Below the pieces are notes generated by a model. That model made no database searches. It was not told the DNA's origin and saw only the letters and a program-made list of their open reading frames with translations. From Candidatus Woesebacteria bacterium (GTDB lineage Bacteria; Patescibacteriota; Microgenomatia; UBA8517), in contig CP055307.1 in assembly GCA_013374835.1 (NCBI GenBank), forward strand, positions 660,768-724,767: a stretch of DNA of 64,000 nt. The letters run 5' to 3'. Positions within the stretch are counted from its first letter, which is position 1. Every line of letters begins with the position of its first letter. Position numbers and translations under genes: made by a program. Shown here piece by piece: positions 1 to 64,000 of this stretch.

Positions 1-300
1 CCCGGTCCGTATAGAATAGGTGCAACCTTTTTGAATTCGTTTTTGATTGGAATATCTTTTATCGCTATTTATATTTCGGCACAAACACAGCTACAGGTAT
101 CTACCCCCAACAATTTTATGGGTCGTGTGTTTGGAAATAGTTGGTTTTTGACGACTGCGGCTACGGTAATACCGCTTATGTTTTCTGCAACGATTACGGA
201 TACACTTGGTGTACGAGCTTTATTTGCTTTTGTTGGTGGTATTTTATTTGTGGCAACCATTTTTTATGAAAAAATATTAAGTATAAAAATTGAAATATGA
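1..300 (+). CDS. C-terminal fragment of a polytopic membrane transporter (MFS-like); ORF is open to the window edge
   Basis: Frame stays open from nt 1 (PGPYRIGATFLNSFLIGISFIAIYIS...); hydrophobic helices consistent with a transporter C-terminus; stop at 298-300. Confidence 0.4.
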   Translation, partial: PGPYRIGATFLNSFLIGISFIAIYISAQTQLQVSTPNNFMGRVFGNSWFLTTAATVIPLMFSATITDTLGVRALFAFVGGILFVATIFYEKILSIKIEI

Positions 301-1649
301 GCAGATTTATACCTGTAATAGGACTTGAAGTGCACATAGAGCTTGCAACCAAATCAAAAATGTTTTGTGGGTGCAGTGCTGATCATTTTGCCAAAGAACC
401 TAATACCCAAGTTTGTCCTGTATGTTTGGGGTTACCGGGTGCTTTGCCTTATGCAAATTTTAGTGCTATTGAACAGACTGTGATGTTTGGGCTTTCCATG
501 AATTGTAAGATTAATCGTTTTTCAAAGTTTGACAGAAAGCATTATTTTTATCCAGATTTACCAAAAGGGTACCAAATAAGCCAATATGATTTTCCGTTTT
601 GTGTAAAGGGAAAATTCCAAATTCCAAATTCTAAAAACCAAATAAGAATTAGGAGGATTCATTTGGAGGAGGATACAGCTAAATTGGTTCACCAATTTGG
701 AGATTCTAAAGAAAAAGGAATAAGTCTTGTAGATTTCAATAGAAGCGGCGTACCTTTGGTAGAAATGGTAACAGAGCCTGAATTTAGCGATGTTGATAGC
801 GTTATTTCGTTTCTTCAAGAGATACAGCTTTTGGTTAGATATCTGGGTATCTCAAGTGCAGATATGGAAAAAGGGTCAATGCGGCTTGAAGCCAATATTT
901 CACTAGCTAAGGCGCAGAAATCAAAATTACAATCAGAAGATTTACCAAACTACAAGGTAGAGTTAAAAAACATCAATTCTTTCCGGTTTTTAAGAAAAGC
1001 ACTCAATGCAGAAATTAAGCGCCAAAAAAGGATATTGAGAAAAGGTGGAAAGGTAACACAAGAGACAAGAGGTTACGACGAGTATAAAAATATAACTTTT
1101 TCGCAGAGGATTAAAGAGGAAGCAATGGATTACAGATATTTCCCAGAGCCTGATATACCGCCTATAAGGTTTAGTAAAACTCAAATTGAAGATATAAAAT
1201 CTAAAATACCGGAGCTTCCTGCTGCAAAGAGAAAAAGACTTGAAGAAAAATATGGAATTTCAAAAGAATACATTGAAATTCTGGTTCAAGATAAACGCAG
1301 ATGTGATTACTTTGAAAAATCTTGCGAAATATCGGGCAACAAAGAGCTTAGTGCGAAATCTATTGCAGGAGCTTTGATTAATCAAAATCTTGACAGGAAG
1401 TTTGAATCACCTTATGAGTTTATAAGGTATTTGAAAAAAATTAGTAAAAAGTATTATTCTAGTCTCAAAGAAATTGAGGATGCAATTCAAAAGGTTTTAT
1501 CGGATAATTCCAAAGCGGTAAAGGATTATCATGAAGGAAATTCAAATGTTATTGGATTTTTAATCGGACAAGTTCAAAAAATGCTTAAGGGCAGAGGAGA
1601 GCCAAAACTAATTAGAGAAAGTCTTATTAAAGCTCTTCAGAAGGATTAA
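297..1649 (+). CDS. gatB: Asp-tRNA(Asn)/Glu-tRNA(Gln) amidotransferase subunit B
   Basis: N-terminus VIGLEVHIEL...TKSKMFCGCS and HYFYPDLPKGYQISQ are GatB signatures; C-terminal GatB/YqeY-like tail; 450 aa. Confidence 0.85.
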   Translation: MSRFIPVIGLEVHIELATKSKMFCGCSADHFAKEPNTQVCPVCLGLPGALPYANFSAIEQTVMFGLSMNCKINRFSKFDRKHYFYPDLPKGYQISQYDFPFCVKGKFQIPNSKNQIRIRRIHLEEDTAKLVHQFGDSKEKGISLVDFNRSGVPLVEMVTEPEFSDVDSVISFLQEIQLLVRYLGISSADMEKGSMRLEANISLAKAQKSKLQSEDLPNYKVELKNINSFRFLRKALNAEIKRQKRILRKGGKVTQETRGYDEYKNITFSQRIKEEAMDYRYFPEPDIPPIRFSKTQIEDIKSKIPELPAAKRKRLEEKYGISKEYIEILVQDKRRCDYFEKSCEISGNKELSAKSIAGALINQNLDRKFESPYEFIRYLKKISKKYYSSLKEIEDAIQKVLSDNSKAVKDYHEGNSNVIGFLIGQVQKMLKGRGEPKLIRESLIKALQKD

Positions 1650-1667
1650 GAATCTGATAAAATAGAT

Positions 1668-4600
1668 TTGATGGATCGAGGAAAGTTTGTACATCTTCAT
1701 GTTCATACCGAATATAGCCTTCTTGACGGACTTTCCAAAATCAAAGAGCTTATTGCGCACATAAAGGAGCAAGGAATGGATTCGGTTGCTATTACCGATC
1801 ATGGAGTAATGTATGGTGCAATTGAGTTTTATAAAGCAGCGATTAACGAGGGAATTAAGCCAATAATAGGTATGGAGGGTTATATATCAAATATAGACCA
1901 CAAGCTTCGTATTGAAAGGAGTAAGATGAAAAACTGGCATATTACGCTTCTTGCAAAAAATAACGATGGATATAAAAACCTTATGAAGCTTACTTCTATA
2001 GCACATCTTGAGGGCTTTTACTATAAACCAAGGTTTGATTTTGAAACTTTAGCTAAATACTCAAAAGGACTTATATGTTTATCTGGATGTGGTGCGAGTG
2101 AGTTGGCGGATAGCCTTCATACAAATGATTACAAAAAAGCTAAGCTAATAGTTGATAAATATGTTAATGTTTTTGGGGATGATTATTACCTTGAGATACA
2201 AAGACACGAGTATGCTAAATTCGCAAAAAAGGCAACTACTGCCGAAATTAAGAGAGATCTTTTGGAGCAGGCGGAGCTTGAGTCCTTGAGAAATGAAGGA
2301 ATTATTAAATTAAGCAGGGAATACGGTATTCCACTTGTGGCTTCTAATGATGCACACTATATTAATCGAGAGGATGCTTTTGCTCAAGATGCTTTAGTTT
2401 GCATAGCAACCGGAAAAAATATATCCGATGTAAAAAGGCTAAGGCTTGTTGATTCTCCGTCTTATCATCTTGCTAATTATGATGAAATGCAAAGGCTTTT
2501 TTACGACTTGCCGGGTAGTATTGAAAATACTGTAAAAATAGCGAAAAAGTGCGATGTTGAAATTTCAATCGGCAAGTTCTTTTTCCCCAAAGTTGAAGTG
2601 CCTACAGGAAAAAGTGCAAAAGACTATTTAAAAGAAGAGGCGTTAGCCGGTTTAAAAAAAAGGTATAAAAAAATTGAAAAGGTGCATATAGATAGACTAA
2701 CTTATGAACTCTCAATAATTGAGGAGAAAGGATATTCGCCATATTTCCTTATTTATTACGACATGGCCCGATGGGCAAGAGAAAGGCATGTACCGATAAA
2801 TGTTAGAGGTTCTGTTGCAGGATCGATTACTACATACGCGCTCGGAATAACAACAGTAGACCCTATTAGATTTAACCTTCCTTTTGAAAGATTTTTGAAT
2901 CCGTATCGTCCAAGTGCACCCGATATTGACCTTGATATTGCAGACGACATGAGAGATGAGATTTTGTCTTATTTAGTAAAAAAGTATGGCAAAGATAAAG
3001 TTGCCCAGATATGTACTTTCGGAAGAATGCTTGCAAGAGGCAGCGTTAGAGATACTGCCAGGGTTTTGGGTTATCCCTATGATACCGGTGACAAGATAGC
3101 AAAGCTTATTCCAATGGGATCCCAAGGTTTTCCAATGACAATCAAAAGGGCTCTAGAGGAAAATCCTGAGCTTTCAGACTTGTACAAATCGGATAATGAT
3201 GCTAAAAGAATAATTGATCTTGCTAGGCAGATTGAGGGCAACGCAAGACATATATCCGTACATGCCGCTGGTGTAGTAATTTCTCCAAAAAAGTTGACCG
3301 ATTTTGCACCCCTTCAGCTCGAGCCTTCTGGAGAAAATATTATTACACAGTATGAAATGCGGTCTTGTGAGGATATTGGTCTTGTAAAGCTTGATGTTTT
3401 GGGAATTAGGAACCTTTCTATTCTTCGGGAATCCGTGTTTCTTGTGAAGGAGACAACAGGAAAAATTGTTGATTTAACAAAAATACCTCTAAATGACAAA
3501 AAAACATTTGAGATGCTAGCTAGGGGGGAGACAATGGGTGTATTTCAGCTTTCCGGCAGCGGGATGACACGATATTTAGTCGAGCTTGAACCTGAAAAAA
3601 TTGAGGACATTATGATGATGATTGCTCTTTTTAGGCCTGGTCCTATGGAGAACATTGATGAATATATTGCCAGAAAAAAAGGGACCAAGCCCGTTACTTA
3701 TTATCACCCAAAGATGGAGAAATTTTTGGATAAATCGCTTGGAGTTCTTGTTTATCAAGACGATCTTTTATACACGGCGCTGGAGCTTGCTGGGTATAAC
3801 TGGGAAGAGGTAGATAAGTTTAGAAAAGCCGTAGGGAAGAAGATTCCCGAGGAAATGGCCAAACAACACGTGAGGTTTGTTAAAGGTTGTATGGAAAACT
3901 CAGGTATGACTAAAAAAGAAGCAGAGGGGCTTTGGGATTTGTTTGAGCCCTTTCAGGGATACGGGTTTAACAAAGCTCATTCTGCGAGTTATGGTATTTT
4001 AGCTTATCAAACCGCCTATATGAAAGCTAATTATCCTGTAGAATATATGACTGCGCTTTTGACTGCGGAGTCTAACGATAAAGATAAAATATCCTCTGCT
4101 ATTAACGAGTGCAGAAGAATGGGAATAAGAGTGCTCCCACCCGATATTAATGAAAGCCAAGTAGGTTTTATTATAGTTAATGACGCAAAATCTCTTAATG
4201 GAAAAGCAATAAGATTTGGACTTTCGGCTATTAAGAATGTGGGTGAGGCCGCTATAAACTCAATACTTGAAGCGAGAAAAGAGGGTAATTTTACTAGTTT
4301 TTCGGATTTTTTGCGTAGAGTGGACGGCAGAAAGGTGAATAAAAGGGTGCTCGAGAGTCTAATAAAAGTTGGTGCAATGAAAGAGTTTGGGAATCGTGCA
4401 AGTTTGTTGTCATCCATTGATGATTTGAGAGCAAAGATTAAAAGCAATTCAAAAGATAGCCGCCAGCAGGATCTGTTTTCTGTGGGAGAATTGAACGATG
4501 ACAATCCTTTGGAATCTATGGCGCAGTCAATTACTAACATTCCAGAATTTTCAGAGGAGGAGTTAAAAGGACTTGAAAAGCAGCTTTTAGGATTTTCGCT

Positions 4601-5177
4601 TTCTGCAAAGCCACTGAACGAACTTATAGATAAACTTTTACCTTATAGATCTCATAGAATTGATGAAATGAATGATTTGGAATTAATCGGCAAGAACGAC
4701 AATGGAATTGTTAGGATTGCCTGTGTTGTTTCGGAGATAAGAGTAGTGACTACAAGACGAACAGGCGCAAAAATGGCGTTTGTTAAGGTTACGGACGAAA
4801 CAGGCTCAATGGAAGCTGTTGTTTTCCCAAAAATATTTAAAGAAACTGAAAATGTTTGGTTTGAACTTAACGCTGTATTGATTACCGGAAAAATAGATGT
4901 CCGCGACGATGGAACTTTTATTTTAGTTAATAAAGTTGATACAAATGAAACTATAAAATCCAAAAAGGGTAGCGTTAATATAACTATACCAAACAGTGCT
5001 ACCAAAGAGATTCTGCTTGCTCTTAAAAATGTATTTAAGGAAAATCCCGGGAACAATAAAGTAAGCCTATATTTTGAAAAAAACGGAAAAACCTATGATT
5101 TGCCTTACGAAATTGAGTGGAATATTGAAATTTCTAAAAAAATTTCCCAAATACTTAATACAAATAAACTTCCATGA
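1668..5177 (+). CDS. dnaE: DNA polymerase III alpha subunit
   Basis: PHP domain HLHVHTEYSLLDG at N-terminus; 1169 aa; polymerase core motifs; OB-fold C-terminus; TGA stop. Confidence 0.9.
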   Translation: MMDRGKFVHLHVHTEYSLLDGLSKIKELIAHIKEQGMDSVAITDHGVMYGAIEFYKAAINEGIKPIIGMEGYISNIDHKLRIERSKMKNWHITLLAKNNDGYKNLMKLTSIAHLEGFYYKPRFDFETLAKYSKGLICLSGCGASELADSLHTNDYKKAKLIVDKYVNVFGDDYYLEIQRHEYAKFAKKATTAEIKRDLLEQAELESLRNEGIIKLSREYGIPLVASNDAHYINREDAFAQDALVCIATGKNISDVKRLRLVDSPSYHLANYDEMQRLFYDLPGSIENTVKIAKKCDVEISIGKFFFPKVEVPTGKSAKDYLKEEALAGLKKRYKKIEKVHIDRLTYELSIIEEKGYSPYFLIYYDMARWARERHVPINVRGSVAGSITTYALGITTVDPIRFNLPFERFLNPYRPSAPDIDLDIADDMRDEILSYLVKKYGKDKVAQICTFGRMLARGSVRDTARVLGYPYDTGDKIAKLIPMGSQGFPMTIKRALEENPELSDLYKSDNDAKRIIDLARQIEGNARHISVHAAGVVISPKKLTDFAPLQLEPSGENIITQYEMRSCEDIGLVKLDVLGIRNLSILRESVFLVKETTGKIVDLTKIPLNDKKTFEMLARGETMGVFQLSGSGMTRYLVELEPEKIEDIMMMIALFRPGPMENIDEYIARKKGTKPVTYYHPKMEKFLDKSLGVLVYQDDLLYTALELAGYNWEEVDKFRKAVGKKIPEEMAKQHVRFVKGCMENSGMTKKEAEGLWDLFEPFQGYGFNKAHSASYGILAYQTAYMKANYPVEYMTALLTAESNDKDKISSAINECRRMGIRVLPPDINESQVGFIIVNDAKSLNGKAIRFGLSAIKNVGEAAINSILEARKEGNFTSFSDFLRRVDGRKVNKRVLESLIKVGAMKEFGNRASLLSSIDDLRAKIKSNSKDSRQQDLFSVGELNDDNPLESMAQSITNIPEFSEEELKGLEKQLLGFSLSAKPLNELIDKLLPYRSHRIDEMNDLELIGKNDNGIVRIACVVSEIRVVTTRRTGAKMAFVKVTDETGSMEAVVFPKIFKETENVWFELNAVLITGKIDVRDDGTFILVNKVDTNETIKSKKGSVNITIPNSATKEILLALKNVFKENPGNNKVSLYFEKNGKTYDLPYEIEWNIEISKKISQILNTNKLP

Positions 5178-5244
5178 GCTTACGCTTACACAATAAAAGT
5201 GAGGCTTGAACAGATAGATACTTTTAGTTTAAAATATCAGAATT

Positions 5245-5595
5245 ATGGCATTAACTGTGAAACACAAAGATACAACTTTTGGGGTCGGAGATGTGGTCCT
5301 TGTACACAAGAGACTTGAAGAGGAAGGCAAAAAAATCCGTACGCAAATATTTGAAGGAGTAGTGATAGCTATTAAAAATAGAGGCAACGGAAAAAGTTTT
5401 ACCGTTCGAAGAATTGGGGCTCAAAATATCGGCATAGAGCAGATTTTTCCATTAGAGTCCACCCTTATTGAAAAAATAGAAGTGAAACAGCATGGCTTAA
5501 AGGGTGTTCGGCGTGCAAAACTTTACTATATTAGAGATAAAAGCAAAAAAGAAATAGACAGGATTTACTCAAGAGCATCGCGAAAATCTTCATAA
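5245..5595 (+). CDS. rplS: 50S ribosomal protein L19
   Basis: GDVVLVHKRLEEEGKKIRTQIFEGVVIAIKNRGNGKSFTVRRI...RRAKLYYIRD matches the L19 family pattern; 116 aa. Confidence 0.85.
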   Translation: MALTVKHKDTTFGVGDVVLVHKRLEEEGKKIRTQIFEGVVIAIKNRGNGKSFTVRRIGAQNIGIEQIFPLESTLIEKIEVKQHGLKGVRRAKLYYIRDKSKKEIDRIYSRASRKSS

Positions 5596-5606
5596 TTTAA
5601 ATTAAC

Positions 5607-5615
5607 TGTTATAAT
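5607..5615 (+). promoter_or_regulatory. extended -10 element TGTTATAAT upstream of ruvC
   Basis: Perfect TGnTATAAT 11 nt before the ruvC ATG; implies a very short or leaderless 5' UTR. Confidence 0.3.
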
Positions 5616-5625
5616 TTATAAAGCA

Positions 5626-6132
5626 ATGATAGTATTGGGAATTGATCCTGGCACGGCTACTACCGGCTACGGACTTATTAAAATTAATGGTAACAGACAA
5701 ATGGAGCTTATTAGGTATGGGCTTGTTGAGACAAAAAAAATTGAATCTGCGGCGTCGAGATTGGAAATAATACATAACGAATTAAGTAAAATTTTGTCTT
5801 TGCATAAACCGAATATTATCGCTATTGAAAAACTTTTTTTTGCAAATAATGCTAAAACTGCTATTCGAGTAGGACAAGCTCAAGGAGTTATGCTTTTATC
5901 TGCGGCTAATCATAAAATTCCTGTTTATGAGTATTCACCCATGACAATAAAAAAGGTAATTACGGGCGATGGGCATGCCAGTAAACTGATTGTACAAAAA
6001 TACGTGAGAAAGATGCTTGGCTCCAGGGTAAGAAAGAAAAAAGGCGACAAAACGCATTTTGACAATGCGGCTGATGCATTGGCTGTTGCCATATGTCATG
6101 TTTACAAAGTTGATTTATTGGAATCGAGGTGA
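5626..6132 (+). CDS. ruvC: Holliday junction resolvase RuvC
   Basis: MIVLGIDPGTATTGYGLI start and C-terminal DNAADALAVAICH catalytic-Asp motif; 168 aa; TGA stop at 6130-6132. Confidence 0.85.
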   Translation: MIVLGIDPGTATTGYGLIKINGNRQMELIRYGLVETKKIESAASRLEIIHNELSKILSLHKPNIIAIEKLFFANNAKTAIRVGQAQGVMLLSAANHKIPVYEYSPMTIKKVITGDGHASKLIVQKYVRKMLGSRVRKKKGDKTHFDNAADALAVAICHVYKVDLLESR

Positions 6133-6138
6133 TGTAAG

Positions 6139-6387
6139 ATTAATAGAAAAGCGGGCAAAGTCACTCATTATTACGACAAAATAGGAGTTGCCGTACTTGA
6201 GCTTGCTTCCGATATAAGAGTCGGTGACAAGGTAAAATTCGTAAGAGGGGGAGAGGATCTTTTTGAACAAGAGATAGTGTCTATACAAATAGAGCACGAA
6301 AAGGTAGAATCTGCAAAGAAGGGCGACATTGTCGGTATAAAAGTAGATGAACCGGTTAAGGAAGAAGCCGAGGCAATCTTTGTCTAA
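6139..6387 (+). CDS. small beta-barrel protein resembling EF-Tu domain 2 / translation-factor-like domain; no canonical start codon; in frame with ruvC directly after its TGA
   Basis: In-frame translation after the ruvC TGA: CKINRKAGKVTHYYDKIGVAVLELASDIRVGDKVKFVRGGEDLFEQEIVSIQIEHEKVESAKKGDIVGIKVDEPV... (84 codons, stop TAA at 6385-6387); no in-frame ATG/GTG/TTG before the motif, only ATT at 6139 and ATA codons. Confidence 0.3.
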   Translation: MNRKAGKVTHYYDKIGVAVLELASDIRVGDKVKFVRGGEDLFEQEIVSIQIEHEKVESAKKGDIVGIKVDEPVKEEAEAIFV

Positions 6388-6772
6388 AAAAGTTGAATGG
6401 GCGGAAGCTAACGATATTGATCGGCGTGTAGATTTTTTGATAAAAAGCGCAAGAATTGATTGGATTGATGGGAGTCATGTAATGTGTTTTCGATCTATAA
6501 ACACAAATACACGAGCGGTTGCTAGAATTTATGGTCTTTCCAAAATCTGGCAGATAGCATTAGATCTTAAACCTTACTACATAATTGAAGTCATAAGCGA
6601 AAAGTTTGATAAATTAAATCAAAAAGAAAAGGATAGAACGCTACTTCACGAGCTTGCACATATTCCAAAAAATTTTTCGGGAGCACTTCTTCCTCATAGA
6701 AGACAGGGCCATGGAAATTTTTACAATAGACTTCGAGATTTGATTTTAGTGCATGAAAATAAAGGAAGATGA
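6347..6772 (+). CDS. putative HExxH metal-dependent hydrolase (SprT/DUF45-like)
   Basis: 141 aa with LLHELAHIPKNF motif followed by conserved His/Gly-rich tail; 5' end overlaps the preceding small ORF by ~40 nt, so the true start may be the internal Met. Confidence 0.4.
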   Translation: MNRLRKKPRQSLSKKVEWAEANDIDRRVDFLIKSARIDWIDGSHVMCFRSINTNTRAVARIYGLSKIWQIALDLKPYYIIEVISEKFDKLNQKEKDRTLLHELAHIPKNFSGALLPHRRQGHGNFYNRLRDLILVHENKGR

Positions 6773-7434
6773 AGGTTACTGTTTTGTACGGTGAAAATAT
6801 TGAGGCATCCCGCAAAAGGTTTTTTGAGATAATTGATACAATTAGAAAGCGTGGATGGGAAATTGTAAGACTTTCAGGAAGCGAAGATCTGGGAAATTCG
6901 ATTGCGAGTATTAGTTTGTTTGAATCTGAAAGACTTTTTGTTCTTGAAGATATCCAAAAAACAAAGAGGGAAGATTTAATCTGGCTTGCCGCTAGAAAGA
7001 TAGATGCGAACCTTCTTATTTGGAATAAAGGTTCCGTGCCGGTTGAAATTCGAAAAATTTTACCTCGAAATACTAGGTTTGAGGAGTACAAAATACCAAA
7101 AAAAATATTTCAGTTTCTTGATTCATTTTATCCTGGCAACCATAAGCAAGCGCTTAATTTATTTCATCAAGTTATTAAAAATGAAACTCCAGAGTTTGTA
7201 GTTGCCATGCTTTCAAGGCAATTGAGAGACATTTATTTGGCAAAAAACGATTTTAGCCTGCTTGCTTATCCAAAGTGGAAAAATCAAAAGCTGAGGATGT
7301 TATCGGAAAGATTTAGCATTAAAAAACTTATTAAAATAATAAATTTATTAAGTCAGGCTGATTTTGACTCGAAAACAGGTAAGACCGATTTGGTGCTTTC
7401 TATTGACCTTATTATTGTAGAAGAACTAGAATGA
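6769..7434 (+). CDS. holA: DNA polymerase III delta subunit-like
   Basis: 221 aa; N-terminal TVLYGEN...SLFESERLFVLEDI pattern typical of HolA; start overlaps previous stop; located next to replication and repair genes. Confidence 0.5.
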   Translation: MKVTVLYGENIEASRKRFFEIIDTIRKRGWEIVRLSGSEDLGNSIASISLFESERLFVLEDIQKTKREDLIWLAARKIDANLLIWNKGSVPVEIRKILPRNTRFEEYKIPKKIFQFLDSFYPGNHKQALNLFHQVIKNETPEFVVAMLSRQLRDIYLAKNDFSLLAYPKWKNQKLRMLSERFSIKKLIKIINLLSQADFDSKTGKTDLVLSIDLIIVEELE

Positions 7435-7438
7435 GTAA

Positions 7439-8791
7439 ATGCAGGTAGATCCGAGTATATTCAGAGGTTATGACATAAGGGGAATTTACCCGAGCAGCAT
7501 AAACGAAAAAGTAGCTTACGCTATTGGCCAAGCATATGTTGAATTGATAAAGCCCGAAGGCGAAATTCTGGTGGGCCGAGACGTAAGATTACATTCCAAC
7601 GACTTGGCGGAAAGTTTAATAAAAGGTATCACGGATAGCGGGGTTGATGTTTTGGATTCGGGTTTAATATCTACTGATATGCTTTATTTCGGTGTAGGAA
7701 ATTATAAAACGGCTGGAGGAATTCAAGTGACAGCATCTCACAATCCACCTGAGTGGCACGGATTTAAGATGGTTAAGGCGGACTCTGTTGCAATGACTTT
7801 TGAGTCAGGTATTGAGGATGTTAAAAAACTTGTAGAGAAGGGCTGCTTAAAAAAATCAGAGAAAGATGGAAATCGTCATAAATTAGAAATATGGGATGAG
7901 TATTCTAAATATATTCTTGGTTGGATAAAGCCTGAGATCATTAAACCTTTTAAGGTGGTTGTAAATGCTAATTTCGGGTTGGCTGGGCAAATTTTTAAAA
8001 GGATTGTAGATATTGGAAATTTACCTATTGAAATTGTCCCGTTGAATACCGAGCCTGATGGAACTTTTCCAAAGGGACGTCCCGATCCTTTTGTCCCTGA
8101 AAATAGAGTTGAATTTGTGAAATTGGTTAAAGATTCCAGTAGCGATTTTGGGATTGCTTGGGATGCTGACGCAGATAGGGTATTTTTTTGTGATGAAAAA
8201 GGCGCTTTTGTTGAACCTTACTATCTAAATACTGTTCTAATAAAGAGCATGTTAAAAAAATATCCGGGAGAAAAAGTTATATATGATCCTAGATACACAT
8301 GGGCATTAATTGATGCGATAAAAGAATCCGGAGGACAACCTGTTATTAGCAAAGTCGGCCACAGTTATATAAAAGAGAAAATGAGAGCCGAGAATGCTTT
8401 GTTTGCAGCAGAATCGAGCGGGCATACTTATTACAGAGATTATTGGTATGCAGATTGTGGCATGATACCAGCAATGCAAATAATGGAGTATCTTTCGGTA
8501 CACAATGAAAAGCTTTCCAATTTGGTTCGTGAGGTTATGAGTAAATATTATATTTCCGGTGAGATTAACAGTAAAGTGTCGGATGTAAAAGCGGTTTTAC
8601 AAAAAATAAAATCCAAGTATTCGGACGGAGAAATCTCAGAACTTGATGGCGTATCTGTTGAATACGATGACTTTAGATTTACCGTCAGGCCTTCAAATAC
8701 GGAACCTTTACTCAGATTGACACTTGAAGCAAAGTCCAAGGAGTTAATGGAACAAAAAAGAGATGAAGTTCTTGCTTTTATTAAAGGATAA
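7439..8791 (+). CDS. phosphomannomutase/phosphoglucomutase (alpha-D-phosphohexomutase family)
   Basis: FRGYDIRGIY N-terminus; active-site TASHNP; 450 aa four-domain layout. Confidence 0.8.
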   Translation: MQVDPSIFRGYDIRGIYPSSINEKVAYAIGQAYVELIKPEGEILVGRDVRLHSNDLAESLIKGITDSGVDVLDSGLISTDMLYFGVGNYKTAGGIQVTASHNPPEWHGFKMVKADSVAMTFESGIEDVKKLVEKGCLKKSEKDGNRHKLEIWDEYSKYILGWIKPEIIKPFKVVVNANFGLAGQIFKRIVDIGNLPIEIVPLNTEPDGTFPKGRPDPFVPENRVEFVKLVKDSSSDFGIAWDADADRVFFCDEKGAFVEPYYLNTVLIKSMLKKYPGEKVIYDPRYTWALIDAIKESGGQPVISKVGHSYIKEKMRAENALFAAESSGHTYYRDYWYADCGMIPAMQIMEYLSVHNEKLSNLVREVMSKYYISGEINSKVSDVKAVLQKIKSKYSDGEISELDGVSVEYDDFRFTVRPSNTEPLLRLTLEAKSKELMEQKRDEVLAFIKG

Positions 8792-9856
8792 ATGAATTTA
8801 GATCTACCCGAAAATTACGAAAAAAATAGTGAAACTTTTAATTCCATACGGATGCTTGCCGATCAAATCGAACAGGCATGGAATGAGACAGAACATTCCT
8901 CTATGCCTCAAAGCTGTACTCTGGCAAGACAAGTTATTGTTTGCGGAATGGGTGGGTCCTCTTTGGCGGGTAGATTTATTAAATATTTATTCAGACAAAG
9001 TTTACGTTCTCCGCTTGAAATATGCAGCGGATACTCTTTACCTAATTATGCGGGCCCGGGCTCGCTGGTGATTGTTTGTTCTTATTCAGGAAACACAGAG
9101 GAAACGCTATATGCTGCTTATGAAGCTCGTCAAAAAAATACCCAAATTTACGGTATTACCACCGGAGGTAAATTAAAGGAATTTTTGGAAAGATATAATT
9201 ATCCATCTTATATATTTGAGCCAAAATTTAATCCTTCGGGACAACCAAGATTTGGCATCGGATATATGATTGGTGCAACGCTTTCTATTCTTTCAAAATG
9301 TGAGTTTATATCATTTAGTGAGGAGATAATGTACGAAGCTATAAAAGTTGTAAGACGAAGCCTTAATGATTTTACTATTGATAAGGATGAGTATACGAAT
9401 CTTGCGAAGAAAACCGCTCGTGAACTTTATGGGAAAGCTATTTCAATAATTGCTAGCGAGCATTTGCTCGGCGCTTCATATATATTTAAAAACCAACTGA
9501 ACGAAACTGCTAAAACAATGTCTTATTTATACGAAATACCCGAGCTTAATCATCACTTAATGGAAGGACTTAAAAATCCCGCGCTAATTAAGGAGCATGT
9601 CAAGTTTTTTTTTGTTGAGTCCGAGTTATACAACGACCAAGTAAAAAGGCGCTATCCTATAACCAAAGAGGTTATTGATAAAAATGATATTGATTGGATC
9701 GTTTATAAACCTTTAACTGATACAAAAATTTTTCAAGCTTTTGAATTTATTTCATTTGCCTCTTTTGTTTCGGCTTATCTTTCTTTGCTTTATGGAGAAA
9801 ATCCGATTGAGATACCTTGGGTAGATTTTTTTAAATCGGCGCTTGAAAAACGATAA
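8792..9856 (+). CDS. bifunctional phosphoglucose/phosphomannose isomerase (SIS domain, archaeal-type PGI/PMI)
   Basis: Two SIS-domain signatures (VIVCGMGGSSLAG; LVIVCSYSGNTEET); 354 aa; adjacent to PMM/PGM. Confidence 0.65.
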   Translation: MNLDLPENYEKNSETFNSIRMLADQIEQAWNETEHSSMPQSCTLARQVIVCGMGGSSLAGRFIKYLFRQSLRSPLEICSGYSLPNYAGPGSLVIVCSYSGNTEETLYAAYEARQKNTQIYGITTGGKLKEFLERYNYPSYIFEPKFNPSGQPRFGIGYMIGATLSILSKCEFISFSEEIMYEAIKVVRRSLNDFTIDKDEYTNLAKKTARELYGKAISIIASEHLLGASYIFKNQLNETAKTMSYLYEIPELNHHLMEGLKNPALIKEHVKFFFVESELYNDQVKRRYPITKEVIDKNDIDWIVYKPLTDTKIFQAFEFISFASFVSAYLSLLYGENPIEIPWVDFFKSALEKR

Positions 9857-9878
9857 GCAACTTTATTATAGTTAAATA

Positions 9879-12155
9879 ATGGCAAAAAAAGCAGTAAATC
9901 CTTTGGTTATTTATCTTAATGATATTGATAAGGATGATCTTTCTTTGGTTGGGGGCAAGGGAGCGAATCTGGGAGAAATGACAAAAGCTGGGTTTCCTGT
10001 TCCTCATGGATTTGCCGTTACGGTAGCTTCTTATGATATGTTTCTTGATGAAAACGGAATCCGTGACGAAATTAACAAAATATTAAAAAAAATTGACAGA
10101 AATAATTCAGATGAGTTAACCAAAGCTTCAAAAAAAATTGAAAAAATAATTATGAAAGGGAAGCTTCCCTTAGATGTGGTTAAAGAATCGATAAAAGCTT
10201 ATAAAAAAATTTCCGGAAGATTTAAAAAAGGCCTTGTTGCTGTTCGGTCTTCCGCCACTGCCGAGGACCTTCCTGGGGCATCTTTTGCCGGACAGCAGGC
10301 TACGTTTCTTAATGTAAAAGGGGAATCTAATTTAATGGAGGCAATTAAGGGATGTTGGGCTTCCCTTTTTACGGCAAGGGCGATATTTTATCGAGAGGAA
10401 AATAGAATTGATCATGAGAAAGTAAAAATTTCCGTAATTGTTCAAAAGATGGTTCAATCCGATGTTTCCGGTGTAATGTTTTCAATAGATCCTGTTACGA
10501 ACGATAAGGATAGGGTGATAATAGAAGCTGTATGGGGTCTTGGTGAAATGATTGTTCAAGGATCAGTGGTACCTGACACATATTCTGTTCAAAAAGGAAC
10601 TTTTGACATCCTTTTTAAAGAAATTTCAGACCAGGCAATACAACTAGCACGAAAGGGGCAAAAAACCATTGAGATTGATGTTCCTAAAAAACAAAGGGAT
10701 ATACAAAAAATATCTGATGAAGATATTGTTAAATTAGCTAAATTGGCTACCAGACTCCAAGAGCTATATTATTTTCCACAGGATATTGAATGGGCAAAAG
10801 AGGGGAAAAATATATATATTGTGCAAACAAGGCCTGTTACGACAATTGAGGGGACTAGCAAAAAATTAAAGGAGGAAGGGCAGGGAATTAAAACTTTCGA
10901 GGTCCCTATTATAAAAGGCGCTGCTGCAAGCCCAGGTGTGGGTATTGGAAAAGTTAGAATTCTTAAATCCCCCAAGCAAATTGAAAGAGTAAAAGAGGGT
11001 GATGTGCTTGTTGCTCCAATGACAAGTCCTGATTACGTACCTGCTATGAAAAGAGCCGTTGCAATTGTTACCGACCAGGGAGGGCTTACATCCCATGCAG
11101 CGATAGTTTCCAGAGAGCTTGGCGTTCCTTGTGTTGTTGGCACAAAGGATGCTACCAATAAACTAAAGGAGAATACTATTGTAAAAGTTGATGGATTTAA
11201 GGGTAATGTTTATATAGGAAGTGTTGTTAGAAAAGAAGAGAAAAAAACTAAAATAAAAGAGAAAAAAGCAAGAATAAGAACTGCGACAAACTTATATATA
11301 AATTTAGCAGAACCGGAGCGCGCCTTAGAACTTTCGAAAGAGTACGTTGACGGCGTTGGATTGTTACGCGCAGAATTTATGATAGCAAATATAGGTATTC
11401 ATCCTAAGGAGGCAATAAAACAAAAAAAGCAAAAAGATTTTATTAATAAACTTTCAAGCGATATTTCTACTTTTTGTAGGAGTTTTAATCCAAGGCCTGT
11501 TGTTTATAGAACTACTGATTTTAAAACTAACGAATATAGATCTCTTCCTGGGGGGGAGAAATGGGAGCCCGAAGAGCCGAATCCAATGCTTGGTTTTAGA
11601 GGGGCATATAGGTATATTACAAATCCTGATGTATTTAATCTTGAAATTCAGGCAATTAAAAAAGTAAGAGAAAACTATAAAAATTTGTGGGTAATGATTC
11701 CTTTTGTCCGTTCGCCCGAGGAACTTGCGAGGGTTAGGAGACTTTTTGCCGCTGAAGGGCTTTTTGATAGCGCTACGTTTAAGTTTTGGATGATGGTAGA
11801 GTTACCGGTTAACGTGATCCGGCTTAAAAAATTCATTGATGTGGGAATTGACGGCATTTCAATTGGATCAAACGACTTAACAATGCTGCTCGTCGGCACA
11901 GATAGGGATAATTCAGAAGTTGCTGAGGCTTTTGACGAACAGTCGCCTGTGGTTAAATGGGCTTTGAGAAGAACAATTAAAATGTGCAATAAGTACGGAG
12001 TTACTTCTTCTATATGCGGACAGGCTCCTTCTACTTATGACGATTTAGTAAGAGATTTGGTCCGTTATGGTATTACAAGCATTTCTGTGAATCCAGATGC
12101 TATTTACAGGGTGCGTCAGGTAATATCTGATGCTGAAAAAGAGCTAATTAAGTGA
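9879..12155 (+). CDS. ppsA: phosphoenolpyruvate synthase (pyruvate, water dikinase)
   Basis: N-terminal LVGGKGANLGEM...GFPVPHGF ATP-grasp; central phospho-His domain GGLTSHAAIVSRELGVPCVVG; C-terminal PEP-utilising barrel; 758 aa fits PpsA better than PPDK. Confidence 0.75.
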   Translation: MAKKAVNPLVIYLNDIDKDDLSLVGGKGANLGEMTKAGFPVPHGFAVTVASYDMFLDENGIRDEINKILKKIDRNNSDELTKASKKIEKIIMKGKLPLDVVKESIKAYKKISGRFKKGLVAVRSSATAEDLPGASFAGQQATFLNVKGESNLMEAIKGCWASLFTARAIFYREENRIDHEKVKISVIVQKMVQSDVSGVMFSIDPVTNDKDRVIIEAVWGLGEMIVQGSVVPDTYSVQKGTFDILFKEISDQAIQLARKGQKTIEIDVPKKQRDIQKISDEDIVKLAKLATRLQELYYFPQDIEWAKEGKNIYIVQTRPVTTIEGTSKKLKEEGQGIKTFEVPIIKGAAASPGVGIGKVRILKSPKQIERVKEGDVLVAPMTSPDYVPAMKRAVAIVTDQGGLTSHAAIVSRELGVPCVVGTKDATNKLKENTIVKVDGFKGNVYIGSVVRKEEKKTKIKEKKARIRTATNLYINLAEPERALELSKEYVDGVGLLRAEFMIANIGIHPKEAIKQKKQKDFINKLSSDISTFCRSFNPRPVVYRTTDFKTNEYRSLPGGEKWEPEEPNPMLGFRGAYRYITNPDVFNLEIQAIKKVRENYKNLWVMIPFVRSPEELARVRRLFAAEGLFDSATFKFWMMVELPVNVIRLKKFIDVGIDGISIGSNDLTMLLVGTDRDNSEVAEAFDEQSPVVKWALRRTIKMCNKYGVTSSICGQAPSTYDDLVRDLVRYGITSISVNPDAIYRVRQVISDAEKELIK

Positions 12156-13456
12156 ATTTTTCGAAGATTATGTCTAAAATAAAGAGAATATGGTCATATG
12201 AGATTCTTGATTCAAGAGCCACTCCAACAATAGAGTGTGTCTGTTTGCTTGAAAGTGGGGTTTTGGGAGTTTATTCTGTGCCCTCAGGCGCTTCTACCGG
12301 CACACACGAGTCCTTAGAATTGAGAGACAAAGACGAAACAAGATATAGGGGAAAAGGAGTTTTGAAAGCTGTCCAGAATGTAAATGAGGTTATCGGCCCA
12401 AGTCTGGTACTTTCCGGGATTGATGCTACGAAACAATCCGAAATCGATGCCAAGCTTATTGAAATGGACGGTACCGAGAATAAGACCAGGCTTGGAGCAA
12501 ATAGTATTCTTTCTGTGTCAGGTGCTGTTTGCAAGGCAGCCGCGGCGGAACAAAAGATCGGGCTTTACGAATGGATTAACAAACTTGCTATTGAAAAAGG
12601 TATCAAAGCAAAAATGCACATTCCAACAGCTGTTTTTAATATGATTAACGGAGGTCTTCATGGTGCAGGAAATCTTGATTTTCAAGAATTTTTTCTTATA
12701 CCTGCAAGCACAAAAAGCTTTAGCGAGGGATTAAGAATAGGTGCTGAGATTTATATGGTAATAGGCCAGAATTTGGCACGGCGCGGAGCTATCCATTCTG
12801 TGGGCGATGAGGGTGGGTATGCACCAAACCTTTTTACAAATGCTGATGCTCTTGAAATAATGGTTGAAGCAATTGGACAAGCTAATTATCAAGTTGGGAG
12901 AGATGTATTTTTGGGTCTAGATGTTGCTTCAAATACTTTTTATTCGGACGGAGTTTATACAATAAGGGATAAATCCGCTCCTCTTAATGAAGATTCTCTT
13001 ATCAGTTATTACAAAGAACTTAATAATATCTATCATATGGCAATACTTGAGGATCCTTTATATGAAGATGCTTGGGAAGGATGGAAAAAGCTGAAATCAA
13101 TATTGGGAAGTCAGGTTTCTATTGTTGGAGACGATTTGCTGGTAACTAACATTAAAAGGCTTGAGAAAGCTATCCAAAATGATTCTTGTAATGCGGTTCT
13201 TGTGAAACCTAACCAGGTTGGTACTATCTCTGAAACTCTTGATGTTATCAAAAAGTCTTACGATGCAAATTGGAAAGTCATGGTGTCTCATAGATCGGGA
13301 GAGACCAACGACTCATTTATTGCCGACTTTGCCGTTGGCGTAGGGTCCCATTATGTAAAATTCGGAGCGCCAGCGCGTGGTGAGCGGATTTCAAAATATA
13401 ATAGGCTAGCTGCTATTGAAAAAGAACTTTTATATAAGAATGAATCCTCTAAATAA
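12152..13456 (+). CDS. eno: enolase
   Basis: SRATPTIE...SGASTGTHE and GDDLLVTN, SHRSGETNDSFIADFAVG motifs; 434 aa. Confidence 0.9.
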   Translation: MNFSKIMSKIKRIWSYEILDSRATPTIECVCLLESGVLGVYSVPSGASTGTHESLELRDKDETRYRGKGVLKAVQNVNEVIGPSLVLSGIDATKQSEIDAKLIEMDGTENKTRLGANSILSVSGAVCKAAAAEQKIGLYEWINKLAIEKGIKAKMHIPTAVFNMINGGLHGAGNLDFQEFFLIPASTKSFSEGLRIGAEIYMVIGQNLARRGAIHSVGDEGGYAPNLFTNADALEIMVEAIGQANYQVGRDVFLGLDVASNTFYSDGVYTIRDKSAPLNEDSLISYYKELNNIYHMAILEDPLYEDAWEGWKKLKSILGSQVSIVGDDLLVTNIKRLEKAIQNDSCNAVLVKPNQVGTISETLDVIKKSYDANWKVMVSHRSGETNDSFIADFAVGVGSHYVKFGAPARGERISKYNRLAAIEKELLYKNESSK

Positions 13457-15107
13457 AAATTTATGTATCCTAGTTTCACTTGATGGCTGGGGCATTGCTC
13501 CGCCCGGTCCGGGAAATGCAGTAAGTCTTGCTAAAACCATAAATATGAATAAGTTTTGGGCATCCTATCCCCATACTCAATTGGGAGCTTCGGGTGAATC
13601 CGTAGGTTTACCTAGGGGTGAGGATGGAAATTCAGAGACCGGACATATAAATATGGGTGCAGGAAAAATAGTTTATCAGTATTTGGCAAGAATAAACATG
13701 TCAATTGCGGATGGAACTTTTTTTACTAGCCCTGTTCTTTTGGGTGCTATTGAGCATGTAAAGAAGAACAACTCAAAGCTTCATTTTATGGGTCTTGTAG
13801 GATCAGGCGGCGTGCATTCAAACATAGAACACCTTTTTGCTTTAATTCATCTTGCTTCAAGCAAAAACGTTGAAAAAGTGTTTATACATGCTTTCACAGA
13901 CGGGCGTGACTCACCGCCTACATCTGGAATTTCTTATATTCAAAAGATAAAAGAGCATATTGAGAAAGAAAAGGTTGGTAAAATTGCCAGTGTTATGGGT
14001 AGATATTGGGCCATGGATAGAGACAGAAGGTGGGACAGAACAGCTAAGGCTTATTTTGCTTTGACTAAAGGAGAAGGAAGGCTAATTAAATCCATTGAAG
14101 ATGCAATAACCGAATCCTATTCAAGGGGGTTGACTGACGAATTTATAGAGCCTATGTTGATGGCAGATGATGAGAATAAACCTATCGGACTTATTGAAGA
14201 CGGCGATGCAGTAGTTTTTTTTAATTTCAGAATTGACAGACCAAGACAGCTTTCGAGAGCGTTTGTTGTACAAGATGAATTAAAAGACGGAGAATGGGGC
14301 TTTGATCCATACTCGGACCTTTATAGTGTTAAAAAAGATAATGGCAAGCCACATGAAGGATCGCCAATGTTTCAGCGTGGGAAAAAACTTGAAAATATTT
14401 ATTTTGTACTTATGACGGAATATGAAAAAATTTTGATTAAACATGGTGCCCGGGCAATTTTTTCACCTGAAACTATAAGCATGCCTTTGGGACGGGTGTT
14501 GTCCCTTAATGACGTAAGACAAATAAGAGTAGCCGAGTCTGAGAAAGAAAGATTTGTAACATACCATTTTAATGGAAGACGAGAAGATCCTTTTCCCGGT
14601 GAAGACCGTGTAATTATTCCGTCACCTAAAGTTCCCACATACGACCTTAAGCCCGAGATGAGTTCATACGAGATTACAGACGCTCTTTTATCGCGACTTT
14701 CAGATGGTGTGTATTCTTTTGCTTTTATTAATTATGCTGCGCCGGATATGGTGGGGCATACCGGGAATATCGATGCCGCAATAAAGGCCGTAAGTGCAGT
14801 TGATGAATGTGTCGGAAAATTGTGCAATTTTGCCTTAGGATACGGCGGAACGGTAATTTTAACGGCAGACCATGGGAATGTGGAAGAGATGATAGATTTG
14901 CAAACAGGAGAAGTAGATACCGAGCATAGTACTAATCCGGTACCTTTTATTGTAGTTTCCAAAGAATTTATGTCCAAGCCTTTTGTATTAACTTCGGGAA
15001 TTCTTGCCGATGTTGCTCCTAGTGTGCTTGGTGTTCTTGGTATCGATATTCCTTCAGAGATGACGGGAAGAGATCTATTAAAAGATATTAGAGATCCTCA
15101 TTTATAA
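13416..15107 (+). CDS. gpmI: 2,3-bisphosphoglycerate-independent phosphoglycerate mutase
   Basis: LDGWGIAPPG...HFMGLVGSGGVHS and C-terminal ADHGN phosphatase-like motifs; start ambiguous between 13416 and 13440 (MNPLNKN); overlaps eno 3' end. Confidence 0.85.
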   Translation: MKKNFYIRMNPLNKNLCILVSLDGWGIAPPGPGNAVSLAKTINMNKFWASYPHTQLGASGESVGLPRGEDGNSETGHINMGAGKIVYQYLARINMSIADGTFFTSPVLLGAIEHVKKNNSKLHFMGLVGSGGVHSNIEHLFALIHLASSKNVEKVFIHAFTDGRDSPPTSGISYIQKIKEHIEKEKVGKIASVMGRYWAMDRDRRWDRTAKAYFALTKGEGRLIKSIEDAITESYSRGLTDEFIEPMLMADDENKPIGLIEDGDAVVFFNFRIDRPRQLSRAFVVQDELKDGEWGFDPYSDLYSVKKDNGKPHEGSPMFQRGKKLENIYFVLMTEYEKILIKHGARAIFSPETISMPLGRVLSLNDVRQIRVAESEKERFVTYHFNGRREDPFPGEDRVIIPSPKVPTYDLKPEMSSYEITDALLSRLSDGVYSFAFINYAAPDMVGHTGNIDAAIKAVSAVDECVGKLCNFALGYGGTVILTADHGNVEEMIDLQTGEVDTEHSTNPVPFIVVSKEFMSKPFVLTSGILADVAPSVLGVLGIDIPSEMTGRDLLKDIRDPHL

Positions 15108-15108
15108 T

Positions 15109-15846
15109 TTATATTTTTTTCATTTTGTCCATAAATTTGGAGAAAATTTTTCCTTTATTGTGCTGGTAGTATTCCCAAAACGGTGGAACAAGAGAAAGAA
15201 TAACTATTATTGCTATTATAGGTATTAAATATTTATCTACATTGGGTATTACGTTTCCCAGAAAATACCCAATTGTAAGCATGCCAATGGTCCAGGATAT
15301 TCCCCCAAAAATGTTGTATGAAAGAAATTTTTTATAATCCATTTTGGCTATACCGGCTACTATAGGGGCGAATGTTCTTATAATAGGTATGAATCTGGCA
15401 ATAATAATGGTTTTACCTCCATGCTTCTCATAAAATTTGCTCGCATTTTCGAGATGTTTTTTATCAAGAAGAAGCGAGTCTTCTTCTGTGAAAATTTTTG
15501 GTCCTGCTTTTTTACCAAACCAGTAGCCGACTGAGTCGCCGAGAACTGCTGCTAACGGTAGGATCAAATAAAGTATCAATATGTTAAAGTAGTTTTGTGA
15601 GGCTAGAAGACCTGTGGTAACGAGAAGGCTGTCTCCCGGGAGAAAAAAACCGAAGAAAAGACCTGATTCCGCGAACACTATCGCTGTAATTCCCGGATAT
15701 CCCACGATTGCAATTAGATGCTTTAAGCCGTAATGCTCAAGAAGAAGCATACCGAAAACCCCAAGTATTAAAAGAGCAGAGCCGCTTAAAAGAAAAAGCA
15801 ATACTTTTTTTCTTGTTTTAAAAAAAATGGAGACTTTTGCTTTCAC
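15109..15846 (-). CDS. DedA/VTT-domain family membrane protein
   Basis: GYPGITAIVFAESGLFFGFFLPGDSLLVTTG core typical of DedA; 245 aa, multiple TM segments. Confidence 0.65.
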   Translation of the reverse strand: MKAKVSIFFKTRKKVLLFLLSGSALLILGVFGMLLLEHYGLKHLIAIVGYPGITAIVFAESGLFFGFFLPGDSLLVTTGLLASQNYFNILILYLILPLAAVLGDSVGYWFGKKAGPKIFTEEDSLLLDKKHLENASKFYEKHGGKTIIIARFIPIIRTFAPIVAGIAKMDYKKFLSYNIFGGISWTIGMLTIGYFLGNVIPNVDKYLIPIIAIIVILSLVPPFWEYYQHNKGKIFSKFMDKMKKI

Positions 15847-15887
15847 AAAGCTAATTGTATGATAATTATTTGATTTATTGCAAGAAA

Positions 15888-16553
15888 TTAATTGAGAACA
15901 TATCTACGGATTAGCCCGACGACCCTACCTTGTATGCGAACATTTTTAACAAAAATTGGTGACATTGTTGAATTGGCCGGCTCGAGCCTTACTCTTGTTG
16001 TTTCTTTGAAAAATCTTTTGAGGGTTGCCATTCCGTTGTCGAGTAGTGCTACTACTATTTCGCCGTTTTTTGCCTCGGATGTTTCTTCTACTATTACATA
16101 GTCTCCGTCTCTTATTTGTTCTTCAATCATCGATTCGCCTTTTACTTGGAGAACATAAACTCTTTTTTTGCCAGACACAAAAGATGGAGCAATCGGCAAG
16201 CTTGCATTCGGGTCTGTGTGCGGTTCTATTGGTGCTCCTGCAGCGATAAAGCCCAGAATCGGTACTTCGATTTCAGATTCTTTAGTAAAATCTATATTTG
16301 GGTTTGACAGTTCTATTGAGCGGACTCTACCGGAGCCTCTATTAATGAGCCCTTTTAATTCCAGAGTTTTAAGATGTTCATGCACCGTAGCGAGCGAAGA
16401 TACTCCTATCGCATCTGCTATTTGACGAAGCGTAGGCGCAAAACCATTTGCCTGAATAAATTGCTGGATAAATTCCAATATTTGTTTTTGTTTTTTGTAA
16501 ATTACAGGTGGCATGCTGTTTAAAGTTATACAAACAAAACCCGAAGATGTCAA
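15888..16553 (-). CDS. lexA: LexA repressor (S24 peptidase)
   Basis: N-terminal wHTH (LRQIADAIGVSSLATVHEHLKTLELKGLI); cleavage-site region AAG; Ser/Lys dyad region VKGESMIE...GEIVVALL...ATLKRF; start may be the internal Met at 16514. Confidence 0.8.
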   Translation of the reverse strand: MTSSGFVCITLNSMPPVIYKKQKQILEFIQQFIQANGFAPTLRQIADAIGVSSLATVHEHLKTLELKGLINRGSGRVRSIELSNPNIDFTKESEIEVPILGFIAAGAPIEPHTDPNASLPIAPSFVSGKKRVYVLQVKGESMIEEQIRDGDYVIVEETSEAKNGEIVVALLDNGMATLKRFFKETTRVRLEPANSTMSPIFVKNVRIQGRVVGLIRRYVLN

Positions 16554-16793
16554 GAGGGAAAAATGTATAAAGAAGAAGTGCTCTTAACAATCCGTCTAGA
16601 AGCACAGAAACTTATAATCTAACCAGTAGATATTTGTTATAATGAATTAACTTTGAAGGTGGTTAATGATTTAGAATTAAATTCTAATAATCAGAGATTT
16701 GACAGTTTTATTAATGATATTAACAATAAGAGATTTTGTGATTTATCAATTTGATACTTTCGCATTAACTTCGGGTGCTGTAGAATAATTCTT

Positions 16794-18779
16794 ATGCATA
16801 AATTTAAGCTTAGAACGAACTACAGGACCGTGCTTGATCAGAAAAGAGCAGTTAACATTCTTTGTCAAAACATTATTAACGGGGTACCTTATCAAGTCCT
16901 TTTGGGAGTAACCGGTTCTGGCAAAACTTTTAGCATTGCTAATGTAATAAATAAGCTTCAGATGCCTACGCTAATAATTTCACACAATAAAACTCTTGCG
17001 GCGCAGCTTTATCAAGAATTTCATGATTTCTTCCCCGAGAATGCGGTTTCTTATTTTGTGTCTTATTATGATTTTTATCAACCGGAAGCATATATTCCTC
17101 AAACGGATACTTATATAGAAAAGGATGCGGACATTAACGAATATATTGATAAATTAAGACTTGCTACAACTACAAACATACTTACAAGACCGGACACTAT
17201 TGTCGTTGCATCTGTATCAAGTATTTACAATATCGGCTCCCCCAAGGAATACGGTAGATTTGTTTTTGAGTTTGCAACAGATGTGGCAATTAACAGAGAC
17301 CAGGTAATTGATAGACTTATTGATCTTCAGTATGAACGCGCCGACTACGGATTTCATAGAGGCACTTTTCGCGTGAGAGGCGATTTTATTGAAGTATTTC
17401 CGGCTTACAGAGATGAGAGTATTTTAATAGAGCTTGGTGATAAAAAAATTAAAAACATAAGTGTTACCAATCCACTTACTGGAGAGATTGTAGAAAAGCT
17501 AAAGTATTTTATACTCTATCCTTCAAAACATTTTATTACCGATCCGAGGAGAAATAAGCAAATTTTTGATCAAATAAGAAGTGATTTAGAAAAGCAGGTA
17601 AAAATGTTTAAAAAGCAAGGAAAAATACTTGAGGCTCATAGGTTAAAGCAGAAAGTTTCTTATGACCTTGAGATGATAGAGGAAGTAGGATATGTAAAGG
17701 GGATTGAAAACTACTCAAGGTATTTTGACGGAAGAAAGCCTGGTGAGGCTCCGTTTTCACTGCTTGATTATTTTAAAGAGGCATATAAAAATCGGTTTTT
17801 GGTGGTTGTTGATGAAAGCCACATAACTTTTCCCCAAATTAGAGGAATGTACTCAGGCGATTTGTCGAGAAAGAAAACTCTTGTTGAATACGGATTTAGG
17901 CTTCCTGCTGCATATGACAATAGACCTTTGACTTTTGATGAGTTTATGCGCAGGGTTCCAAGATTTATAGCTACTAGCGCAACTCCATCGGATTGGGAGC
18001 TATCGATTTCTAAAAATTTTGTAGTCGAACAGCTTGTAAGGCCAACCGGTATACCTGATCCCGCGGTAGAAATTCATCCAACACAAAACCAGGTTTCTCA
18101 TGTGATTTCCGAAGTAAAAAAAAGAGTTAAAAAAAAACAGAAATCGTTAATTACAACTCTTACAAAAAGAACATCTGAGGATTTAGCCGAATTTATGAAA
18201 GAAAAAGGAATTAAGGTAGCCTATCTTCATTCGGACATAGACACACTGGAACGAACAGATATCTTAGAAAAATTGCGAAACGGAGAATATGACGCCCTTG
18301 TAGGGATAAATCTTTTGAGGGAAGGGCTTGATTTACCTGAGGTTTCTTTGGTTGCGATTCTTGATGCTGATCGAGAAGGATTCTTACGAAGTGATGTAAG
18401 CCTTATTCAAACAATGGGCAGGGCAGCGCGCCACGTCGAGGGAAAAGTAGTTTTGTATGCCGATCGCGTTACAGGATCTATGAAAAAGGCGCTTGATGAG
18501 GTTTCAAGAAGAAGAAAATATCAGATTAAATATAATAAAATTCACAACATAACTCCAAAATCTATAGTTAAGCCTGTAAGAGAGCGGTTGATAGATAAAG
18601 AAGAGCCAAAGACTTTGGGATACAAAGACTTTTTTAATACTGATTTAGATTCCTTAACACCCATGGATAGAAAAAAATTAATTAGTAACTTGAAAAGCGA
18701 GATGAAAATAGCTGCCAACAGCATGGATTTTGAGCTAGCCATCAAAATACGTGATAAGATACGAGAGCTTGAAAAATAA
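16794..18779 (+). CDS. uvrB: excinuclease ABC subunit B
   Basis: Walker A GVTGSGKTF; helicase motifs; C-terminal UVR domain; 661 aa. Confidence 0.9.
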   Translation: MHKFKLRTNYRTVLDQKRAVNILCQNIINGVPYQVLLGVTGSGKTFSIANVINKLQMPTLIISHNKTLAAQLYQEFHDFFPENAVSYFVSYYDFYQPEAYIPQTDTYIEKDADINEYIDKLRLATTTNILTRPDTIVVASVSSIYNIGSPKEYGRFVFEFATDVAINRDQVIDRLIDLQYERADYGFHRGTFRVRGDFIEVFPAYRDESILIELGDKKIKNISVTNPLTGEIVEKLKYFILYPSKHFITDPRRNKQIFDQIRSDLEKQVKMFKKQGKILEAHRLKQKVSYDLEMIEEVGYVKGIENYSRYFDGRKPGEAPFSLLDYFKEAYKNRFLVVVDESHITFPQIRGMYSGDLSRKKTLVEYGFRLPAAYDNRPLTFDEFMRRVPRFIATSATPSDWELSISKNFVVEQLVRPTGIPDPAVEIHPTQNQVSHVISEVKKRVKKKQKSLITTLTKRTSEDLAEFMKEKGIKVAYLHSDIDTLERTDILEKLRNGEYDALVGINLLREGLDLPEVSLVAILDADREGFLRSDVSLIQTMGRAARHVEGKVVLYADRVTGSMKKALDEVSRRRKYQIKYNKIHNITPKSIVKPVRERLIDKEEPKTLGYKDFFNTDLDSLTPMDRKKLISNLKSEMKIAANSMDFELAIKIRDKIRELEK

Positions 18780-19832
18780 ATGAAGGAAATTTTCTTAACA
18801 AGGCGTGGGTTTTTCAAATCTGCCGTGTTATTTATGGGGTGTGCTGCGGGTTTTTTGGATAACGATAAGAAAGTCGGTGCTCAAGAGGACAACGTAGTTA
18901 TTTCGCGGGAGCGCTTGAGAGATGAGTTTGGGATTACTATACTGGATTTACCGCGGGAACGGTATCCCAAAAATTACGTAGAACTAAATTTTGCGGAATC
19001 TGCCATTAACTCTGAATTTTTTTGTGTATTAAAGGAAGACAATATAAAATTAACAATTGTGTTGATTAATGATGAAAAAGTAAATATCCAAGCGCTTGAT
19101 AATACTCAATTACAAGCTCTTGCCGGCAATCAAGAAGTGCTTGAAATTATACAAGATCAAATTGATTTTGTAAGAAACGAAAATAGAATAACGATCGAAC
19201 AATTAAGATATAGTATGCAGACTGTTTATAATGAGGAGCTGTTGAGCTTAGAAGAACGAATGCAAAAGGGGTTTATATCACAGGATGAATTTAGCGTATT
19301 ATCCAGTGCTTTAAAGTATCAATATATGCCTTATCTGATTGAGAGTGAAGATATTACTGATGAAATGGTAGATGAATATAAAGGCGCCATACTTGGACTT
19401 ACTGCAACTGTTGAAATTTTCGAGGAAAATTCTACTGAATTATTAATTTTTTTAGCTGTAAGAAACCCAAAGAAAACAAAAACTTTTAAATCCGGAGATG
19501 TTGTTTTAAATGTTCCAACACCAAGAGCTGATATTAATATTCAGCCTCATCCTTATCAGTCTTATCCGAGTGCAGATAGTTTGGGGTACGTATATAACGG
19601 GGAAAATAAAAACGGAATAAAGATTAAAACATCGGGAATTTTACTCAGACATGAAATGGCACACGCAATGGGTATTGACCCCGAAGGCGAGGCAGATCGT
19701 TATGTGTTTTCTGAAATTGTCAAAGCACAGGAATTGTATCAAAACAATGACCCACGGGGTTATTGGATAATTTTTGAGACTCCAAAGGGAAAAACTTTTA
19801 CCGCAAGACCGTTAGAAAACTTACAATGCTAA
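18780..19832 (+). CDS. hypothetical secreted protein with twin-arginine-type signal and HExxH motif
   Basis: N-terminus LTRRGFFKSAVLFMGCAAG matches the Tat consensus; HEMAHAMGIDPEGE near the C-terminus; 350 aa; located between uvrB and uvrA. Confidence 0.4.
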   Translation: MKEIFLTRRGFFKSAVLFMGCAAGFLDNDKKVGAQEDNVVISRERLRDEFGITILDLPRERYPKNYVELNFAESAINSEFFCVLKEDNIKLTIVLINDEKVNIQALDNTQLQALAGNQEVLEIIQDQIDFVRNENRITIEQLRYSMQTVYNEELLSLEERMQKGFISQDEFSVLSSALKYQYMPYLIESEDITDEMVDEYKGAILGLTATVEIFEENSTELLIFLAVRNPKKTKTFKSGDVVLNVPTPRADINIQPHPYQSYPSADSLGYVYNGENKNGIKIKTSGILLRHEMAHAMGIDPEGEADRYVFSEIVKAQELYQNNDPRGYWIIFETPKGKTFTARPLENLQC

Positions 19833-22744
19833 AGGATTATATTAAAATTCGTGGTGCAAGACAGCACAACCTGAAAAATATCAATATTGATATTGCTAAA
19901 AATAAGCTTGTTTGCTTTACGGGCGTATCCGGAAGCGGAAAGAGCTCTTTGGCTTTTGATACTATCTATGCGGAAGGTCAAAGAAGATATGTTGAAAGCT
20001 TGTCCACTTATGCAAGACAGTTTTTGGGCATAATGAAAAAGCCTGATGTTGACCAGATTGTAGGCTTATCTCCTGCCATTTCAATAGATCAAAAAACAGT
20101 TTCCCATAATCCCCGATCAACTGTTGGTACGGTTACTGAGATATACGATTATTTGAGGCTTTTATTTGCAAGAATTGGGCATCCGCATTGTCCTATTTGT
20201 TCACGAGAGATAGCAAGCCAGAGCGTTGATCAAATTGTTAAAGGAGTTACCGAGATGGTCAAAAAAATATTGAATGAAGAAAAAAGAGCCGGGTTTTTTA
20301 TTCTTTCTCCGGTGGTGAAGGACAGAAAAGGTGAATTTTCCGCTTTGTTTGAAAATCTAAGAGCCAAGGGTTATAGAAAAGTAAGGATAGACGGTGTTAC
20401 TAAAGATTTGAACGACGACTTTGTTCTCATTAAAACAAATAAACACACGATTGATGTTGTTATAGACAGAATATCACTTTCTTCAAAAGATTTTGCTGAT
20501 AAAATTTTTTTAAAAAATTTTGTTTCTAGAATCTCGGATTCGGTGGAACAAGCTCTTGGGCTTTCGGATGGAATTGCCGTACTGTCGCATATAAAAGATA
20601 AAGGATTTGATCTAATGGAAACTCCTCGTGAATTTGAGGATCACATTTTTTCTGAAAGATTTGCGTGCCCTGTTTGTAACATTAGCCTACCAGAGATTGA
20701 GCCAAGGATTTTTTCGTTTAATTCACCTCACGGAGCGTGTCCAGAATGCGACGGTATAGGCAAGGTGCTTCGAGTTGATCCAAATCTGGTATTTGCTAAA
20801 AGCCTTAGTATAAAAGAAGGCGGGATTATACCTTTTGCTACTATATTTGAGCATAACACCTGGCTTTCAAGACTAATAATTACAGTTTGTGAGCAAAATG
20901 GAATAGACCCGGATAAGCCAATAAAAGAGTTAAGTGAAGCTCAGCTTGATATCCTTCTTTACGGAACCAAAGGACGTAAATACCGAGTTTACGGCATAAA
21001 TAGGCAAGGTAGACACACCCATATAACTGAGACTTTTAAGGGCGTTTCGGGCGAGCTTGAAAAACGTTATTTTGAGAGCTCTTCGGATTATATAAAAAGC
21101 AGTATTAAAAAATATATGATCGATATTATTTGCCCGACATGTAATGGAACACGGCTTAAAAAGGAAGTCTTGAGCGTAACTATTGATTCCAAATCTATAA
21201 ATAACATCACTGATATGACTGTTGAGAAAATGTATGAATGGATAGAAAACTTAAAAACAAGTAAAAATTTATCATTAAGAGAAAAACAGATAGGAAATAT
21301 AATATTTAACGAGATTTCCAACAGACTTAAATTCTTAATCGATGTAGGCCTTACTTATTTGACGCTTTCAAGAGAAGCTGACAGTTTATCAGGCGGCGAA
21401 TCACAAAGGATTAGGCTTGCATCACAAATAGGATCGGGCCTTTCGGGAGTTCTTTATGTTTTGGACGAACCAACAATAGGGCTTCATGCAAGGGATAATA
21501 AAAAACTTATAGACACTCTTAAAAGGCTAAGAGATTTGGGTAACAGTGTAATAATAGTTGAGCACGACAGAGATGTAATGATGAATTGTGACTTGATCGC
21601 TGATTTCGGTCCCGGTGCGGGGAAAAACGGAGGAAGTTTGGTGGCTTTTGGAAAACCAGATGAAATAATGAAAAACAATAAATCTCTGACAGGAAAGTAT
21701 TTGTCTTTAAAAAAGCGTATTTCTTTCCCTTCGACAGGACAAGCGCGCAATCAAGGTGAGTTGATCGTTAAAGGCGCAAGGCAATTTAATTTAAAAAATA
21801 TAGACGTTGCCTTTCCTCTTGGCAAATTAATATCCGTTACCGGAGTTTCAGGAAGCGGTAAATCAACTCTCGTTGTTGAAACTCTCTATCATGCACTTTC
21901 CAAAAAATTGAATCCATATCACAAGCACGGAAATACGCTTTATGATGATATTTACGGATCAGAAAAAGTTGACAAGGTTATATTAATCGACCAATCGCCA
22001 ATTGGAAGAACGCCCAGAAGCAATCCAGCAACTTACACAAAGGTTTTTGATTATATACGCGACGTCTATGCAAATACAAAAGAGGCAAAGGCAATGGGTT
22101 TTAAAAAGGGTAGATTTTCATTTAATATAAAAGGGGGCCGATGCGAAGCATGTGAGGGACAGGGAAAAGTAAAGATTGAAATGCAGTTTATGCCTGATAT
22201 ATGGGTTGACTGTGATGTCTGCCATGGTGCCAGATATAACCAACAAACTCTTGACATTTATTATAAGGGCAAGTCTATTGCAGATATTTTGTCAATGAGC
22301 GTTGATGAAGCTATTGAGTTTTTTCATGTATACCCAAGGATTACGAAAAAACTTGAAACTCTTATGTCAATAGGCTTGGACTACATGGAGCTTGGACAAA
22401 GTGCTACAACTTTGTCCGGTGGAGAGGCACAAAGAATAAAGCTAGCAAGCGAGTTGTCTAAAAAAGATACAGGTTCTACTGTTTATATATTGGACGAGCC
22501 TACCACCGGACTTCATTTCTCCGATTTGGAAAAACTTATGAAAGTCTTAAAACTTTTGGTACAAAAGGGAAATACAGTAATTGTTGTGGAACATAATCTT
22601 GATGTAATTAAAAATTCCGATTGGATTATTGACTTGGGTCCTGAAGGCGGAGAAGGTGGAGGTTATGTTGTAGCCGCGGGAACCCCCAACGAAGTAGCTA
22701 AAAACAAAATTTCCTATACTGCCAGATATTTACGAAATGAATAA
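19826..22744 (+). CDS. uvrA: excinuclease ABC subunit A
   Basis: Two ABC ATPase modules (GVSGSGKSSLAF; GVSGSGKSTLV), Zn-finger Cys clusters; 972 aa. Confidence 0.9.
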   Translation: MLKDYIKIRGARQHNLKNINIDIAKNKLVCFTGVSGSGKSSLAFDTIYAEGQRRYVESLSTYARQFLGIMKKPDVDQIVGLSPAISIDQKTVSHNPRSTVGTVTEIYDYLRLLFARIGHPHCPICSREIASQSVDQIVKGVTEMVKKILNEEKRAGFFILSPVVKDRKGEFSALFENLRAKGYRKVRIDGVTKDLNDDFVLIKTNKHTIDVVIDRISLSSKDFADKIFLKNFVSRISDSVEQALGLSDGIAVLSHIKDKGFDLMETPREFEDHIFSERFACPVCNISLPEIEPRIFSFNSPHGACPECDGIGKVLRVDPNLVFAKSLSIKEGGIIPFATIFEHNTWLSRLIITVCEQNGIDPDKPIKELSEAQLDILLYGTKGRKYRVYGINRQGRHTHITETFKGVSGELEKRYFESSSDYIKSSIKKYMIDIICPTCNGTRLKKEVLSVTIDSKSINNITDMTVEKMYEWIENLKTSKNLSLREKQIGNIIFNEISNRLKFLIDVGLTYLTLSREADSLSGGESQRIRLASQIGSGLSGVLYVLDEPTIGLHARDNKKLIDTLKRLRDLGNSVIIVEHDRDVMMNCDLIADFGPGAGKNGGSLVAFGKPDEIMKNNKSLTGKYLSLKKRISFPSTGQARNQGELIVKGARQFNLKNIDVAFPLGKLISVTGVSGSGKSTLVVETLYHALSKKLNPYHKHGNTLYDDIYGSEKVDKVILIDQSPIGRTPRSNPATYTKVFDYIRDVYANTKEAKAMGFKKGRFSFNIKGGRCEACEGQGKVKIEMQFMPDIWVDCDVCHGARYNQQTLDIYYKGKSIADILSMSVDEAIEFFHVYPRITKKLETLMSIGLDYMELGQSATTLSGGEAQRIKLASELSKKDTGSTVYILDEPTTGLHFSDLEKLMKVLKLLVQKGNTVIVVEHNLDVIKNSDWIIDLGPEGGEGGGYVVAAGTPNEVAKNKISYTARYLRNE

Positions 22745-24539
22745 ATTTATAAAGGCAATTTTAATAACAATTTTGTTTTTATTTTTTGCAAAAAATGATG
22801 CATATTCTTCGGAGAATTTTTTTGAAACTAGCTTTTCAGTATTTTATAAAGCAGATGAGGAAGGATTTTTGGAAGCAAGCTATGAAATCGAAACTAAAAA
22901 CTTAACTACTGAAAAGTACGCACAGAGCTACTTCCTTAAACTTACCGGAATAAAACCGGAAAACTTAAAAGCCTTTGAATCCAATAAAGAACTGAGTGTT
23001 GAAACCAGAAATGAATCAGACGGCTTTGGTATAAAGGTATATTTTGATCAAAATGCGGTGGGAAAGGGAAATGGGCATAAATTTAAAATAAGCTTTATTG
23101 AAAGAAGCGTAATTAGAAAAACAGGATCTGTTTGGGAAATTGTCCTTCCAAGGATTTCAACCGAGACGACGATTAATGATATAAAGACCGAGATTGTTGT
23201 TCCGAAAAGTTTTGGAGAGCTTGCTTATGTTTCCCCAGACCCGCATGAACAAATTCAAGGAAACGAAAGCTATTATTTTTATTTTTCAGGTGAAAATTTG
23301 ACTTCCGAAAGCATTAACTTAGCATTTGGCGATTTTCAAGTATTTAGCTTTTCTATTACTTACCATCTTGATAATCCCTTAAATTCTGTTTCAGATATAG
23401 AGCTCGCGATTCCTCCTGATACCAGTTTCCAAAAAGTTATTTATGAATCAATTGACCCTGTTCCCCTGGATATACACTCGGACGAAGATGGTAATTGGAT
23501 AGCCAAATATACTCTAGCCTCCCGCCAGAGATTGGATGTAAAAGCCACAGGATATATACAGCTTTTTTCAACTCCACGAAAATTGCGCGAGGAGAGCGAG
23601 GATTATTTAAAAAAAACAACAATGCCGGATCTATATTGGGAATCTGATGACGAGAAGATAAAGCTACTTGCAGACAAATTGCAGAATGCTTATGAAATAT
23701 ATAAATTTGTAAGCCGCGAATTTGAGTATAATTACGACAGGGTAAGGCCTGAAAGTAAAAGAAAAGGCGCTCTCAAGGCTATTTCTGAGGCACCAGATTC
23801 GATATGTACAGAATTTACGGATACTTTTATAGCTATTGCCAGAGCTGCCGGTATTCCCGCAAGGGAAATTAATGGATATGCTTATACGGAGAATACACAA
23901 CTACAACCATTGTCTCTTGTAGCCGATGTACTTCATTCATGGCCTGAGTATTGGGATAAGAACAAACAGATTTGGGTGCCGATTGACCCTACTTGGGAGA
24001 AAACTACTAATGGCGTTGATTATTTTAATAAATTTGACCTTCGCCACATCACCTTTGTGATTCACGGATTGGACTCCGAAAAGCCTTATCCGCCTGGTTC
24101 ATACAAACTTGGACCAAATCCCGAAAAGGACGTTTTTATTGCATTTTCCAACCTCCCCTCCGAGAGAAATCCAGAAATTTCTCTTTATTCCGATAAAATC
24201 GATCTTAAATCGTTAACAAAAGCTAAGTACAAAATAAAAATCATAAATACAGGCTACTCGGCGGCTTATAACAAAGAAATGAAAGTTTATTTTGACGGCG
24301 AAGAAAGGGATGTTGTGCATCTTAAACCTATTTTCCCATTTTCACAAGAAGAGTATTCGATATCTTTCTCAAGTGGACTTTTTGGGAGTAAAATGCCTAA
24401 AAAAATTACAGTAAGCGTCGATTCTACTCAGATAAATATAGATACCAACAAAAACATGGCCATGCTTCGAGGCGTTGTATCAATATTTTTGTTGCTTTTC
24501 ATCATAGTATTTGGTGTTTTTCTGAAATATCGCTTATGA
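22737..24539 (+). CDS. transglutaminase-like cysteine protease superfamily protein, signal peptide plus C-terminal TM anchor
   Basis: Cys (DSICTEFTDTFIAIARAAGIPAR), His (HSWPEYW), Asp core arrangement; N-terminal hydrophobic signal; C-terminal TM (VVSIFLLLFIIVFGVFL); 600 aa. Confidence 0.55.
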   Translation: MNKFIKAILITILFLFFAKNDAYSSENFFETSFSVFYKADEEGFLEASYEIETKNLTTEKYAQSYFLKLTGIKPENLKAFESNKELSVETRNESDGFGIKVYFDQNAVGKGNGHKFKISFIERSVIRKTGSVWEIVLPRISTETTINDIKTEIVVPKSFGELAYVSPDPHEQIQGNESYYFYFSGENLTSESINLAFGDFQVFSFSITYHLDNPLNSVSDIELAIPPDTSFQKVIYESIDPVPLDIHSDEDGNWIAKYTLASRQRLDVKATGYIQLFSTPRKLREESEDYLKKTTMPDLYWESDDEKIKLLADKLQNAYEIYKFVSREFEYNYDRVRPESKRKGALKAISEAPDSICTEFTDTFIAIARAAGIPAREINGYAYTENTQLQPLSLVADVLHSWPEYWDKNKQIWVPIDPTWEKTTNGVDYFNKFDLRHITFVIHGLDSEKPYPPGSYKLGPNPEKDVFIAFSNLPSERNPEISLYSDKIDLKSLTKAKYKIKIINTGYSAAYNKEMKVYFDGEERDVVHLKPIFPFSQEEYSISFSSGLFGSKMPKKITVSVDSTQINIDTNKNMAMLRGVVSIFLLLFIIVFGVFLKYRL

Positions 24540-25825
24540 AAAGACAGGATCTTCCAGATAAATTGCCGGAATCTCCGGGTGTATATATGTTTTTGCTTGA
24601 CAACGAAATTTTGTATATTGGTATGTCTAAAAATTTAAAAAGCAGGATAAATTCATATTTTTCAAAGACTTTGGTATTAAAAACAAAAAAAATGGTAGCC
24701 GAGTCAAACTCTATAAAAATCAAAAAAACGGGGTCTGATTTTGAGGCATTGATACTCGAGGCAAAACTGGTAAGAAAGTACATGCCAAAATACAATTCAG
24801 AACTTAAGGATGACAAAAGCCCGTTGTATATTGGCATAACAAAAGAGGAGTTCCCAAGGATAATTACGCTTAGACAAAGTGATCTCACCGTTCAAAATTT
24901 TTCTGCTATTTATGGGCCTTTTATTAATTCCGGATCGGTAAAAAAACTTCTTAGGATTATTAGGAAAATCATTCCATACAGCCAACACAAAATTACTAAT
25001 AAGCCGTGTATTTACAGTCAGATGGGGCTTTGTGATCCTTGTCCGTCGGTTGTTTCAAAGATGAAAGGCAAGGAACGTAATCTTTATAAATCTCTTTACT
25101 TGAAAAATATTTTACAGATAAAGCGTATTTTAAACGGAAACATATCTTTGCTTGAGCGGATATTGGTAAAAAAAATTAAAGATTTTTCTAAAAATGCAGA
25201 ATATGAAAAAGCTCAAAAAATATATAACTTTTATACATCGTTAGTTAATTTGACTGATAAATCCATGTATGCATCGCCTTTTTTAAGCAATCCTAATTTT
25301 AGTGAGGATATAAGAGCACTTGAGCTTAAAGAGCTGTCAAAACTTCTTTTTCCTTATTTCGGTAGTCTTAAGCTTAAAAGAATAGAGTGTTTTGATGTCG
25401 CCCATATTTCAGGAGCATATCCTACTGCTTCGATGGTTACTTTTGTGGATGGTGAACCTGAAAAGAGTTTTTATAGACATTTTAAAATTGAAAAAGAAAA
25501 GGGCGGTAAAGACACGGATTCGCTAAAAAGCGCAATTTTAAGAAGGAGGAAGCATTTTGATGATTGGGGCAAGGCAGATCTTACAATTGTTGATGGAGGA
25601 CGTGGCCAAGTTTCCGTTGCGATTGAGATACTGGGCGAATCTGTCCCTGTGATAGGAATTGCAAAAAAGCGCGAAAATATTGTCATAAAACATAATAATA
25701 AATTTGTATCGCTTGAAATTGGCAACTCTCATGCTTTAAGGCTTATTCAAAGAATTAGAGATGAATCGCATAGATTTGCAAGACGCTACCACCATAAGCT
25801 AATAAAAAAGGCGCTTGCCGTATAA
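24536..25825 (+). CDS. uvrC: excinuclease ABC subunit C homolog, short form (GIY-YIG plus RNase H-like endonuclease, no C-terminal HhH domain)
   Basis: N-terminal GIY-YIG (PGVYMFLLDNEILYIGMSKNLKSRINSYF); C-terminal IECFDVAHISGAYPTASMVTFVDGEPEKSFYRHFKI...DLTIVDGGRGQ matches the UvrC 3'-incision domain; only 429 aa. Confidence 0.7.
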   Translation: MKRQDLPDKLPESPGVYMFLLDNEILYIGMSKNLKSRINSYFSKTLVLKTKKMVAESNSIKIKKTGSDFEALILEAKLVRKYMPKYNSELKDDKSPLYIGITKEEFPRIITLRQSDLTVQNFSAIYGPFINSGSVKKLLRIIRKIIPYSQHKITNKPCIYSQMGLCDPCPSVVSKMKGKERNLYKSLYLKNILQIKRILNGNISLLERILVKKIKDFSKNAEYEKAQKIYNFYTSLVNLTDKSMYASPFLSNPNFSEDIRALELKELSKLLFPYFGSLKLKRIECFDVAHISGAYPTASMVTFVDGEPEKSFYRHFKIEKEKGGKDTDSLKSAILRRRKHFDDWGKADLTIVDGGRGQVSVAIEILGESVPVIGIAKKRENIVIKHNNKFVSLEIGNSHALRLIQRIRDESHRFARRYHHKLIKKALAV

Positions 25826-25846
25826 AAGTATGCTAAGATAAGTGTT

Positions 25847-26251
25847 ATGAGAAAACTTGCAAAAATATATTTTATTGAACTTTTTTCTTTATACATTATT
25901 AACCAATATGTAAGCGGTATGGTTTTTAATGACCAAACTATGGGAATTTTACTAACTTCACTTGCCCTTTCTATTGCGTCAATACTTATAAAGCCTGTTG
26001 TTAATATTTTAATTTTGCCATTGACTTTGGCTACACTCGGACTTTTTAGATTTTTGAGCCATGCAATTACTTTGTATATTGTAGATCTTGCGCTTGAGGA
26101 ATTCACAATATCCAATTTTTACTTTCCGGGTTTTAGCTCGACTTATTTTGAGCTTCCCCAAGTTTCCTTTAGTAGCTCTATTGCCGCATACGTAGCTTTT
26201 TCCATACTTCTTTCTTTAATTGGAGGCGTTGTTCATTGGATTACCAAGTAG
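25847..26251 (+). CDS. small 4-TM membrane protein (holin-family-4/YvlD-like fold guess)
   Basis: 134 aa, four hydrophobic helices; no catalytic motif. Confidence 0.3.
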   Translation: MRKLAKIYFIELFSLYIINQYVSGMVFNDQTMGILLTSLALSIASILIKPVVNILILPLTLATLGLFRFLSHAITLYIVDLALEEFTISNFYFPGFSSTYFELPQVSFSSSIAAYVAFSILLSLIGGVVHWITK

Positions 26252-26263
26252 TTTGAGTTATAA

Positions 26264-26482
26264 TTGGGTATGAATGAAATATTGCTTGTCGTACAAATTA
26301 TTGTTGCTGTATTTCTATCTTTTTTAATACTTATCCAAGTTAAAGGTACAGGCTTTGGCCGAGTTTGGGGGGGTATGTCAAATTCTTTTTCTCGAAGGGG
26401 ACTTGAGGGACTTGTGTTTAAGCTAACTTTCATAATAGCTTTTTTGTTTTTGCTAATATCTACAATCACCATTATTGTTTAA
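26264..26482 (+). CDS. secG: preprotein translocase subunit SecG
   Basis: 72 aa, two TM helices with LILIQVKGTGFG ... FSRRGLEG pattern typical of SecG. Confidence 0.6.
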   Translation: MGMNEILLVVQIIVAVFLSFLILIQVKGTGFGRVWGGMSNSFSRRGLEGLVFKLTFIIAFLFLLISTITIIV

Positions 26483-27807
26483 TGCGAAAACTTCGATATT
26501 GGATTAGGTTTATTACAACTTTTATATCAAGATTTAAAGGGCTTTTATTTCTTGGTTTAGTTTCGGGTTTGTTTATTTTTGTTGCTCTTCGAGTAATGAT
26601 ACCCTTGCTTTTCGGGGCAAATCCTACAAGAATCGGCATTACCGGCAGATATCATGTTGAAGAGCTTCCACAGTTTATTCTTGAATATTCAGGTGATGGT
26701 TTGACACGTGTTGATGATGGCGGAAATGTCAAACCGGCTTTGGCTGAAAAATGGGATACAAAGGACGGAGGGAAGACGTGGACTTTTTACCTTAAGAAAG
26801 GCGTTTACTGGCACGATGGTACGGAAGTTACTTCCGAAACAATAAATTACTCTTTTAACGATGTACAAATTGAAAGGACCGATTTGTACAGTATTGTTTT
26901 TAAGCTAAAAGAAAAATTTATTCCTTTTCCAAGTGTTGTTTCCAAGCCTGTATTCAAAAAGGGGCTTTTGGGAACAGGGGAGTGGAAAGTTAAAAAAATT
27001 TCTCTTGTAGGAGCGTACGTTGAAAAAATAATTTTTACAAAAAAGGACAGTAATGACTTGATCTTTAGGTTTTATCCAACTGAGGAGCACACAAAGCTTG
27101 CTTTTAAGCTTGGAGAGGTAGATAAGATTGTTGATATTATTGATCCTAAGCCTTTTGATGAATGGAATACGGCAGATGTCAGATCGGATGTAAATACAAA
27201 TAGACATGTTTCGATTTTTTTGAACAATGAAAGTTCTGTGTTTAAGGACAACAAAAATTTAAGACAGGCTCTTTATTATGCTATAGACAAAAACTCGCTA
27301 GGACCAATGCGTGCTATTGGCCCTATAAGCCCTAAGTCTTGGGCTTTTAATCCACAAGTAAAAACTTATGATTACGATGTTGAGCATGCTAAGGAGCTAC
27401 TTAAAGATATACCGGATGAGCTGCTTGAGAGCATTGATATTAAGCTTGTGACTACGCCGCTTCTTCTTGATGTTGCCGAAAAAGTCTCTTCGGACTGGCG
27501 AGTTATTGGAATAAATTCAAGTGTACTTGTTTCGTCTATACTCCCTAGTGAATATGACGCTTTTTTGGCAATATATGACATCCCAAAAGACCCAGATCAA
27601 TATCTGATTTGGCATTCCACGCAAATGGGAACCAATATAAGTAAATTTAACGATCCAAGAATTGATAAACTTTTAGAAGACGGTAGGCTTGTGATAGACC
27701 AAGAGGAAAGGAAAAAAATATATTGGGATTTTCAGAGGTTTTTGCTTGAGGATGCTCCTACTTTATTTTTATACCACCCAATGTCGTATTCAATAACCAG
27801 AAAATAG
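26482..27807 (+). CDS. extracellular solute-binding protein, family 5-like (peptide/nickel SBP fold), membrane-anchored
   Basis: N-terminal TM; YWHDGTEVTSE and overall SBP_bac_5-like pattern; 441 aa; no adjacent permease genes. Confidence 0.45.
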   Translation: MRKLRYWIRFITTFISRFKGLLFLGLVSGLFIFVALRVMIPLLFGANPTRIGITGRYHVEELPQFILEYSGDGLTRVDDGGNVKPALAEKWDTKDGGKTWTFYLKKGVYWHDGTEVTSETINYSFNDVQIERTDLYSIVFKLKEKFIPFPSVVSKPVFKKGLLGTGEWKVKKISLVGAYVEKIIFTKKDSNDLIFRFYPTEEHTKLAFKLGEVDKIVDIIDPKPFDEWNTADVRSDVNTNRHVSIFLNNESSVFKDNKNLRQALYYAIDKNSLGPMRAIGPISPKSWAFNPQVKTYDYDVEHAKELLKDIPDELLESIDIKLVTTPLLLDVAEKVSSDWRVIGINSSVLVSSILPSEYDAFLAIYDIPKDPDQYLIWHSTQMGTNISKFNDPRIDKLLEDGRLVIDQEERKKIYWDFQRFLLEDAPTLFLYHPMSYSITRK

Positions 27808-27821
27808 TGCTATAATATTTT

Positions 27822-28463
27822 TTGATGAAAAGAGCTCTTATAGTGATGGGGGTTTCTTTGAGTATTATTGCTTTTTTATCTGTTTACTTAATTGATCCAA
27901 TTAATAAAGGGCAATCTAAGAAAAGTAGTGTTCTTCCTTTATCCACAAATGCTCCGGTTACAAAACCTGAAATGATAATAGATCCTTCAAAAAGGTATAC
28001 AGCAAGGCTTGTAACTACTGAGGGAGATATTAAAATATCATTAGATACAAAAAATACTCCGATAACAAGTAATAATTTTATTTATCTTTCGAAAAAAGAT
28101 TTTTATGATAATACGATTTTTCACAGAGTAATTGAAGGTTTTATGATACAGGGAGGAGACCCTAATGGTGACGGCACTGGAGGCCCTGGATACAGATTTG
28201 ACGATGAGGATTTTGAGGGCGAATATTTAAGGGGAACAGTTGCCATGGCAAACAGCGGACCAAACACTAACGGAAGCCAGTTTTTTATTATGCATAAGGA
28301 TCGCACATTACCAAAAAACTACGTAATTTTCGGAAACGTTATTGAAGGAATTGACGTGGTAGACAAAATAGCTTCCCAAAAGGTAGAATCATCTCTTGAC
28401 GGAGAACTTTCAAGACCTGTTGATCCCGTGACTATTAAGGACGTTGTAATAGAAGAGAATTAA
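27822..28463 (+). CDS. ppiB: peptidyl-prolyl cis-trans isomerase, cyclophilin type, with N-terminal signal/anchor
   Basis: FHRVIEGFMIQGGDP...GTVAMANSGPNTNGSQFFI cyclophilin signature. Confidence 0.85.
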   Translation: MMKRALIVMGVSLSIIAFLSVYLIDPINKGQSKKSSVLPLSTNAPVTKPEMIIDPSKRYTARLVTTEGDIKISLDTKNTPITSNNFIYLSKKDFYDNTIFHRVIEGFMIQGGDPNGDGTGGPGYRFDDEDFEGEYLRGTVAMANSGPNTNGSQFFIMHKDRTLPKNYVIFGNVIEGIDVVDKIASQKVESSLDGELSRPVDPVTIKDVVIEEN

Positions 28464-30094
28464 TATAACACTTTTTCGTATTTTTCAAGCATTTTTTTAG
28501 TTGAGAATTTTTTAGAAAGCTCTATTGATTTTTTCATCATAGAAACCCAATCTTGTGAATAGCCATATTCTACTCGATTGTAAAACATTGGAATAATTTC
28601 TTCCTCTAGCTTCTGATAAATACTTTCGGAAATATTTTTATCGTCAAGAGTCCAACCTACACCTTCCCAGTCAACTTCGGCTGCCCACCCGTCTGGTACT
28701 GTAAGGTTAAGGACTCCGTTTGCGAGTGCTTTCATCCCGCTTGTACCGCAAGCCTCTTTACCAAGTTCTGGTGTGTTTAACCACAAATCGACTCCAGATA
28801 CCATATGGTAAGCTAGGGCTATGTCGTAATTAGGTATAAAAAGTGCATTACCGGATAAATAGTTGGTCATTATTTTCATTACGTCTTGGATGCACTTTTT
28901 ACCTATATCATCGCCGGGGTGCGCTTTACCAGCCATAAGAATTTGTACCGGCCTTTCAGTATTTTTTAATATTTTTTGAAGCCTTTCAATATTTTTGAAA
29001 ATTTTATCAATCTGCTTATAAGGGGTGATTCTTCTTGCCCATCCTATTACCAAAGAGTCCGGGCTATATGTAAATCCCGATCTTTTAGCAACTACTCTTG
29101 CAAGATCTGTTTTTGCGCTAAGATGCGCTTCCCAAAGTGCGTAATCAGTAATAGACGGATTTGCAAACTCGGATTTTTGCCAGCGTGGAATATATACTCC
29201 GTTTGTAATTACTTTCCAATCATAATCTGGCCAGAGTTTTTTGCATAGCTTTCCGTGTAATTTACTTACGGCAGATTGCTTCGAGCTCGTATTTAAAGCG
29301 TATTTTGTAATTGAAAAGCCGTTTTCTACTAATCCGGGCTCGATTAATTTTTGCGGATCTATCGGGATTTGGTTTTCAAAAGAGTAAGAAGATGCATAGG
29401 ATTTAACCATTTCTTCCGGGTAGATTAAATTTCCATCCGGAACAAGTGTGTGGTTTGTATAAACAATGCTTTCTTTCGCTTTTTCGAGCGCATCGGAAAA
29501 TTTCACTTTCATTGTTTCAATTATGTTTTTAGCAATTTCCCAATGTGCAAAAATTGGACGGCCTTCTTGAAAATGATAAATATCAGGCTTTATGTTTAGT
29601 TTATTAAGAACTTTGATTCCACCTAAACCTAGAATAAACTGCTGCTTGATTTGTGCATCATCGCCACAGCAGTATTCACAAGACATAACATCGCGCCAGG
29701 AGTCGGGATTTCCATTTAGATCAGATGTTAGAAGGTAAAGGACCGTATTGTCTCCGAGCCTTTGTTGATATGCAGCAATTTTTATTTCTTCACCAAAAAA
29801 TTTTATTGAAACTACAAGCCTTTTCCCCATTATTTCTACGGGCAAAACGAGCTTTGTGTTCTCGGCCTGAAAGGGGGAGCTATCTTCTATCTGCATTCCG
29901 TCAGGTGTAAACTTCTGCAAAAAATATTTTCCTTGGTAGAGCAAACCTACACCATATATTGACCTGCCTTGATCTGCGGCTTCAAGAAGTGTATCGCCGG
30001 CAAGAACTCCTAATCCGCCTGCGTAGGTAGGTAGGTTTGTGTCAATTCCAAATTCTGCACAAAAATATGCAATTTTCTTTTTAGCTTCGGGCAT
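28460..30094 (-). CDS. glgP: alpha-glucan phosphorylase (GT35, glycogen/maltodextrin phosphorylase family)
   Basis: N-terminus AYFCAEFGIDTNLPTYAGGLGVLAGD; PLP-site-region conservation; 544 aa. Confidence 0.8.
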   Translation of the reverse strand: MPEAKKKIAYFCAEFGIDTNLPTYAGGLGVLAGDTLLEAADQGRSIYGVGLLYQGKYFLQKFTPDGMQIEDSSPFQAENTKLVLPVEIMGKRLVVSIKFFGEEIKIAAYQQRLGDNTVLYLLTSDLNGNPDSWRDVMSCEYCCGDDAQIKQQFILGLGGIKVLNKLNIKPDIYHFQEGRPIFAHWEIAKNIIETMKVKFSDALEKAKESIVYTNHTLVPDGNLIYPEEMVKSYASSYSFENQIPIDPQKLIEPGLVENGFSITKYALNTSSKQSAVSKLHGKLCKKLWPDYDWKVITNGVYIPRWQKSEFANPSITDYALWEAHLSAKTDLARVVAKRSGFTYSPDSLVIGWARRITPYKQIDKIFKNIERLQKILKNTERPVQILMAGKAHPGDDIGKKCIQDVMKIMTNYLSGNALFIPNYDIALAYHMVSGVDLWLNTPELGKEACGTSGMKALANGVLNLTVPDGWAAEVDWEGVGWTLDDKNISESIYQKLEEEIIPMFYNRVEYGYSQDWVSMMKKSIELSKKFSTKKMLEKYEKVLY

Positions 30095-30113
30095 TACTCT
30101 ATTTATAACATTT

Positions 30114-31517
30114 TTAGAAGAACATGACTATTCTTTTTTTAGGGTCTATCTGACCATCATTTATTAATTTAGTAAGAACAACTGAAAGATCGGAAGATAC
30201 TATACCTTTTTCTTCATCTCTATAATAAAATATTTGTCCATTGGGTGTTCTTACCATAAAACCGGCAATTTCCTCTTCGTTTGTTATGGTGCTATGGTCA
30301 CCCGGGAATCTTTCTACAAAAAAAATTGCCGCATTTAAATCATTTATTTGATCAAATCTGTTTCCTGAGATGATCCTTTTTGATAGATATCCAGAATCAG
30401 CCATATGGCGGAGCAATCTATGGATTGTTACTTTTTCGGGTGGGATGCCTACATCAAAATTATCACCTCCATCCTGAAGTATGGATTTAATATTGCTTAA
30501 GTCATAATATACATCTGTGGGAAGGCCTAAATTAGCAAGAGTTTTTTGGATAAAAAATTTCGGGTTCTCGGCTCTTGATTTTTGGATTGCACTTTCTACA
30601 TTATTGCCCTTTAGTTTTTTACTTAGGTCACCGGCAAGGCTAATAAATTCTCCCTTAACTACCTTTTCCCTGATGTAGTCTGGGTACTTCACCCTGTAAT
30701 CTAAGAGAGCAGGTTTTCCGTCTTTAATTTCTTCCATCCTTACAACAAAAGATGTGTTTTCGTTTACTAAACCCGCTCCTTCTATTAGCTCTGTTGAGAT
30801 CTCACAAACCCATGGCAACTGGACTTGTTCTCCTGATTGGTCTTGGAAATTCTCAAAAAAATTTGTTGAATACCGAAGTCCAGAGAATGTGCGAAGATTC
30901 GCAATATCAAGAACTATTGCTTTTTGTCTTTTGCTCCAAGATTCCGCAAGATTGTCCCAAATGCTGATCTCATAGACTCTCCCATGATCTGACGAAGGTC
31001 CTGACCCTGAGTAATTTATTGGTGGCATTTTAGCAGCCAAAACGCCATCTATACTGTATTCATTTAGTATTTCTTCAAAGCGGCTTGTGAATTCACCACT
31101 TTTGATCCCGTTAGATAAAATCAAATTGTTTAATTTCGGGTCTTCATGCATGGCTTTTCCTAATATCAAGAGAGTTTTTTGGTTATATGCTTTTTGATCG
31201 CTTTTAGCTGCTAATAAGTAATTATCGATTAATGCTTGGTAGCTAATAGCCGAAACGCCATAGATAGTAGCCCAGCCTTCTGTAATTGAGGGTGTAGGAA
31301 CCAAACGATCCCTAAGATTTTGATTCTGCTCGTGAAGCATTTTTACAGGATGATTGTCTGATAATTCTTCCACACCTCTAATCCCAAGCAAGCCGTTTTG
31401 GCGATAGAAATTATAAACCGACCTACTATCTCTAATTTTTTCAACAGGTGGAATTAAAAAATTTGTGGCGGCGTATAACAATAATTGCCGTCTTGTAAGA
31501 AGAAATCTTTCTGACAT
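30114..31517 (-). CDS. hypothetical protein with Tat-like N-terminal motif, adjacent to glgP
   Basis: 467 aa; N-terminus LLTRRQLLLYAATNFL; no motif recognised. Confidence 0.35.
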   Translation of the reverse strand: MSERFLLTRRQLLLYAATNFLIPPVEKIRDSRSVYNFYRQNGLLGIRGVEELSDNHPVKMLHEQNQNLRDRLVPTPSITEGWATIYGVSAISYQALIDNYLLAAKSDQKAYNQKTLLILGKAMHEDPKLNNLILSNGIKSGEFTSRFEEILNEYSIDGVLAAKMPPINYSGSGPSSDHGRVYEISIWDNLAESWSKRQKAIVLDIANLRTFSGLRYSTNFFENFQDQSGEQVQLPWVCEISTELIEGAGLVNENTSFVVRMEEIKDGKPALLDYRVKYPDYIREKVVKGEFISLAGDLSKKLKGNNVESAIQKSRAENPKFFIQKTLANLGLPTDVYYDLSNIKSILQDGGDNFDVGIPPEKVTIHRLLRHMADSGYLSKRIISGNRFDQINDLNAAIFFVERFPGDHSTITNEEEIAGFMVRTPNGQIFYYRDEEKGIVSSDLSVVLTKLINDGQIDPKKRIVMFF

Positions 31518-31548
31518 AGCAAATTTTATAAAAAATGAAGTATATATG

Positions 31549-31767
31549 TTACCTTGTTACACGCTGGCCGTCAATTATACGCCCAGATAGCGGGGGAACT
31601 TTTTTATTACCTGAGAACCTTACAGGTCTGAGGGGATGTTTTTTTTCGTCAGGGTTCATGGCTCTTGCTATTGCAGTCCGTGGCCTTTCTTCTTCGCGAG
31701 AGCTATCTGCATTGATAATTTTTTCTAAAATTTCTGTTGCTTGTTCCCCTGTTGATTCTTCAGTCAT
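31549..31767 (-). CDS. small hypothetical protein (acidic N-terminus, basic C-terminus)
   Basis: 72-aa ORF immediately downstream of tgt on the same strand; weak support. Confidence 0.2.
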   Translation of the reverse strand: MTEESTGEQATEILEKIINADSSREEERPRTAIARAMNPDEKKHPLRPVRFSGNKKVPPLSGRIIDGQRVTR

Positions 31768-31769
31768 AA

Positions 31770-32951
31770 TTACATTTTACCATTTTTTTGTAAATTTTCC
31801 ATAAGCAGTGAGTAGAAGCGAAGGTTGTGGATAGTTGAAAGCCTCATTGCTGAAAGTTCGTTTGTTTTCCATAAGTGTCTAAAGTATGCTTTTGAATAAT
31901 TTTTACAAAGAGGGCAATCGCACGCTGTACTAACCGGTGAAAAATCATCTGAGTAAATTTTTTTATCAGGATTATAATATGAATAAAAATTTTTTTCTTT
32001 TATATTAATATCGTTTATATTTCTGGCATTAAATACATATAATCTTTTATGCCTTGCATCTCTTGTGGGCAGAACGCAATCAAAAATATGATAACCTATT
32101 GATGTGCAAAAAACTATATCTTCCGGCCTTCCTATGCCAAGTCCATATAGTAGATAGTTTTCAGGCGCTAGCTTTTTTATAGTTAACGCAATTTCCTTAT
32201 CAAAACTTCCGTTTTTGTCCAGCGGCCAGCCCCCGTAGCCAAAGCCGTCAAAACCTATTTCTGATAATTTTTTAGCGCAATACTCCCGAAGATCTTTAAA
32301 CTTCCCACCTTGTACAACGGCTATTAGGTAAGGTTTTTTAATAAGTTTTTTACGACTACAAATTCTTTCGAATTCTATTTTGCTTTTTTTTGCCCATAGA
32401 ATTGTTCTAATTACAGAATCTTCCGCCTCACTTTTTTTTGCATTTGGTGGTGTAAAATCATCCAATACTACGACTAAATCTGTACCCAAATCCATTTGGA
32501 TCCTTATTGATTCTTCGGGAGTAAGGCGAACCTCTTGCTTTTTAGACAATTGAAACACCACTCCGTCATCCGTCACTTTGGATAAGGAACCCCTAGACTT
32601 TATTAGACTCATAATCTGAAAACCGCCTGAGTCCGAGATAACAGCTTCCTGCCAATTCATGAATTTTTTAATACCACCAGCTTTATTTATTGTTTGGATA
32701 CCCGGATTGACTTTAAGATGAAGCGTGTTTACAAGCACGCCCTTTGTTTTTGTATTGGCAACATCTGACATATCCAAAGATTTTATTGAGGCTGCTGTTG
32801 CATCTGGGAAAAAAAGAGGGAGCTTGAACCTAAGTTTATCTTGTGTATTAAAATGGGTTGGGGGTGTCATTTGGCAATAAATTATACAACAGCTACGAAA
32901 ATTATATAAACATTTCTTAAAACCTATCATGCCCAGACGATTTATCTTCAT
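31770..32951 (-). CDS. tgt: queuine tRNA-ribosyltransferase
   Basis: TGT catalytic and Zn-site motifs (DSGGFQ; LDDF; CDCPLCKNYSKAYFRHL); true start probably the internal Met (MTPPTHFNTQ..., ~32872). Confidence 0.85.
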   Translation of the reverse strand: MKINRLGMIGFKKCLYNFRSCCIIYCQMTPPTHFNTQDKLRFKLPLFFPDATAASIKSLDMSDVANTKTKGVLVNTLHLKVNPGIQTINKAGGIKKFMNWQEAVISDSGGFQIMSLIKSRGSLSKVTDDGVVFQLSKKQEVRLTPEESIRIQMDLGTDLVVVLDDFTPPNAKKSEAEDSVIRTILWAKKSKIEFERICSRKKLIKKPYLIAVVQGGKFKDLREYCAKKLSEIGFDGFGYGGWPLDKNGSFDKEIALTIKKLAPENYLLYGLGIGRPEDIVFCTSIGYHIFDCVLPTRDARHKRLYVFNARNINDINIKEKNFYSYYNPDKKIYSDDFSPVSTACDCPLCKNYSKAYFRHLWKTNELSAMRLSTIHNLRFYSLLMENLQKNGKM

Positions 32952-33007
32952 ATGGACTAGCTTTAAAGAGCTAATTTGTGGTAGAATAGTGTACTGCTTC
33001 TAACAGT

Positions 33008-33511
33008 ATGAAAGATGTATCTAAATACCGAGTTGGTGATAAAATCGTTCATTTCGGGCGAATATACACGATATTTAAGATGTCTTTTGATAAATCATTA
33101 AACGAGCACATTCTTTATTACAAGCCATATTATAAAGGTAGGGGAGACGATACATTAATTTGCTCAATACCAACCAAAAATATCGCAAAAACAAATATTA
33201 GAAAGCCAATTAGCAGGAATAAAGCGAAAAAAATTTTCATAAACTTAAGCAAAAGGTGTGAATATCTAGACTCACTGGACTCTGATGTCGCAAAAAGCAT
33301 AATAGGACAAAACAAACCAAGAAAACTCGCTGAAACCCTTAAGCATATGTGGTATTCAAAAAATACCCAAGAAGTGGAGTTTTCAAGAACAAAAGAAAAG
33401 GTATTTGAGCTTTTGGTATCCAGGCTTTCAGAAGAGTTGGCGTTTAGCGCTGGGATTACTCCAGAGGAGGCAAGCAAAAAAATTATCACAAACCTTAAAA
33501 AGGCTTATTAA
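33008..33511 (+). CDS. CarD/CdnL-like RNA-polymerase-binding domain protein
   Basis: N-terminal YRVGDKIVHFGRIYTI...LICSIPTKNIAKTNIRKPISRNKAKKIF resembles the CarD_CdnL_TRCF Tudor-like domain; 167 aa. Confidence 0.4.
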   Translation: MKDVSKYRVGDKIVHFGRIYTIFKMSFDKSLNEHILYYKPYYKGRGDDTLICSIPTKNIAKTNIRKPISRNKAKKIFINLSKRCEYLDSLDSDVAKSIIGQNKPRKLAETLKHMWYSKNTQEVEFSRTKEKVFELLVSRLSEELAFSAGITPEEASKKIITNLKKAY

Positions 33512-33749
33512 AGAGCTCTTATTGTCAAGGAAATATGTTTATTTATTGTTTTATACTTAGTTTATGATGAGCGGTTATGGAAACTTAGGGCTGGGTGAGG
33601 GATTGACTCAATTGGGAGAAAGCGGTTTTTTGGTTCTTTTTGCTTGGTCGATATTTTGGAAGGGAGTAGTTCTATTTTAGAGATCATATATCTATTTTTA
33701 TTTGCGAAAATTAAACCCTCAAAAATTTTTTTCTTCAATCGAACTTAGG

Positions 33750-33758
33750 TGGTATAAT
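33750..33758 (+). promoter_or_regulatory. extended -10 (TGGTATAAT) for tRNA-His
   Basis: TGnTATAAT 10 nt upstream of the tRNA 5' end. Confidence 0.35.
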
Positions 33759-33768
33759 AATGCTACTT

Positions 33769-33846
<78 letters not shown>

Positions 33847-33865
33847 AATTTTTTCGATTTGTATC

Positions 33866-34882
33866 TTAGGCTAACAGTTCTTTGCCATAGGAGCCAAGCA
33901 TTGTATTTATTAAAAGCCTTCTTAAGACTTCATTGAACCTAACTTTATATATAGTTAAAATAGAGGATATCGCGCTATCCGAAGGTGATAAATAGCAATT
34001 TGCATTTGAATCTATAAAATAATATCTTCCCGAAGAATCAAGCCTAATATCAAACTTGCCATAGTCAGCCATTTGAACAACGTCAAAAGCTTTTTTAACA
34101 TATTCCCTTAAAACAGGATCTTCGAATTTTTGGTAATGAAATGTCAAGTCTTTATTAAGCCATTGATCCTCAAATGATAAGAAGCTGTATTTTTGGTCTT
34201 TTAATTCAGAAAAAACTTTTTCTGCCATATAAACTTTTTTGTTTAACCCTTCTAGAAGTATTGCATTTATTTCTCGGCCGACTATGAATTCCTGAACTAA
34301 AACTTGCTGTTTATACGTATAAATTAAGTACTTTATTCTTTCTCTTAGGTGTTTTTCGTTATCGGATACTGAATCTTTTGTAATTTCCACTCCGCCGTGA
34401 ATTTCATTTAGCTTTGCAATTAACGGGTATCTTAGTGTGGGGTCAAGATAATCCGTGTGGTTTGTAAAGATCTGGTATCTCGGAACGGGGATGCCGTTTT
34501 GTTCAAGGAGCTTAAACGTCAAAAATTTCTGGAATGTAAGTGACAAACCGATTATACCTGCGCCAGTGTAGGGGATTTCTAAAAGTTCAAGCACTCCGGG
34601 TATGGTTGATGAGAGATATTCATTTCCTTTTACAGAATCGACAAGGTTAAATACCATATCCGGCATCTCTTTTCTGAGATTTTGTGGCAGGCTTGAATTT
34701 CCCGGAAAAAGCTTAGGTCTAATATTAAAATTTTCGAGATATTTTGCAATTATGACTGCGCTTTCTTTTGCGTCTTTTTCCGTTATGTATTGGGCTTCGG
34801 TGGGGAAGTATTCACGCTTAACATCCGAGTAAATAATTCCTACTTTTTTAGGAATTCTTGAGATGTGATTATTCGTAGGCAT
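33866..34882 (-). CDS. ATP-grasp enzyme, D-alanine--D-alanine ligase family
   Basis: 338 aa; ATP-grasp core (PLIAKLNEIHGGVEITKD...VLVQEFIVGREI...FDIRLDSSGRYYFIDSNAN). Confidence 0.55.
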   Translation of the reverse strand: MPTNNHISRIPKKVGIIYSDVKREYFPTEAQYITEKDAKESAVIIAKYLENFNIRPKLFPGNSSLPQNLRKEMPDMVFNLVDSVKGNEYLSSTIPGVLELLEIPYTGAGIIGLSLTFQKFLTFKLLEQNGIPVPRYQIFTNHTDYLDPTLRYPLIAKLNEIHGGVEITKDSVSDNEKHLRERIKYLIYTYKQQVLVQEFIVGREINAILLEGLNKKVYMAEKVFSELKDQKYSFLSFEDQWLNKDLTFHYQKFEDPVLREYVKKAFDVVQMADYGKFDIRLDSSGRYYFIDSNANCYLSPSDSAISSILTIYKVRFNEVLRRLLINTMLGSYGKELLA

Positions 34883-35120
34883 TATTTTTCTTCTTTGGAG
34901 TCTTCCTTAGAGACGGTCTATTTACCAAGTCGTTTTCGTCTTTTTCTATTTCTTCGGCAATGCTAAAGGGTTTTTTGGAATCAATGTCTCCACCCACAGT
35001 TTCTTCAAGCAATTCTTCGGTATCGTCGTAGACATCGTGGTCTCCTTCGCTATATGAGTCACCATATACCTCATCTTCCTGTTTTTTAAGTATTTCATCT
35101 ATATCATCTCTTTTTACCAT
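34869..35120 (-). CDS. small highly acidic hypothetical protein
   Basis: 83 aa, D/E-rich, basic tail; overlaps next gene start by 14 nt. Confidence 0.3.
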   Translation of the reverse strand: MVKRDDIDEILKKQEDEVYGDSYSEGDHDVYDDTEELLEETVGGDIDSKKPFSIAEEIEKDENDLVNRPSLRKTPKKKNNAYE

Positions 35121-35185
35121 GGATACATTAAAACAATTATTGAAAAATAATGCAATGGGTTTTTGATCCTTAATTATAAATTCAA

Positions 35186-35779
35186 TTAATAATTTAAGGC
35201 TCGCTCACTCGCGAATTTAAGCCTATTTGGAAAACAGTTTTTGTTTCTTTCACGCGCTTTATCATTAAAAACATGCACCAAAAAGCGTTGGCTTGAGTCA
35301 CCCATGCATACATTAAACAAAATAACTCTGCTTCTCCAAGGAGCACTTCTAAGTGCTTTTGGGTTAACTTCAAAACCCATGGATTTCCGGTTTTGATCTA
35401 TTGACCCGTAGGGAAAATCTACTTCTAGGCTTGCTGTTATATCTGATATTTCAATTCTTGAATGATTTTCTCCCGGATTGCCTTTGACCTGTGGAAGAAG
35501 CACAAAATATCTTGGGATACTTATAATATGAGGATAGGGCTTTTCTGCATACGGCAAGATGATGTATGAGAAAGTATGGGGGAGAAAAGCTCTTACAATA
35601 CTGCCAAGGGTTTCTTGTAGCTTTTCTCTTTCCGAAAGGCCTTGATACCAATTCTTGTGTTCCTCATAGATTGATTGCACGATATAAGGCTCATTGTTTA
35701 GCATATCTGCTATTGAGCTTGCTTTGTAACTTCTTGCTTTATGGGCAGGAGCGGGTCCTATCTGGTCAAGCCGTTCCAT
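35186..35779 (-). CDS. hypothetical protein
   Basis: 197-aa ORF, no recognisable motif. Confidence 0.3.
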   Translation of the reverse strand: MERLDQIGPAPAHKARSYKASSIADMLNNEPYIVQSIYEEHKNWYQGLSEREKLQETLGSIVRAFLPHTFSYIILPYAEKPYPHIISIPRYFVLLPQVKGNPGENHSRIEISDITASLEVDFPYGSIDQNRKSMGFEVNPKALRSAPWRSRVILFNVCMGDSSQRFLVHVFNDKARERNKNCFPNRLKFASERALNY

Positions 35780-35837
35780 ACCAATTTTAAAATATATCTC
35801 CTAGATATTTATTGTTATATATTGGCTTTTGTTTAAT

Positions 35838-35912
35838 TGGAGCGGGTGATGGGAATTGAACCCACGATCTCTTCCTTGGCAAGGAAGCGTTGTACCACTC
35901 AACTACACCCGC
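35838..35912 (-). tRNA. tRNA-Gly (anticodon GCC), CCA encoded
   Basis: Reverse complement GCGGGTGTAGTTGAGTGGTACAACGCTTCCTTGCCAAGGAAGAGATCGTGGGTTCAATTCCCATCACCCGCTCCA folds as canonical cloverleaf. Confidence 0.85.
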
Positions 35913-35963
35913 AGACAATTATGATTATACCAAATTTGAAAAAATCTTGAGAATTGATTCACA

Positions 35964-36323
35964 ATGCATTATTTTATGGTTATTATGGAAAGAGAATGCG
36001 AATGGGTTAATGATGAAGATCTGATTAAAAAGGCAGCCGATCTTTCAATAAATAATGATATTAACTGGGCAGAATTTTGTGGGATATTTAATATTAATTT
36101 TGAAAGTCATTTAAATAATGAATACTTAACTTTAGAACTTTTTTTAAGAGACTGCCTGGGAGAGCCGCAAAAAGAAAATCGTTTAAAGTGTACGATTGAA
36201 TGGCAATTGGGAAGCGAGCATGTATTACATTTAGTTTGGAACCCAAAAGCAAAGGTAAGCGACGGAACACTGAGGGTGTTTAGAAAAAAAACGGTGGAAG
36301 GCAGGCAACCGACTCTTTTTTAA
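35964..36323 (+). CDS. hypothetical protein
   Basis: 119-aa ORF; no motif. Confidence 0.3.
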   Translation: MHYFMVIMERECEWVNDEDLIKKAADLSINNDINWAEFCGIFNINFESHLNNEYLTLELFLRDCLGEPQKENRLKCTIEWQLGSEHVLHLVWNPKAKVSDGTLRVFRKKTVEGRQPTLF

Positions 36324-36931
36324 AGATTATCAAGGCTGTGCCAGAGAGCTATTGAGCCATAGGTTCTAAAAGGAATCCATTTGGAAATAATTTTATTTAT
36401 TGTTTTTTCAGATAAATCTTTTGGCTTATATATATTTTTGATTGCTTTTTTTAAGCCTTGGTCGCCGAATGAAAAAACATTTTCTCTACCCAGATCAAAT
36501 ATAAGAAACATCTCAGCGCTCCAGCGGCCAATGCCTTTAACTTTTATAAGCTCGTTAATTATCTCCTCGTCTTTGAGGTCTTTAATGTTTTTTAGATTTA
36601 ATTCTTTATTGAGAAATTTTTGAGATAAATCAAAAAGATAGCTTGTTTTTTGTTGTGACACACCCACTTCACGAAATTTTTCTGTTTTGGTTTTTAAAAT
36701 TGAGTGAGGCGTAACTTTACCATTAAGAGCTTTTTCAAATCTGTAGTAGATTGTAGAAGCTGCTTTATTTGAAAGCTGCTGGTAAATTATTTTTTTGGTA
36801 AGGCTTATGAAATAGTCATGCTCAGATGCGTTTTTGTTAACTGATATCCAATCTAGAATTTTTACTTCGCTTAAATATTTATAGATTATTGGATCACTTT
36901 TTTGAAAATGATTTAGAATAGATTTTTTCAT
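36320..36931 (-). CDS. DNA-3-methyladenine glycosylase II-like (HhH-GPD superfamily, AlkA type)
   Basis: IKVKGIGRWSAEMFLIFDLGRENVFSFGDQGLKKAI is the AlkA HhH-GPD signature; 203 aa. Confidence 0.7.
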   Translation of the reverse strand: MKKSILNHFQKSDPIIYKYLSEVKILDWISVNKNASEHDYFISLTKKIIYQQLSNKAASTIYYRFEKALNGKVTPHSILKTKTEKFREVGVSQQKTSYLFDLSQKFLNKELNLKNIKDLKDEEIINELIKVKGIGRWSAEMFLIFDLGRENVFSFGDQGLKKAIKNIYKPKDLSEKTINKIISKWIPFRTYGSIALWHSLDNL

Positions 36932-36940
36932 GTATGAAAG

Positions 36941-37633
36941 TTAACCATAGAGGCTGACAAGCTTGTCTCTGGAAATAAATGCCTCTTTTGCCGGCTTGAA
37001 ATTTCCTTTAAAGGCTTGCCAAGCCTTATTTTCCTTATTTCTTTTTTCTACTATTTGTTTATTAAGATGTGTATAAAATGCCTGTTTTAAGGGATTTTTA
37101 ATATCAAAAACATTAAATCCAAGTTTTCGGGCCAATGACCTTACAAGATGCGAGTATCCATAAAAAAAGCTAATTTCTTCTAAAAATTCATTGTGTTTGC
37201 ATTCATAAGCTAATATTTTCAAATCAAGCAGTACTTCATTATATAAAGATCTTGAAGCCGCCACGAGATTAGCTTCCTCGCCTAACTGAGGTATGTTTCT
37301 TACTAAATCCAGTCTACCTCCCATCTGTCCAGGCGCTATAACTATTCCGTCAGAAAGAACTTTTTTAGATACACCTCTATAGCGTGCTCGACAGACGCTT
37401 AGGTGTGTACCTATATCTAGCTTGTTTTTTTCTTCTACAAATGTTTGTCCAAGACAGATACCGGCCCTTATCCATTCAAGTATTAGTGCTGTTTCTATTG
37501 AATCCGGTACGGATGTGTAAGAACTTGCAGCGACATAGCCGGAGGAGGCTAGAATTGATATAAGCATGTGCCATTCCAGTTCTTTAGCGTAGAGAGCTTT
37601 GTTAATTACTTCATCTCTATCAATTTCCTTCAT
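36941..37633 (-). CDS. hypothetical protein
   Basis: 230-aa ORF; no motif recognised. Confidence 0.3.
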   Translation of the reverse strand: MKEIDRDEVINKALYAKELEWHMLISILASSGYVAASSYTSVPDSIETALILEWIRAGICLGQTFVEEKNKLDIGTHLSVCRARYRGVSKKVLSDGIVIAPGQMGGRLDLVRNIPQLGEEANLVAASRSLYNEVLLDLKILAYECKHNEFLEEISFFYGYSHLVRSLARKLGFNVFDIKNPLKQAFYTHLNKQIVEKRNKENKAWQAFKGNFKPAKEAFISRDKLVSLYG

Positions 37634-37721
37634 ATTAAAAAAAGATTAAGCATAAAACTGCTTCTTCAAAAATAGTTGAATTATTAAAGAAACAATTCTA
37701 GTAGGTTACCAGATTGCTGTG

Positions 37722-37794
37722 TCGGGGATGCCAGATTCGAACTGGCGACCTCACGGTCCCAAACCGTGCACTCTACCGACTGAGCTAATCCCCG
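37722..37794 (-). tRNA. tRNA-Pro (anticodon TGG)
   Basis: Reverse complement CGGGGATTAGCTCAGTCGGTAGAGTGCACGGTTTGGGACCGTGAGGTCGCCAGTTCGAATCTGGCATCCCCGA; canonical arms; CCA not encoded. Confidence 0.85.
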
Positions 37795-37834
37795 TTAAAT
37801 TAAGTGTAATTTTGTGCGAGACATATTGCCAAAT

Positions 37835-37960
37835 TCGAACTTTGTTTAAGCGGAACGGCGGCTTGCCGCCATTCAAGCCGCCGTGCTATTTCTAGCTCGG
37901 CCTGACGGCCTCGCTATTTTTTCTGCGCACAATTTAGCTGGCTTCGCCAGCCTTTGCCCG
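37835..37960. repeat. cluster of GC-rich perfect hairpins in an AT-rich background (CGGCGGCTTG.N8.CAAGCCGCCG; GCTGGC-TTC-GCCAGC; GCCCGCTTCGTGGGC) between tRNA-Pro and the end of the minus-strand operon
   Basis: Direct inspection: 10-bp perfect stem at 37848-37875, 6-bp stem at 37941-37955, T-run after 37896-37909 stem; composition contrasts with flanks. Confidence 0.35.
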
Positions 37961-38545
37961 CTTCGTGGGCACTTCTTCCTCTCCAAGTTTTGATACTATA
38001 TCACATTTGTATGCATCCTCGTCCAAAATTGGATCCCAAAGATGATCTTTATCGGGAACAATATGAATGTGGAAATGGTCCGGCCTTACTGTTCCAGAAA
38101 CAGGATCAAACCGATCGGCTCTAAACCTCCAGAAATGAACTATCTTTTTAACATCAGAGCCATCTGACCTTTTTAATTTTGCATCAAGCATTTTTCTTTT
38201 GACATGAGACAAGACATCTAAAAGTTCTGCGTTTTCCTTATATGTTTGCTCGTCAAACTCCACAAAATGGCGTTTAGAAATTACCATTGTGTGCCACCAC
38301 CAATAGGGAGCAAGGTTGGCTATCCAAACCCAATGCTGAAACTCCTTCAATACAATCTGGTATTTATCCCAATGACAAAAGGTGCAAACATCCTTAGGGA
38401 TACCAGGAATGAAGACTTTATCATATTCCTCACGATTGAGAAGTCTCGTGGGCGGAGTTTCTATTTTTTCCAGTAATTTTGGATTGTTCTTTTGCATATC
38501 TGACCATATTTTAGCACGAAGTGCCAAGCTTCGCTTATATCTCAA
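37934..38545 (-). CDS. HIT-superfamily protein (GalT/Apa2-like branch)
   Basis: CTFCHW ... HFHIHIVP (HxHxHxx histidine triad); 203 aa. Confidence 0.45.
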   Translation of the reverse strand: MRYKRSLALRAKIWSDMQKNNPKLLEKIETPPTRLLNREEYDKVFIPGIPKDVCTFCHWDKYQIVLKEFQHWVWIANLAPYWWWHTMVISKRHFVEFDEQTYKENAELLDVLSHVKRKMLDAKLKRSDGSDVKKIVHFWRFRADRFDPVSGTVRPDHFHIHIVPDKDHLWDPILDEDAYKCDIVSKLGEEEVPTKRAKAGEAS

Positions 38546-39110
38546 CCTCTACTACTTGTAAATTATCCCATTTTAGTTTTCTTAAAACATCAAAAATCAG
38601 TTGAGGATATTTGGTCCAAGGAACATCCGCAACTCTTAGAAGGAAATGCCTAAAAAAGGTGCCGTGCCCAACAATAGCAATTTTTTGATGTTTCTTGGTT
38701 TTTTTCTCCTTGAGCAAAAATTGATACAACCTTTCAACTCTATCGGCAACTGAGGCAAAGGATTCTCCTCCCGCGGGCGTCCAATTTATGTCCATTTTGT
38801 CTTTTTTGTGTTTTACTTCCCAAAAATCTGTTGCAAACTTTCTTGGCTTACCAATGATTTCTTTTGGTGTTCCGTATTCTTTTATAAAATCAAGAACTTT
38901 ATAATTTCCTTTTCCAAAAACCAAATCTGCTGTTTCCCTAGCCCTTTGTAGAGGAGAACAAAAAACCACGTCTACTTCTCCTATCTTATTCTTAGCCTGT
39001 TCAACCTTATCTAAGGTCTCGGAGTCTATAACAATTGGAGTTACATGTCGTTGCGTCAATAAATCTTCAGCGTCCCTTGTTCTTGCATGCCTGATTAGAT
39101 AAACTTTCAT
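38535..39110 (-). CDS. histidine phosphatase family protein (phosphoglycerate mutase-like fold)
   Basis: LIRHARTR N-terminal RHG motif, SPLQRARETA, C-terminal GHG; 191 aa. Confidence 0.7.
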   Translation of the reverse strand: MKVYLIRHARTRDAEDLLTQRHVTPIVIDSETLDKVEQAKNKIGEVDVVFCSPLQRARETADLVFGKGNYKVLDFIKEYGTPKEIIGKPRKFATDFWEVKHKKDKMDINWTPAGGESFASVADRVERLYQFLLKEKKTKKHQKIAIVGHGTFFRHFLLRVADVPWTKYPQLIFDVLRKLKWDNLQVVEVEI

Positions 39111-39721
39111 TAGCCGCTTTGTCCTAATCTTGGCCTTCTGCCAGCGCTACCAAGATAGCTAAAATCTCGATAAAACCTTCTTAGGCTACCTCCTTCGTCT
39201 CTTATGCCAGGTCTTACATTTCTTAGTAATTCCGCCACTTCTGGCTTTTGAGAATATTCTACAATTTCATCCCAACTAACTGGAGTACTAATTATTGGGT
39301 ATTTAGGATCCACTCCATCTACAAAAATAACAGAGACAAGCTTTCCAAGATTCCGTGCAAGAGTACATCTGTGTAGACCGTCTACTATAGCAGGCACTCC
39401 ATCACTCATTTCAACAACAGGTGGTGCAACAATATATATCGAGTTAACATAAATCTGGTCAAGCATAAAGATATCAACACTATCAGTTGACAGTATTTCA
39501 TCTCGCATTGAAGCTACAAATTGGAGATTGTTTTTCAGGACATATTTAGCAGTAGGATATAAATCATTTGGATCAAATACTCTGATTGATATCTCTGCGT
39601 TTTCATATAGAGGAAATCCACCGTCCAAGGTTCTAGTATTACGGACCGCTTCTATTAATTGTAATTTGGGCTCGATTTCTAAATCAGTTGTAGCTTCGCT
39701 CATTCTTTCTACCGCAGTCAT
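39110..39721 (-). CDS. hypothetical protein with ParB/sulfiredoxin-like DGxHR motif
   Basis: AIVDGLHRCTLARNLG; 203 aa. Confidence 0.3.
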   Translation of the reverse strand: MTAVERMSEATTDLEIEPKLQLIEAVRNTRTLDGGFPLYENAEISIRVFDPNDLYPTAKYVLKNNLQFVASMRDEILSTDSVDIFMLDQIYVNSIYIVAPPVVEMSDGVPAIVDGLHRCTLARNLGKLVSVIFVDGVDPKYPIISTPVSWDEIVEYSQKPEVAELLRNVRPGIRDEGGSLRRFYRDFSYLGSAGRRPRLGQSG

Positions 39722-40071
39722 AGAAAATATTTAGATATATCTTTCCAATTTGTAAATCTCAAAGCTCTATCATCAATGTAGATTCCTGCAATTGGTTTCA
39801 CTGCAGTTATGTCATGATAATGCACCCCTCTTTGAAAGCCATTATCAGAAAGCCATTTACTTATCTTGTTTTTTTCGAGGTTTATATCATCGTTCACTTC
39901 TGGATTTAATCGTGTAGTGAGGATAATAACTTTATAATCTTTTGATACCAGCCTTTCTAGCTCTTCTTTAGCACCTTCCATTGGGGGATCATAAATCGTC
40001 CCATCTTGCCATCCTTTACTGTATTGGTGTATAACTCCATCAAAATCTATACAAATAACTTTTTGTTTCAT
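39718..40071 (-). CDS. small HAD-superfamily phosphatase (5'(3')-deoxyribonucleotidase-like)
   Basis: VICIDFDGVIH motif I (DxDGV); 117 aa. Confidence 0.55.
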   Translation of the reverse strand: MKQKVICIDFDGVIHQYSKGWQDGTIYDPPMEGAKEELERLVSKDYKVIILTTRLNPEVNDDINLEKNKISKWLSDNGFQRGVHYHDITAVKPIAGIYIDDRALRFTNWKDISKYFL

Positions 40072-40123
40072 CTTAACTGAAGTATATCAAAAACCTGCGA
40101 AAATTGGCAATTTACGATGCTTA

Positions 40124-40594
40124 TCACTGAAGTGATCCTTCGATTTTCTCTTTCAGTTCCTCTGGAGACATGCGGACATTTTGAATCCCTGCGATAAAAC
40201 CGGCAAAGCCGTTTATCGGTTGGTGATTTACTCGCGGTATTATTTGCCAATGAAGATGTTTCACAGATGATCCAGAGTCAGGGCCGATATTGAAGCCAAT
40301 ATTGAAAGATTTAGTGTCAAAGATTTTTGAGAGAATGGTTTTTGTCTGCTCAATTTTTTCTTGCAATTCCACCCACTCATTTTTATTCAATTCTGAAGTA
40401 TCTTCGACATGACGTTTTAGCACCAACATTACATTTCCATCAAGTATCGGATATTGATTAACAAAAACCATCCAATTTTCGCCCTCAAGTGATTCGATGT
40501 TTTGCTTTTTTACTACTTCATTATTACAAAAAGGGCACTTTTTGTTATGGTAACTGTGGTTGTATTTTGATCTATATGGATTGTGGACTTTCAT
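40124..40594 (-). CDS. HIT family protein (histidine triad nucleotide hydrolase/transferase)
   Basis: VKHLHWQIIPR histidine triad; CPFC zinc motif; start taken at MKVHNPYRSKY (40594); the longer ORF-track N-terminus runs through the GC-rich repeat and is rejected. Confidence 0.6.
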   Translation of the reverse strand: MKVHNPYRSKYNHSYHNKKCPFCNNEVVKKQNIESLEGENWMVFVNQYPILDGNVMLVLKRHVEDTSELNKNEWVELQEKIEQTKTILSKIFDTKSFNIGFNIGPDSGSSVKHLHWQIIPRVNHQPINGFAGFIAGIQNVRMSPEELKEKIEGSLQ

Positions 40595-40755
40595 AACAAC
40601 AATAATGTTTAAGGATATCATAATTTGGTATACTGAAAACATATTAAAAATTTTTGCGTTTTTATTTTTCGCCTTAACAGGCGTGTTCGAGCCGACTTTT
40701 TGCGAGGCCGAAAGCCGAGCTAGGAATAAGCAGAGCTTGTCTCTGCGAGATAGCG

Positions 40756-40781
40756 CGGCGATTGGGTGGGGGCAATCGCCG
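40756..40781. repeat. perfect 9-bp GC-rich hairpin (CGGCGATTG-GGTGGGGG-CAATCGCCG), part of the extended copy-A repeat region
   Basis: Direct inspection; the CGATTGGGTG...CAATCG motif recurs around copy C. Confidence 0.4.
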
Positions 40782-40840
40782 CACCTTTGAAATACGTTCG
40801 AATTTGAATATATACAGAGCACACAAAATGATCAGATGGA

Positions 40841-40913
40841 TATGCGCGAGCCGCGAATGGCCGCGCGGCGAGCGCATTATGCGGAGGAATCGGGCAAAAT
40901 TCAATTCGTTTAC
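40841..40913 (+). repeat. GC-rich imperfect-palindrome repeat, copy A (GCGCGAGCCGCG-N4-GCCGCGCGGCGAGCGC ... ATGCGG...AATCGGG.AAAATTCAATTCGTTTA)
   Basis: ~90% identical to copy C (47905-47990) in the same orientation; inverted relative to copy B. Confidence 0.75.
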
Positions 40914-40982
40914 ATATGAGTAAGAAAAAATAAAAACACAAAAATTTAATCAAAGCCAGTTACTTTGATTGATTAAACTGCC

Positions 40983-42524
40983 ATGAAATACATAGCCTAT
41001 TGCAGAAAATCAACAGATGAGAAGGAGAAACAAATTCTCTCCATTGATCAGCAAATCTATGAGTTAAAGCAGTTTGCGCAGAGAGAAAACTTGGAGATAG
41101 TTGAATTTTTGACAGAGGCGCAAACTGCCAAAGTTCCTGGACGGAAAGTATTTTCAAACTTTATTAGCCTAGTTGAAAAAGGTGTTGCACAAGGAATTAT
41201 TGCTTGGCACCCCGACAGACTTGCCAGGAACTCGATAGGTGGTGGAAAAATTATTTATCTTCTCGATGAAGGAAAACTTCAATCTCTAAAATTTCCCACT
41301 TTCTGGTTTGAAAATACTCCCCAGGGCAGATTTATGCTTAATATCGCTTTTGGCCAAGCTAAGTATTATGTTGATAATCTAAGTGAGAATGTAAAACGAG
41401 GTTTATACCACAAATTAAGACATGGTGGCTGGCCATCGCTTGCCCCTATCGGCTACTTAAATGACAGAAACTTGCGTTCTGTCATTGTTCACCCCAAAGA
41501 GGGAAAGTTGGTAAAACTTGCTTTTCTGAAATTCTCCTCCGGCGAATTTAGCAGTATGAAAGATATTCAAACTTTCTTTTTCAAAAACAAGTTGTTTAAA
41601 GCTGGCGAAAAACCCATGCACTACAATCAAATTCGTGCAATTCTCACAAACAGCTTTTATTATGGCCTCATGCTTTACCATGGCGAAACGTATGAGGGTA
41701 GTCACAAGCCTTTAATTAGCAAAAAGACTTTTGACAAAGCTCAAGAAATTTTGGAGAAAAAGTACAGCAAGAAACCCCACAAGCACGAATTTGATTTCAC
41801 TGGTTTTATTACGTGCAAAGAATGCGGTTCGTTTGTAACTGCCGAGACACACAAAAAGTTCTATCGAAAAACGAACCGCAATGCTACCTATATTTACTAC
41901 CGCTGTGTCAAGAAAAAGGGAATTTGTTCGCAAAAGTACCTTCGTGAAGAAAAAGTTGAAAAACAGCTCAGAGAAATTGTGGAGAGTGTTTCTTTAAATG
42001 AAAAATGGCAAGCCAAAATGCTTGAACTTTTGGCGAAAGATGAGATTAAAGAAAAGGAAACAATTAAAAGTGAGCTTCGCTCACTCACAGTTTCTCTGGA
42101 AGCTGTCGAGGAAAAACTAGACAAACTACTTGAAGGCTACTTAGAAGAAATAGTTGACACCGAAGATTATCAAGCTAAGAAAAAAGATTTTCTCGACAAA
42201 AAGAAAGTTTTGAAAGAGAAAATATCAGAAGTTAAGCAAAAAGGAAGTGCTTGGCTCGAACCGATGAGAGAATTCATCAATGAGGCCGCAGAAGCGGCCA
42301 AAATCGCGCGCAAAAAAAATAATTGCGATGAACTTTCAGTCATCGCAAAAAAAGTCGGCTCGAACTTCTATATGATGAATAAACGGATTTATTTTGAGCC
42401 CTGCGCACCGCATATTGCGCTCGCCGCGCGGCCTGTCGCGGCTCGCGCATACCCCACCGCTACCATTTTGTGCCGAGGGTGGGACTCGAACCCACACGTC
42501 CGATTATCGAACACAGGATTTTAA
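40983..42524 (+). CDS. large serine recombinase (resolvase catalytic domain, recombinase domain, Zn-ribbon, coiled-coil)
   Basis: N-terminal YCRKSTDEKEKQILSIDQQ (catalytic Ser), AWHPDRLARN, recombinase domain, CKECGSFVTAETHKKFYRK...YYRCVKKKGICS zinc ribbon, long coiled-coil; the ORF as drawn reads through repeat B and into tRNA-Leu, so the true C-terminus is probably upstream of ~42400. Confidence 0.8.
   Translation: MKYIAYCRKSTDEKEKQILSIDQQIYELKQFAQRENLEIVEFLTEAQTAKVPGRKVFSNFISLVEKGVAQGIIAWHPDRLARNSIGGGKIIYLLDEGKLQSLKFPTFWFENTPQGRFMLNIAFGQAKYYVDNLSENVKRGLYHKLRHGGWPSLAPIGYLNDRNLRSVIVHPKEGKLVKLAFLKFSSGEFSSMKDIQTFFFKNKLFKAGEKPMHYNQIRAILTNSFYYGLMLYHGETYEGSHKPLISKKTFDKAQEILEKKYSKKPHKHEFDFTGFITCKECGSFVTAETHKKFYRKTNRNATYIYYRCVKKKGICSQKYLREEKVEKQLREIVESVSLNEKWQAKMLELLAKDEIKEKETIKSELRSLTVSLEAVEEKLDKLLEGYLEEIVDTEDYQAKKKDFLDKKKVLKEKISEVKQKGSAWLEPMREFINEAAEAAKIARKKNNCDELSVIAKKVGSNFYMMNKRIYFEPCAPHIALAARPVAARAYPTATILCRGWDSNPHVRLSNTGF
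42385..42470 (-). repeat. GC-rich imperfect-palindrome repeat, copy B (inverted), directly abutting the 3' end of tRNA-Leu(TAA)
   Basis: Reverse complement of 42406-42450 matches copy C core with 2 mismatches over 45 nt. Confidence 0.75.
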
Positions 42525-42556
42525 GTCCTGAGCGTCTACCATTCCGCCACCTCGGC
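42471..42556 (-). tRNA. tRNA-Leu (anticodon TAA), long variable arm
   Basis: Reverse complement GCCGAGGTGGCGGAATGGTAGACGCTCAGGACTTAAAATCCTGTGTTCGATAATCGGACGTGTGGGTTCGAGTCCCACCCTCGGCA; class II cloverleaf. Confidence 0.85.
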
Positions 42557-42626
42557 TTTAATTATATAAGTGAGAGTAGGCTAATTTTACTATATTGTGC
42601 TAAAATTTGGAAACTAAGTCACAATT

Positions 42627-43541
42627 ATGTCCGAAAGATCGAAAAAACTACCAATGGGATGCCTACCCTTTTTTATACCTCCACTTCTTCTTTTGGGTAC
42701 ATCGGGCTGTAAAAATTTTGAAATAATTGACGTTTCATCCCCAAAAACCGAAAATCAAGGCGATAATGAATTGAATTTTCGGCTTGATCCGAAAATCTTA
42801 GATTTTGAAGAAAAAATTGCACAATCTCTTGCTATTAAAATTGAAACTTCAGAAGCTAAGCCGCCGGATGTTTTATACCAAGTAACACCTCTTAATAATA
42901 CTCCCGGGTGGTATGTTTGCACATTTAATATGCTTCGCGAAAACGATGACGGGCCTCAAAGAGTAGGGCTTCAGGTTGGAAAGATTGTATTATATGCCGA
43001 TAGAGATGTAATTGATTTTGTGGGACAATTTGTTGATTTACCCGATACAGGACACACAGGAGACAGCGAGTCTATACGTTTTTTTACAAAAGTAGGTGAG
43101 GACGGAAAAATAAGAATTTATCTTATTCAAATTTGGCAACACAATAATGGTTTTTGGACTAATTATTCACCAGACGAATTTGAATTAGATGATGGTGCTT
43201 TGGTTTTTTATGAAAGCGAGGGGAAGCATACGCTCTATTCAAGCCGTGAAGAATGCAATAGTGAGCATATAATCCGCCTTGCCGATGGGGTGTCTATCAC
43301 TCGCGATTACTGCCACGAGGCTTCCTCACGGATAAGTATCGACATAAACGGGCTTAATAATGTCGGAGAAAGAAATACTCCCCTAAACCCGTTTAAGACT
43401 AATCCGGAGCTTTCTGAAAGGTATCCTGATGAGTCGCCCTTTGGAATTAACGGACAAGATGGAAAGTTTTGCGGCGGAGCAGAAAATAATGGTAGATGCA
43501 AAGCGAGCATTAAGCTCTGGCCGCCTGACGGCGAACACTAG
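42627..43541 (+). CDS. hypothetical lipoprotein
   Basis: Lipobox LLGTSGC after a hydrophobic signal; 304 aa; C-terminus overlaps pyrG convergently by ~30 nt. Confidence 0.4.
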   Translation: MSERSKKLPMGCLPFFIPPLLLLGTSGCKNFEIIDVSSPKTENQGDNELNFRLDPKILDFEEKIAQSLAIKIETSEAKPPDVLYQVTPLNNTPGWYVCTFNMLRENDDGPQRVGLQVGKIVLYADRDVIDFVGQFVDLPDTGHTGDSESIRFFTKVGEDGKIRIYLIQIWQHNNGFWTNYSPDEFELDDGALVFYESEGKHTLYSSREECNSEHIIRLADGVSITRDYCHEASSRISIDINGLNNVGERNTPLNPFKTNPELSERYPDESPFGINGQDGKFCGGAENNGRCKASIKLWPPDGEH

Positions 43542-45222
43542 CTTTTATAAATTCAATAAATATCGGATGAGGAGATAGAGGCCTTGATAAATACTCGGGG
43601 TGGAATTGAGTTCCGATAAAAAACGGATGATTTTTGATCTCGATTGCTTCTACTAATTTATTATCAGGAGAGATTCCAGAAATCGTTAACCCTTCTTTTT
43701 CAAAGAGTTTTTTATATTTCATGTTAAATTCATATCTGTGTCTGTGTCGCTCATGGATTAATGGCTGATGATTAATGGCTAATGGCTGATTTTTCTGTAA
43801 CGGATTGGGGTGGTGCCAGGGGGAGGAAGCATCTGAATGCATATTATAAATATTTTTAAGCTTGGTGTCTTTAATCAAAACACAAGGCCATGCTCCGAGC
43901 CTAATTGTACCGCCGAACTGGTTTTTTTCAAGATATTTCTTTTGATCCGGCATAAGGTGTATTACGGGATGGGGTGTTTTAGGATCGATTTCAACCGAAT
44001 TTGCGCCTTTTAAGTTCAGAATGTTCCTTGCGTATTCTATCACCGCCATTTGCATCCCAAAGCATAGTCCTAAAAATGGAACGGCATTTTCTCTTGCGAA
44101 TTTAACCGCTTTGATTTTCCCTTCTGATCCACGGCTGCCCCAGCCTTGCGGAACGATTAACGAATCTGCCTGGGAAAGATATTTTTTAATTTCATCAGAG
44201 GACTTTTTTTCCAAACTTTCAGCGTTTATCCAGATTACCTCCGGCTTGACACCAACGCTTGTAGACGCATGCTTTATGGCTTCATTAACGCAAACATAGC
44301 TATCCTCAAGAACATAGTCGCCTGTATTTTGGTATTTTCCAACTATAGCTATTTTTATTTTACTTTTTGATTTTTCGGATTTTTTAATATAATCATTCCA
44401 GCTTTTAAGATCTTTTGACTTAAATTTAAGATCTAAACTATTTGCTATCATCGCACTTAGGTTTTGTTTTTCTAAATAAGGGGGAAGCTTATAAACACAA
44501 TCCAGATCGGGATTGGCAATAATGTGCTTTACTGGAACACCTGATGCAAGAAAAATTTTTTCTTTTCGCTTACTGTCTATTGCTTTTTCAGATCTTGCTA
44601 CTATGAAATCCGGCTGTATCCCTAGTGAGTTTAGAAGAGAAATTGATTGCTGTAGAGGCTTTGACTTCAGCTCCCCAATTGAAGGCGGAGTGGGGAGATA
44701 ACCTACTAAAATAAAGATGATGTCTTTTGGCTTTTTGAGTTTGATTCTTCTAGCCGCTTCGAAGAAAAGCAGTCCTTCATATTCCCCTACAGTGCCACCT
44801 AATTCAACTATTACCACCTCTGCTCGGTTTTTTCTTCCTGCTTCTTCCCATCTTTTGATGATTTCCGGGGGTATATGGTGGTAAGGTTCGACGCATTTTC
44901 CCTGATAATAAAGTGCTCTTTCTTTTTCAAGAACATCTTTGTATATTTGACCGTTAGTCATATAATTTGACCTGTTTAAATTTTTCCCCAGAAACCGTTC
45001 GTAGTGACCCAGATCCTGGTCTGTTTCAATGCCATCGTGCGTAACAAAGACTTCTCCATGCTCTATAGGGTTCATGGTGCCTGCGTCAATATTCAGATAC
45101 ATATCGCATTTAACCAGAGTTGTTTTGATACCTTTTGAAGAGAGCAGAAGACCGATTGAAGCACTTGTTATGCCTTTTCCTAGACCGGACAATACACCTC
45201 CTGCGACTATAATATATTTCAT
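43510..45222 (-). CDS. pyrG: CTP synthase
   Basis: N-terminal KYIIVAGGVLSGLGKGITSAS; glutamine amidotransferase GLCFGMQ and HPE motifs; 570 aa; contains a short in-frame decamer repeat (PLAINHQPLIHE). Confidence 0.9.
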   Translation of the reverse strand: MKYIIVAGGVLSGLGKGITSASIGLLLSSKGIKTTLVKCDMYLNIDAGTMNPIEHGEVFVTHDGIETDQDLGHYERFLGKNLNRSNYMTNGQIYKDVLEKERALYYQGKCVEPYHHIPPEIIKRWEEAGRKNRAEVVIVELGGTVGEYEGLLFFEAARRIKLKKPKDIIFILVGYLPTPPSIGELKSKPLQQSISLLNSLGIQPDFIVARSEKAIDSKRKEKIFLASGVPVKHIIANPDLDCVYKLPPYLEKQNLSAMIANSLDLKFKSKDLKSWNDYIKKSEKSKSKIKIAIVGKYQNTGDYVLEDSYVCVNEAIKHASTSVGVKPEVIWINAESLEKKSSDEIKKYLSQADSLIVPQGWGSRGSEGKIKAVKFARENAVPFLGLCFGMQMAVIEYARNILNLKGANSVEIDPKTPHPVIHLMPDQKKYLEKNQFGGTIRLGAWPCVLIKDTKLKNIYNMHSDASSPWHHPNPLQKNQPLAINHQPLIHERHRHRYEFNMKYKKLFEKEGLTISGISPDNKLVEAIEIKNHPFFIGTQFHPEYLSRPLSPHPIFIEFIKASVRRQAARA

Positions 45223-45265
45223 TAAGTTTAGCCCAGATCAGATTAACAAAAGAGGAGTATTGTTG

Positions 45266-45808
45266 TCAAAAGTTTTTTGATCTTTTGAATAAAAGCATAA
45301 AAAGACTGATCATTACAAAAGCCGTTGCTGCCATTAGAGGTATTGTAATGTAACCAAAATTCATTACGAATTTTTCTGCACATGAGATCGAAAAGCCGAC
45401 TGCTGAGCATGAAATATTCGGTACTAAACCTAATTGAAGCAAATAATGGTATATTGACAGCGGCGCACCAAGGAGCGAAAGAGTAAGAATATAATCCGTG
45501 ATTATCTTTTCGTTTTTCCAGAGGGCGACGGCAAGCAAAGGCACTTGGGGATACATCAGAATTCTTTGATACCAGCAGAGAATGCACGGCGTAAAACCTG
45601 CAATCTCGGAATAATACAGGCTCCCTGATGTTGCCATAAGAGCAACGATAAAGGAAAAGATATATGAATTTTTTGAAAAAAAGCTAAAGATAAAAGATCT
45701 TTTTTTAAACGGTAAAAAGATAAGAAGAAGCAAAAAAATAATAGTTAGTTGGCCTAAAATCGTAAGATAAGATAAAAATCGGCTTATGTGTGCAGGATCC
45801 ATATTCAA
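45266..45808 (-). CDS. disulfide bond formation protein B-like (DsbB/BdbC family)
   Basis: Two periplasmic Cys pairs (PCILCW; CSAVGFSISC) in a 4-TM protein of 180 aa. Confidence 0.5.
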   Translation of the reverse strand: MNMDPAHISRFLSYLTILGQLTIIFLLLLIFLPFKKRSFIFSFFSKNSYIFSFIVALMATSGSLYYSEIAGFTPCILCWYQRILMYPQVPLLAVALWKNEKIITDYILTLSLLGAPLSIYHYLLQLGLVPNISCSAVGFSISCAEKFVMNFGYITIPLMAATAFVMISLFMLLFKRSKNF

Positions 45809-46449
45809 TTGAGTTCTTTGTCGATTAGAATTCTAAAACCTTCTATATCTTTTGGATTCGGTACTATCCTACCATTTAGGGCAAAGGTTGGTGTTCCTCT
45901 GACACCTATTTCGAGGGAATTTTTTCTACTTTCTTCTACTTTCTCTATTAGTTGAGAATCTTCGTAGTCAGATAAAAACTTGTCTTTATCAATACCGATT
46001 TCTTCTGCGTATTGGGCAAAGAGATTTTTTGGGTCGCTTTCTGATGCCCATTCAGTTTGTTTTTCAAATAAAATGTCGTACATTTCCCAGAATTTATCCT
46101 GCCTCCCTGCGGCTTCTGCCGAAACAGCCGCGTTGAATGCATTTTTGTGTATATTTGTCAGCGGAAAGTGTCTTACTACAAACAAAATCCTATCTTGATA
46201 CTCGTCAAGAACAGACTTTACTATTGGATAGTATGATCTGCACGCTGGACATTGGAAATCAAGATATTCTATAAGAACTACACTTGAATCTCTTTTTCCT
46301 ATTGTCCAATCCTCCTCATATGTACCAAGAGAATTATCCGACAAATTTTCATTGCCGGTAGCAGGGCGTGAAAGCTTAAAAAGTGCAAACCCTAAAACAA
46401 AGATTGCAAGCAAAACGAATATTTTAACCAAAATATTGCTATTTTTCAT
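45805..46449 (-). CDS. DsbA/BdbD-like thiol-disulfide oxidoreductase, membrane-anchored
   Basis: Thioredoxin-fold CPAC active site (DFQCPACRSY); N-terminal TM; 214 aa; translationally coupled to the DsbB-like gene. Confidence 0.6.
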   Translation of the reverse strand: MKNSNILVKIFVLLAIFVLGFALFKLSRPATGNENLSDNSLGTYEEDWTIGKRDSSVVLIEYLDFQCPACRSYYPIVKSVLDEYQDRILFVVRHFPLTNIHKNAFNAAVSAEAAGRQDKFWEMYDILFEKQTEWASESDPKNLFAQYAEEIGIDKDKFLSDYEDSQLIEKVEESRKNSLEIGVRGTPTFALNGRIVPNPKDIEGFRILIDKELN

Positions 46450-46481
46450 TTTTTCCTCTTTTTTGATTATTTATATCTCAG

Positions 46482-46553
46482 TGCCCCCGGAGGGATTCGA
46501 ACCCCCACCCCATGGTCCGAAGCCACGTATTCTATCCGTTAAACTACGGAGGC
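46482..46553 (-). tRNA. tRNA-Arg (anticodon TCG inferred)
   Basis: Reverse complement GCCTCCGTAGTTTAACGGATAGAATACGTGGCTTCGGACCATGGGGTGGGGGTTCGAATCCCTCCGGGGGCA; anticodon loop CTTCGGA; the anticodon assignment depends on the loop register. Confidence 0.7.
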
Positions 46554-46602
46554 TTTAATTGTAATAATAAATAGTATAACAGATTTGTTGTAAAATAGGC
46601 TC

Positions 46603-47688
46603 ATGGCAAATCTACAAAAAGAGGATATTACCAAAATGCAAATCAAGCGTATCGAAAACGAAATTCGCGATACGCCAAAGCATAAAGCTACAGAGCATTA
46701 TGTAGGACGGCTTAGAGCAAAATTAGCAAAACTCAAAGAAAGAATAGAAGAGCAGGAATCTAAAAAGACAGGCGGAGGCGGCGGATATGCAATTCGAAAA
46801 CAAGGGGATGCAACCGTGATTTTAATCGGTCCGCCATCCACTGGCAAATCTACCCTTTTAAATAGATTGACAAATGCCCATTCAAAAGTTGCACCTTATT
46901 TATTTACAACGGTAAGCGTAATTCCGGGGATGATGCAATACAAAAATACAGATATACAAATACTTGATGTTCCGGGACTAATTGAAGGTGCAGATATAGG
47001 AAAGGGGAGAAGCAGGGAAGTGTTATCTGTTGTAAGAGGAGCGGATTTAATTATTATCATGTCTGACATTGATAGGGTTCAAGCGATTAAACATATTGCC
47101 AAAACACTTGAATCTAGTGGCATAAGGATCAATAAGAAAAAGCCGGAGGTAAAGATTGAGAAAAAAAATTCAGGCGGATTAATAATCCATTCAAATATTA
47201 AACAAGGAGTTGACAAAGAAACTATCAAAGAAATTGCCCGTGAAATGGGGATTAAAAATGCTGAGATAACGATTAAAGAGAGTCTTGATGTTGAAGAGCT
47301 GATTGATGCTTTTTCAAAAAACAGAGTCTATGTGCCGGCAATATTTGTAATTAATAAGATTGATGTCGGCAATTTTCAAAATCACGAAAAATTTATTTTG
47401 ATTAGCGCTGAAAAGGGTAGTGGAATTAAAAAGCTTAAAAAAGCGATATGGAGAAAGCTTGGGTTTGTAAGAGTTTATCTGGTGAATCCCGATGCCGAGC
47501 CTGATTTCAGCAACCCTATTGTTGTTAAGAGCGGATATTCATTAGCGGACGTTGCCAAAAAAATTGGGGGCGAATTTTTTGAAAATAAAAAAGGGGCAAA
47601 GATATGGGGAAATGGAGCTAAATTTCCCGGGCAGGAGGTTTCGCTTGGAAAAGAAGTTGTTGAGGGGATGATGATAAGGTTTTTTTGA
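46603..47688 (+). CDS. DRG-family (archaeal/eukaryotic-type Obg-like) GTP-binding protein with C-terminal TGS domain
   Basis: N-terminus QIKRIENEIRDTPKHKATEHYVGRLRAKLAKLKE matches the DRG N-terminal helix; G1 GPPSTGKST; G3 DVPGLIEGA; C-terminal TGS-like VRVYLVNPD; 361 aa. Confidence 0.7.
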   Translation: MANLQKEDITKMQIKRIENEIRDTPKHKATEHYVGRLRAKLAKLKERIEEQESKKTGGGGGYAIRKQGDATVILIGPPSTGKSTLLNRLTNAHSKVAPYLFTTVSVIPGMMQYKNTDIQILDVPGLIEGADIGKGRSREVLSVVRGADLIIIMSDIDRVQAIKHIAKTLESSGIRINKKKPEVKIEKKNSGGLIIHSNIKQGVDKETIKEIAREMGIKNAEITIKESLDVEELIDAFSKNRVYVPAIFVINKIDVGNFQNHEKFILISAEKGSGIKKLKKAIWRKLGFVRVYLVNPDAEPDFSNPIVVKSGYSLADVAKKIGGEFFENKKGAKIWGNGAKFPGQEVSLGKEVVEGMMIRFF

Positions 47689-47701
47689 TATAATATCATA
47701 T

Positions 47702-47787
47702 GCCCTCATGGCGGAATTGGCAGACGCGCAGCGTTCAGGACGCTGTTCCCGTTAATGGGAGTAGAGGTTCAACTCCTCTTGAGGGCA
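47702..47787 (+). tRNA. tRNA-Leu (anticodon CAG)
   Basis: GCCCTCATGGCGGAATTGGCAGACGCGCAGCGTTCAGGACGCTG...GGTTCAACTCCTCTTGAGGGCA, class II. Confidence 0.85.
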
Positions 47788-47815
47788 CTGATTTGATAAA
47801 ATATAATTAGTTTGA

Positions 47816-47897
47816 GCCGAGGTGTTGGAACTGGTAGACAAGCACGCTTGAGGTGCGTGTGGGGAAACCCGTGCAGGTTCAAGTCCTGTCCTCGGCA
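47816..47897 (+). tRNA. tRNA-Leu (anticodon GAG)
   Basis: GCCGAGGTGTTGGAACTGGTAGACAAGCACGCTTGAGGTGCGTG...GGTTCAAGTCCTGTCCTCGGCA, class II. Confidence 0.85.
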
Positions 47898-47904
47898 CAG
47901 AAAA

Positions 47905-47990
47905 GGAGCGATTGGGTGTGCGCGAGCCGCGACAGGCCGCGCGGCGAGCGCATCATGCGGTGCAATCGGGAAAAATTCAATTCGTTTATT
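47905..47990 (+). repeat. GC-rich imperfect-palindrome repeat, copy C, directly 3' of tRNA-Leu(GAG)
   Basis: GCGATTGGGTGTGCGCGAGCCGCGACAGGCCGCGCGGCGAGCGCATCATGCGGTGCAATCGGGAAAAATTCAATTCGTTTATT; matches copies A and B. Confidence 0.75.
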
Positions 47991-48094
47991 TTCCAATAAG
48001 TAGTTCGAGCTGGCCCTTATCCCAAGCCAGATTTGTTATTCAATAAAAGTTTTGATTCGGTTGTTTCGGATGTTTGTGATAAAATAGATGATAC

Positions 48095-48168
48095 GGTCGG
48101 TTAGCTCAGTTGGCTAGAGCATTCGGCTTACATCCGAAAGGTCATAGGTTCGAGTCCTATACCGACCA
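48095..48168 (+). tRNA. tRNA-Val (anticodon TAC)
   Basis: GGTCGGTTAGCTCAGTTGGCTAGAGCATTCGGCTTACATCCGAAAGGTCATAGGTTCGAGTCCTATACCGACCA. Confidence 0.85.
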
Positions 48169-48177
48169 CTCATACGC

Positions 48178-48250
48178 GCTGGGATAGCCAAGTTGGTCAC
48201 GGCGGGCGCCTGAAGAGCGTCAGATGTGTGTTCGATTCACACTCCCAGCA
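48178..48250 (+). tRNA. tRNA-Phe (anticodon GAA)
   Basis: GCTGGGATAGCCAAGTTGGTCACGGCGGGCGCCTGAAGAGCGTCAGATGTGTGTTCGATTCACACTCCCAGCA. Confidence 0.8.
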
Positions 48251-48267
48251 CAAATTTTAAAATGTTG

Positions 48268-48404
48268 AGAATGGCTTCTTAGCAAAAAGAACTCAAAAAA
48301 GTAAGTTTCAATAAAAAAAATTTGCTATAATTATTAAGTACTTGCGGGTATAGTTGAAAGGTCCAACGACTCCCTTCCAAGGAGTAAATCGGGGTTCGAT
48401 TCCC
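48268..48404 (+). repeat. 137-bp direct repeat, left copy: tRNA-Gly(TCC) upstream region with TGCTATAAT extended -10, plus tRNA 5' portion through the T-loop
   Basis: ~135/137 identical to 51848-51984 (offset exactly 3580 bp). Confidence 0.85.
48344..48404 (+). pseudogene. truncated tRNA-Gly(TCC): 5' end to T-loop only, 3' T-stem and acceptor strand replaced
   Basis: Identical to the intact tRNA-Gly at 51924-51984, then diverges (TCACTGGGTACCATGG) and cannot close the acceptor stem. Confidence 0.75.
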
Positions 48405-48420
48405 TCACTGGGTACCATGG

Positions 48421-48490
48421 CCCGTGCTCAGTGGCTAGAGTGCTTCGTTTATATCGAAGAAGTCGTAGGTTCAAATTTTATCACCTTCAC
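48421..48490 (+). pseudogene. tRNA-like fragment: canonical acceptor 5' strand, D-arm and anticodon arm (loop TTTATAT, anticodon TAT), but no pairing 3' acceptor strand
   Basis: GGCCCGTGCTCAGTGGCTAGAGTGCTTCGTTTATATCGAAG...; the 3' part does not pair with the 5' acceptor strand. Confidence 0.4.
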
Positions 48491-48764
48491 GAAGTAGAAT
48501 GATGTAACCTCTGCACAGAATCCCGTTGAACGGACGAATACACAATGCAGTTTGACTTTTAAAGTATCCTGTAATATACTTTTTTGTACTTATGAGAATT
48601 TCATATGACGACCTATATTTATTGTATGTTGGCTTTTTTGGGATTGTGGTTTTAGCCAATATCGCCGCGATCCTTCTGAATAGACTTGTGGTTTTGTATT
48701 TTAAATTATTTGATCTACTTCTTAGGTTACCCAAAATTACTATAGCTTTATTTAACTTTAACAA

Positions 48765-49400
48765 ATGAAACTAATTAAAAAATTAATTTCTTTATCCCTT
48801 GTTGGAGTAGTGCTAATTTTGTGCTTAATGATAAGCGTGGTTGTATATGCAAATAGCGCTGAAATTTTTTCTAAAAAGGATATAGTATTTGCTAATGCCT
48901 TGACTTCATACCCAGAGTTACCAATTGCAGAAAAACATCTTTTTGTTTTACCCAACAGCGATCCAAATTTATCTGGAAATTTGATTGGCGATTTTGGAAA
49001 ACCAATCTCGCTTAATATTCCCTCAATAAGAAGAAAACTTGAGATAGTACCTGCAATAGTTAGAGAGAACACTCTTCTGGTTAGACCAAATAATGGACAC
49101 TTTTTGGTTCGTTTTGATGAAAAAGCTGTAAAAGACTTTCTAATTTATTTAAATAAATCATGGAGAACATTGCCTTCTCCTGAGGATATAAAAAGGGATA
49201 CAAATTTATATATCGATACGAACAGAAAGTGGAGATATGTATTTAAAATAGAAGAAATTGTCAGCCTTACGGAAGACAGTATTTTTGTGATCCCCGACAA
49301 CAAAACTACAAATTTAATTTTAATAATTAATTATCCTCTTGATAGAAAATTTTTAATCGTTAGAGCGGGATATAGAACCGTTGTACCAATAGAAAAATAA
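48765..49400 (+). CDS. membrane-anchored hypothetical protein (first gene of cassette)
   Basis: 211 aa; N-terminal TM; no catalytic motif recognised. Confidence 0.4.
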   Translation: MKLIKKLISLSLVGVVLILCLMISVVVYANSAEIFSKKDIVFANALTSYPELPIAEKHLFVLPNSDPNLSGNLIGDFGKPISLNIPSIRRKLEIVPAIVRENTLLVRPNNGHFLVRFDEKAVKDFLIYLNKSWRTLPSPEDIKRDTNLYIDTNRKWRYVFKIEEIVSLTEDSIFVIPDNKTTNLILIINYPLDRKFLIVRAGYRTVVPIEK

Positions 49401-49404
49401 TAAA

Positions 49405-50622
49405 ATGGAGTGGTTTATTACACTGAGAAATATAGCATTTTTATTTGCTACATTAATGCTTATAAAGTATTTTGTATTTTTGGTGATTGCTCCTTTTTAT
49501 ACTGTTAAGGAAAAAATTAGGTTTGAACGTATCAAGAGAAGAATGTCAGTTCCGTATAAGCCGTTGGTCTCAATTGTTATTCCTGCGTGGAACGAAGAGA
49601 TTGGGATCAAAAAAAGCATTCTCTCACTTGTTACAAATACTTATAAGAAGATTGAAATAATCGTAATTAATGATGGCTCCACTGATAGGACCGAAGAAGC
49701 TGTTAAAAGTATTAAAGATAGAAGGTTAAGATACTTTAAAAAAGAAAATGGGGGCAAGGGGACTGCTCTTAACTTAGGGGTAAACAAAGCAAAGGGAGAA
49801 ATAATTGTTACAATGGATGCTGATTCTGCTTTTGATAAACAAGCTATAGAAAATCTGATTAAATATTTTAGGGATGACTCAATCATGGCTGTGGTTGGTA
49901 ATGTAAAAATAGCCGGAGGGAAAGGCCTAATTGCCTATATTCAAAAGTTAGAATATAAATTTGGATTCTATTTCAAGAGGGCTCATGCTGTAATGGGAGC
50001 CGAGTACATATTTGGTGGAGCTTGCAGTGCATTTCGGAGAGAAGTTTTTGAGAAATTAGGGGGATTTGATATAGACAATAAAACTGAAGACATAGAGATG
50101 TCGATGAGAATGCGATTCAATGGAATGAAGTGTACGTTTGCATCTGATGTTATCTGTTACACAGAAGGAGCTAGCAGTATTATGGGTCTAGCCAATCAAA
50201 GACTAAGGTGGAAAAAGGGAAGATTTGATACTTTTATAAAATACAGAAGACTATTTATGTCGCTTGACAGACGACATAATAAGTTTTTGAGTTGGTTTGT
50301 TCTTCCTTATGCATTACTATCTGAGCTACAACTTTTATTTGAGCCAATTGCCCTGACCTTGTTACTTGCATACAGTTTTATATCGGGAGACTATTTGTCT
50401 CTGGCTATTGGAAGTTTGTTTATTATGATAATTTATTTTGTTGAATCTTTTTGGGTTGATGGAATTAAACCTTGGTTTTGGTTAACTTTCTTTTTTACAT
50501 GGCCGCTTTTTTATTTTTTGGTATGGATTGAATATTTAGCTTTAATAAAAGGATTTTTTATGATATTAAGGGGGGACGATATAAAATGGCAAAGATGGAA
50601 TAGAGTAGGAGTATCAATATGA
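49405..50622 (+). CDS. processive family-2 glycosyltransferase (PgaC/IcaA/NodC/cellulose-synthase-like beta-glycan synthase)
   Basis: N-terminal TM; GT-A motifs VSIVIPAWNEE, DGSTDRT, TMDADS; QRLRWKKG (QxxRW processivity motif); C-terminal TM helices; 405 aa. Confidence 0.75.
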   Translation: MEWFITLRNIAFLFATLMLIKYFVFLVIAPFYTVKEKIRFERIKRRMSVPYKPLVSIVIPAWNEEIGIKKSILSLVTNTYKKIEIIVINDGSTDRTEEAVKSIKDRRLRYFKKENGGKGTALNLGVNKAKGEIIVTMDADSAFDKQAIENLIKYFRDDSIMAVVGNVKIAGGKGLIAYIQKLEYKFGFYFKRAHAVMGAEYIFGGACSAFRREVFEKLGGFDIDNKTEDIEMSMRMRFNGMKCTFASDVICYTEGASSIMGLANQRLRWKKGRFDTFIKYRRLFMSLDRRHNKFLSWFVLPYALLSELQLLFEPIALTLLLAYSFISGDYLSLAIGSLFIMIIYFVESFWVDGIKPWFWLTFFFTWPLFYFLVWIEYLALIKGFFMILRGDDIKWQRWNRVGVSI

Positions 50623-51821
50623 AAAAAATATCTATAATTATTATTACTATTGTTCTACTTTTGATGTGTCTGGCTACTGTTGATGTTACCTATAATGCAT
50701 TAACTGGGGATAGTTTATATCTTAAGTTAAAAAGCAGGATCGATGAGCCGAGGGAAATCGAAAGAATTGGCAATTTTATAATTGGAGATAAGTGTAGCAA
50801 TGAAAAGGCTATTGAATTTCCAAAAGACTTAGCTGAGCCGCATCTTAAGAAACTTAGTCAATATCAAGATATTTGTGGTTCAAAAGTAACAAACTCCATG
50901 ATGGTTTTTACTGACATGCCAAAGGACGCTATTATTGCTCGGGAAAATGCCAAGAAACTTGCAGAAACTTTAAAACAATTTAACAAGTATGGGATAAAAC
51001 CGACTGTGATTGTTGAACCTATTTCTGAATGGGGTTTAATTGATTTTCAAGAATTTGGAACAGGTTTTTATGATAACTGGATTTTCACCTATTTTAATGA
51101 ACTCAAAAGACAGGGGGTAACTGATGAGATGATGGGGACTTGGGTTCCATTTCCAGAAGCAAATTTACCTTATTGGAATCACGCAAATGCGCAACCTGCT
51201 GACTTTGCTGGAATTGTTAATAGATATCTAAAAATTTTAAAGCAGCAGTTTCCTGCTGCAGAAGGTAGCATACTACTTAACTCTGCTACCTATGAAACTG
51301 ACGACTTTGAATGGACAAACGGAGAATATGTAAGCCTGAGACAGTATGTTGTTGGACTTGATAAAAATTTAATAGATTCTGTTGGGCTTCAAGGATTTCC
51401 TTGGGTTTCCCCCAAAGAGGCTACAAGTAATGCTGTGTTTAACCCAAGCGAATTTTTGAACCACTCATTGATAGCTGAAGCAGCTGACATTCTTGGGGTT
51501 AAAGACATTTGGCTTAATACTGGAACCTTTGGGGCTAAATATACTATTGATCCAGAAAATACGGTATATATATCAGCTGATAAACGAAAGGATTTACTTA
51601 ATGGGATATTGTCGGAGGCATTTAATTTAAAAAACCTTGGATATAATGTAACTATCAATATTTTCGCTCAAGACAAGTCTCTTCTTCCTGAAGCAACAGA
51701 CTGGAGTTATTTGCCTAATAGTTTTTCAAGAGATGAGCAAGCCCAAGTTGTCTTTGTTGAATTCGCTTCAAAAGCAAATAACAACAAGATAGGCTTATCA
51801 TTGTTTGATAGACAAGAGTAG
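50619..51821 (+). CDS. secreted/membrane-anchored hypothetical protein, possible polysaccharide hydrolase/modifying partner of the GT2 synthase
   Basis: 400 aa; N-terminal signal/TM; translationally coupled (4-nt overlap) to the GT2 gene; no motif recognised with confidence. Confidence 0.35.
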   Translation: MKKISIIIITIVLLLMCLATVDVTYNALTGDSLYLKLKSRIDEPREIERIGNFIIGDKCSNEKAIEFPKDLAEPHLKKLSQYQDICGSKVTNSMMVFTDMPKDAIIARENAKKLAETLKQFNKYGIKPTVIVEPISEWGLIDFQEFGTGFYDNWIFTYFNELKRQGVTDEMMGTWVPFPEANLPYWNHANAQPADFAGIVNRYLKILKQQFPAAEGSILLNSATYETDDFEWTNGEYVSLRQYVVGLDKNLIDSVGLQGFPWVSPKEATSNAVFNPSEFLNHSLIAEAADILGVKDIWLNTGTFGAKYTIDPENTVYISADKRKDLLNGILSEAFNLKNLGYNVTINIFAQDKSLLPEATDWSYLPNSFSRDEQAQVVFVEFASKANNNKIGLSLFDRQE

Positions 51822-51847
51822 GTGTTTAAGAGCATGAGCTTCGTGTA

Positions 51848-51984
51848 AGAATGGCTTCTTAGCAAAAAGAACTCAAAAAAATAAGTTTCAATAAAGAAAA
51901 TTTGCTATAATTATTAAGTACTTGCGGGTATAGTTGAAAGGTCCAACGACTCCCTTCCAAGGAGTAAATCGGGGTTCGATTCCC
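51848..51984 (+). repeat. 137-bp direct repeat, right copy (leads into the intact tRNA-Gly)
   Basis: See left copy. Confidence 0.85.
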
Positions 51985-51993
51985 CGTACCCGC
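51924..51993 (+). tRNA. tRNA-Gly (anticodon TCC), intact
   Basis: GCGGGTATAGTTGAAAGGTCCAACGACTCCCTTCCAAGGAGTAAATCGGGGTTCGATTCCCCGTACCCGCT; all stems close. Confidence 0.85.
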
Positions 51994-52102
51994 TCCCAAA
52001 GTGGAAATCTATCTATAAATTGTTAGCCTAGCTAGATAGTATTGAAAAATCGCTCAAAGATAAATTTTCAAAAAATGGTGTTATGATGATAAAAAAGAGT
52101 TT

Positions 52103-54376
52103 TTGTGTTTGATGGGAAAAATAACCCTTAAAATTTTATTTGTTTCTCTCTTAATTTCCTCTTGGCTTTTTGCTGGATGGCCGAGAATTTGGCAAAAGCC
52201 ACCAATTCCACCGGCTATTCGTAAAGCTAAGGCAGCGCAGGTAACGATTGATAATTCGATACACACCACTTCTACAAGTCACCTCGATAGTTCACCATCT
52301 ACAGTGTTTATTTCAGAAACTAATGGTTATACTTTTTATCGCGATAGCGGAGGTCAATGTGTTTACAGCAAAACCACAAATGGCGGGACAAGCTGGGGAA
52401 CAGCAGTGACTGTTGATTCTCAGACTGACTGTTTGCAAATTGCTGTCTGGTATGATCGCTGGACACCGGGGGATAATACTGGAACGTTAATCCATTTTGT
52501 GACTTTTGATTCTGGTGATGATGATATTTGGTATGGCTATTTAGATATCTCAAACAATGACTCACTTGCAACTCCAATTAATATCACATCTGGATTAGGT
52601 TATTCGGGCACTCTAGCTGTTGGCACAAACCACACTACCATCACCAAAGGCACGGACGGCGTGCTCTATGCGGCTGTGTCGGATGCTAATGGTACGGGCA
52701 ATATAATGGCCCGTTGTAGCTCAACCTGCACCACAGCAACCAACTGGGCAGTGTCTCAACCAGCATCATGGACTGCTGGTAATGACTATTTAATCTTGGT
52801 ACCTATGCTCTCTGACAAAATAATGCTTCTCTGGTGGGATATTTCATTAGGATCAAATGATATTAAATATTCTATCTGGGATGGTTCTTCTTGGTCGACT
52901 TTTGCTGCCATTGATACAGCTTTAGATAATGCTATTTATGACGCATCATGGGGTGCTGCGATTGACCCATCAACTGGAGATGTGTATTTGGCTTACGCTG
53001 CAAACGCGACTACTTTAGGAACGGACGACAGTATTCGGGTAAAAAAATACACGAGTAGCTGGTCATCCTTGACCGATGTAGTAACCAATAGCGCCTGTGC
53101 CGGCGTTTCAAACTGCGGCATTACCGGAGTTAAAATAGCGATGGACACGACGAGCGGCGACTTGTATGTCCTTTATTCGGCACAGTCAACTCCTGGCACC
53201 GCCACAACTGCTAATGTCTATTTCAAAAAATCAACCGACGGCGGCTCAACCTGGAGTTCAGAATTGGGTCCGGTCTATTCCACAAACGACGATATTTACG
53301 GCGCGCGCTTGAGCTTGTCCGATTCCGCGGGCATCCAGAGAATTTACGCTACTTGGTACGCGGCAACACCGGACGATTTATTCGGCCGGCCGATTGCGCC
53401 CTTAACGTTCAACCAATCTGCGTATCGGTTTTTTAATAATTCAGACTCAACTGATGTTGGTACACCTTTGGCGGTACAGAACACAGAGGCAACTTTGGGC
53501 TCGACCAACGCGGCGTTTCGCTTGAGGATTCTCTTGCATGTCGGAGTTTCTGACTTGTTTACGAGTGAACAGAGTTTCAAACTCCAATTTGCTCAACAAT
53601 CGGGAACGTGCGACACCGGATTTTCCGGAGAGACCTACGCTGATGTTACGACCTCAACCGTGATTGCCTACAACGACAACGCCACGCCTGATGACGGCGA
53701 CAACTTGACTACGAACACCAACGACCCGACACACGACGTTGATACCATTGTCAATCAAACTTACGAAGAATTAAATAATTTTACCAACTCCGTGGCGGCT
53801 ATTAACTCGGGTCAGGACGGCAAATGGGATTTTTCTCTCAAAGACAATAACGCTCCAGCCGAAACCACTTATTGTTTGCGGGTGGTCAAATCCGACGGCA
53901 CGGTTCTGGATACTTACACCGTAATTCCGCAAGTTACCACCGCTAGTTCGGCAACAATTTCTGTTTCTGTTTCCGATGGAAACGTTGCTTATGGGATTAT
54001 TCCTAAGGACACCTCAAAAACTACTCTTGCTTCTGATATGCCACCTTCAGGGGATATGCAAACGGTTAGTTATGATACCAATGTAACGGTTAATATCAAC
54101 ATTAAGGGTAGCGACGCTTCGGGTGGGGGTTGTACTTGGGTATTGGCGGGTACCAATGGTAACGATCAATATGTTCATCAATTTTGCAACGCCACCGATA
54201 ATAATTGTTCAAGTCCGCCAACAAATTATACCGCTTTAACAAGCGGTTATCAGACATTAAAAAGCGGAGTTTCTGGTCAGGGAACAGTGGATTTCCATTT
54301 GCGAATAACTATGCCCACCGAATCAAGTTGTTATGGCGAACAATCAATTAATGTGACTATTCAAGCAGCTCAATAA
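52103..54376 (+). CDS. large secreted BNR/Asp-box repeat (sialidase-like beta-propeller) protein with a C-terminal WxL-like domain
   Basis: N-terminal signal/TM; multiple SxDxGxTW Asp-box motifs (TTNGGTSWG, STDGGSTWS); C-terminal ~150 aa homologous to ORF 55580-56125; 757 aa; middle third markedly GC-rich. Confidence 0.6.
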   Translation: MCLMGKITLKILFVSLLISSWLFAGWPRIWQKPPIPPAIRKAKAAQVTIDNSIHTTSTSHLDSSPSTVFISETNGYTFYRDSGGQCVYSKTTNGGTSWGTAVTVDSQTDCLQIAVWYDRWTPGDNTGTLIHFVTFDSGDDDIWYGYLDISNNDSLATPINITSGLGYSGTLAVGTNHTTITKGTDGVLYAAVSDANGTGNIMARCSSTCTTATNWAVSQPASWTAGNDYLILVPMLSDKIMLLWWDISLGSNDIKYSIWDGSSWSTFAAIDTALDNAIYDASWGAAIDPSTGDVYLAYAANATTLGTDDSIRVKKYTSSWSSLTDVVTNSACAGVSNCGITGVKIAMDTTSGDLYVLYSAQSTPGTATTANVYFKKSTDGGSTWSSELGPVYSTNDDIYGARLSLSDSAGIQRIYATWYAATPDDLFGRPIAPLTFNQSAYRFFNNSDSTDVGTPLAVQNTEATLGSTNAAFRLRILLHVGVSDLFTSEQSFKLQFAQQSGTCDTGFSGETYADVTTSTVIAYNDNATPDDGDNLTTNTNDPTHDVDTIVNQTYEELNNFTNSVAAINSGQDGKWDFSLKDNNAPAETTYCLRVVKSDGTVLDTYTVIPQVTTASSATISVSVSDGNVAYGIIPKDTSKTTLASDMPPSGDMQTVSYDTNVTVNINIKGSDASGGGCTWVLAGTNGNDQYVHQFCNATDNNCSSPPTNYTALTSGYQTLKSGVSGQGTVDFHLRITMPTESSCYGEQSINVTIQAAQ

Positions 54377-54389
54377 ATTTTTTATGACT

Positions 54390-55504
54390 TGACATGCACA
54401 GGATCAGATACATATTCGACATTGAGTAAGCATGGCAAGATCCACTGGGGTAAGCATGAAATCTGAGTTTGTAATGGGTAAAATCAAGAATTCCAAGGAG
54501 GTGATGAACTTGATTTCCCATCTGAGAAGATTTGATCAAAGTGAGGTGGCCCAGGAAAGACTAAGAATAATTAAGTATTATGCCAAACATGGAGAGGTTG
54601 CCACAAAAGAGGCCTTTGGAGTAGATCGCAAGCTTATCTTCACCTGGAAGAAAAGAGTACTAGAGAGAAAGAGTATCCAGGGGTTAGTTCCAGACTCCAC
54701 AGCTCCAAGGGGGGTAAGAAGGTCAGTAGTGGATCCTAAAATTGTTGATTATATTAAATCCCAAAGAGAGTTTGTCCCCAGAATGAGCAAGAAGAAGCTT
54801 AAACCCTTACTTGATGCATACTGCAGAGAAAATAATCTCCTAACAGTATCAGAGGCTACCATTGGGAGGATTATCTCAAGAAACAATCTATTTTATTACA
54901 AAACAGGCAGAGTATACCACAATCCAGCCTCTAAATGGGCTCAAAACAAGACTAAGAGCAAGAAGAACAGAATTAAATATGCACCCAAACCAGAAACTCT
55001 GGGATACATCCAAGCTGATACTGTGGAGAAAATCATTGATGGCATTAGGTGGTATATGTACCAGGCAATTGATGTGAAGGGAAAGTCTGCCCTTTCCCTG
55101 ACCTACAAACACTTAAATTCAGTTAACACTGTGGACTTCTTCAAGAAATTCCAAACACTTATTCCCTACAAAATCCACACAGTCCAGACTGACAATGGTA
55201 AAGAGTTTCTCAAACAATTCAGGGTTTACCTAGAAAAACAAAACATCAAACACATTTTTATATACCCCAGAATGTCCAAGATCCAGGGGGTGGTAGAGCG
55301 CTTCAACAGGACCATCCAGGAAGATTTTATTGACCCCAACCTCCACCTTATCTACAACCAGAAAGCTTACAATCAACGTCTTGCAAAGTACCTGATATAC
55401 TACAACTGCCAGAGAGTACATGAATCCCTAGGTAATATGACACCAACAGACTATCTCATCCAGGAAGGAGGTATGTCGAATATGTTACGATCCTGTACAT
55501 GACA
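54390..55504 (+). mobile_element. insertion sequence (~1.1 kb) with single DDE transposase and 32-33-bp imperfect terminal inverted repeats; IS481/IS30-like
   Basis: IRL TGACATGCACAGGATCAGATACATATTCGACAT (54390-54422) vs reverse complement of IRR TGTCATGTACAGGATCGTAACATATTCGACAT (55473-55504), ~28/33 matches; possible 4-bp ATGA flanking duplication. Confidence 0.75.
54432..55502 (+). CDS. DDE transposase (rve/integrase-core with N-terminal HTH)
   Basis: D (YIQADTVEK), D (VQTDNGKEF), E (ERFNRTIQEDF) triad; C-terminal YNCQRVHESLGNMTP; 356 aa. Confidence 0.8.
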   Translation: MARSTGVSMKSEFVMGKIKNSKEVMNLISHLRRFDQSEVAQERLRIIKYYAKHGEVATKEAFGVDRKLIFTWKKRVLERKSIQGLVPDSTAPRGVRRSVVDPKIVDYIKSQREFVPRMSKKKLKPLLDAYCRENNLLTVSEATIGRIISRNNLFYYKTGRVYHNPASKWAQNKTKSKKNRIKYAPKPETLGYIQADTVEKIIDGIRWYMYQAIDVKGKSALSLTYKHLNSVNTVDFFKKFQTLIPYKIHTVQTDNGKEFLKQFRVYLEKQNIKHIFIYPRMSKIQGVVERFNRTIQEDFIDPNLHLIYNQKAYNQRLAKYLIYYNCQRVHESLGNMTPTDYLIQEGGMSNMLRSCT

Positions 55505-55579
55505 ATGAAAAAAATATTTTAGTAAAGTTAAAAATAGCTAATATGAATAAAAATATGGATACCAAGGAAGCAAAATATT

Positions 55580-56125
55580 TTGAGAGGGGGTGAAGATGTG
55601 TTTAAAAGAATTTTAATATCTTTTGCTTTGATGATTCTTTTGGGTGGTAATTTTTGGTTTGAAGTAATGGCAGCTGACACCGGCGATGTGACGGCAACGG
55701 TAACAGTACAAAATGTAGCAATTACAGTTTCCGACGGTGCCATTGCCTATGGCACTTTAGCTGCTGGAGGAACCAGAAGTACATTACCAAGCGAGGCTAA
55801 TGACATGCAAGTTGCCACCAATACCGGTAATGTTCAAGAGGATTTTAACATTAAAGGATATAACGTTTCTTCTGGCTGTAGTTGGACACTTGGCGCAACC
55901 CAAGACTCTGAACAGTATTTTCATAAATTTTGTAATGATACGGCCAATGATTGTTCAACACCACCAACTAATTATAATGCCTTAACTACAAATTACCAAA
56001 CTCTAAGTTCAGCTGTACCGACTAGTGGTGCTAGAGATTTTCAATTACAGATTGGTGTTCCATCTTCAACTTCTTGTACATCTGAAGCAACCATAACAGT
56101 TACAGTTCAAGCTGTTGCTAGTTAA
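55580..56125 (+). CDS. secreted protein consisting of a WxL-like beta-sandwich domain (paralog of the BNR protein C-terminus)
   Basis: Signal peptide; ~40% identity to 54000-54376 translation (VSDG.IAYG ... NIKG...GCSWTL ... DQY.H.FCN.T.N.CS.PPTNY.ALT..YQTL); 181 aa. Confidence 0.5.
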   Translation: MRGGEDVFKRILISFALMILLGGNFWFEVMAADTGDVTATVTVQNVAITVSDGAIAYGTLAAGGTRSTLPSEANDMQVATNTGNVQEDFNIKGYNVSSGCSWTLGATQDSEQYFHKFCNDTANDCSTPPTNYNALTTNYQTLSSAVPTSGARDFQLQIGVPSSTSCTSEATITVTVQAVAS

Positions 56126-56165
56126 GATTATTGCCAAGATTTTATATGAGTGATAGAGTTTTATT

Positions 56166-56780
56166 ATGAGAAAGACTTTATTTTTTGTGATTTTTTTAAC
56201 TTTTTTCGTTTTTCCACTTCCGGTTTTTTCCAATCTTGGAGTAGGTGTTGCTACCGGAAAAATTGTGGTTGAAGACAAACTCAGACCAGGGATGATTTAT
56301 AATCTTCCTCCGTTGACAGTATTAAACACAGGCGACGAGGAAGCAGAATATGAGGCGGGTGTGGCTTATCACGAGAAGCAATCAGAACTTCAGCCGAATG
56401 AAAAATGGTTTGATTTTTCTCCAAAAAAATTCTTTCTTAAACCAGGTGAAAGTCAGAAAGTAGAAATCAAATTAAATTTACCAGTTAGAGCTGAACCCGG
56501 CGATTATTTCGCTTATTTGGAGGGTAAACCATTGAAAAAATCAGAATCAGGTAAATCAACAATAGGAATAGCTGCAGCGGCTAAGCTTTACTTTACTGTT
56601 TTACCGGCTAACCCAATTTTGGGAGCTTATTATAAAGCAGTGTCTCTTTGGAAAATTAACCAGCCCTGGTCCGCACGTTTTGCGATAATTATCGGAGTAG
56701 CTATTCTTTATTCCTTACTAAATAGATTCTTAGGATTTCAAATCAGCTTTGGCAAAAAAAAAGAAAAAAAGAATGAATGA
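56166..56780 (+). CDS. cell-surface protein with N-terminal signal peptide, Ig/PapD-like middle and C-terminal TM anchor with basic tail (CscA/DUF916-like architecture)
   Basis: 204 aa; signal; C-terminal TM IIIGVAILYSLL followed by KKKEKKNE. Confidence 0.35.
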   Translation: MRKTLFFVIFLTFFVFPLPVFSNLGVGVATGKIVVEDKLRPGMIYNLPPLTVLNTGDEEAEYEAGVAYHEKQSELQPNEKWFDFSPKKFFLKPGESQKVEIKLNLPVRAEPGDYFAYLEGKPLKKSESGKSTIGIAAAAKLYFTVLPANPILGAYYKAVSLWKINQPWSARFAIIIGVAILYSLLNRFLGFQISFGKKKEKKNE

Positions 56781-57409
56781 AATGGGTAGGATCATTTTTT
56801 TTTATACTTATTCTCGCCTTGCTTTTTAAAGGTTTTACCTTTGTTCAGGGGATTTCTTTTCAAGATTTAGAGGCAACCATTAAAATTAGTGTTTGTGGCG
56901 ACGGAAAAATTGAAGGCGATGAGAATTGCGAGGGAGATAATTTAAATAACCAAACTTGTGAAAGTTTAGGCTATGGTTCTGGTACCTTAACTTGCGATAT
57001 TGCCTGCAGTTTTGATACTTACGGCTGCTTACCCGCTCCAACAACTACTCCTACACCATTTTCTTCTACCCATCAAACTATTCCCCAATCTGACACAACC
57101 ACGTCTAGTTTAATTTCAAGTCTGGCACCAACACCCTTTTTTTATTCTACTCCGAAACGAACCGTCTCCCTTCCGCAGGCAATAATTCCTTTTGACACTA
57201 ATTGTGATAATATAATTGAAATAAGTGAACTTTTTGAAAGCGTCAGAGATTGGGTTGATAGCTGGATAATTAAAACGAGTAAATCAATTATTCGAAGAGA
57301 AACCAGCAAAAAAACAAGATGTGGTTTAATTCAAGATTGTGATTTAAACCGTGATAATGAGTGTAATATAGTCGATTTTTCAATACTTATGTATTACGTA
57401 AAGATATAA
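56777..57409 (+). CDS. secreted Cys-rich protein with Thr/Pro-rich linker and two dockerin-like Ca-binding-type repeats
   Basis: Signal peptide; CGDGKIEGDENCEGD; T/P/S linker; DTNCDNIIEISELFESVRDWV and DCDLNRDNECNIVDFSILMYYV resemble dockerin repeats; 210 aa. Confidence 0.35.
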   Translation: MKWVGSFFFILILALLFKGFTFVQGISFQDLEATIKISVCGDGKIEGDENCEGDNLNNQTCESLGYGSGTLTCDIACSFDTYGCLPAPTTTPTPFSSTHQTIPQSDTTTSSLISSLAPTPFFYSTPKRTVSLPQAIIPFDTNCDNIIEISELFESVRDWVDSWIIKTSKSIIRRETSKKTRCGLIQDCDLNRDNECNIVDFSILMYYVKI

Positions 57410-57410
57410 A

Positions 57411-58403
57411 ATGAAAAAACTCGCTATTTTCACTTTTCTTCTAAAGATTATTGGCTTTATTATTGCCTCTTGGTTTTTGGTTCATATCTTGTCTATTTTT
57501 GGAGTCTTTTTGGCATTAGCTTACCCTCTTTGGTATCTTTTTGGATTTAAGAGAATTCCTTGTTTATGGTGTCAAATTAAAAAGGCGCAATTTTGTACTT
57601 TTTCTCATAGTATTTTCGATTCTGGCTTGATTTTGGTTTTTACTTTGTTTTCTCTTGGCTTAGTTTTTGCTGAAGCAAAAATTATTTTCAAAATGGGTTT
57701 TCCACCAACAGCTAAAACAGTTTCTTTTGTTATTCCCACTAAGGGTCAATACCGATTAGGTGAAATCTTTCCAATGAAGATCGAAATATCTGGGGTTAAA
57801 ACCCCTATTAATGCCGTTCAAGCTGATTTGGGTTTTGACTCTAAAAAAATTCAGATTGTTGACATATCAACCAATGAATCGTTTGCAAATATATTTATTC
57901 AGAAAGAAATCAATAATGAAGTTGGTTATGCCCGATTGACCGGTGGTTTGCCAAATCCTGGTTTTTTTTCAGAACATGGAGTTTTTGGTTCTGTTTTTTT
58001 TAAGGGCATAACACCAGGAATTGTACAAATTAAGTTTCTGCCCTCTTCAATGGTTTTAGCAAATGACGGTCGAGGCAGTAATGTATTAAAGGATTTGGCA
58101 TCTGCTTCTTATTTGATTTTACCTGAAAAATTGTCTCAAGAGGAAGAAGAGATTCAAAAAAGTATTATTTTGAAACCAAATGTTTTGGGGGAAAGTAACG
58201 AAAACACTAAAATGAAGTTTTATGAAGAGAAAGGAGTTTTAGGAACGCAGGTTGTAAAAGACATCGAAAAAGTGAAAAAATTTGACTTAGGTAAAAAAAT
58301 ATTAGAAATTTTGGAAAAAATTGATCGGTTTATTTTATCTTTGTGGGCAAGGTTAACTGGATTAACGTCATCTTTTTTTACTTCGCGTTTCTACCGGGCA
58401 TAA
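57411..58403 (+). CDS. membrane protein with cohesin-like extracellular domain
   Basis: Three N-terminal TM helices, then VSFVIPTKGQYRLGEIFPMKIEISGVKTPINAVQADLGFDSKKIQIVDIS...GVFGSVFFKGITPGIVQIKF, a cohesin-like pattern; 330 aa. Confidence 0.35.
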   Translation: MKKLAIFTFLLKIIGFIIASWFLVHILSIFGVFLALAYPLWYLFGFKRIPCLWCQIKKAQFCTFSHSIFDSGLILVFTLFSLGLVFAEAKIIFKMGFPPTAKTVSFVIPTKGQYRLGEIFPMKIEISGVKTPINAVQADLGFDSKKIQIVDISTNESFANIFIQKEINNEVGYARLTGGLPNPGFFSEHGVFGSVFFKGITPGIVQIKFLPSSMVLANDGRGSNVLKDLASASYLILPEKLSQEEEEIQKSIILKPNVLGESNENTKMKFYEEKGVLGTQVVKDIEKVKKFDLGKKILEILEKIDRFILSLWARLTGLTSSFFTSRFYRA

Positions 58404-58516
58404 CTACAACAAACGGCGAACAAGAAGTTTTTTTAGTTTTTATCGCAAATATATAACAATTTTAAATAATTTTTGATAAAATAAGGTTTAGCAGTTTTTT
58501 CAGATATACTCAAAAT

Positions 58517-58591
58517 GCCCCGTTAGTTCAACGGATAGAACAAATCCCTTCTAAGGATTAGATGGGGGTTCGATTCCCTCACGGGGCACCA
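58517..58591 (+). tRNA. tRNA-Arg (anticodon TCT), CCA encoded
   Basis: GCCCCGTTAGTTCAACGGATAGAACAAATCCCTTCTAAGGATTAGATGGGGGTTCGATTCCCTCACGGGGCACCA. Confidence 0.85.
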
Positions 58592-58667
58592 GGGCCCGTA
58601 GCTCAGTGGCCAGAGCAGTCGGCTCTTAACCGAATGGTCGGAGGTTCGAATCCTCCCGGGCTCACCA
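58592..58667 (+). tRNA. tRNA-Lys (anticodon CTT), CCA encoded; starts directly after the CCA of tRNA-Arg
   Basis: GGGCCCGTAGCTCAGTGGCCAGAGCAGTCGGCTCTTAACCGAATGGTCGGAGGTTCGAATCCTCCCGGGCTCACCA. Confidence 0.8.
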
Positions 58668-58979
58668 TTTGGGAAATCGCGAAATCGTTGGATGCGGTGC
58701 CCCGACCCGCCGCGTTTCCGAAAAAGTCGGCTTGAACATTCCGCTGAAAGCGTAACAAAGAAAAACGCAAAAATTTTAAAGAACTTTTATTAAATTCAAA
58801 TGGCCACCCCGGTCGTACTCAAACCCTTTCAGATCTGCCCAAGGTGGCCATTAAAAAATCCGAAAGATAATTAGAGTACAGTTTTAATATACAAATTTTT
58901 CAAAGAAAAAAACAATAATTACTCTTCTCAAAAACTTTTGAAAAAAATATAATACACTTAAAATTATTGAAAAACATAT

Positions 58980-59294
58980 ATGAATACGCAACAAAAACAA
59001 TTGCTTAACTTTGTCCGCAAACTCAATCTGGATGTCCTTATGTTTGAGGAGTTGGAAGACCAAGATAGTCCACTAGTGAGTTTTATTAACTCATTTACTC
59101 TTAATTACATTGTTTCAGGACTTAATCAGTCAGAAAGACAAAAGTTTGTTGACTTGCTTGAACACGAGGCTGATGACGACAATGTATGGCAGTTTGTGAG
59201 AAAACACATTAAAAACTTTGATGAGAATTACGAAAAAGAGTTGGAAGGTAAATTAAAAGAAATAAAAATTCAGGCACTAAATAACAAGAAGTAA
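58980..59294 (+). CDS. hypothetical protein (islet-borne)
   Basis: 104-aa ORF; no motif. Confidence 0.3.
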   Translation: MNTQQKQLLNFVRKLNLDVLMFEELEDQDSPLVSFINSFTLNYIVSGLNQSERQKFVDLLEHEADDDNVWQFVRKHIKNFDENYEKELEGKLKEIKIQALNNKK

Positions 59295-59307
59295 CAACGA
59301 AAACATT

Positions 59308-62160
59308 ATGATAGACAATAACGAACAACTAGGTTTCTCTGAACAAGAAGTATTAAAAGAAAAGGCTTTAAAACTTTCTTCAAAATATACAGAGGTCATT
59401 AAGCGGATAACCGATACATCGGTTTACAAAGACGAAAATACTGGGCATTTCAGATTAACAACCGATGGTAGGCAAAATGCACACGAAATCTTTGATGACT
59501 TTTTTAAGCAGGCAGGTGGAAATCACCAACTTCTAAGACTAGCGGTGGACAGTGCTTATAAAACAGTTAAGTCTGATATTCAACAAAGCAGAGAAGAAGA
59601 AAAGCTTGATGAGCGTGGGTGGGCGTTATTAAGAACCGTACAAAGCATACAAGGAGTGAATACTTGGCAGGAAGCAAATGAAGTTTACTCAAGGATGGTT
59701 GGTCAAGCCGCCAAAGAGCAGGGCCTTTCCGCCGCTCGGCTATATCAAAAAGCAAAGGAAATAAGAGAACGACTTGAATCTGAGGGTATATCGGTTGATG
59801 AATATTTAAGAAAAGATAAAGAAAAATTTGATAATGTTCTCATAACCGAAACTGAAAAACTTGATAACGAAACAGTAACACTGCTAGGCAAAGCAAGAAA
59901 AAAGTTAGAGGAATTTAAACAAAAAGTTAGCGGTTGGCTTCCCAAAAAGCAGAAAGACAGACAACCCCAGATAGAAACCCGTGATATTACTCCAGAGGAA
60001 GAAGTTCCAGCTTTGCTTAGAAAAAAAATGACTCGCAGGCAATTCTTGAAATTTGCGGGGGCAACGGGAGCAGTAATTGTGCTGGAGCCTATCATTAGGG
60101 TGGGATTAGACCCTGAATTTCAAGCGGGACTTAGAGCTGCTTCTACCCGCCCTGAAATGCCAGGTAGTGGAGAGAGACACGAGGTTTCCTTGTCAACTTT
60201 ACTTGAAGTTTACAGAAAACATTTTAAGGGAAGGGAACATTTGCTCCCAGAAAGGGTTTGGGTAAGGACAGAAGGAGAAGGTGCAGATGAAAAACTAAGA
60301 GGGACAGGCACGCATCTTGGCATTCTTGCCAACCAATATTACGAGTCTGAAAAAAGAGGGGGGGAAGATTTTGACACCTACTACAAACGCTTCGTAGACA
60401 GCTTTCACGATTTGTCAGATACTGCTGGGCTTGACTTCATCACCCTAGTAACCAGTTTGCAAATTAGTGCTGAAAATATTGCTGGTTATGAAGAGCCCAA
60501 AGGCCCATCGAATATTGATGTTAATGTATCTCGTATTCAAGAAGTGGGAATAACTGCTGCACGAGCACTGGGACTAGAGTCTGCTATGGTTGAATCATTA
60601 GGTATAGGTGGACTTGCGTCTCAAATTAGAAACGAAGCTGAAAGGAGGGGTATTACAACGCCTCTGGAGGGTGCTATACCTAAGGAAGGCATAAGGCATT
60701 ACGATTTAATAAGATTAAGAGAACAGCCAACCACGGGTTTAATGGACTTCGAGCCAGGTGGTCGTGCAGAGGCTTTTATTTCGTTCCAAAACAATCCTTT
60801 AAGCGAAATGCTACGAAGAGAATATCCTCAAGTTTGCGAAAAATACGATAGAGCACACGAAAGGCGTGAGGAAGTTTCAGCAATAAGGGGAGAAATGGAG
60901 TCAGCTGCAAACGACTTTATTGAAAGACACGAAGACACTCTTAGACCATTTGCGGAAGGAAATGAAGAGGCTCTTAATGCAATCGGAATTTCACCCAATA
61001 TGGATTTGTGGCAACTAATAAACTATACAGATGTTTGGTATAAGGTCTCTGAAATACCAACTAACCCTGAATTTGCCTACCAACGAACAGTTGAATATAT
61101 AAAAAAAGAAGCGACTAAAGACCCACGAGCTTTCTATAAAAGATTATTTTCTCAGCAAATTAGAAATCCAAGATTTCTAAACTATTTAATGGATCACTCA
61201 ATCTCAAACAACGACCAAGAAGAAGGCTCGGCTGTATCCAATATCCAAAACCTTGTAACAGAATACGAGCAGAAGGCAAAGAATTTAAGGATTGCCCATC
61301 TTAATATTTTAGAAGCAGAAGGAAGGTTTGAATACGACAGCAGATTTCAACAAGCAACAAGTGTTTTAGTAACCAAAAAACTCTCTGATACAGCGGGAAA
61401 GTTTAACCCAAACAGCAGAGACAGCCTTGGCTGGCATATCTATAAAACTTGTGCAGCCAGAGAAATAGCCCCTATCCCCTTTTTGGTAGACGAACAGCCA
61501 TTCGCTTGCGACATAACAATTGACCCACCTTATGCACCAGAGGCAACCATAGAATCATTAGATACTTTTGCAAGGATGTTACAAGAAGCTGGGATACTTG
61601 AAACAGCTCCAGACAGAAATATAAATGCGTTCTATAGCACTATGGAGAAAATGTTCTGGCGAGATGGGGGTGTGTGGTTTGGAGCAGAACCCACAGAAGA
61701 AGAACAAACAAAATGGAAAAAAATATTAAACCACTTTAATGAAAAGTTGGCTAACCGTTTATTTTATGACTTTGCAGGACTACTTCACGATGAGCAAAAA
61801 ATGAGTGAGTTAAATAAAATAATGATGAACAAAGGACTTATTTCCGAACCCGCCAATAAAGACCCTTATAATTTTTTCACCCAGTTTGTTTATTTAGCAT
61901 TAAATAGTAGACATATGCGCCGAAATATTTCAGATGCTGATTGGAATGAAGCAGAGAGGTATTTTCAAGATAATATAATGCCCATGGTCATTACCAGAGA
62001 AGAAGTTTCACCTGGGGTTTTTAGGGAAAAATGGAACATAGGCTCTGCTGACTATCCTCCAATATTCCGTTCACAAGCAGTAATGTATAATTTCCTTATT
62101 GACCAAAACCCAGAATCACCATCATCAACACCATCAAGTGAGGTGCTAGGACACCATTAG
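59308..62160 (+). CDS. large hypothetical protein (ORFan) with internal Tat-like motif and TM helix
   Basis: 950 aa; residues ~243-265 MTRRQFLKFAGATGAVIVLEP resemble a Tat signal but are internal; no catalytic motif; GC content visibly above local background. Confidence 0.45.
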   Translation: MIDNNEQLGFSEQEVLKEKALKLSSKYTEVIKRITDTSVYKDENTGHFRLTTDGRQNAHEIFDDFFKQAGGNHQLLRLAVDSAYKTVKSDIQQSREEEKLDERGWALLRTVQSIQGVNTWQEANEVYSRMVGQAAKEQGLSAARLYQKAKEIRERLESEGISVDEYLRKDKEKFDNVLITETEKLDNETVTLLGKARKKLEEFKQKVSGWLPKKQKDRQPQIETRDITPEEEVPALLRKKMTRRQFLKFAGATGAVIVLEPIIRVGLDPEFQAGLRAASTRPEMPGSGERHEVSLSTLLEVYRKHFKGREHLLPERVWVRTEGEGADEKLRGTGTHLGILANQYYESEKRGGEDFDTYYKRFVDSFHDLSDTAGLDFITLVTSLQISAENIAGYEEPKGPSNIDVNVSRIQEVGITAARALGLESAMVESLGIGGLASQIRNEAERRGITTPLEGAIPKEGIRHYDLIRLREQPTTGLMDFEPGGRAEAFISFQNNPLSEMLRREYPQVCEKYDRAHERREEVSAIRGEMESAANDFIERHEDTLRPFAEGNEEALNAIGISPNMDLWQLINYTDVWYKVSEIPTNPEFAYQRTVEYIKKEATKDPRAFYKRLFSQQIRNPRFLNYLMDHSISNNDQEEGSAVSNIQNLVTEYEQKAKNLRIAHLNILEAEGRFEYDSRFQQATSVLVTKKLSDTAGKFNPNSRDSLGWHIYKTCAAREIAPIPFLVDEQPFACDITIDPPYAPEATIESLDTFARMLQEAGILETAPDRNINAFYSTMEKMFWRDGGVWFGAEPTEEEQTKWKKILNHFNEKLANRLFYDFAGLLHDEQKMSELNKIMMNKGLISEPANKDPYNFFTQFVYLALNSRHMRRNISDADWNEAERYFQDNIMPMVITREEVSPGVFREKWNIGSADYPPIFRSQAVMYNFLIDQNPESPSSTPSSEVLGHH

Positions 62161-62195
62161 GTTGAATTAACAGAAATTAAAATATAATCATAAAT

Positions 62196-62381
62196 ATGAA
62201 TAAGGACAAAAAAACAAAAGTAGACAAAACAGCTCTGACTACTGCTATGACCAAAATGAATATTTTTAGAGGAATAGAAGAAATCAAAAAAGTTTCCCGT
62301 TCAACATTAAGACTAGACAATAAAGATATAATTTATACTTTTATTGATATGGAGGGGGTAAATTTTAAGTTGAAAGAATAG
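62196..62381 (+). CDS. small hypothetical protein
   Basis: 61-aa ORF; weak. Confidence 0.2.
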   Translation: MNKDKKTKVDKTALTTAMTKMNIFRGIEEIKKVSRSTLRLDNKDIIYTFIDMEGVNFKLKE

Positions 62382-62467
62382 TTAGACATAGAATTTGAAC
62401 CCGAAAGAGTTAAACTGAAAATCACAAAACAGAGTTTTGTGGCTACAACAAAAATACCAAAGGAAAG

Positions 62468-62680
62468 ATGGGCTATATTCAATATGATAAGCCGTTGTAT
62501 TCTGCTAGATATGTTGACCCCAAGGAAAAGCCTTTCGTGGGCGAGGTCAGCATATTTGGTGATAATGTAGCATTTATCAACTTTTCGTCAAAACAAAAAA
62601 TGTATGCCGTTGTCATTGAAGACGCTTCTTTTGCCCAAACAATGAAGTCTTTTTATCTTCACTATGTTTGGAAATTGTAA
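62468..62680 (+). CDS. small hypothetical protein
   Basis: 70-aa ORF; weak. Confidence 0.2.
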   Translation: MGYIQYDKPLYSARYVDPKEKPFVGEVSIFGDNVAFINFSSKQKMYAVVIEDASFAQTMKSFYLHYVWKL

Positions 62681-62941
62681 AAAAAATAAGAGCTACAACT
62701 AGACACTCCCTATGGAGATCTTACTGCGAAACTGATAAAATATCTAGAAATATTCGCTCGTGAGAGCAGTACAGAAATTGAGGATTGGGAGTTTCAGTGT
62801 CCACGCACGGGCGGGTGGGGCAAGGACATTATAAAATCCTTTCCTTGCTCGAGCGAAGCAGAGAAAAAATGCGTTCGAATTTTTCCAAAAACGTGCACCG
62901 TGTTTAATGTGGTGATAGGTGCGTTCAACTTACCACCACAT

Positions 62942-63013
62942 GGGCCCATAGCTTAATAGTAGAACAACACCCTCTTAATGTGATGGTCGGAGGTTCGAAT
63001 CCTCCCGGGCTCA
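62942..63013 (+). pseudogene. tRNA-Lys-like degenerate copy: divergent 5' half (weak D and anticodon stems, acceptor mismatch) but 3' half identical to tRNA-Lys; right boundary of islet
   Basis: GGGCCCATAGCTTAATAGTAGAACAACACCCTCTTAATGTG + ATGGTCGGAGGTTCGAATCCTCCCGGGCTCAC; the 32-nt stretch 62983-63014 is identical to 58634-58665. Confidence 0.6.
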
Positions 63014-63077
63014 CAGCGGCGAGCAATGTTGCTTTTTTGATCTGTTTATGTCATTCTTTAGAGTGTAGGTTTAACTT

Positions 63078-63701
63078 ATGAAGTCTGAACCGCTGAGTAA
63101 AAGCATTATATTTGTAATTACTTTTTTTGCCCTTACACCAATTGCTCTTATTACGAGTTTATTTGCGCTTCTTTCAGTTTCTGACAAAGACAATTCCGAG
63201 GCAAATGTCTTGTCGTACGAAACACAAAACTTAATTAAAGTACCCCAAAATGGAGTACAGGTTTATGCATCGCTTCCGGATAATTCACCTGTTATTTATG
63301 CGATCCCTCAAACCGTAGATGCAAGAGGTGAATTGATAAGGCAGTATCTTATGCGGTATAATTCCCCGCTTATTCCTTATGCAAATTATTTGGTGGAGAT
63401 CTCTGATAAATACGGGCTTGATTTTAGACTTTTGACTGCTATTGCTCAGCAAGAATCTAATCTTTGCAAAAAGATACCCGCCGAAAGTTATAACTGCTGG
63501 GGCTGGGGGATTCATAGCGAAGGAACTCTTCGTTTTGAGTCTTTTGAACACGCTATTGAAACAGTCGCCCGGGGCATTAAAAGCGAATATATAGACAAGG
63601 GATTAATTAGCGTTGAGGAGATTATGTCCAAATGGATACCCCATTCACCCGAAGGCTCCTGGGCAAAGGGCGTTGCTGCTTTTATGGAGGAAATGGAATA
63701 G
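63078..63701 (+). CDS. membrane-anchored protein with SLT/glucosaminidase-like motif (possible peptidoglycan hydrolase)
   Basis: N-terminal TM; LLTAIAQQESNLC resembles the lytic transglycosylase / FlgJ-type ...AQ.ES... motif; 207 aa. Confidence 0.35.
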   Translation: MKSEPLSKSIIFVITFFALTPIALITSLFALLSVSDKDNSEANVLSYETQNLIKVPQNGVQVYASLPDNSPVIYAIPQTVDARGELIRQYLMRYNSPLIPYANYLVEISDKYGLDFRLLTAIAQQESNLCKKIPAESYNCWGWGIHSEGTLRFESFEHAIETVARGIKSEYIDKGLISVEEIMSKWIPHSPEGSWAKGVAAFMEEME

Positions 63702-63717
63702 AAAGAGATTTTTTGTT

Positions 63718-64000
63718 ATGTCTGCACATTATGACAAATTTGATTATCCTGCGTATTGGAAAGGACGCGATTATGAGCATGAGAGCGAGGTCGTTGCCAT
63801 TAGAGAATTTTTAAACAAGATTGAAAAAATTGAAAGGATTCTTGATCTTGGGTGTGGATTTGGTAGGCTTACCCCTTATTACTTTTACAGAGCAAAAAAA
63901 GTTTATCTTATAGATCCTTCATCTTCCCTCCTTAAAAAAGCTAAGAGCTTGTTAAAAAGCGAAAAAAAACGCATAAAGTTTGTCCAATCCAAGCTTGAAA
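63718..64000 (+). CDS. class I SAM-dependent methyltransferase (5' partial, runs off window)
   Basis: ATG at 63718; translation MSAHYDKFDYPAYWKGRDYEHE...ILDLGCGFGRL (motif I GxGxG); no stop before 64000. Confidence 0.55.
   Translation, partial: MSAHYDKFDYPAYWKGRDYEHESEVVAIREFLNKIEKIERILDLGCGFGRLTPYYFYRAKKVYLIDPSSSLLKKAKSLLKSEKKRIKFVQSKLE

Follow-up and report, generated by a model that had tools for sequence, protein, structure and literature searches.

A sharply bounded GC3-rich tract within a Patescibacteria surface-protein gene, best read as a segment recombined from a GC-richer relative

In a Patescibacteria (Parcubacteria-type) bacterium, the central 900 nt of a gene predicted to encode a membrane-anchored, extracellular protein differ abruptly from both ends in their synonymous sites. 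This arrangement is best explained, with a probability of roughly two in three, by recombination that brought a segment from a GC-richer relative into the gene of a modular, TM-anchored surface protein. An acquired or recombined segment is favored because the mosaic resides at synonymous sites, is not shared by homologues, and exhibits, over its first half, an affinity other than that of the N-terminal part. The gene lies in a stretch of 64,000 nt, referred to here as the window, the relevant features of which are collected in Table 1.

Table 1. Features of the gene and its surroundings (nucleotide positions count from the first letter of the window; aa, residues of the 757-aa protein)
Feature	Position	Strand	Remarks
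tRNA-Gly(TCC)	51924..51996	+	upstream of the gene
Surface-protein gene	52103..54376	+	757 aa ORF
Possible second small GC3-rich patch, tentative	52622..52753	+	codons 174-217; GC3 0.61
GC3-rich tract, putative imported segment	53021..53920	+	codons 307-606; change-point and HMM
Domain D segment	53921..54373	+	host-like GC3 (0.30)
Domain C	aa ~451-606		conserved β-sandwich
Domain D	aa ~611-757		variable β-sandwich
IS481-family-like insertion sequence	54385..55510	+	transposase and imperfect terminal inverted repeats
IS terminal inverted repeats	~54385-54422 and 55473-55510		imperfect, about 38 nt
Transposase ORF	54432-55502		356 aa; GC3 0.47; Pfam rve/rve_3/HTH_32
Four downstream operon genes	55580..58403	+	host-like GC3 0.24-0.28
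g181			downstream operon gene; signal peptide and D-like domain
g204			downstream operon gene; Ig-like, C-terminal TM
g210			downstream operon gene; Cys-rich, dockerin-like C-terminus
g330			downstream operon gene; polytopic, cohesin-like domain
tRNA-Arg(TCT) and tRNA-Lys(CTT)	58517..58667	+	downstream of the operon

The mosaic is sharply bounded and bears a foreign codon and dinucleotide signature. GC3 stands at 0.56 in the tract but at 0.33 over the remainder of the gene, bearing out a first-pass annotation that had described the gene as compositionally mosaic and placed its GC-rich part at ~52950-53950, a good estimate. The borders in Table 1 derive from a two-change-point likelihood scan on GC3 across the whole gene (LLR 19.4; 200 permutations reached no more than 11.4), with support intervals of codons 286-330 and 575-620, and an HMM segmentation agrees with them. 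So delimited, the tract spans the last propeller blades and the whole of domain C. Along the gene, GC1 varies between 0.38 and 0.48 and GC2 between 0.35 and 0.63, neither of them stepped, while GC3 climbs from a level of ~0.30 and reaches 0.53-0.63 over codons ~300 to ~600. Among the 64 bins of 1 kb, 53001-54000 ranks first in GC (0.488; next bin 0.44; window 0.373); the 41-mer cited in the first-pass annotation maps to 53300-53340. Four independent assemblies (Logan contigs from four sequencing runs, which may derive from related samples) carry the same sequence as exact substrings crossing both junctions.

The other 52 ORFs of the window provide the host background, with a GC3 of 0.31±0.055 in 100-codon windows. 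Only the adjacent IS transposase attains values comparable to the tract, and elsewhere in the window a GC3 above 0.40 is restricted to this transposase and a serine recombinase. Because these other high-GC3 ORFs are mobile-element genes, high GC3 can be taken as a sign of acquired DNA in this genome. Four-fold sites of the tract are enriched in both C (0.36 vs 0.16 in the background) and G (0.25 vs 0.14), C/(C+T) at two-fold sites reaches 0.57 vs 0.28, and the CpG observed/expected ratio is 1.44 vs 0.79. The flanks of the tract are indistinguishable in codon usage from background genes. The ends of the gene are thus host-like, as originally described, at synonymous sites, where four-fold usage equals the background, and not in total GC, which is raised to 0.40-0.45 across the whole gene, ends included. 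That rise stems from GC2 (0.50 vs ~0.34 in the background), which is high because the protein is rich in Thr, Ser, Ala and Gly. Amino-acid content alone, the explanation that the first-pass annotation had set against its own, is ruled out for the tract, as GC1 and GC2 show no step and the three segments of the gene do not differ in amino-acid composition.

The protein encoded by this gene runs from an N-terminal TM or signal helix through a β-propeller (aa ~44-442) to domains C and D; its database version, P0001, is a 100% match that starts at ATG 52112 and comprises 754 aa. The AlphaFold2 model (pLDDT 87.9, pTM 0.76) is matched by Foldseek to the Micromonospora viridifaciens sialidase (propeller, Ig and CBM), integrin α ectodomains, 7-bladed PHL/PLL lectins, and GH145/PL25 enzymes. 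The modeled fold is a sialidase/lectin-like β-propeller. Among these matches the M. viridifaciens sialidase (1eut, 1w8o, 2bzd) gives the best E-values, 2.9e-15 to 5.5e-12, similarly places two β-sandwiches after its propeller, and has the canonical Asp-box in common with this protein. In contrast to that enzyme, to which it is only 11-12% identical, the protein has no FRIP/RIP motif of GH33 sialidases ([FY]RIP, xRIP) and scores below the BNR_2 cut-off; its propeller alone superposes better on the PHL/PLL lectins, with a target-normalized TM-score (TMt) of 0.70-0.73. A search of PDB sequences with the family profile returned no meaningful match. The original label of a BNR/Asp-box repeat protein applies only loosely, the β-propeller fold notwithstanding: Pfam BNR models stay below their gathering cut-offs (BNR_2, 23.9 vs 31.4 bits; BNR_4, 15.8 vs 27.3), and a search for repeated S-x-D-x-G-x-T-W yields one canonical box (STDGGSTW, aa 377) and one degenerate box (TTNGGTSW, aa 91). 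Precomputed PF13088 matches are present in several homologues. Judged from the model, binding is no less likely a role for the propeller than catalysis.

The tract is absent at its position in the homologues of this family, which is widespread in Patescibacteria. The GC3 of their central domains follows that of their own genomes, also where these are AT-rich (for example 0.25/0.29 in L007, 0.22/0.23 in L010, 0.14/0.21 in L047, and 0.27/0.25 in L166). A family bias intrinsic to the position is ruled out on this ground, as is a composition common to all homologues, the other possibility weighed in the first-pass annotation. GC3-rich patches do occur at other positions in relatives, for instance in L093 (codons 81-397), L094 and L167.

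Ancestry also changes along the gene. In segment trees (NJ with a simple distance correction, 140-300 columns), aa 321-460 group with P0004, P0005 and P0006 in 249 of 300 bootstraps (83%), a grouping recovered in none of 300 for aa 45-200 and in 2 of 300 for aa 45-306. Over aa 461-606, the later half of the tract, the protein joins these three in only 4 of 300 bootstraps (1%) and displays no distinct affinity; phylogenetic support is thus limited to roughly one half of the tract. Identity to the P0004/5/6 clade rises to 88-95% over aa 361-460, 0.12-0.15 above that of other clade members, some of this being constraint, as the central part is the most conserved stretch of the family. Synonymous codons share excess identity with L005 and L006, more of it within the tract than over the N-terminal part, whose nearest relatives are P0009 and P0011. 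Domain D, unlike the rest of the gene, is nearest to P0002 and L085 (77-87% aa); domains C and D are found in many architectures and combine independently. The second, marginal patch (Table 1), called only at the looser HMM setting of stay = 0.98 and absent at 0.99, coincides with a rise to parity in similarity to the P0004/5/6 clade. A point against the recombination reading is that GC3 in the tract segment is only moderate (0.38-0.48) in those members of the nearest clade that were sampled.

The first-pass annotation had expected a separate search of the central segment to lead to the donor lineage. Neither a search of 5.8 billion proteins, run with the whole protein and with the tract alone, nor searches of GTDB species genomes, JGI metagenomes, IMG/VR and (by blastn) PLSDB found a donor: the sequence closest to the tract shares 81% of its aa (84% over aa 291-450) and about 76% of its nt, and no match exceeded 84% aa or 79% nt. 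Phage relatives were not found in IMG/VR, and a literature search on recombination of BNR or surface proteins in CPR bacteria gave nothing specific to this family. With no donor found, the source and date of the tract cannot be shown. Of the earlier proposal of a recent acquisition, acquisition or recombination stands as the best explanation and recency is not established.

Under segmental recombination, the central 900 nt would have been swapped for their homologous counterpart in a diverged allele, that of a GC-richer relative. Just within each junction, at 53078-53140 and 53813-53900, is a nucleotide block conserved across the family (0.72-0.84 identity), and the crossovers may have fallen in or near these blocks. 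The 5′ part and the 3′ domain D would have retained, or had already gained, host codon usage. The imported patch, not ameliorated to the AT-rich synonymous usage of the host, would for that reason be younger than its flanks, and it is solely from this lack of amelioration that any relative recency is inferred. The center is the probable import, homologous or homeologous recombination following DNA uptake the probable mechanism, and diversification of a surface protein the plausible selective reason for the exchange.

Conceivably, no GC-rich donor was needed at all, if a recombination hotspot with GC-biased gene conversion had raised silent GC through repeated exchange between alleles or paralogues. 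Family genes indeed exceed their own flanking genes by 0.063 in GC3 on average (p = 3e-6 vs control ORFs) and are patchier than controls (LLR >12 in 24% vs 6%), with patches that differ in position between members and an excess nearly always toward GC. This explanation is nonetheless unlikely: the CpG ratio and the entire codon signature shift, beyond GC alone; the flanks sit exactly at host composition despite a mosaic ancestry of their own; and a few relatives (e.g., L088, L080) harbor patches whose GC3 falls below that of the remaining gene. A local partner for conversion is also not seen, as neither the propeller nor domain C recurs in the 64-kb window; the only in-window paralogue, 46% identical and located in ORF 55580-56125, is one of domain D, and an in-window partner was rejected accordingly.

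Alternatively, the whole gene may have come from a GC-richer donor, with host-like or AT-rich alleles later replacing its 5′ and 3′ parts and leaving the center as a remnant. The separate nearest relatives of domain D and the N-terminal part, which demand at least two exchange events in any scenario, accord with such a history, as do the many close relatives (e.g., L005, L165, L090) whose whole-gene GC3 exceeds that of their genome. It is improbable, however, in requiring two replacements instead of one, and domain D shares with the downstream operon genes both its nearest locus, L166, and a host-like composition, as expected if the 3′ part and the operon descended vertically as one.

Selection on silent sites in the tract, through translation, mRNA structure or an embedded element, is already largely refuted. 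Translational selection often favors C-ending codons, and these do account for the main gain (C3 0.35 vs 0.14); yet four-fold G and CpG rise too, and the effect is confined to part of one gene and missing from homologues in AT-rich genomes. A structured RNA or antisense element was considered and ruled out, the gene having no Rfam match and no long antisense ORF, and the tract a folding z-score of 0.19. Equally hard to credit is an assembly chimera, in which reads of a co-occurring GC-richer relative were joined into the gene by way of its conserved middle: the source genome is metagenome-derived and the tract is the part best conserved in a widespread family, but the junction-spanning sequence was assembled identically and independently from four runs, in unbranched contigs that break only within tRNA-Gly and at the IS ends, and two switches at identical sites would be needed in every assembly.

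The gene is the first of a five-gene surface operon that is conserved in relatives, its order being kept behind family genes in L166, L065, L008, L164, L126, L013, L088 and L005. Here the operon is interrupted by the IS481-like element, which begins ~10 nt past the stop codon and separates the gene from the other four. Its transposase matches the IS481 model NF033577 (NCBIfam) with an E-value of 3.8e-44 and 151 bits, below the cut-off of 224, and no clear target-site duplication was identified. The element is present as a single copy in the window, is missing from the syntenic locus L166, and had been overlooked in the first-pass annotation. The accessory region bounded by tRNAs that was proposed there finds no support. 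The flanking tRNAs enclose no integrase and no att-like direct repeat, a duplicate of the tRNA-Gly 3′ end was not found downstream (repeat D1 is only a similarity between tRNA-Gly and tRNA-Arg), the downstream genes are host-like in GC3, and the cluster is conserved in relatives; tRNAs are, moreover, dense all over the window (12-15 in 64 kb). In some relatives the operon is also near tRNAs, of varying identity and at chance-level density.

Mosaic genes are textbook material in Streptococcus and Neisseria (pbp2x, pbp2b and penA; tbpB, porB and opa of Neisseria). As in those genes, a sharp internal block here departs from its flanks in composition and ancestry, the reading frame and fold are kept, and the encoded protein belongs to the cell surface or envelope. 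The present case differs in that the donor species was not found and all sampled relatives diverge by at least 16-19% in aa, that the host is an uncultivated Patescibacteria bacterium, and that the block is recognized mainly by GC3 rather than by a step in strain divergence. Phage tail fibers and fibrillar adhesins offer a second parallel, given the independent combination of domains C and D and nearest relatives that vary by segment; unlike them, this gene belongs to a chromosomal operon of a cellular organism, with no phage relatives found in IMG/VR.

Intragenic mosaics of surface genes are well known in cultivated bacteria, and this gene is a solid, unsurprising example. Patescibacteria (CPR) are mostly episymbionts whose host attachment and surface-protein evolution are poorly known; on the recombination reading, a CPR surface-protein gene can gain a fragment across a large compositional distance, and the family-level data suggest that such uptake is recurrent. 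Most deserving of further study are the conservation of the operon and the patchiness that recurs across the family. A tentative and rather doubtful extension is that the five genes form a Patescibacteria-specific host-attachment apparatus, the exposed propeller and β-sandwich modules of which are continually re-assorted across distant CPR lineages through segmental recombination aided by natural DNA uptake. If true, the GC3 patches in this gene, L093, L094 and L167 would be footprints of a family-wide exchange between lineages, comparable to the mosaicism of tail fibers.

The most GC-rich of the 64 1-kb bins in the AT-rich window (GC 0.373), 53001-54000 at 0.488, lies within the surface propeller gene, and the GC-rich 41-mer quoted in the first-pass annotation maps there, at 53300-53340. 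Splitting GC by codon position separates two effects. Across the full gene, GC2 is 0.50 versus ~0.34 in other genes; abundant Thr, Ser, Ala and Gly in the protein raise total GC even at the gene ends that had been called host-like, a description that holds for their silent sites. The rise in GC3 is confined to the gene's middle part. A two-change-point likelihood scan delimits this tract (boundary support intervals, codons 286-330 and 575-620) with GC3 of 0.56 versus 0.33 outside and an LLR of 19.4, the maximum among 200 permutations being 11.4. A two-state HMM returned the identical segment, and the other 52 ORFs of the window set the background at 0.31±0.055 (100-codon windows). The GC-rich middle first noticed by eye is thereby confirmed, at coordinates close to those proposed. 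Four-fold degenerate sites in the tract have C 0.36 and G 0.25 (background 0.16 and 0.14), two-fold sites have C/(C+T) 0.57 versus 0.28, and CpG o/e is 1.44 versus 0.79; the gene flanks equal background in all three. Since amino-acid composition is almost equal among the three gene segments while silent sites shift, amino-acid content is ruled out as the cause. Selection on the silent sites themselves is very improbable; no Rfam family and no long antisense ORF was found within the gene, and the tract has no excess RNA structure (z = 0.19). Elsewhere in the window, GC3 exceeds 0.40 only in the transposase of an IS and in a large serine recombinase, which supports taking high GC3 in this genome as a sign of acquired DNA. 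Total GC is also locally up in bin 60001-61000 (0.44), and a 950-aa ORF at 59308-62160 carries a TAT-signal-like motif in mid-protein (aa 240-258) instead of at the N-terminus.

Features of the propeller locus and ancestry of gene segments (NJ support: replicates of 300 grouping the segment with homologues P0004, P0005 and P0006)
Feature	Position	Strand	Details
Propeller gene	52103-54376	+	ORF, 757 aa
Tract	codons 307-606, nt 53021-53920	+	two-change-point likelihood scan
Small extra GC3-rich patch	codons 174-217	+	HMM, looser setting only
N-terminal helix	N-terminus	+	TM anchor or signal peptide; AlphaFold2 model
β-propeller	aa ~44-442	+	AlphaFold2 model
Domain C, first β-sandwich	aa ~451-606 (53453-53920)	+	AlphaFold2 model
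Domain D, second β-sandwich	aa ~611-757	+	AlphaFold2 model
Segment	aa 45-200		nearest P0009, P0011, P0007; 0/300
Segment	aa 45-306		nearest P0009, P0011; 2/300
Segment	aa 321-460		nearest P0004, P0005, P0006; 249/300
Segment	aa 461-606		without specific affinity; 4/300
Segment	aa 620-757		nearest P0002 and locus L085, 82-87%
IS481-like element	~54385-55510		~10 nt past the gene's stop codon; ~38-nt imperfect terminal inverted repeats, transposase
Downstream genes g181-g330	55580-58403	+	operon after propeller gene
g181			D-domain paralogue, secreted
g204			Ig-like, C-terminal TM
g210			Cys-rich, dockerin-like C-terminus DLNRDNECNIVDFSIL
g330			polytopic membrane protein, cohesin-like domain

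The first-pass annotation had also raised the possibility that all homologues share this composition. A survey of about 160 related loci, taken from both species genomes and metagenomes, shows instead that in the homologous central domain GC3 tracks the background of each genome, and where the genome is AT-rich, so is this domain (e.g., L007, L010, L047 and L166); the mosaic finding survives, and a bias inherent in the family at this position is ruled out. An assembly chimera is equally improbable as silent-site selection: four Logan contigs, each assembled independently from one of four sequencing runs, match the window exactly over their full length and cross both tract junctions unbroken, so that, to the extent testable here, the tract is not an assembly artefact. 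All four begin exactly at 51955, inside tRNA-Gly; three stop within the left inverted repeat of the IS (54394-54424) and one at its right end (55499), which suggests that the graph branches both at the tRNA and at the IS, owing to a multicopy or polymorphic IS.

Sliding comparison with NJ bootstraps (300 replicates) assigns different relatives to different parts of the gene. Residues 361-460 share 88-95% identity with P0004, P0005 and P0006, 0.12-0.15 above other clade members, and P0002, near at the C-terminus, yet diverges most of all in the N-terminal part (58%). Excess synonymous-codon identity agrees with this pattern, and together these comparisons indicate a phylogenetic mosaic: the gene combines at least three pieces, and foreign composition is retained in the central one only. 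Nucleotide blocks conserved family-wide lie just inside both junctions (53078-53140 and 53813-53900), where crossovers may plausibly have occurred; domain C also gives way to domain D at the 3′ junction. The best-supported reading, at a probability of about 0.65, is that a homologous fragment of a GC-richer relative recombined segmentally into a modular surface-protein gene. The donor did not surface. Against a 5.8-billion protein database, the whole protein's closest match to the tract has 81% amino-acid identity (~76% nucleotide; 84% for aa 291-450); searching the tract separately, as had been advised, found none closer, nor did JGI metagenomes, and IMG/VR gave no relative and PLSDB no match. 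The tract is not ameliorated relative to its flanks, which is left as the only ground for the earlier wording that it was acquired recently.

Patchiness recurs in the family. Propeller-containing genes exceed their own flanking ORFs in GC3 by 0.063 on average (p = 3e-6), and 24% of them versus 6% of control ORFs of similar length have an LLR >12, the controls being crude (stop-to-stop ORFs) and the loci of mixed quality. The GC3-rich patches differ in position among members (codons 81-397 in L093, ~60-330 in L094, the N-terminal half in L167). Patch GC3 in L093 (1751-4372), L094 (491-5086), L167 (58-2733) and L090 (1353-3650) is 0.55-0.75 versus a genome background of 0.28-0.37. Either unusually frequent exchange between lineages differing in GC or recombination-associated GC-biased conversion fits the family's patchiness. 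For the gene itself, such biased conversion (gBGC) at a recombination hotspot is compatible with the family excess and the shifting patches, but unlikely beside segmental recombination; import of the whole gene, its ends, now of background composition, being replaced later, is somewhat less likely again.

The homologues come nearly all from Patescibacteria/CPR MAGs (Parcubacteria, Paceibacterota, Veblenbacteria, Kaiserbacteria and others). An AlphaFold2 model was made from 43 family members (pLDDT 87.9, pTM 0.76). Its top Foldseek E-values go to a three-domain Micromonospora sialidase and integrin α ectodomains; taken alone, the propeller is best superposed on seven-bladed PHL/PLL lectins (target-normalised TM-score 0.70-0.73). 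The protein lacks a FRIP motif, and catalytic sialidase identity is not supported. With one canonical and one degenerate Asp-box and a Pfam BNR_2 score under threshold, the original BNR/Asp-box label is better softened to BNR-like propeller surface protein. The protein is modular, with domain C shared with many other architectures and domain D found in few relatives only. Domain C, without a Pfam family, is strongly conserved (23 invariant columns among 43 sequences). Across Patescibacteria it has very different fusion partners, among them FN3, peptidase C25 and dockerin (carriers include P0058, P0063, P0046, P0086 and P0103), and L032 has four tandem paralogous copies.

The proposal of a tRNA-bounded accessory region is not supported: the flanking tRNAs have no att-like repeat and no integrase between them, and tRNAs are dense throughout the window. 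Rfam tRNA matches without an ARAGORN call lie at 48344-48413 (33.5 bits) and 48426-48481 (31.3), lengthening the cluster at 47702-48251, and at 62942-63013 (46.5). The serine recombinase at 40983-42524 (Resolvase, Recombinase and Zn_ribbon_recom; GC3 0.41, windows up to 0.53), whose 3′ end overlaps the opposite-strand tRNA-Leu(TAA) at 42470-42556, may be the remnant of an integrated element. Behind the propeller gene, the IS481-like element encodes a 356-aa DDE transposase of patchy GC3 (0.47 overall; codons 198-356 at 0.53 vs 0.39) and may be polar on the four genes placed after it, all host-like in GC3. Family genes in L166 (2800-5640), L065, L008, L164, L126, L013, L088 and L005 are followed by a matching series of genes that lacks the IS, so the locus is a conserved Patescibacteria surface operon interrupted by the IS. 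From their predicted domains, the four downstream proteins look like a surface-display complex held by a cohesin-dockerin pair. A mosaic gene is a well-known kind of event, here in an unusual organism; the operon and a mosaicism that recurs through the family are more interesting leads than the single gene.

Follow-up and report, generated by a model that had tools for sequence, protein, structure and literature searches.

Related surface systems

The cells of CPR bacteria (Patescibacteria) are tiny. Members examined to date live on host cells, to which they attach by means that are largely obscure. The Pam pilus of Ca. Mycosynbacter amalyticus (CPR, Saccharimonadia) is assembled by donor-strand exchange without an usher; its PapD-like chaperones are anchored in the membrane at their C-termini, its tip subunit is devoid of a donor strand, and its pilins consist of two domains, an N-terminal sandwich and a C-terminal Ig domain, with a linker strand between them (bioRxiv 10.64898/2026.03.03.709456). 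[quoted passage not shown] In the WxL domain, each of two adjacent strands carries a W-x-L motif, and the second motif is near the C-terminus (PMC9772566); AF2 predicts that a strand of the partner protein WxLIP completes the WxL sandwich (PMC10599100, PMC9772566).

A conserved five-gene cassette

The window, a stretch of 64,000 nucleotides from a Candidatus Woesebacteria bacterium (GCA_013374835.1 CP055307.1:660768-724767), contains five genes, designated here A to E, that form a conserved surface-display cassette distributed across the CPR (Patescibacteria). Positions are counted from the first nucleotide of the window.

52103..54376, + strand: gene A (ATG at 52112), large secreted adhesin-type protein, 757 aa, comprising leader, weakly BNR-like head, stalk and, at the C-terminus, a pilin-like domain
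52175..52234, + strand: conserved leader motif GWPxxWQxPxIPPxxxxAxA of A, found in A-type proteins only
53957..54373, + strand: C-terminal pilin-like domain of A, residues 619-757, a paralogue of B without the N-terminal extension of B
54375..55519, + strand: IS481-family insertion sequence in the spacer between A and B, with a transposase ORF and terminal inverted repeats
55580..56125, + strand: gene B, 181 aa, small secreted subunit of pilin-like type, comprising signal peptide, N-terminal extension and Ig-like domain
55688..55714, + strand: N-terminal extension VTATVTVQN of B, residues 37-45, candidate donor strand, conserved in small proteins
56166..56780, + strand: gene C, 204 aa, PapD-like (Ig-like) protein tethered to the membrane, a candidate for a chaperone and/or an anchor
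56235..56270, + strand: N-terminal strand LGVGVATGKIVV of C, residues 24-35, candidate complementing strand, one of the best conserved stretches in the C family
56661..56777, + strand: C-terminal end of C, a transmembrane helix with a basic tail (AF2 helix 166-189; hydrophobic residues 167-191)
56777..57409, + strand: gene D, secreted Cys-rich protein, 210 aa, with a signal peptide, a Pro/Thr linker and, at the C-terminus, a dockerin-like module
57170..57406, + strand: dockerin-like module of D with the F-hand repeats FDTNCDNIIEISE...W and CDLNRDNECNIVDFSILMYY, from alignment, Pfam and PDB profile matches
57411..58403, + strand: gene E, membrane protein, 330 aa, comprising N-terminal hydrophobic segments with a CxxC loop, a cohesin-like domain on the extracytoplasmic side and an amphipathic segment at the C-terminus
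57717..58145, + strand: cohesin-like domain of E, about residues 103-245; the Pfam match starts at residue 106

All five genes are present in each of seven separately fetched loci (WS6, Daviesbacteria, Minisyncoccales and others), and the order A-B-C-D-E is kept there except in locus L006, where A is transcribed divergently. A large protein with the C-terminal domain of A is encoded in 7/7 of these loci, and its gene adjoins B, with one small ORF intervening in L012. Co-occurrence in CPR genomes, which the earlier note had named as a check on its reading, was followed in 80 metagenome loci anchored on C: B lies alongside C, directly upstream of it, in 60/61 loci, D was found in 55/56 and E in 42/44, and the complete set is present in 21 of the 22 loci with enough flank. 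The same note had suggested a modular surface-display system, and in this respect it was right: the five genes are real and conserved, and all the sequence features that it reported lie where it had placed them. The metagenome loci yielded 49 large A-type proteins. Because a word-index search with the C-terminal domain of A returned 16 proteins and no large one, the family was drawn from an exhaustive search of representatives, in which the domain shared by A and B has 1548 representative sequences at 50% clustering.

No usher-sized gene was found in the cassette in any fetched or metagenome locus, and no SipW-type peptidase gene in the cassette of the window and the fetched loci. Likewise, a FnIII-FnIII-TM protein is missing from the cassette, and D and E are found there instead. 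A promoter and terminator scan of 51.8-59 kb gave a result no better than shuffled sequences, and the Rfam search identified tRNAs only.

The domain shared by A and B and its relation to WxL proteins

Proteins A and B are paralogous at their C-terminal ends: residues 619-755 of A align with residues 46-178 of B at 46% identity and 66% positives over 137 aa (E=4e-38), slightly above the ~40% estimated previously. The blocks NIKG...C(S/T)W.L and FCN.T.N.CS.PPTNY.ALT..YQTL, recognized earlier in the two proteins, are real and conserved in the family. Among 60 B-family sequences, W102 is invariant, and conservation reaches at least 90% at L104, H115, F117, C118, C125, P129, L135 and T136. In the large proteins, the shared domain ends no more than five residues from the C-terminus in 49/49 cases.

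The remainder of A is more variable. Its leader motif, GWPxxWQxPxIPPxxxxAxA, is common to the A proteins of the window and of loci L001, L008 and L012 and also emerges as the majority consensus from 63 large proteins, while the heads of A-type proteins are diverse and include Gly_rich_2, fn3, DUF7483, DUF2341, cohesin and BNR-like domains. The label "BNR" given previously to the head of A rests on a weak match to Pfam BNR_2 (E=3.1e-5) and on two to three Asp-box-like motifs at residues 91, 260 and 377, but at 23.9 bits the match falls below the Pfam cutoff of 31.4. A PDB sequence search with this head gave no match and no sialidase.

The earlier note had likened the shared domain to the WxL domain, and homology between the two is not supported. 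Neither A nor B matches Pfam WxL (PF13731) at E<=1, and none of the 60 B-family members does so at E<=0.1. When the B family was aligned by hhalign with 56 genuine WxL proteins encoded in loci of Lactobacillales and Bacillales, the signal peptide alone aligned (33 columns, probability 43%). In addition, W102-x-L104 is the sole conserved motif of its kind in the B family, instead of two; the second W-x-L motif is absent. Because Pfam matches are lacking in all 60 members, hhalign aligns only the signal peptide and the second motif is missing, we conclude that the domain has no detectable WxL homology, and that the cassette, as judged from sequence, resembles the WxL/Csc loci of Firmicutes in layout only.

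In layout, the comparison with Csc loci drawn in the earlier note is well founded. As in the WxL/Csc loci of Lactobacillales and Bacillales, a small and a large protein share a domain that is always C-terminal in the large one (49/49), the large protein carries variable N-terminal binding domains, and an adjacent Ig-like partner possesses a C-terminal transmembrane helix; insertion of a strand of the partner into the shared domain is predicted for WxL proteins, as we propose for the cassette. In contrast, WxLIP has the architecture DUF916-DUF3324-TM with two Ig domains, whereas C has a single one and no NQIDKxxxYFDLK motif in its sequence. The cassette also lacks an LPXTG partner, contains an additional dockerin-cohesin pair and belongs to a different phylum. 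These data suggest that the WxL clusters of Firmicutes and the CPR cassette reached the same combination of small protein, large protein and Ig-like anchor, either by convergence or through very distant ancestry.

A pilin-like subunit and a membrane-tethered PapD-like protein

The AF2 model of B shows a single domain with an Ig-like fold (pLDDT 92). Its top Foldseek matches in the PDB, all of them weak, are mostly chaperone-usher pilins or pilin domains (FimG, FimA, PapE, PapA, CS17, PapH and the pilin domains of CsuE and PapG), which rank above TasA-like proteins. A PDB sequence search with the B profile gave no matches at E<=10. Weak matches of B to Nis1 and DUF4074 in Pfam and to FimC in NCBIfam (E=0.089) were treated as noise.

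Small and large proteins are sharply divided by the segment that precedes the shared domain. Counted by hmmalign columns, VTATVTVQN is present in 86/86 small representatives (mean 6.66/9 identities) and absent from 64/64 large ones, in which the matching segment has a mean of 1.23/9. Its hydrophobic residues alternate, profile positions V30, T33 and V34 are 94-96% conserved, and DSSP assigns no strand to residues 25-47 in the monomer model of B. The C-terminal strand of B is (V)TVTVQAVA, without Trp. The modelled fold and this segment favour a pilin-like domain preceded by a candidate donor strand over a WxL domain.

In the AF2 model of C, an N-terminal signal helix (residues 2-15) is followed by one beta-sandwich (22-145) and by C-terminal helices (150-164 and 166-189). 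The hydrophobic segments span residues 2-29 and 167-191, and the C-terminal tail is FGKKKEKKNE. In 59 C-family sequences, G25, V26, G27 and G31 are invariant and V28, K32, I33 and V35 are at least 90% conserved; the pattern of this N-terminal strand, modelled as a beta-hairpin of lower confidence, is kept in 69 metagenome orthologues. PapD_N was matched by 9/59 family members, in all cases below threshold, and a PDB sequence search with the C profile gave spurious TPR matches only. C had also been described as CscA/DUF916-like; the signal peptide, C-terminal transmembrane segment and basic tail are indeed present, but DUF916 and DUF3324 are not matched by C in Pfam, nor are they among the top 20 matches for the 59 family members, and C has one Ig domain versus two. 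In hhalign, C aligned with DUF916 at a probability of 81%. This single Ig domain counts against the donor-strand reading, since PapD, FimC, PamC and PamD are all built of two.

A dockerin-like and a cohesin-like protein

Protein D contains six Cys within residues 40-84, which are invariant among orthologues, and two repeats, FDTNCDNIIEISE and CDLNRDNECNIVDFSILMYY, that resemble Ca loops of the F-hand type; two D-x-N-x-D-x-x-x-N/I-x-x-D/E loops are visible in every orthologue. Dockerin_1 (PF00404) matches 6/7 D orthologues (best 1.2e-5), the D profile matches EF-hands in Pfam, and its PDB matches are dockerins and calmodulin-type EF-hands. The earlier description of D as Cys-rich with two dockerin-like repeats thus holds for the family, but the copy in the window, at 12.6 bits, is below the cutoff of 22.9.

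Similarly, the description of E as a membrane protein with a cohesin-like domain agrees with its hydrophobic segments (residues 1-46 and 67-93) and with matches of Cohesin (PF00963) to 7/8 E orthologues (best 6.7e-8), those of L011 and L012 carrying precomputed Cohesin matches, but E of the window falls just below the cutoff (E=7.7e-5; 23.4 bits versus 24.1). Its sole PDB profile match is the cellulosomal anchoring scaffoldin B (4ums, E=0.13, profile positions 120-235). Columns P109, G112, F120, N134, F142, G178, G179, P181, P183 and G184 are invariant. On the sequence data, the cohesin and dockerin assignments appear to hold at the family level.

As in cohesin-dockerin modules outside cellulosomes, two adjacent genes encode a cohesin-like domain and a dockerin-like module with a duplicated F-hand. 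Unlike in those modules, E is a polytopic membrane protein that has one cohesin and a CxxC loop, D is small and Cys-rich and has no enzyme, and the pair is embedded in a cassette of pilin-like and chaperone-like proteins. D and E are linked to B by co-occurrence alone, and the role in a fibre that is outlined below for them is conjectural.

A proposed mechanism

In the reading that we favour, with a probability of about 0.5, the cassette encodes a cell-surface fibre or adhesin complex that works by usher-less beta-strand complementation, as does the Pam pilus of the CPR, with different parts. Proteins A to E would all be exported by Sec. B would be the repeating subunit, in which an Ig-like pilin domain follows the amphipathic N-terminal strand VTATVTVQN, and this strand would insert in the groove of the preceding subunit by donor-strand exchange. 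A, with its pilin domain at the extreme C-terminus, no donor strand and a variable, putatively receptor-binding head, would be the distal, acceptor-only subunit. C, a predicted single PapD-like Ig domain held at the external face of the membrane by its C-terminal helix, would cap and present subunits via the near-invariant N-terminal strand IGVGVGTGKI and would perhaps hold the base of the fibre. We infer both the polymerisation of B and the chaperone role of C. The dockerin of D would bind the membrane cohesin of E, creating a docking point, fixed in the membrane, at which the fibre may be anchored or terminated.

By the description in the preprint, the Pam system shares with the cassette, in the reading proposed here, its occurrence in the CPR, Sec-exported Ig-like subunits linked by donor-strand exchange, a compact operon, the absence of an usher, a membrane-anchored PapD-like chaperone and a tip subunit without a donor strand. 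It differs in that its pilins are two-domain proteins, whereas B, at ~15 kDa, has only one domain and a strand N-terminal to it; in that PamC and PamD have two domains and C only one; in its tip PamT, which is a bare domain and lacks the large variable heads of A; and in its anchor, the RbmA-like PamR, where the cassette has a cohesin-dockerin pair, which the Pam preprint does not mention. No Pam pilin is among the PDB Foldseek matches of B, the comparison with Pam (NZ_CP045921.1; 25PZ, 25QA) being one by description only. Chaperone-usher pili (Fim, Pap, Csu, CFA/I) resemble the cassette in the pilin-like Ig fold and N-terminal amphipathic extension of B and in a PapD-like partner, and FimH and PapG are, like A, two-domain adhesins with a C-terminal pilin domain and no donor strand. 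However, those pili involve an usher and an outer membrane, whereas the cassette has neither, and their chaperone is a soluble, periplasmic two-domain protein, unlike the single-domain, membrane-anchored C. B has no significant sequence similarity to chaperone-usher pilins, and C has only the sub-threshold PapD_N matches.

Alternative explanations

The layout shared with published WxL clusters (PMC10599100, PMC9772566) would also be accounted for by a non-polymeric platform of the WxL/Csc kind, the idea of the earlier note taken as an analogy, in which one A and one B stand side by side on the envelope, each stabilised by a strand of C, with the head of A directed outward and D/E as a second docking module. 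The W-x-L motif that is invariant in the B family, the alignment of C with DUF916 (81%) and the AF2 prediction of strand insertion from WxLIP into WxL domains give this arrangement some weight, and we regard it as possible if rather improbable: against it, hhalign of B with the 56 WxL proteins recovers the signal peptide only, Pfam finds no WxL, DUF916 or DUF3324 in the 60 B-family and 59 C-family members, the second W-x-L motif is missing, and C has one Ig domain, not two. Furthermore, the nearest folds of B are polymerising pilins, and a 1:1 arrangement leaves unexplained the near-invariant N-terminal strand that only B possesses.

The polymerisation of B could alternatively take place outside the cell without a chaperone, as in the matrix fibres of TasA, archaeal bundling pili and cannulae, with C, D and E as unrelated envelope proteins that only anchor or regulate the fibre. 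This is quite unlikely, given that C lies directly downstream of B in 60/61 loci and has a PapD-like fold whose N-terminal strand is extremely conserved, that Foldseek ranks chaperone-usher pilins over TasA-like proteins for B, and that there is neither a Peptidase_M73/TasA Pfam match nor a SipW-type peptidase gene in the cassette. The cohesin and dockerin matches, together with the weak BNR_2 match of A, could instead indicate enzyme display for substrate capture resembling a mini-cellulosome, with E as a one-cohesin scaffoldin, D as a dockerin adaptor and A as a glycoside hydrolase of the sialidase type. This we consider very improbable because D has no catalytic domain and A no dockerin, the BNR match is below the Pfam cutoff and sequence searches of the PDB yield no sialidase, the heads of A in other loci are unrelated non-enzymatic domains, and B and C are left unexplained.

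Possible implications for attachment of CPR bacteria

The cassette is common and combines highly variable adhesin heads with a constant stem, and mosaic GC3 suggests exchange. If it encodes the strand-complemented fibre proposed here, it would represent a second type of usher-less donor-strand pilus in the CPR beside Pam, would offer a direct handle on host recognition, with the heads of A as specificity determinants, and would provide the first functional context for cohesin-dockerin pairs in the CPR. A more speculative version, which we consider rather improbable, is an undescribed CPR-wide class of pilus that combines a 15-kDa single-domain pilin, donor-strand exchange on a one-domain, membrane-tethered PapD-like chaperone and interchangeable tip adhesins sharing the pilin domain with a base formed by a dockerin-cohesin lock, in which D would donate its N-terminal strand ATVKISV to the last pilin and be plugged into E. 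Such a pilus would unite chaperone-pilin strand exchange with cellulosome-type docking; to our knowledge, the two have never before been seen in one machine.

An insertion sequence between A and B

The IS481 insertion sequence in the A-B spacer is not part of the surface system. No homologue of its transposase was found in the other fetched loci. Contigs L003-L005 stop just upstream of B. The element is bounded by imperfect terminal inverted repeats (54375-54422 and 55473-55519), and its transposase ORF (54432-55502) is complete, with matches to IS481 in NCBIfam (E=3.8e-44) and to rve_3 and rve in Pfam. This gene, which the earlier note did not mention, lies within the interval that it described (54000-58403).

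Organization and conservation of the locus

The region comprises six genes, all on the + strand of the window, five of which form a cassette (A to E) with tRNA genes directly adjacent on both sides:

51924–51994 and 58517–58664: tRNA genes bracketing the cassette
52103 (ATG at 52112)–54376, +: gene A, large adhesin-type protein, 757 aa
54375–55519: complete IS481-family insertion sequence in the A–B spacer (transposase plus imperfect terminal inverted repeats at 54375–54422 and 55473–55519)
54432–55502, +: IS481-family transposase (NCBIfam IS481, E=3.8e-44; Pfam rve_3 and rve)
55580–56125, +: gene B, small pilin-like protein, 181 aa
56166–56780, +: gene C, Ig-like membrane-tethered protein, 204 aa
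56777–57409, +: gene D, Cys-rich dockerin-like protein, 210 aa
57411–58403, +: gene E, membrane cohesin-like protein, 330 aa

Because C/D and D/E overlap or abut, C, D and E are likely co-transcribed. The A–B spacer is 1.2 kb in the window versus ~50–110 bp in three other fetched loci (L001, L008 and L011), and no homologue of the transposase was found in the other fetched loci; the IS481 element is therefore a secondary insertion that lies outside the surface system. It may uncouple A from the transcription of B–E. Three short public contigs with identical B–E genes (L003–L005) stop just upstream of B, as would be expected if the element is repeated in the genome.

Homologues of B (192 matches) and C (649 matches), none of them with Pfam annotation, came nearly all from CPR bins, including WS6, Daviesbacteria, Levybacteria, WWE3, Minisyncoccales and 'Patescibacteria group'. 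The cassette is real, as are its parts; the five genes occur in the same order in all seven separately fetched loci, with A divergently transcribed in one of them (L006). In a further sample of 80 metagenome loci anchored on C, counted over the loci testable for each gene, B lies directly upstream of C in 60/61, and D and E follow in 55/56 and 42/44, respectively; 14/14 contain a large protein bearing the domain shared by A and B, and the full five-gene set occurs in 21 of the 22 loci with enough flank. Flanking genes vary from locus to locus, so the five genes move together, and the cassette as a whole appears to change location.

The domain shared by A and B

The paralogy proposed earlier between the C-terminus of A and B was confirmed, the last 137 residues of A aligning with B residues 46–178 at 46% identity (E=4e-38), and the motifs listed at that time proved to be family-wide. 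Across 60 B homologues W102 is invariant, and L104, H115, F117, C118, C125, P129, L135, T136, Y139 and L142 are conserved at ≥90%. The assignment of this domain to the WxL family fails by sequence. Pfam WxL matched neither A nor B at E≤1, and none of 60 B-family members at E≤0.1. For profile–profile comparison we scanned genomes of Lactobacillales and Bacillales for the DUF916 motif NQIDKxxxYFDLK, which yielded 68 genuine WxL loci, and extracted 56 small WxL proteins together with the matching WxLIP proteins. Aligned by hhalign to this WxL set, the B family matched over the signal peptide alone (33 columns, probability 43%), and the second W-x-L motif, which defines WxL, is absent from it.

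The AF2 model of B (pLDDT 92) shows an Ig-like sandwich of nine strands; in the segment ahead of it (residues 25–47) DSSP places no strand. The top Foldseek matches of the model in the PDB are dominated by pilins and pilin domains of the chaperone-usher class (FimG, FimA, FimF, PapE, PapA, PapH, CS17 and FimI; pilin domains of CsuE and PapG), with probabilities up to 0.99 but E-values of 4e-3 to 0.1 and TM-scores of 0.3–0.5.

The shared domain had 1548 representatives in an exhaustive HMM search, 906 of them at E≤1e-10 and 271 at E≤1e-30. Among the best 150 of these, 86 are stand-alone proteins of ~165–190 aa, whereas 64 are large (211–2893 aa) and carry the domain at their extreme C-terminus. 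Column counts after hmmalign revealed the segment VTATVT(V/A)QN directly ahead of the first strand in the small proteins (mean 6.66/9 identities, n=86; three positions 94–96% conserved) and essentially nothing at that position in the large ones (mean 1.23/9, n=64). The segment is amphipathic, V/A alternating with T/Q, and much better conserved than the rest of B (~50% identity across the family). In chaperone-usher and Pam pili, the donor strand resides on the polymerising subunits and the distal adhesin consists of the acceptor domain only. By analogy, a putative donor strand in the small but not the large proteins is the pattern of those pili.

The membrane-tethered protein C

The signal-plus-anchor layout suggested previously for C was borne out by its AF2 model (mean pLDDT 81) and hydropathy, with a signal helix, a beta-sandwich, an amphipathic helix, a TM helix (166–189) and a basic tail. 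As to its proposed likeness to CscA/DUF916 proteins, hhalign aligned C with WxLIP at 81% probability over 73 columns inside the DUF916 domain; in Pfam, DUF916 and DUF3324 matched none of 59 C-family members and weak matches were to PapD_N, NPCBM_assoc, fn3_5 and HYDIN-Ig. The mature N-terminus, IGVGVGTGKI.V, is among the most conserved segments of C and could plausibly act as a complementing strand.

Comparison with known surface systems

The Csc-like locus envisaged in the earlier note is apt as an architectural analogy, even though its WxL domain is not supported by sequence. Three known systems come close to the cassette. WxL/Csc clusters share its small/large/Ig-TM layout but are built from different domain families. 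Strand insertion from WxLIP into WxL has been predicted for them (PMC10599100, PMC9772566). The main rival reading, a non-polymeric WxL-like platform, draws on this layout and appears unlikely. Chaperone-usher pili share fold class and adhesin logic with the cassette, but they depend on an usher and on a soluble chaperone of two domains, neither of which is present in the cassette. Closest in mechanism, judged by its description, is the Pam pilus of a cultured Saccharimonadia bacterium, reported in a June 2026 preprint: it uses donor-strand exchange, its PapD-like chaperones are TM-anchored, its tip lacks a donor strand, and it has no usher (10.64898/2026.03.03.709456). Unlike the cassette, Pam has two-domain pilins and chaperones and an RbmA-like anchor, and the preprint makes no mention of cohesin or dockerin (10.64898/2026.03.03.709456). 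The most likely product of the cassette, to which we give a probability of roughly 0.5, is a surface fibre or adhesin complex whose parts are joined by strand complementation without an usher and whose heads can be swapped.

Cohesin-like and dockerin-like modules

D consists of a signal peptide, a block with six invariant Cys that resembles the myxococcal cysteine-rich acidic repeat (TIGR02232, E=0.022), a Pro/Thr linker, owing to which the gene caller overlooked D in locus L001, and two Ca-loop repeats. E has hydrophobic segments at 1–46 and 67–93 with a CxxC...C loop between them, followed by a cohesin-like domain. Both family assignments of the earlier note held up: Dockerin_1 was matched in 6/7 D orthologues (best 1.2e-5) and Cohesin in 7/8 E orthologues (best 6.7e-8), the window proteins themselves lying below the Pfam cutoffs. 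Against the PDB, the E profile had a scaffoldin cohesin as its sole match, and the D profile matched both dockerins and EF-hands. These orthologue and profile matches make a cohesin–dockerin pair credible at the family level; from co-occurrence alone we infer its role in the cassette. The mature N-terminus of D, ATVKISVCG, resembles the putative donor strand of B; this resemblance raises the possibility that D caps the proposed fibre and links it to E.

Some loci contain a tandem pair of cohesin-type E paralogues (L012, 12817–14809; L160, 8674–11327), and D of L012 bears two pairs of dockerin repeats, so the docking module can be duplicated. An alignment of E N-termini (window 57411–57700) places two CxxC pairs, zinc-ribbon-like, in the loop of most orthologues, one of which matches DZR_2; E of the window and of L001 lack the ~16-residue segment carrying the second pair.

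Large proteins and neighbouring genes

The 'BNR' label given to A is weak (Pfam BNR_2, 23.9 bits versus a cutoff of 31.4; 2–3 Asp-box-like motifs). The large proteins differ widely in their heads, which include Gly_rich_2, fn3, DUF7483, DUF2341, Ig_Rha78A_N, cohesin and BNR-like domains and are mostly without annotation. Behind the hydrophobic segment of A lies a leader motif, GWPxxWQxPxIPPxxxxAxA (window 52175–52234, A residues 25–44), that is also present in A of L001, L008 and L012, is the majority consensus of 63 large proteins, and does not occur in B, C or D.

Codons 301–600 of A have a GC3 of 0.53–0.59, versus a window median of 0.31 (sd 0.04); B–E have 0.24–0.28. The high-GC3 part overlaps a segment 64% identical to A of L012, whose N-terminal part has no similarity to the window protein beyond the common leader. 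This mosaic and patchy similarity suggest that segments of the adhesin have recombined or been transferred.

Upstream, a 211-aa membrane-anchored protein (48765–49400) with a weak class D sortase match (E=0.048) carries an 'IPSI' motif like that of sortases yet lacks a cysteine; it precedes a GT2 glycosyltransferase (49405–50622) and a 400-aa protein without a family match. A 950-aa protein encoded at 59308–62160 contains a twin-arginine-signal-like motif (TIGR01409, E=7e-4) at internal residues 242–259, far from the annotated N-terminus; the start may have been mis-called, or the motif may be a membrane segment inside the protein.

Follow-up and report, generated by a model that had tools for sequence, protein, structure and literature searches.

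The insertion sequence (IS) at positions 54395–55499 of the window (the whole 64,000-nt stretch of DNA analyzed) is intact and recently mobile, and the right ends of related elements stand in a fixed register with promoters throughout the clade. This clade-wide register is the new observation of the present analysis. We consider it probable, at roughly 0.75, that the window copy is a mobile IS481-like element which makes a 5-bp target site duplication (TSD), and that the register reflects oriented target choice for N5-TTGA together with selection in a gene-dense genome, the likeliest cause among those considered.

The boundaries of the element, which occupies 1,105 bp on the + strand, were set by the divergence of the flanks among identical copies found elsewhere. 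The copies agree from 54395 (TGCACAGG…) through 55499 (…CCTGTACA) and diverge outside this interval. An earlier note had drawn the element wider, from 54390 to 55504, with 32–33-bp inverted repeats both beginning TGnCATG and a 4-bp duplication ATGA. An ungapped inverted match does run through the outer bases, and ~28/33 positions pair when the outer 5 bp are included, but this anatomy is hardly tenable, since the similarity of identical copies is lost exactly at 54395 and 55499 and stand-alone contigs of the IS measure only 1,104–1,106 bp. Contig L009, exactly 1,105 bp long, is present in 15 samples. Furthermore, two flanking contigs of one sample (SRR6186653) respect the same boundaries: L013 terminates exactly at 54394 and L014 begins exactly at 55500. 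Both ends of the IS are directly abutted by TGACA (left copy 54390–54394, right copy 55500–55504; neither is assigned a strand), whereas the two ATGA copies sit at unequal distances from the ends, whichever boundaries are used, the left one (54384–54387) lying 7 nt and the right one (55505–55508) 5 nt from the true end. The 5-bp TGACA had thus been counted into the repeats; it is nearly its own reverse complement and therefore looked like repeat sequence.

Perfect 5-bp duplications were also identified at other copies (TTGAG in L023, AGGCC in L033, and AAAAC in L037), TAGCT occurs three times around two tandem elements in L048, and split pairs of contigs give the duplications CGACC and TCAAA. 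No duplication is present at several metagenome copies and at the complete-genome copy L017, for which rearrangement is a possible cause. Some of the contigs lacking a duplication are chimeric across the repeat: L031 combines the left flank of L030 with the right flank of L026, and the left flank of L034/35 is that of L023. The missing duplications were considered as evidence against a TSD, an argument dropped in view of these chimeric joins and of the split pairs with matching halves. The empty site was reconstructed as …ATGACT-TGACA-ATGAAA… (TTTTTTATGACTTGACAATGAAAAAAATA); a search of JGI metagenomes for the same strain's empty site, using the pattern left flank plus 0–20 nt plus right flank, returned no match.

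The terminal inverted repeats themselves hold under alignment, though shorter than first described. IRL comprises 28 nt (TGCACAGGATCAGATACATATTCGACAT, 54395–54422, + strand) and IRR 27 nt (TGTACAGGATCGTAACATATTCGACAT read on the − strand, 55473–55499), both delimited by their inverted match and by the flank divergence of copies. They begin TGCACAGGATC… and TGTACAGGATC…, respectively, so that the tip of IRR is TGT and that of IRL is TGC (TGA in relatives). The two repeats pair through a 10/11 block, an unmatched spacer of 4 versus 3 nt, and a 13/13 block, and their inner repeat box reads ATATTCGACAT.

The transposase gene (54432–55502, + strand, 356 aa) matches DDE profiles and is complete, as the earlier note had stated: positions 2–283 of the 284 in the best profile are covered, and the catalytic triad shows no variation in the alignment (A1). 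It consists of D196 (codon GAT, 55017–55019), D254 (GAC in a TDNG motif, 55191–55193), and E289 (GAG in VERFN, 35 residues past D254, 55296–55298), all on the + strand, giving the spacing D-58-D-35-E. Neither inverted repeats that fail formal alignment nor a truncated transposase, the two outcomes that the earlier note had named as counting against it, was found. The element encodes residues up to T356 (ACA, 55497–55499), and there is no in-frame stop within the IS. Translation of the window copy ends at the TGA at 55500–55502, which opens the right TGACA copy in the flank, and the gene calls in L033, L034, and L042 end at the TGA of TTGA. Among 120 cluster representatives of related transposases, the tail past the invariant terminal Thr is exactly two residues long in 68, as expected from a TTGA at the fixed offset of the clade. 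Longer tails carry Cys (TGY) at tail position 3 in 19 of 37 cases, and K, E, Q, M, and W were never seen as tail residue 2 in the 120 representatives.

The IS matches the IS481 family best, though distantly, and probably represents a distant branch of it. The IS481 family profile of NCBIfam (NF033577) was the best match (E 3.8e-44), at 151 bits against a curated cut-off of 224, and this score below the cut-off marks a distant member. The Pfam domains of the transposase are rve_3 and rve, and the nearest annotated plasmid genes, at 35–37% identity, are named 'IS481 family transposase'. Members of the family are ~1–1.3 kb long (ISfinder), and the 1,105 bp of the window element fall in this range. 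Its single uninterrupted DDE ORF without a frameshift, its TGT…ACA-type tips, and its target-supplied stop are further IS481 traits. The 5-bp duplication also lies within the family range of 2–15 bp, of which 6 bp is the commonest, and TGT…ACA tips are typical of the family (PMC10045372). The classic NCTAGN target with a 6-bp TSD was not observed, CTAG being duplicated at 0/19 sites and the TSD being 5 bp, which excludes the classic subgroup and not the IS481 family. The ISNCY_2 profile (NF033594) reached 15 bits against a cut-off of 250, and the element is not assigned to the ISNCY / IS1202 group.

Placement in IS3 or another rve-type family, in place of IS481, appears quite unlikely. Such a placement could draw on the IS481 score below the NCBI cut-off, on a match to the IS3 profile as well (NF033516; 63.8 bits, E 1.6e-17, cut-off 160), and on the 5-bp TSD, which is also found in the IS2 subgroup of IS3 (PMC10045372). 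The rve/RNase-H-fold DDE core, the HTH N-terminus, and the TG…CA tips are likewise common to both. However, the IS481 profile reaches 151 bits where that of IS3 reaches 64, it is covered in full, and the closest annotated matches are IS481 family transposases. In contrast to the two overlapping ORFs and programmed −1 frameshift of IS3, the window element has one uninterrupted ORF and no frameshift site, and its TGT/TGC…ACA tips and the stop taken from the target are as in IS481 members.

The element is carried by 12 contigs of other assemblies; all 1,105 bp are identical in 11 of them, and one mismatch separates the twelfth from the window copy. An identical IS is present in a Woesebacteria MAG, on which basis the host of the window is probably a Candidatus Woesebacteria (CPR) bacterium. 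Samples in which this organism occurs are SRR6825875, SRR6825876, SRR6825879, SRR6186653, and SRR7008310. On additional copies, a point raised in the earlier note, the window itself yields none beyond the one described, and these 12 contigs provide them elsewhere. The left flanks of the near-identical copies fall into at least four different contexts, which indicates recent movement. The single copy in the window would fit an immobile relic or an assembly artefact, but such an origin is very improbable, as identical junctions occur in independent assemblies (L002, L011–L015), the ORF, the DDE residues, and both inverted repeats are intact, and the copies with 0–1 mismatch lie in at least four other contexts. 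A protein search identified 990 related transposases at E ≤ 1e-3, which weakens the argument that intact IS elements are a rarity in very small genomes. Most of the 120 related transposases among the matches listed are located on 1.1–1.6-kb contigs, typical of assembly breaks caused by repeats, and the named genome matches of the clade are three, all Woesebacteria. A blastn comparison of the element with plasmids gave no match, and a scan of viral contigs with the transposase gave no relatives.

The target sites of the clade were read at the DNA level for 19 independent insertions, and the register statistics were calculated on 17 of them; L018 and L048 are two further in-register sites found after the 17. 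In 15–16 of the 19, the right end of the element is followed by 5 nt, a −35-like hexamer, 16–18 nt, and a −10-like hexamer, always in the same orientation, with the next gene co-directional. The −35-like hexamer at +6 to +11 follows the pattern TTGA(C/A)N and is mostly TTGACA or TTGACT. The information content along the right flank peaks at +6 to +9, at +27, and at +29 to +34. TTGA begins at +6 in 10/17 sites against a background of 0.76% (P ~1e-17), and a promoter score of at least 10/12 was obtained at 10/17 sites against 0.04% in the null (P ~2e-30), where all promoters are matches to the consensus, from which the promoter usage of these bacteria may differ. The window copy fits the register weakly (ATGAAA-N18-TAAAAA, 8/12). 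Two simpler accounts of the register were rejected. A promoter that forms part of the element is incompatible with the unrelated right flanks of the window copy, L016, and L019, which differ by 0–1 mismatch over 1,105 bp. Conservation of TTGA merely for its stop codon was set aside because any nearby stop would suffice and because the in-register −10 box would be left unexplained.

How the register arises can be approached from the sites that do and do not contain TTGA. Of the 12 TTGA-bearing sites, 9 have an in-register −10 box with at least 5/6 matches, a share that falls to 3% when every TTGA in the window is counted, so selection for promoter-adjacent positions is clearly at work. A rival account is essentially random integration, with the register produced only by the purging of lethal insertions from a gene-dense genome. 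We regard this as unlikely, because selection has no means of setting a position with base-pair accuracy: the spacing of 5 nt is exact in 15–16/19 insertions and the orientation is constant. Moreover, the TAGCT site in L048 is used by two different elements with ~50% protein identity, and the two-codon tails of 68/120 clusters also speak against selection as the only cause. On these grounds we infer that the transposase chooses the target, as opposed to the register being imposed after insertion.

The three sites without TTGA at +6, namely L017 (TTTTTT), L024 (TGGAGA), and L038 (CTGCAT), are each followed, at exactly 17 nt, by a perfect TATAAT, which suggests that the register follows whole promoters and not the TTGA word alone. 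The transposase might therefore be guided by the transcription machinery, for example by sigma region 4 or promoter-bound RNA polymerase, and insert at the upstream margin of its footprint. This mechanism seems improbable to us. The three hexamers share 2–4 positions with TTGACA, and degenerate reading of the hexamer plus selection would suffice to account for them; only generic HTH families (HTH_32, HTH_28, and HTH_23) are matched by the N-terminus of the protein, and classic IS481 members choose their targets by sequence (PMC2516522, PMC6794481). Under oriented target choice combined with selection, the transposase would recognise TTGA at a set distance from the point of strand transfer, and selection in a ~90%-coding genome would leave mainly those copies that lie just upstream of real −35 boxes and break nothing. 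Movement may be of the copy-paste type, as thought for IS481-family elements (PMC6794481), and the multiple identical copies fit such transposition.

A bolder formulation is that of a widespread CPR clade of IS481-like elements whose transposase actively seeks out sigma-70-type promoters and inserts at their upstream edge with base-pair precision and in a single orientation, reading the −35 hexamer (possibly in a polymerase-bound promoter) and borrowing the TGA of TTGACA as its stop codon. We offer this formulation tentatively, at slightly under even odds. A promoter-homing 'safe harbour' strategy of bacterial insertion sequences was not found described in our full-text literature searches. 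Viewed simply as an IS of a small genome, the window element is ordinary, a new distant member of the IS481 family with corrected ends. If true, the promoter register would show how reduced, gene-dense CPR genomes can harbour a lasting selfish element whose insertions leave genes unbroken, and it would extend the IS481 habit of a target-supplied stop to a new target that doubles as a functional host signal. It further points to a natural DDE transposase whose target preference is short, oriented, and linked to promoters, and the copies may, at no extra cost, mark promoters to the base pair in unculturable organisms.

Several known systems resemble the window clade in part. The Ty3/Ty1 retrotransposons of yeast, whose integrase is related to the rve fold, insert at a fixed position upstream of transcription units and thereby find a safe haven in a compact genome. 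The analogy to the window clade is functional only, as these are eukaryotic LTR elements led by Pol III transcription factors, with no mechanistic homology shown. IS870 of Agrobacterium depends on a CTAG target for the stop codon of its transposase ORF, but the family and the target are both different, and no link between IS870 and promoters is known. Closely comparable are the classic IS481 members (IS481, ISLxc2/ISLxx4, and ISRe46/TnRErm46), which are also ~1.1 kb long (1,105 bp in ISLxc2 as well), with a single DDE ORF, TGT…ACA-type tips, a short TSD, a sequence-specific target, and presumed copy-paste movement. In these elements, too, the stop codon comes from the target and not from the element, as published for ISLxc2 and ISRe46 (PMC2516522, PMC6794481). 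The classic members read NCTAGN and take a TAG stop from the CTAG inside the TSD, whereas the window clade reads N5 followed by TTGA(C/A)N and usually meets its TGA stop two codons beyond the TSD. Its targets are promoter −35 boxes in one orientation only, its TSD is 5 bp in place of the usual 6 bp of the family (PMC10045372), and the window element has ~35% protein identity to annotated members. The IS1202-related elements, relatives of IS481/IS3 type, likewise keep a fixed relation to a specific host site, reported to be a XerCD (xrs/dif-like) recombination site and not a promoter (bioRxiv 10.1101/2022.12.17.520857).

In the window, the IS lies between the gene of a BNR-like secreted protein (52112–54376, + strand, 754 aa in public assemblies) and that of a 175-aa signal-peptide protein (55598–56125, + strand), which is co-directional with the transposase gene. 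The BNR_2 (Pfam) match of the upstream protein is weak (E 3e-5, under the curated cut-off), and the downstream protein is a paralogue of its C-terminal domain, with 46% identity over 137 aa (E 3e-38), in agreement with the earlier description of the locus. The downstream start is that of public assemblies, a GTG preceded by GAGAGGGGGTGAAG; an exact look-up found this 175-aa version on record and found no record of a 181-aa version starting at TTG. With the corrected ends, the distance from the stop codon of the upstream gene (TAA, 54374–54376) is 18 nt and not 14, and the next gene begins 98 nt away at GTG 55598, or 80 nt away at the mechanical TTG 55580, in place of ~75. An Rfam scan of the window identified tRNAs only, with nothing inside or beside the element.

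Orthologous loci of related species, which have only 72–73% identity in the neighbouring protein, contain no IS and carry TTGACA-N16/17 plus a −10 box in the same spacer. When two orthologous spacers were aligned by MAFFT to the reconstructed empty site, the TTGACA boxes failed to line up, and the spacers were read directly. The hexamer ATGAAA at 55505–55510 (+ strand; +6 to +11 from the right end), where relatives carry TTGACA, TTGACT, or TTGAAA, is presumably the recognition position of the window copy. Recognition there, one hexamer further in than usual, would have split the ancestral −35 box (T|TGACA) of the 175-aa gene. At the right junction, the promoter-like site ATGACA-N18-TAAAGT (55499–55528, + strand, 9/12 consensus matches) may be the rebuilt promoter of this gene, the ancestral form of which would have been TTGACA-N18-TAAAGT. 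The earlier suggestion that the IS could affect expression of the locus is supported in that the element touches its neighbour's putative promoter, the ancestral −35 TTGACA being cut and largely regenerated by the duplication. Because the duplication rebuilds this site, only a mild effect on the 175-aa gene is expected, and we predict that the promoter of this surface-protein gene is slightly weakened by the change from TTGACA to ATGACA. At the left junction, the duplication would leave an intact promoter-like site TTGACA-N16-CATATT (54389–54416, + strand, 10/12 consensus matches), in which the −35 box is supplied by the host (T plus the left TGACA) and the −10 box lies within IRL. This putative promoter points into the transposase gene, which may thereby have captured an intact −35 box.

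The insertion sequence (IS) occupies positions 54395-55499 of the window on the + strand. Its transposase, looked up by exact match, is on 10 contigs that come from different samples and show at least four distinct left flanks: one follows the BNR-like gene, one a YdjC gene and one a peptidase M48 gene, and another is a fourth context. The left flanks of all copies part ways directly upstream of TGCACAGGATC (54395), and the contigs all end at, or one base past, …GATCCTGTACA (55499). Contigs of 1,104-1,106 bp consist of the element alone, and one such contig recurs in 15 samples. Sample SRR6186653 has the element as a separate contig, between a left contig that stops at 54394 and a right contig that begins at 55500, while a contig of UBA1430, a Candidatus Woesebacteria MAG, opens with the same 1,105 bp followed by an unrelated right flank. 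The boundaries therefore follow from flank divergence, stand-alone contigs and these contig ends together. An inverted pair containing the perfect 13-mer ACATATTCGACAT was identified by a repeat finder at the two ends, and neither repeat block was found elsewhere in the whole 64-kb window. IRL, the left terminal inverted repeat, spans 28 nt (TGCACAGGATCAGATACATATTCGACAT) and IRR, the right one, 27 nt (TGTACAGGATCGTAACATATTCGACAT), and a 5-bp target duplication, TGACA (54390-94 and 55500-04), abuts both element ends. The earlier note had drawn the element as 54390-55504 with 33-bp repeats beginning TGnCATG; these are the real repeats plus the duplication, which was taken for repeat sequence because TGACA nearly equals its reverse complement. 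Its possible 4-bp ATGA duplication is likewise withdrawn, as one ATGA copy is 7 nt and the other 5 nt from the true end beside it. The conserved repeat blocks are 4 nt apart in IRL (54395-54422) and 3 nt apart in IRR (55473-55499), a one-base asymmetry kept in relatives (L023-L033) that might underlie oriented target choice.

The transposase ORF (54432-55502, + strand, 356 aa) is the sole long ORF of the region and carries rve_3 and rve domains (Pfam). IS481 ranked top in NCBIfam (E 3.8e-44, profile positions 2-283 of 284, 151 bits, under the cut-off of 224), with IS3 second at 63.8 bits, and the nearest annotated plasmid genes are named 'IS481 family transposase' (35-37% identity over residues 38-351). 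D196, D254 and E289 are invariant in an alignment with 15 relatives (51-81% identical), giving the spacing D-58-D-35-E, and the catalytic D and E of HTLV-2 integrase align with D254 and E289. Members of the IS481 family have target duplications of 2-15 bp, mostly 6, and TGT…ACA tips (PMC10045372), and our element resembles this description in its size, single ORF, TGT/TGC…ACA tips and short duplication. We class it as a distant member of the IS481 family that falls outside the classic NCTAGN subgroup. Eleven contigs of other assemblies match the window copy without a difference over 1,105 bp and a twelfth differs by a single base. As these copies occupy several genomic contexts, the element moved recently; it is intact and no relic. 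With its anatomy corrected, this is a real, ordinary IS481-type element.

Most right flanks read in this clade share one organization. We gathered 19 different sites at the DNA level from metagenome loci, genome loci and look-ups of relatives. In 15-16 of them, 5 nt separate the element's right end from a -35-like hexamer, and a further 16-18 nt separate this from a -10-like hexamer, as judged by consensus matches (window 55500-55534 and loci L016, L017, L018, L020, L023-L028, L030, L033, L034, L038, L042 and L048). The -35-like hexamers are mostly TTGACA (×5) or TTGACT (×4), with TTGAAA (×2), TTGAAC and TTAACA also present, and the -10-like hexamers include TATAAT (×7), TATTAT (×2), TAGAAT, TAAAAT and others. 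Of the first 17 sites, 10 score 10 or more out of 12 for both boxes together, against 0.04% of window positions (binomial P ~2e-30), and 10 have TTGA at +6..+9, against 0.76% (P ~1e-17). Column information in these sites peaks at +6..+9, +27 and +29..+34 and is flat elsewhere, the +27 peak being a G as in extended -10 boxes. Behind three poor hexamers (TTTTTT, TGGAGA and CTGCAT), a perfect TATAAT still lies exactly 17 nt on. The gene directly right of the element is co-directional with the transposase wherever one was called (7 distinct right flanks and the window).

Perfect 5-bp duplications were found at L023, L033 and L037. In L048, a 205-kb ENA contig, two different clade elements with ~50% protein identity lie head-to-tail at 782-2995 in the layout TAGCT|IS|TAGCT|IS|TAGCT-TTGACT-N17-TATAAT, which indicates that one target was used twice. 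Chimeric assembly across the 1.1-kb repeat accounts, at least in part, for metagenome contigs without a duplication: L031 joins the left flank of L030 to the right flank of L026, and L034/L035 likewise mix flanks relative to L023 and L037. Missing duplications in such contigs are therefore uninformative. A full, 74%-related copy in the complete genome CP055308.1 of Candidatus Woesebacteria Ch104a (L017) also has no duplication (AAAAA left, CAATG right), with TATAAT in register in its right flank; recombination between copies could account for it. A second copy in this genome, L018, is truncated at its 5' end. The 74% relative in this Woesebacteria genome and the identical element in UBA1430 suggest a Woesebacteria host for the window.

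Selection alone could be proposed to explain this register, insertions surviving only where they fall at promoters. A -10 box in register follows 3% of the 977 TTGA words of the window and 9 of the 12 TTGA-bearing insertion sites (P ~5e-12); therefore, survival at real promoters clearly plays a part. However, the base-pair position, the fixed orientation and the reuse of one site by two elements are beyond the power of selection. These three features suggest that the transposase would itself read N5-TTGA, with many intragenic insertions presumably removed by selection. Guidance of integration by RNA polymerase or sigma is less likely. The N-terminal region of the transposase matches generic HTH families only.

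The window copy has ATGAAA at +6, a weak match (8 of 12 with its best -10 box), and the duplicated TGACA with its preceding T makes a full TTGACA. In two related species, the spacer between the corresponding genes holds no IS. Their homologues of the downstream 175-aa signal-peptide protein share 72-73% identity with it, and both spacers carry a consensus-matching TTGACA-N16/17 and -10 box (the L047 spacer reads AAATGACTGTTGACAAG against TTATGACT-TGACAATG in the window). This suggests that the element split an ancestral -35 box of the downstream gene. No same-strain empty site was found when looked for. Consensus scanning gave promoter-like sites at the right junction (55499-55528, ATGACA-N18-TAAAGT) and at the left junction, reading into the transposase gene (54389-54416, TTGACA-N16-CATATT). 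From these two sites, the promoter of the downstream gene would be expected to persist in a slightly weaker form. Transcription of the transposase gene could also run on into that gene, and the transposase gene itself may have acquired a -35 box from the host.

The flanking DNA also supplies the stop codon. The transposase frame (…TGT ACA) is open to the element's last base and has no stop of its own; the window copy ends at TGA 55500-02, with which the right TGACA copy opens. Gene calls in L033, L034 and L042 stop at the TGA of TTGA, two codons beyond the element end, and that in L038 stops further downstream. In 68 of the 120 cluster representatives listed from a protein search, the invariant terminal Thr is followed by exactly two residues, and in 13 by none; Cys (TGT or TGC) stands third in 19 of the 37 longer tails. 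K, E, Q, M and W are absent from the second tail residue of the 120, as a codon with T in third position would predict. The IS481 members ISLxc2/ISLxx4 and ISRe46 draw a TAG stop from their NCTAGN target (PMC2516522, PMC6794481), so the principle of a target-derived stop is already known, although the target differs here. No report of an IS targeting -35 boxes was found in full-text searches, whose coverage was incomplete. On the purely comparative evidence of the 19 sites at the DNA level, the clade appears to have a promoter-linked target preference that is unusual and probably undescribed.

The true transposase start is ambiguous between 54432 and an in-frame ATG at 54504 (M25), immediately 3' of AAGGAGGTG, because several relatives (330-340 aa) begin near M25 and closer ones keep the longer N-terminus (MA.STGV…). 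The BNR-like gene (52112-54376) lies to the left and the 175-aa protein gene (55598-56125, GTG start) to the right. Over its C-terminal 137 residues, the BNR-like protein shares 46% identity with the 175-aa protein (E 3e-38), and the earlier note's description of the downstream gene as a paralogous-domain neighbour is therefore correct. G+C is 0.45-0.52 in the BNR-like gene (52400-54200) against 0.30-0.38 around it, which could reflect the composition of a Thr/Ser/Gly-rich protein or foreign origin. Just upstream lies tRNA-Gly(TCC) (51924-51996). Position 51955 within it is where four public contigs of this locus all start, which suggests that in those samples the tRNA is a further break in the assembly or a repeat. 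Three tRNA-model matches above the Rfam gathering score have no ARAGORN call (48344-48413, 48426-48481 and 62942-63013; 33.5, 31.3 and 46.5 bits, respectively), two of them directly after a tRNA-Val/tRNA-Phe pair, and may be divergent or degenerate tRNAs. The 175-aa gene and the next 204-, 210- and 330-aa genes (55598-58403), in whose products no Pfam domain was found, form a partly conserved cluster in related species. Homologues of the 175-aa, ~204-aa and ~313-330-aa products are present in both L045 and L047; the ~210-aa gene is present in L047 and replaced in L045 by a 73-aa opposite-strand gene. Homologues of the 175-aa family number at least 310, WS6 and Minisyncoccales entries among them.
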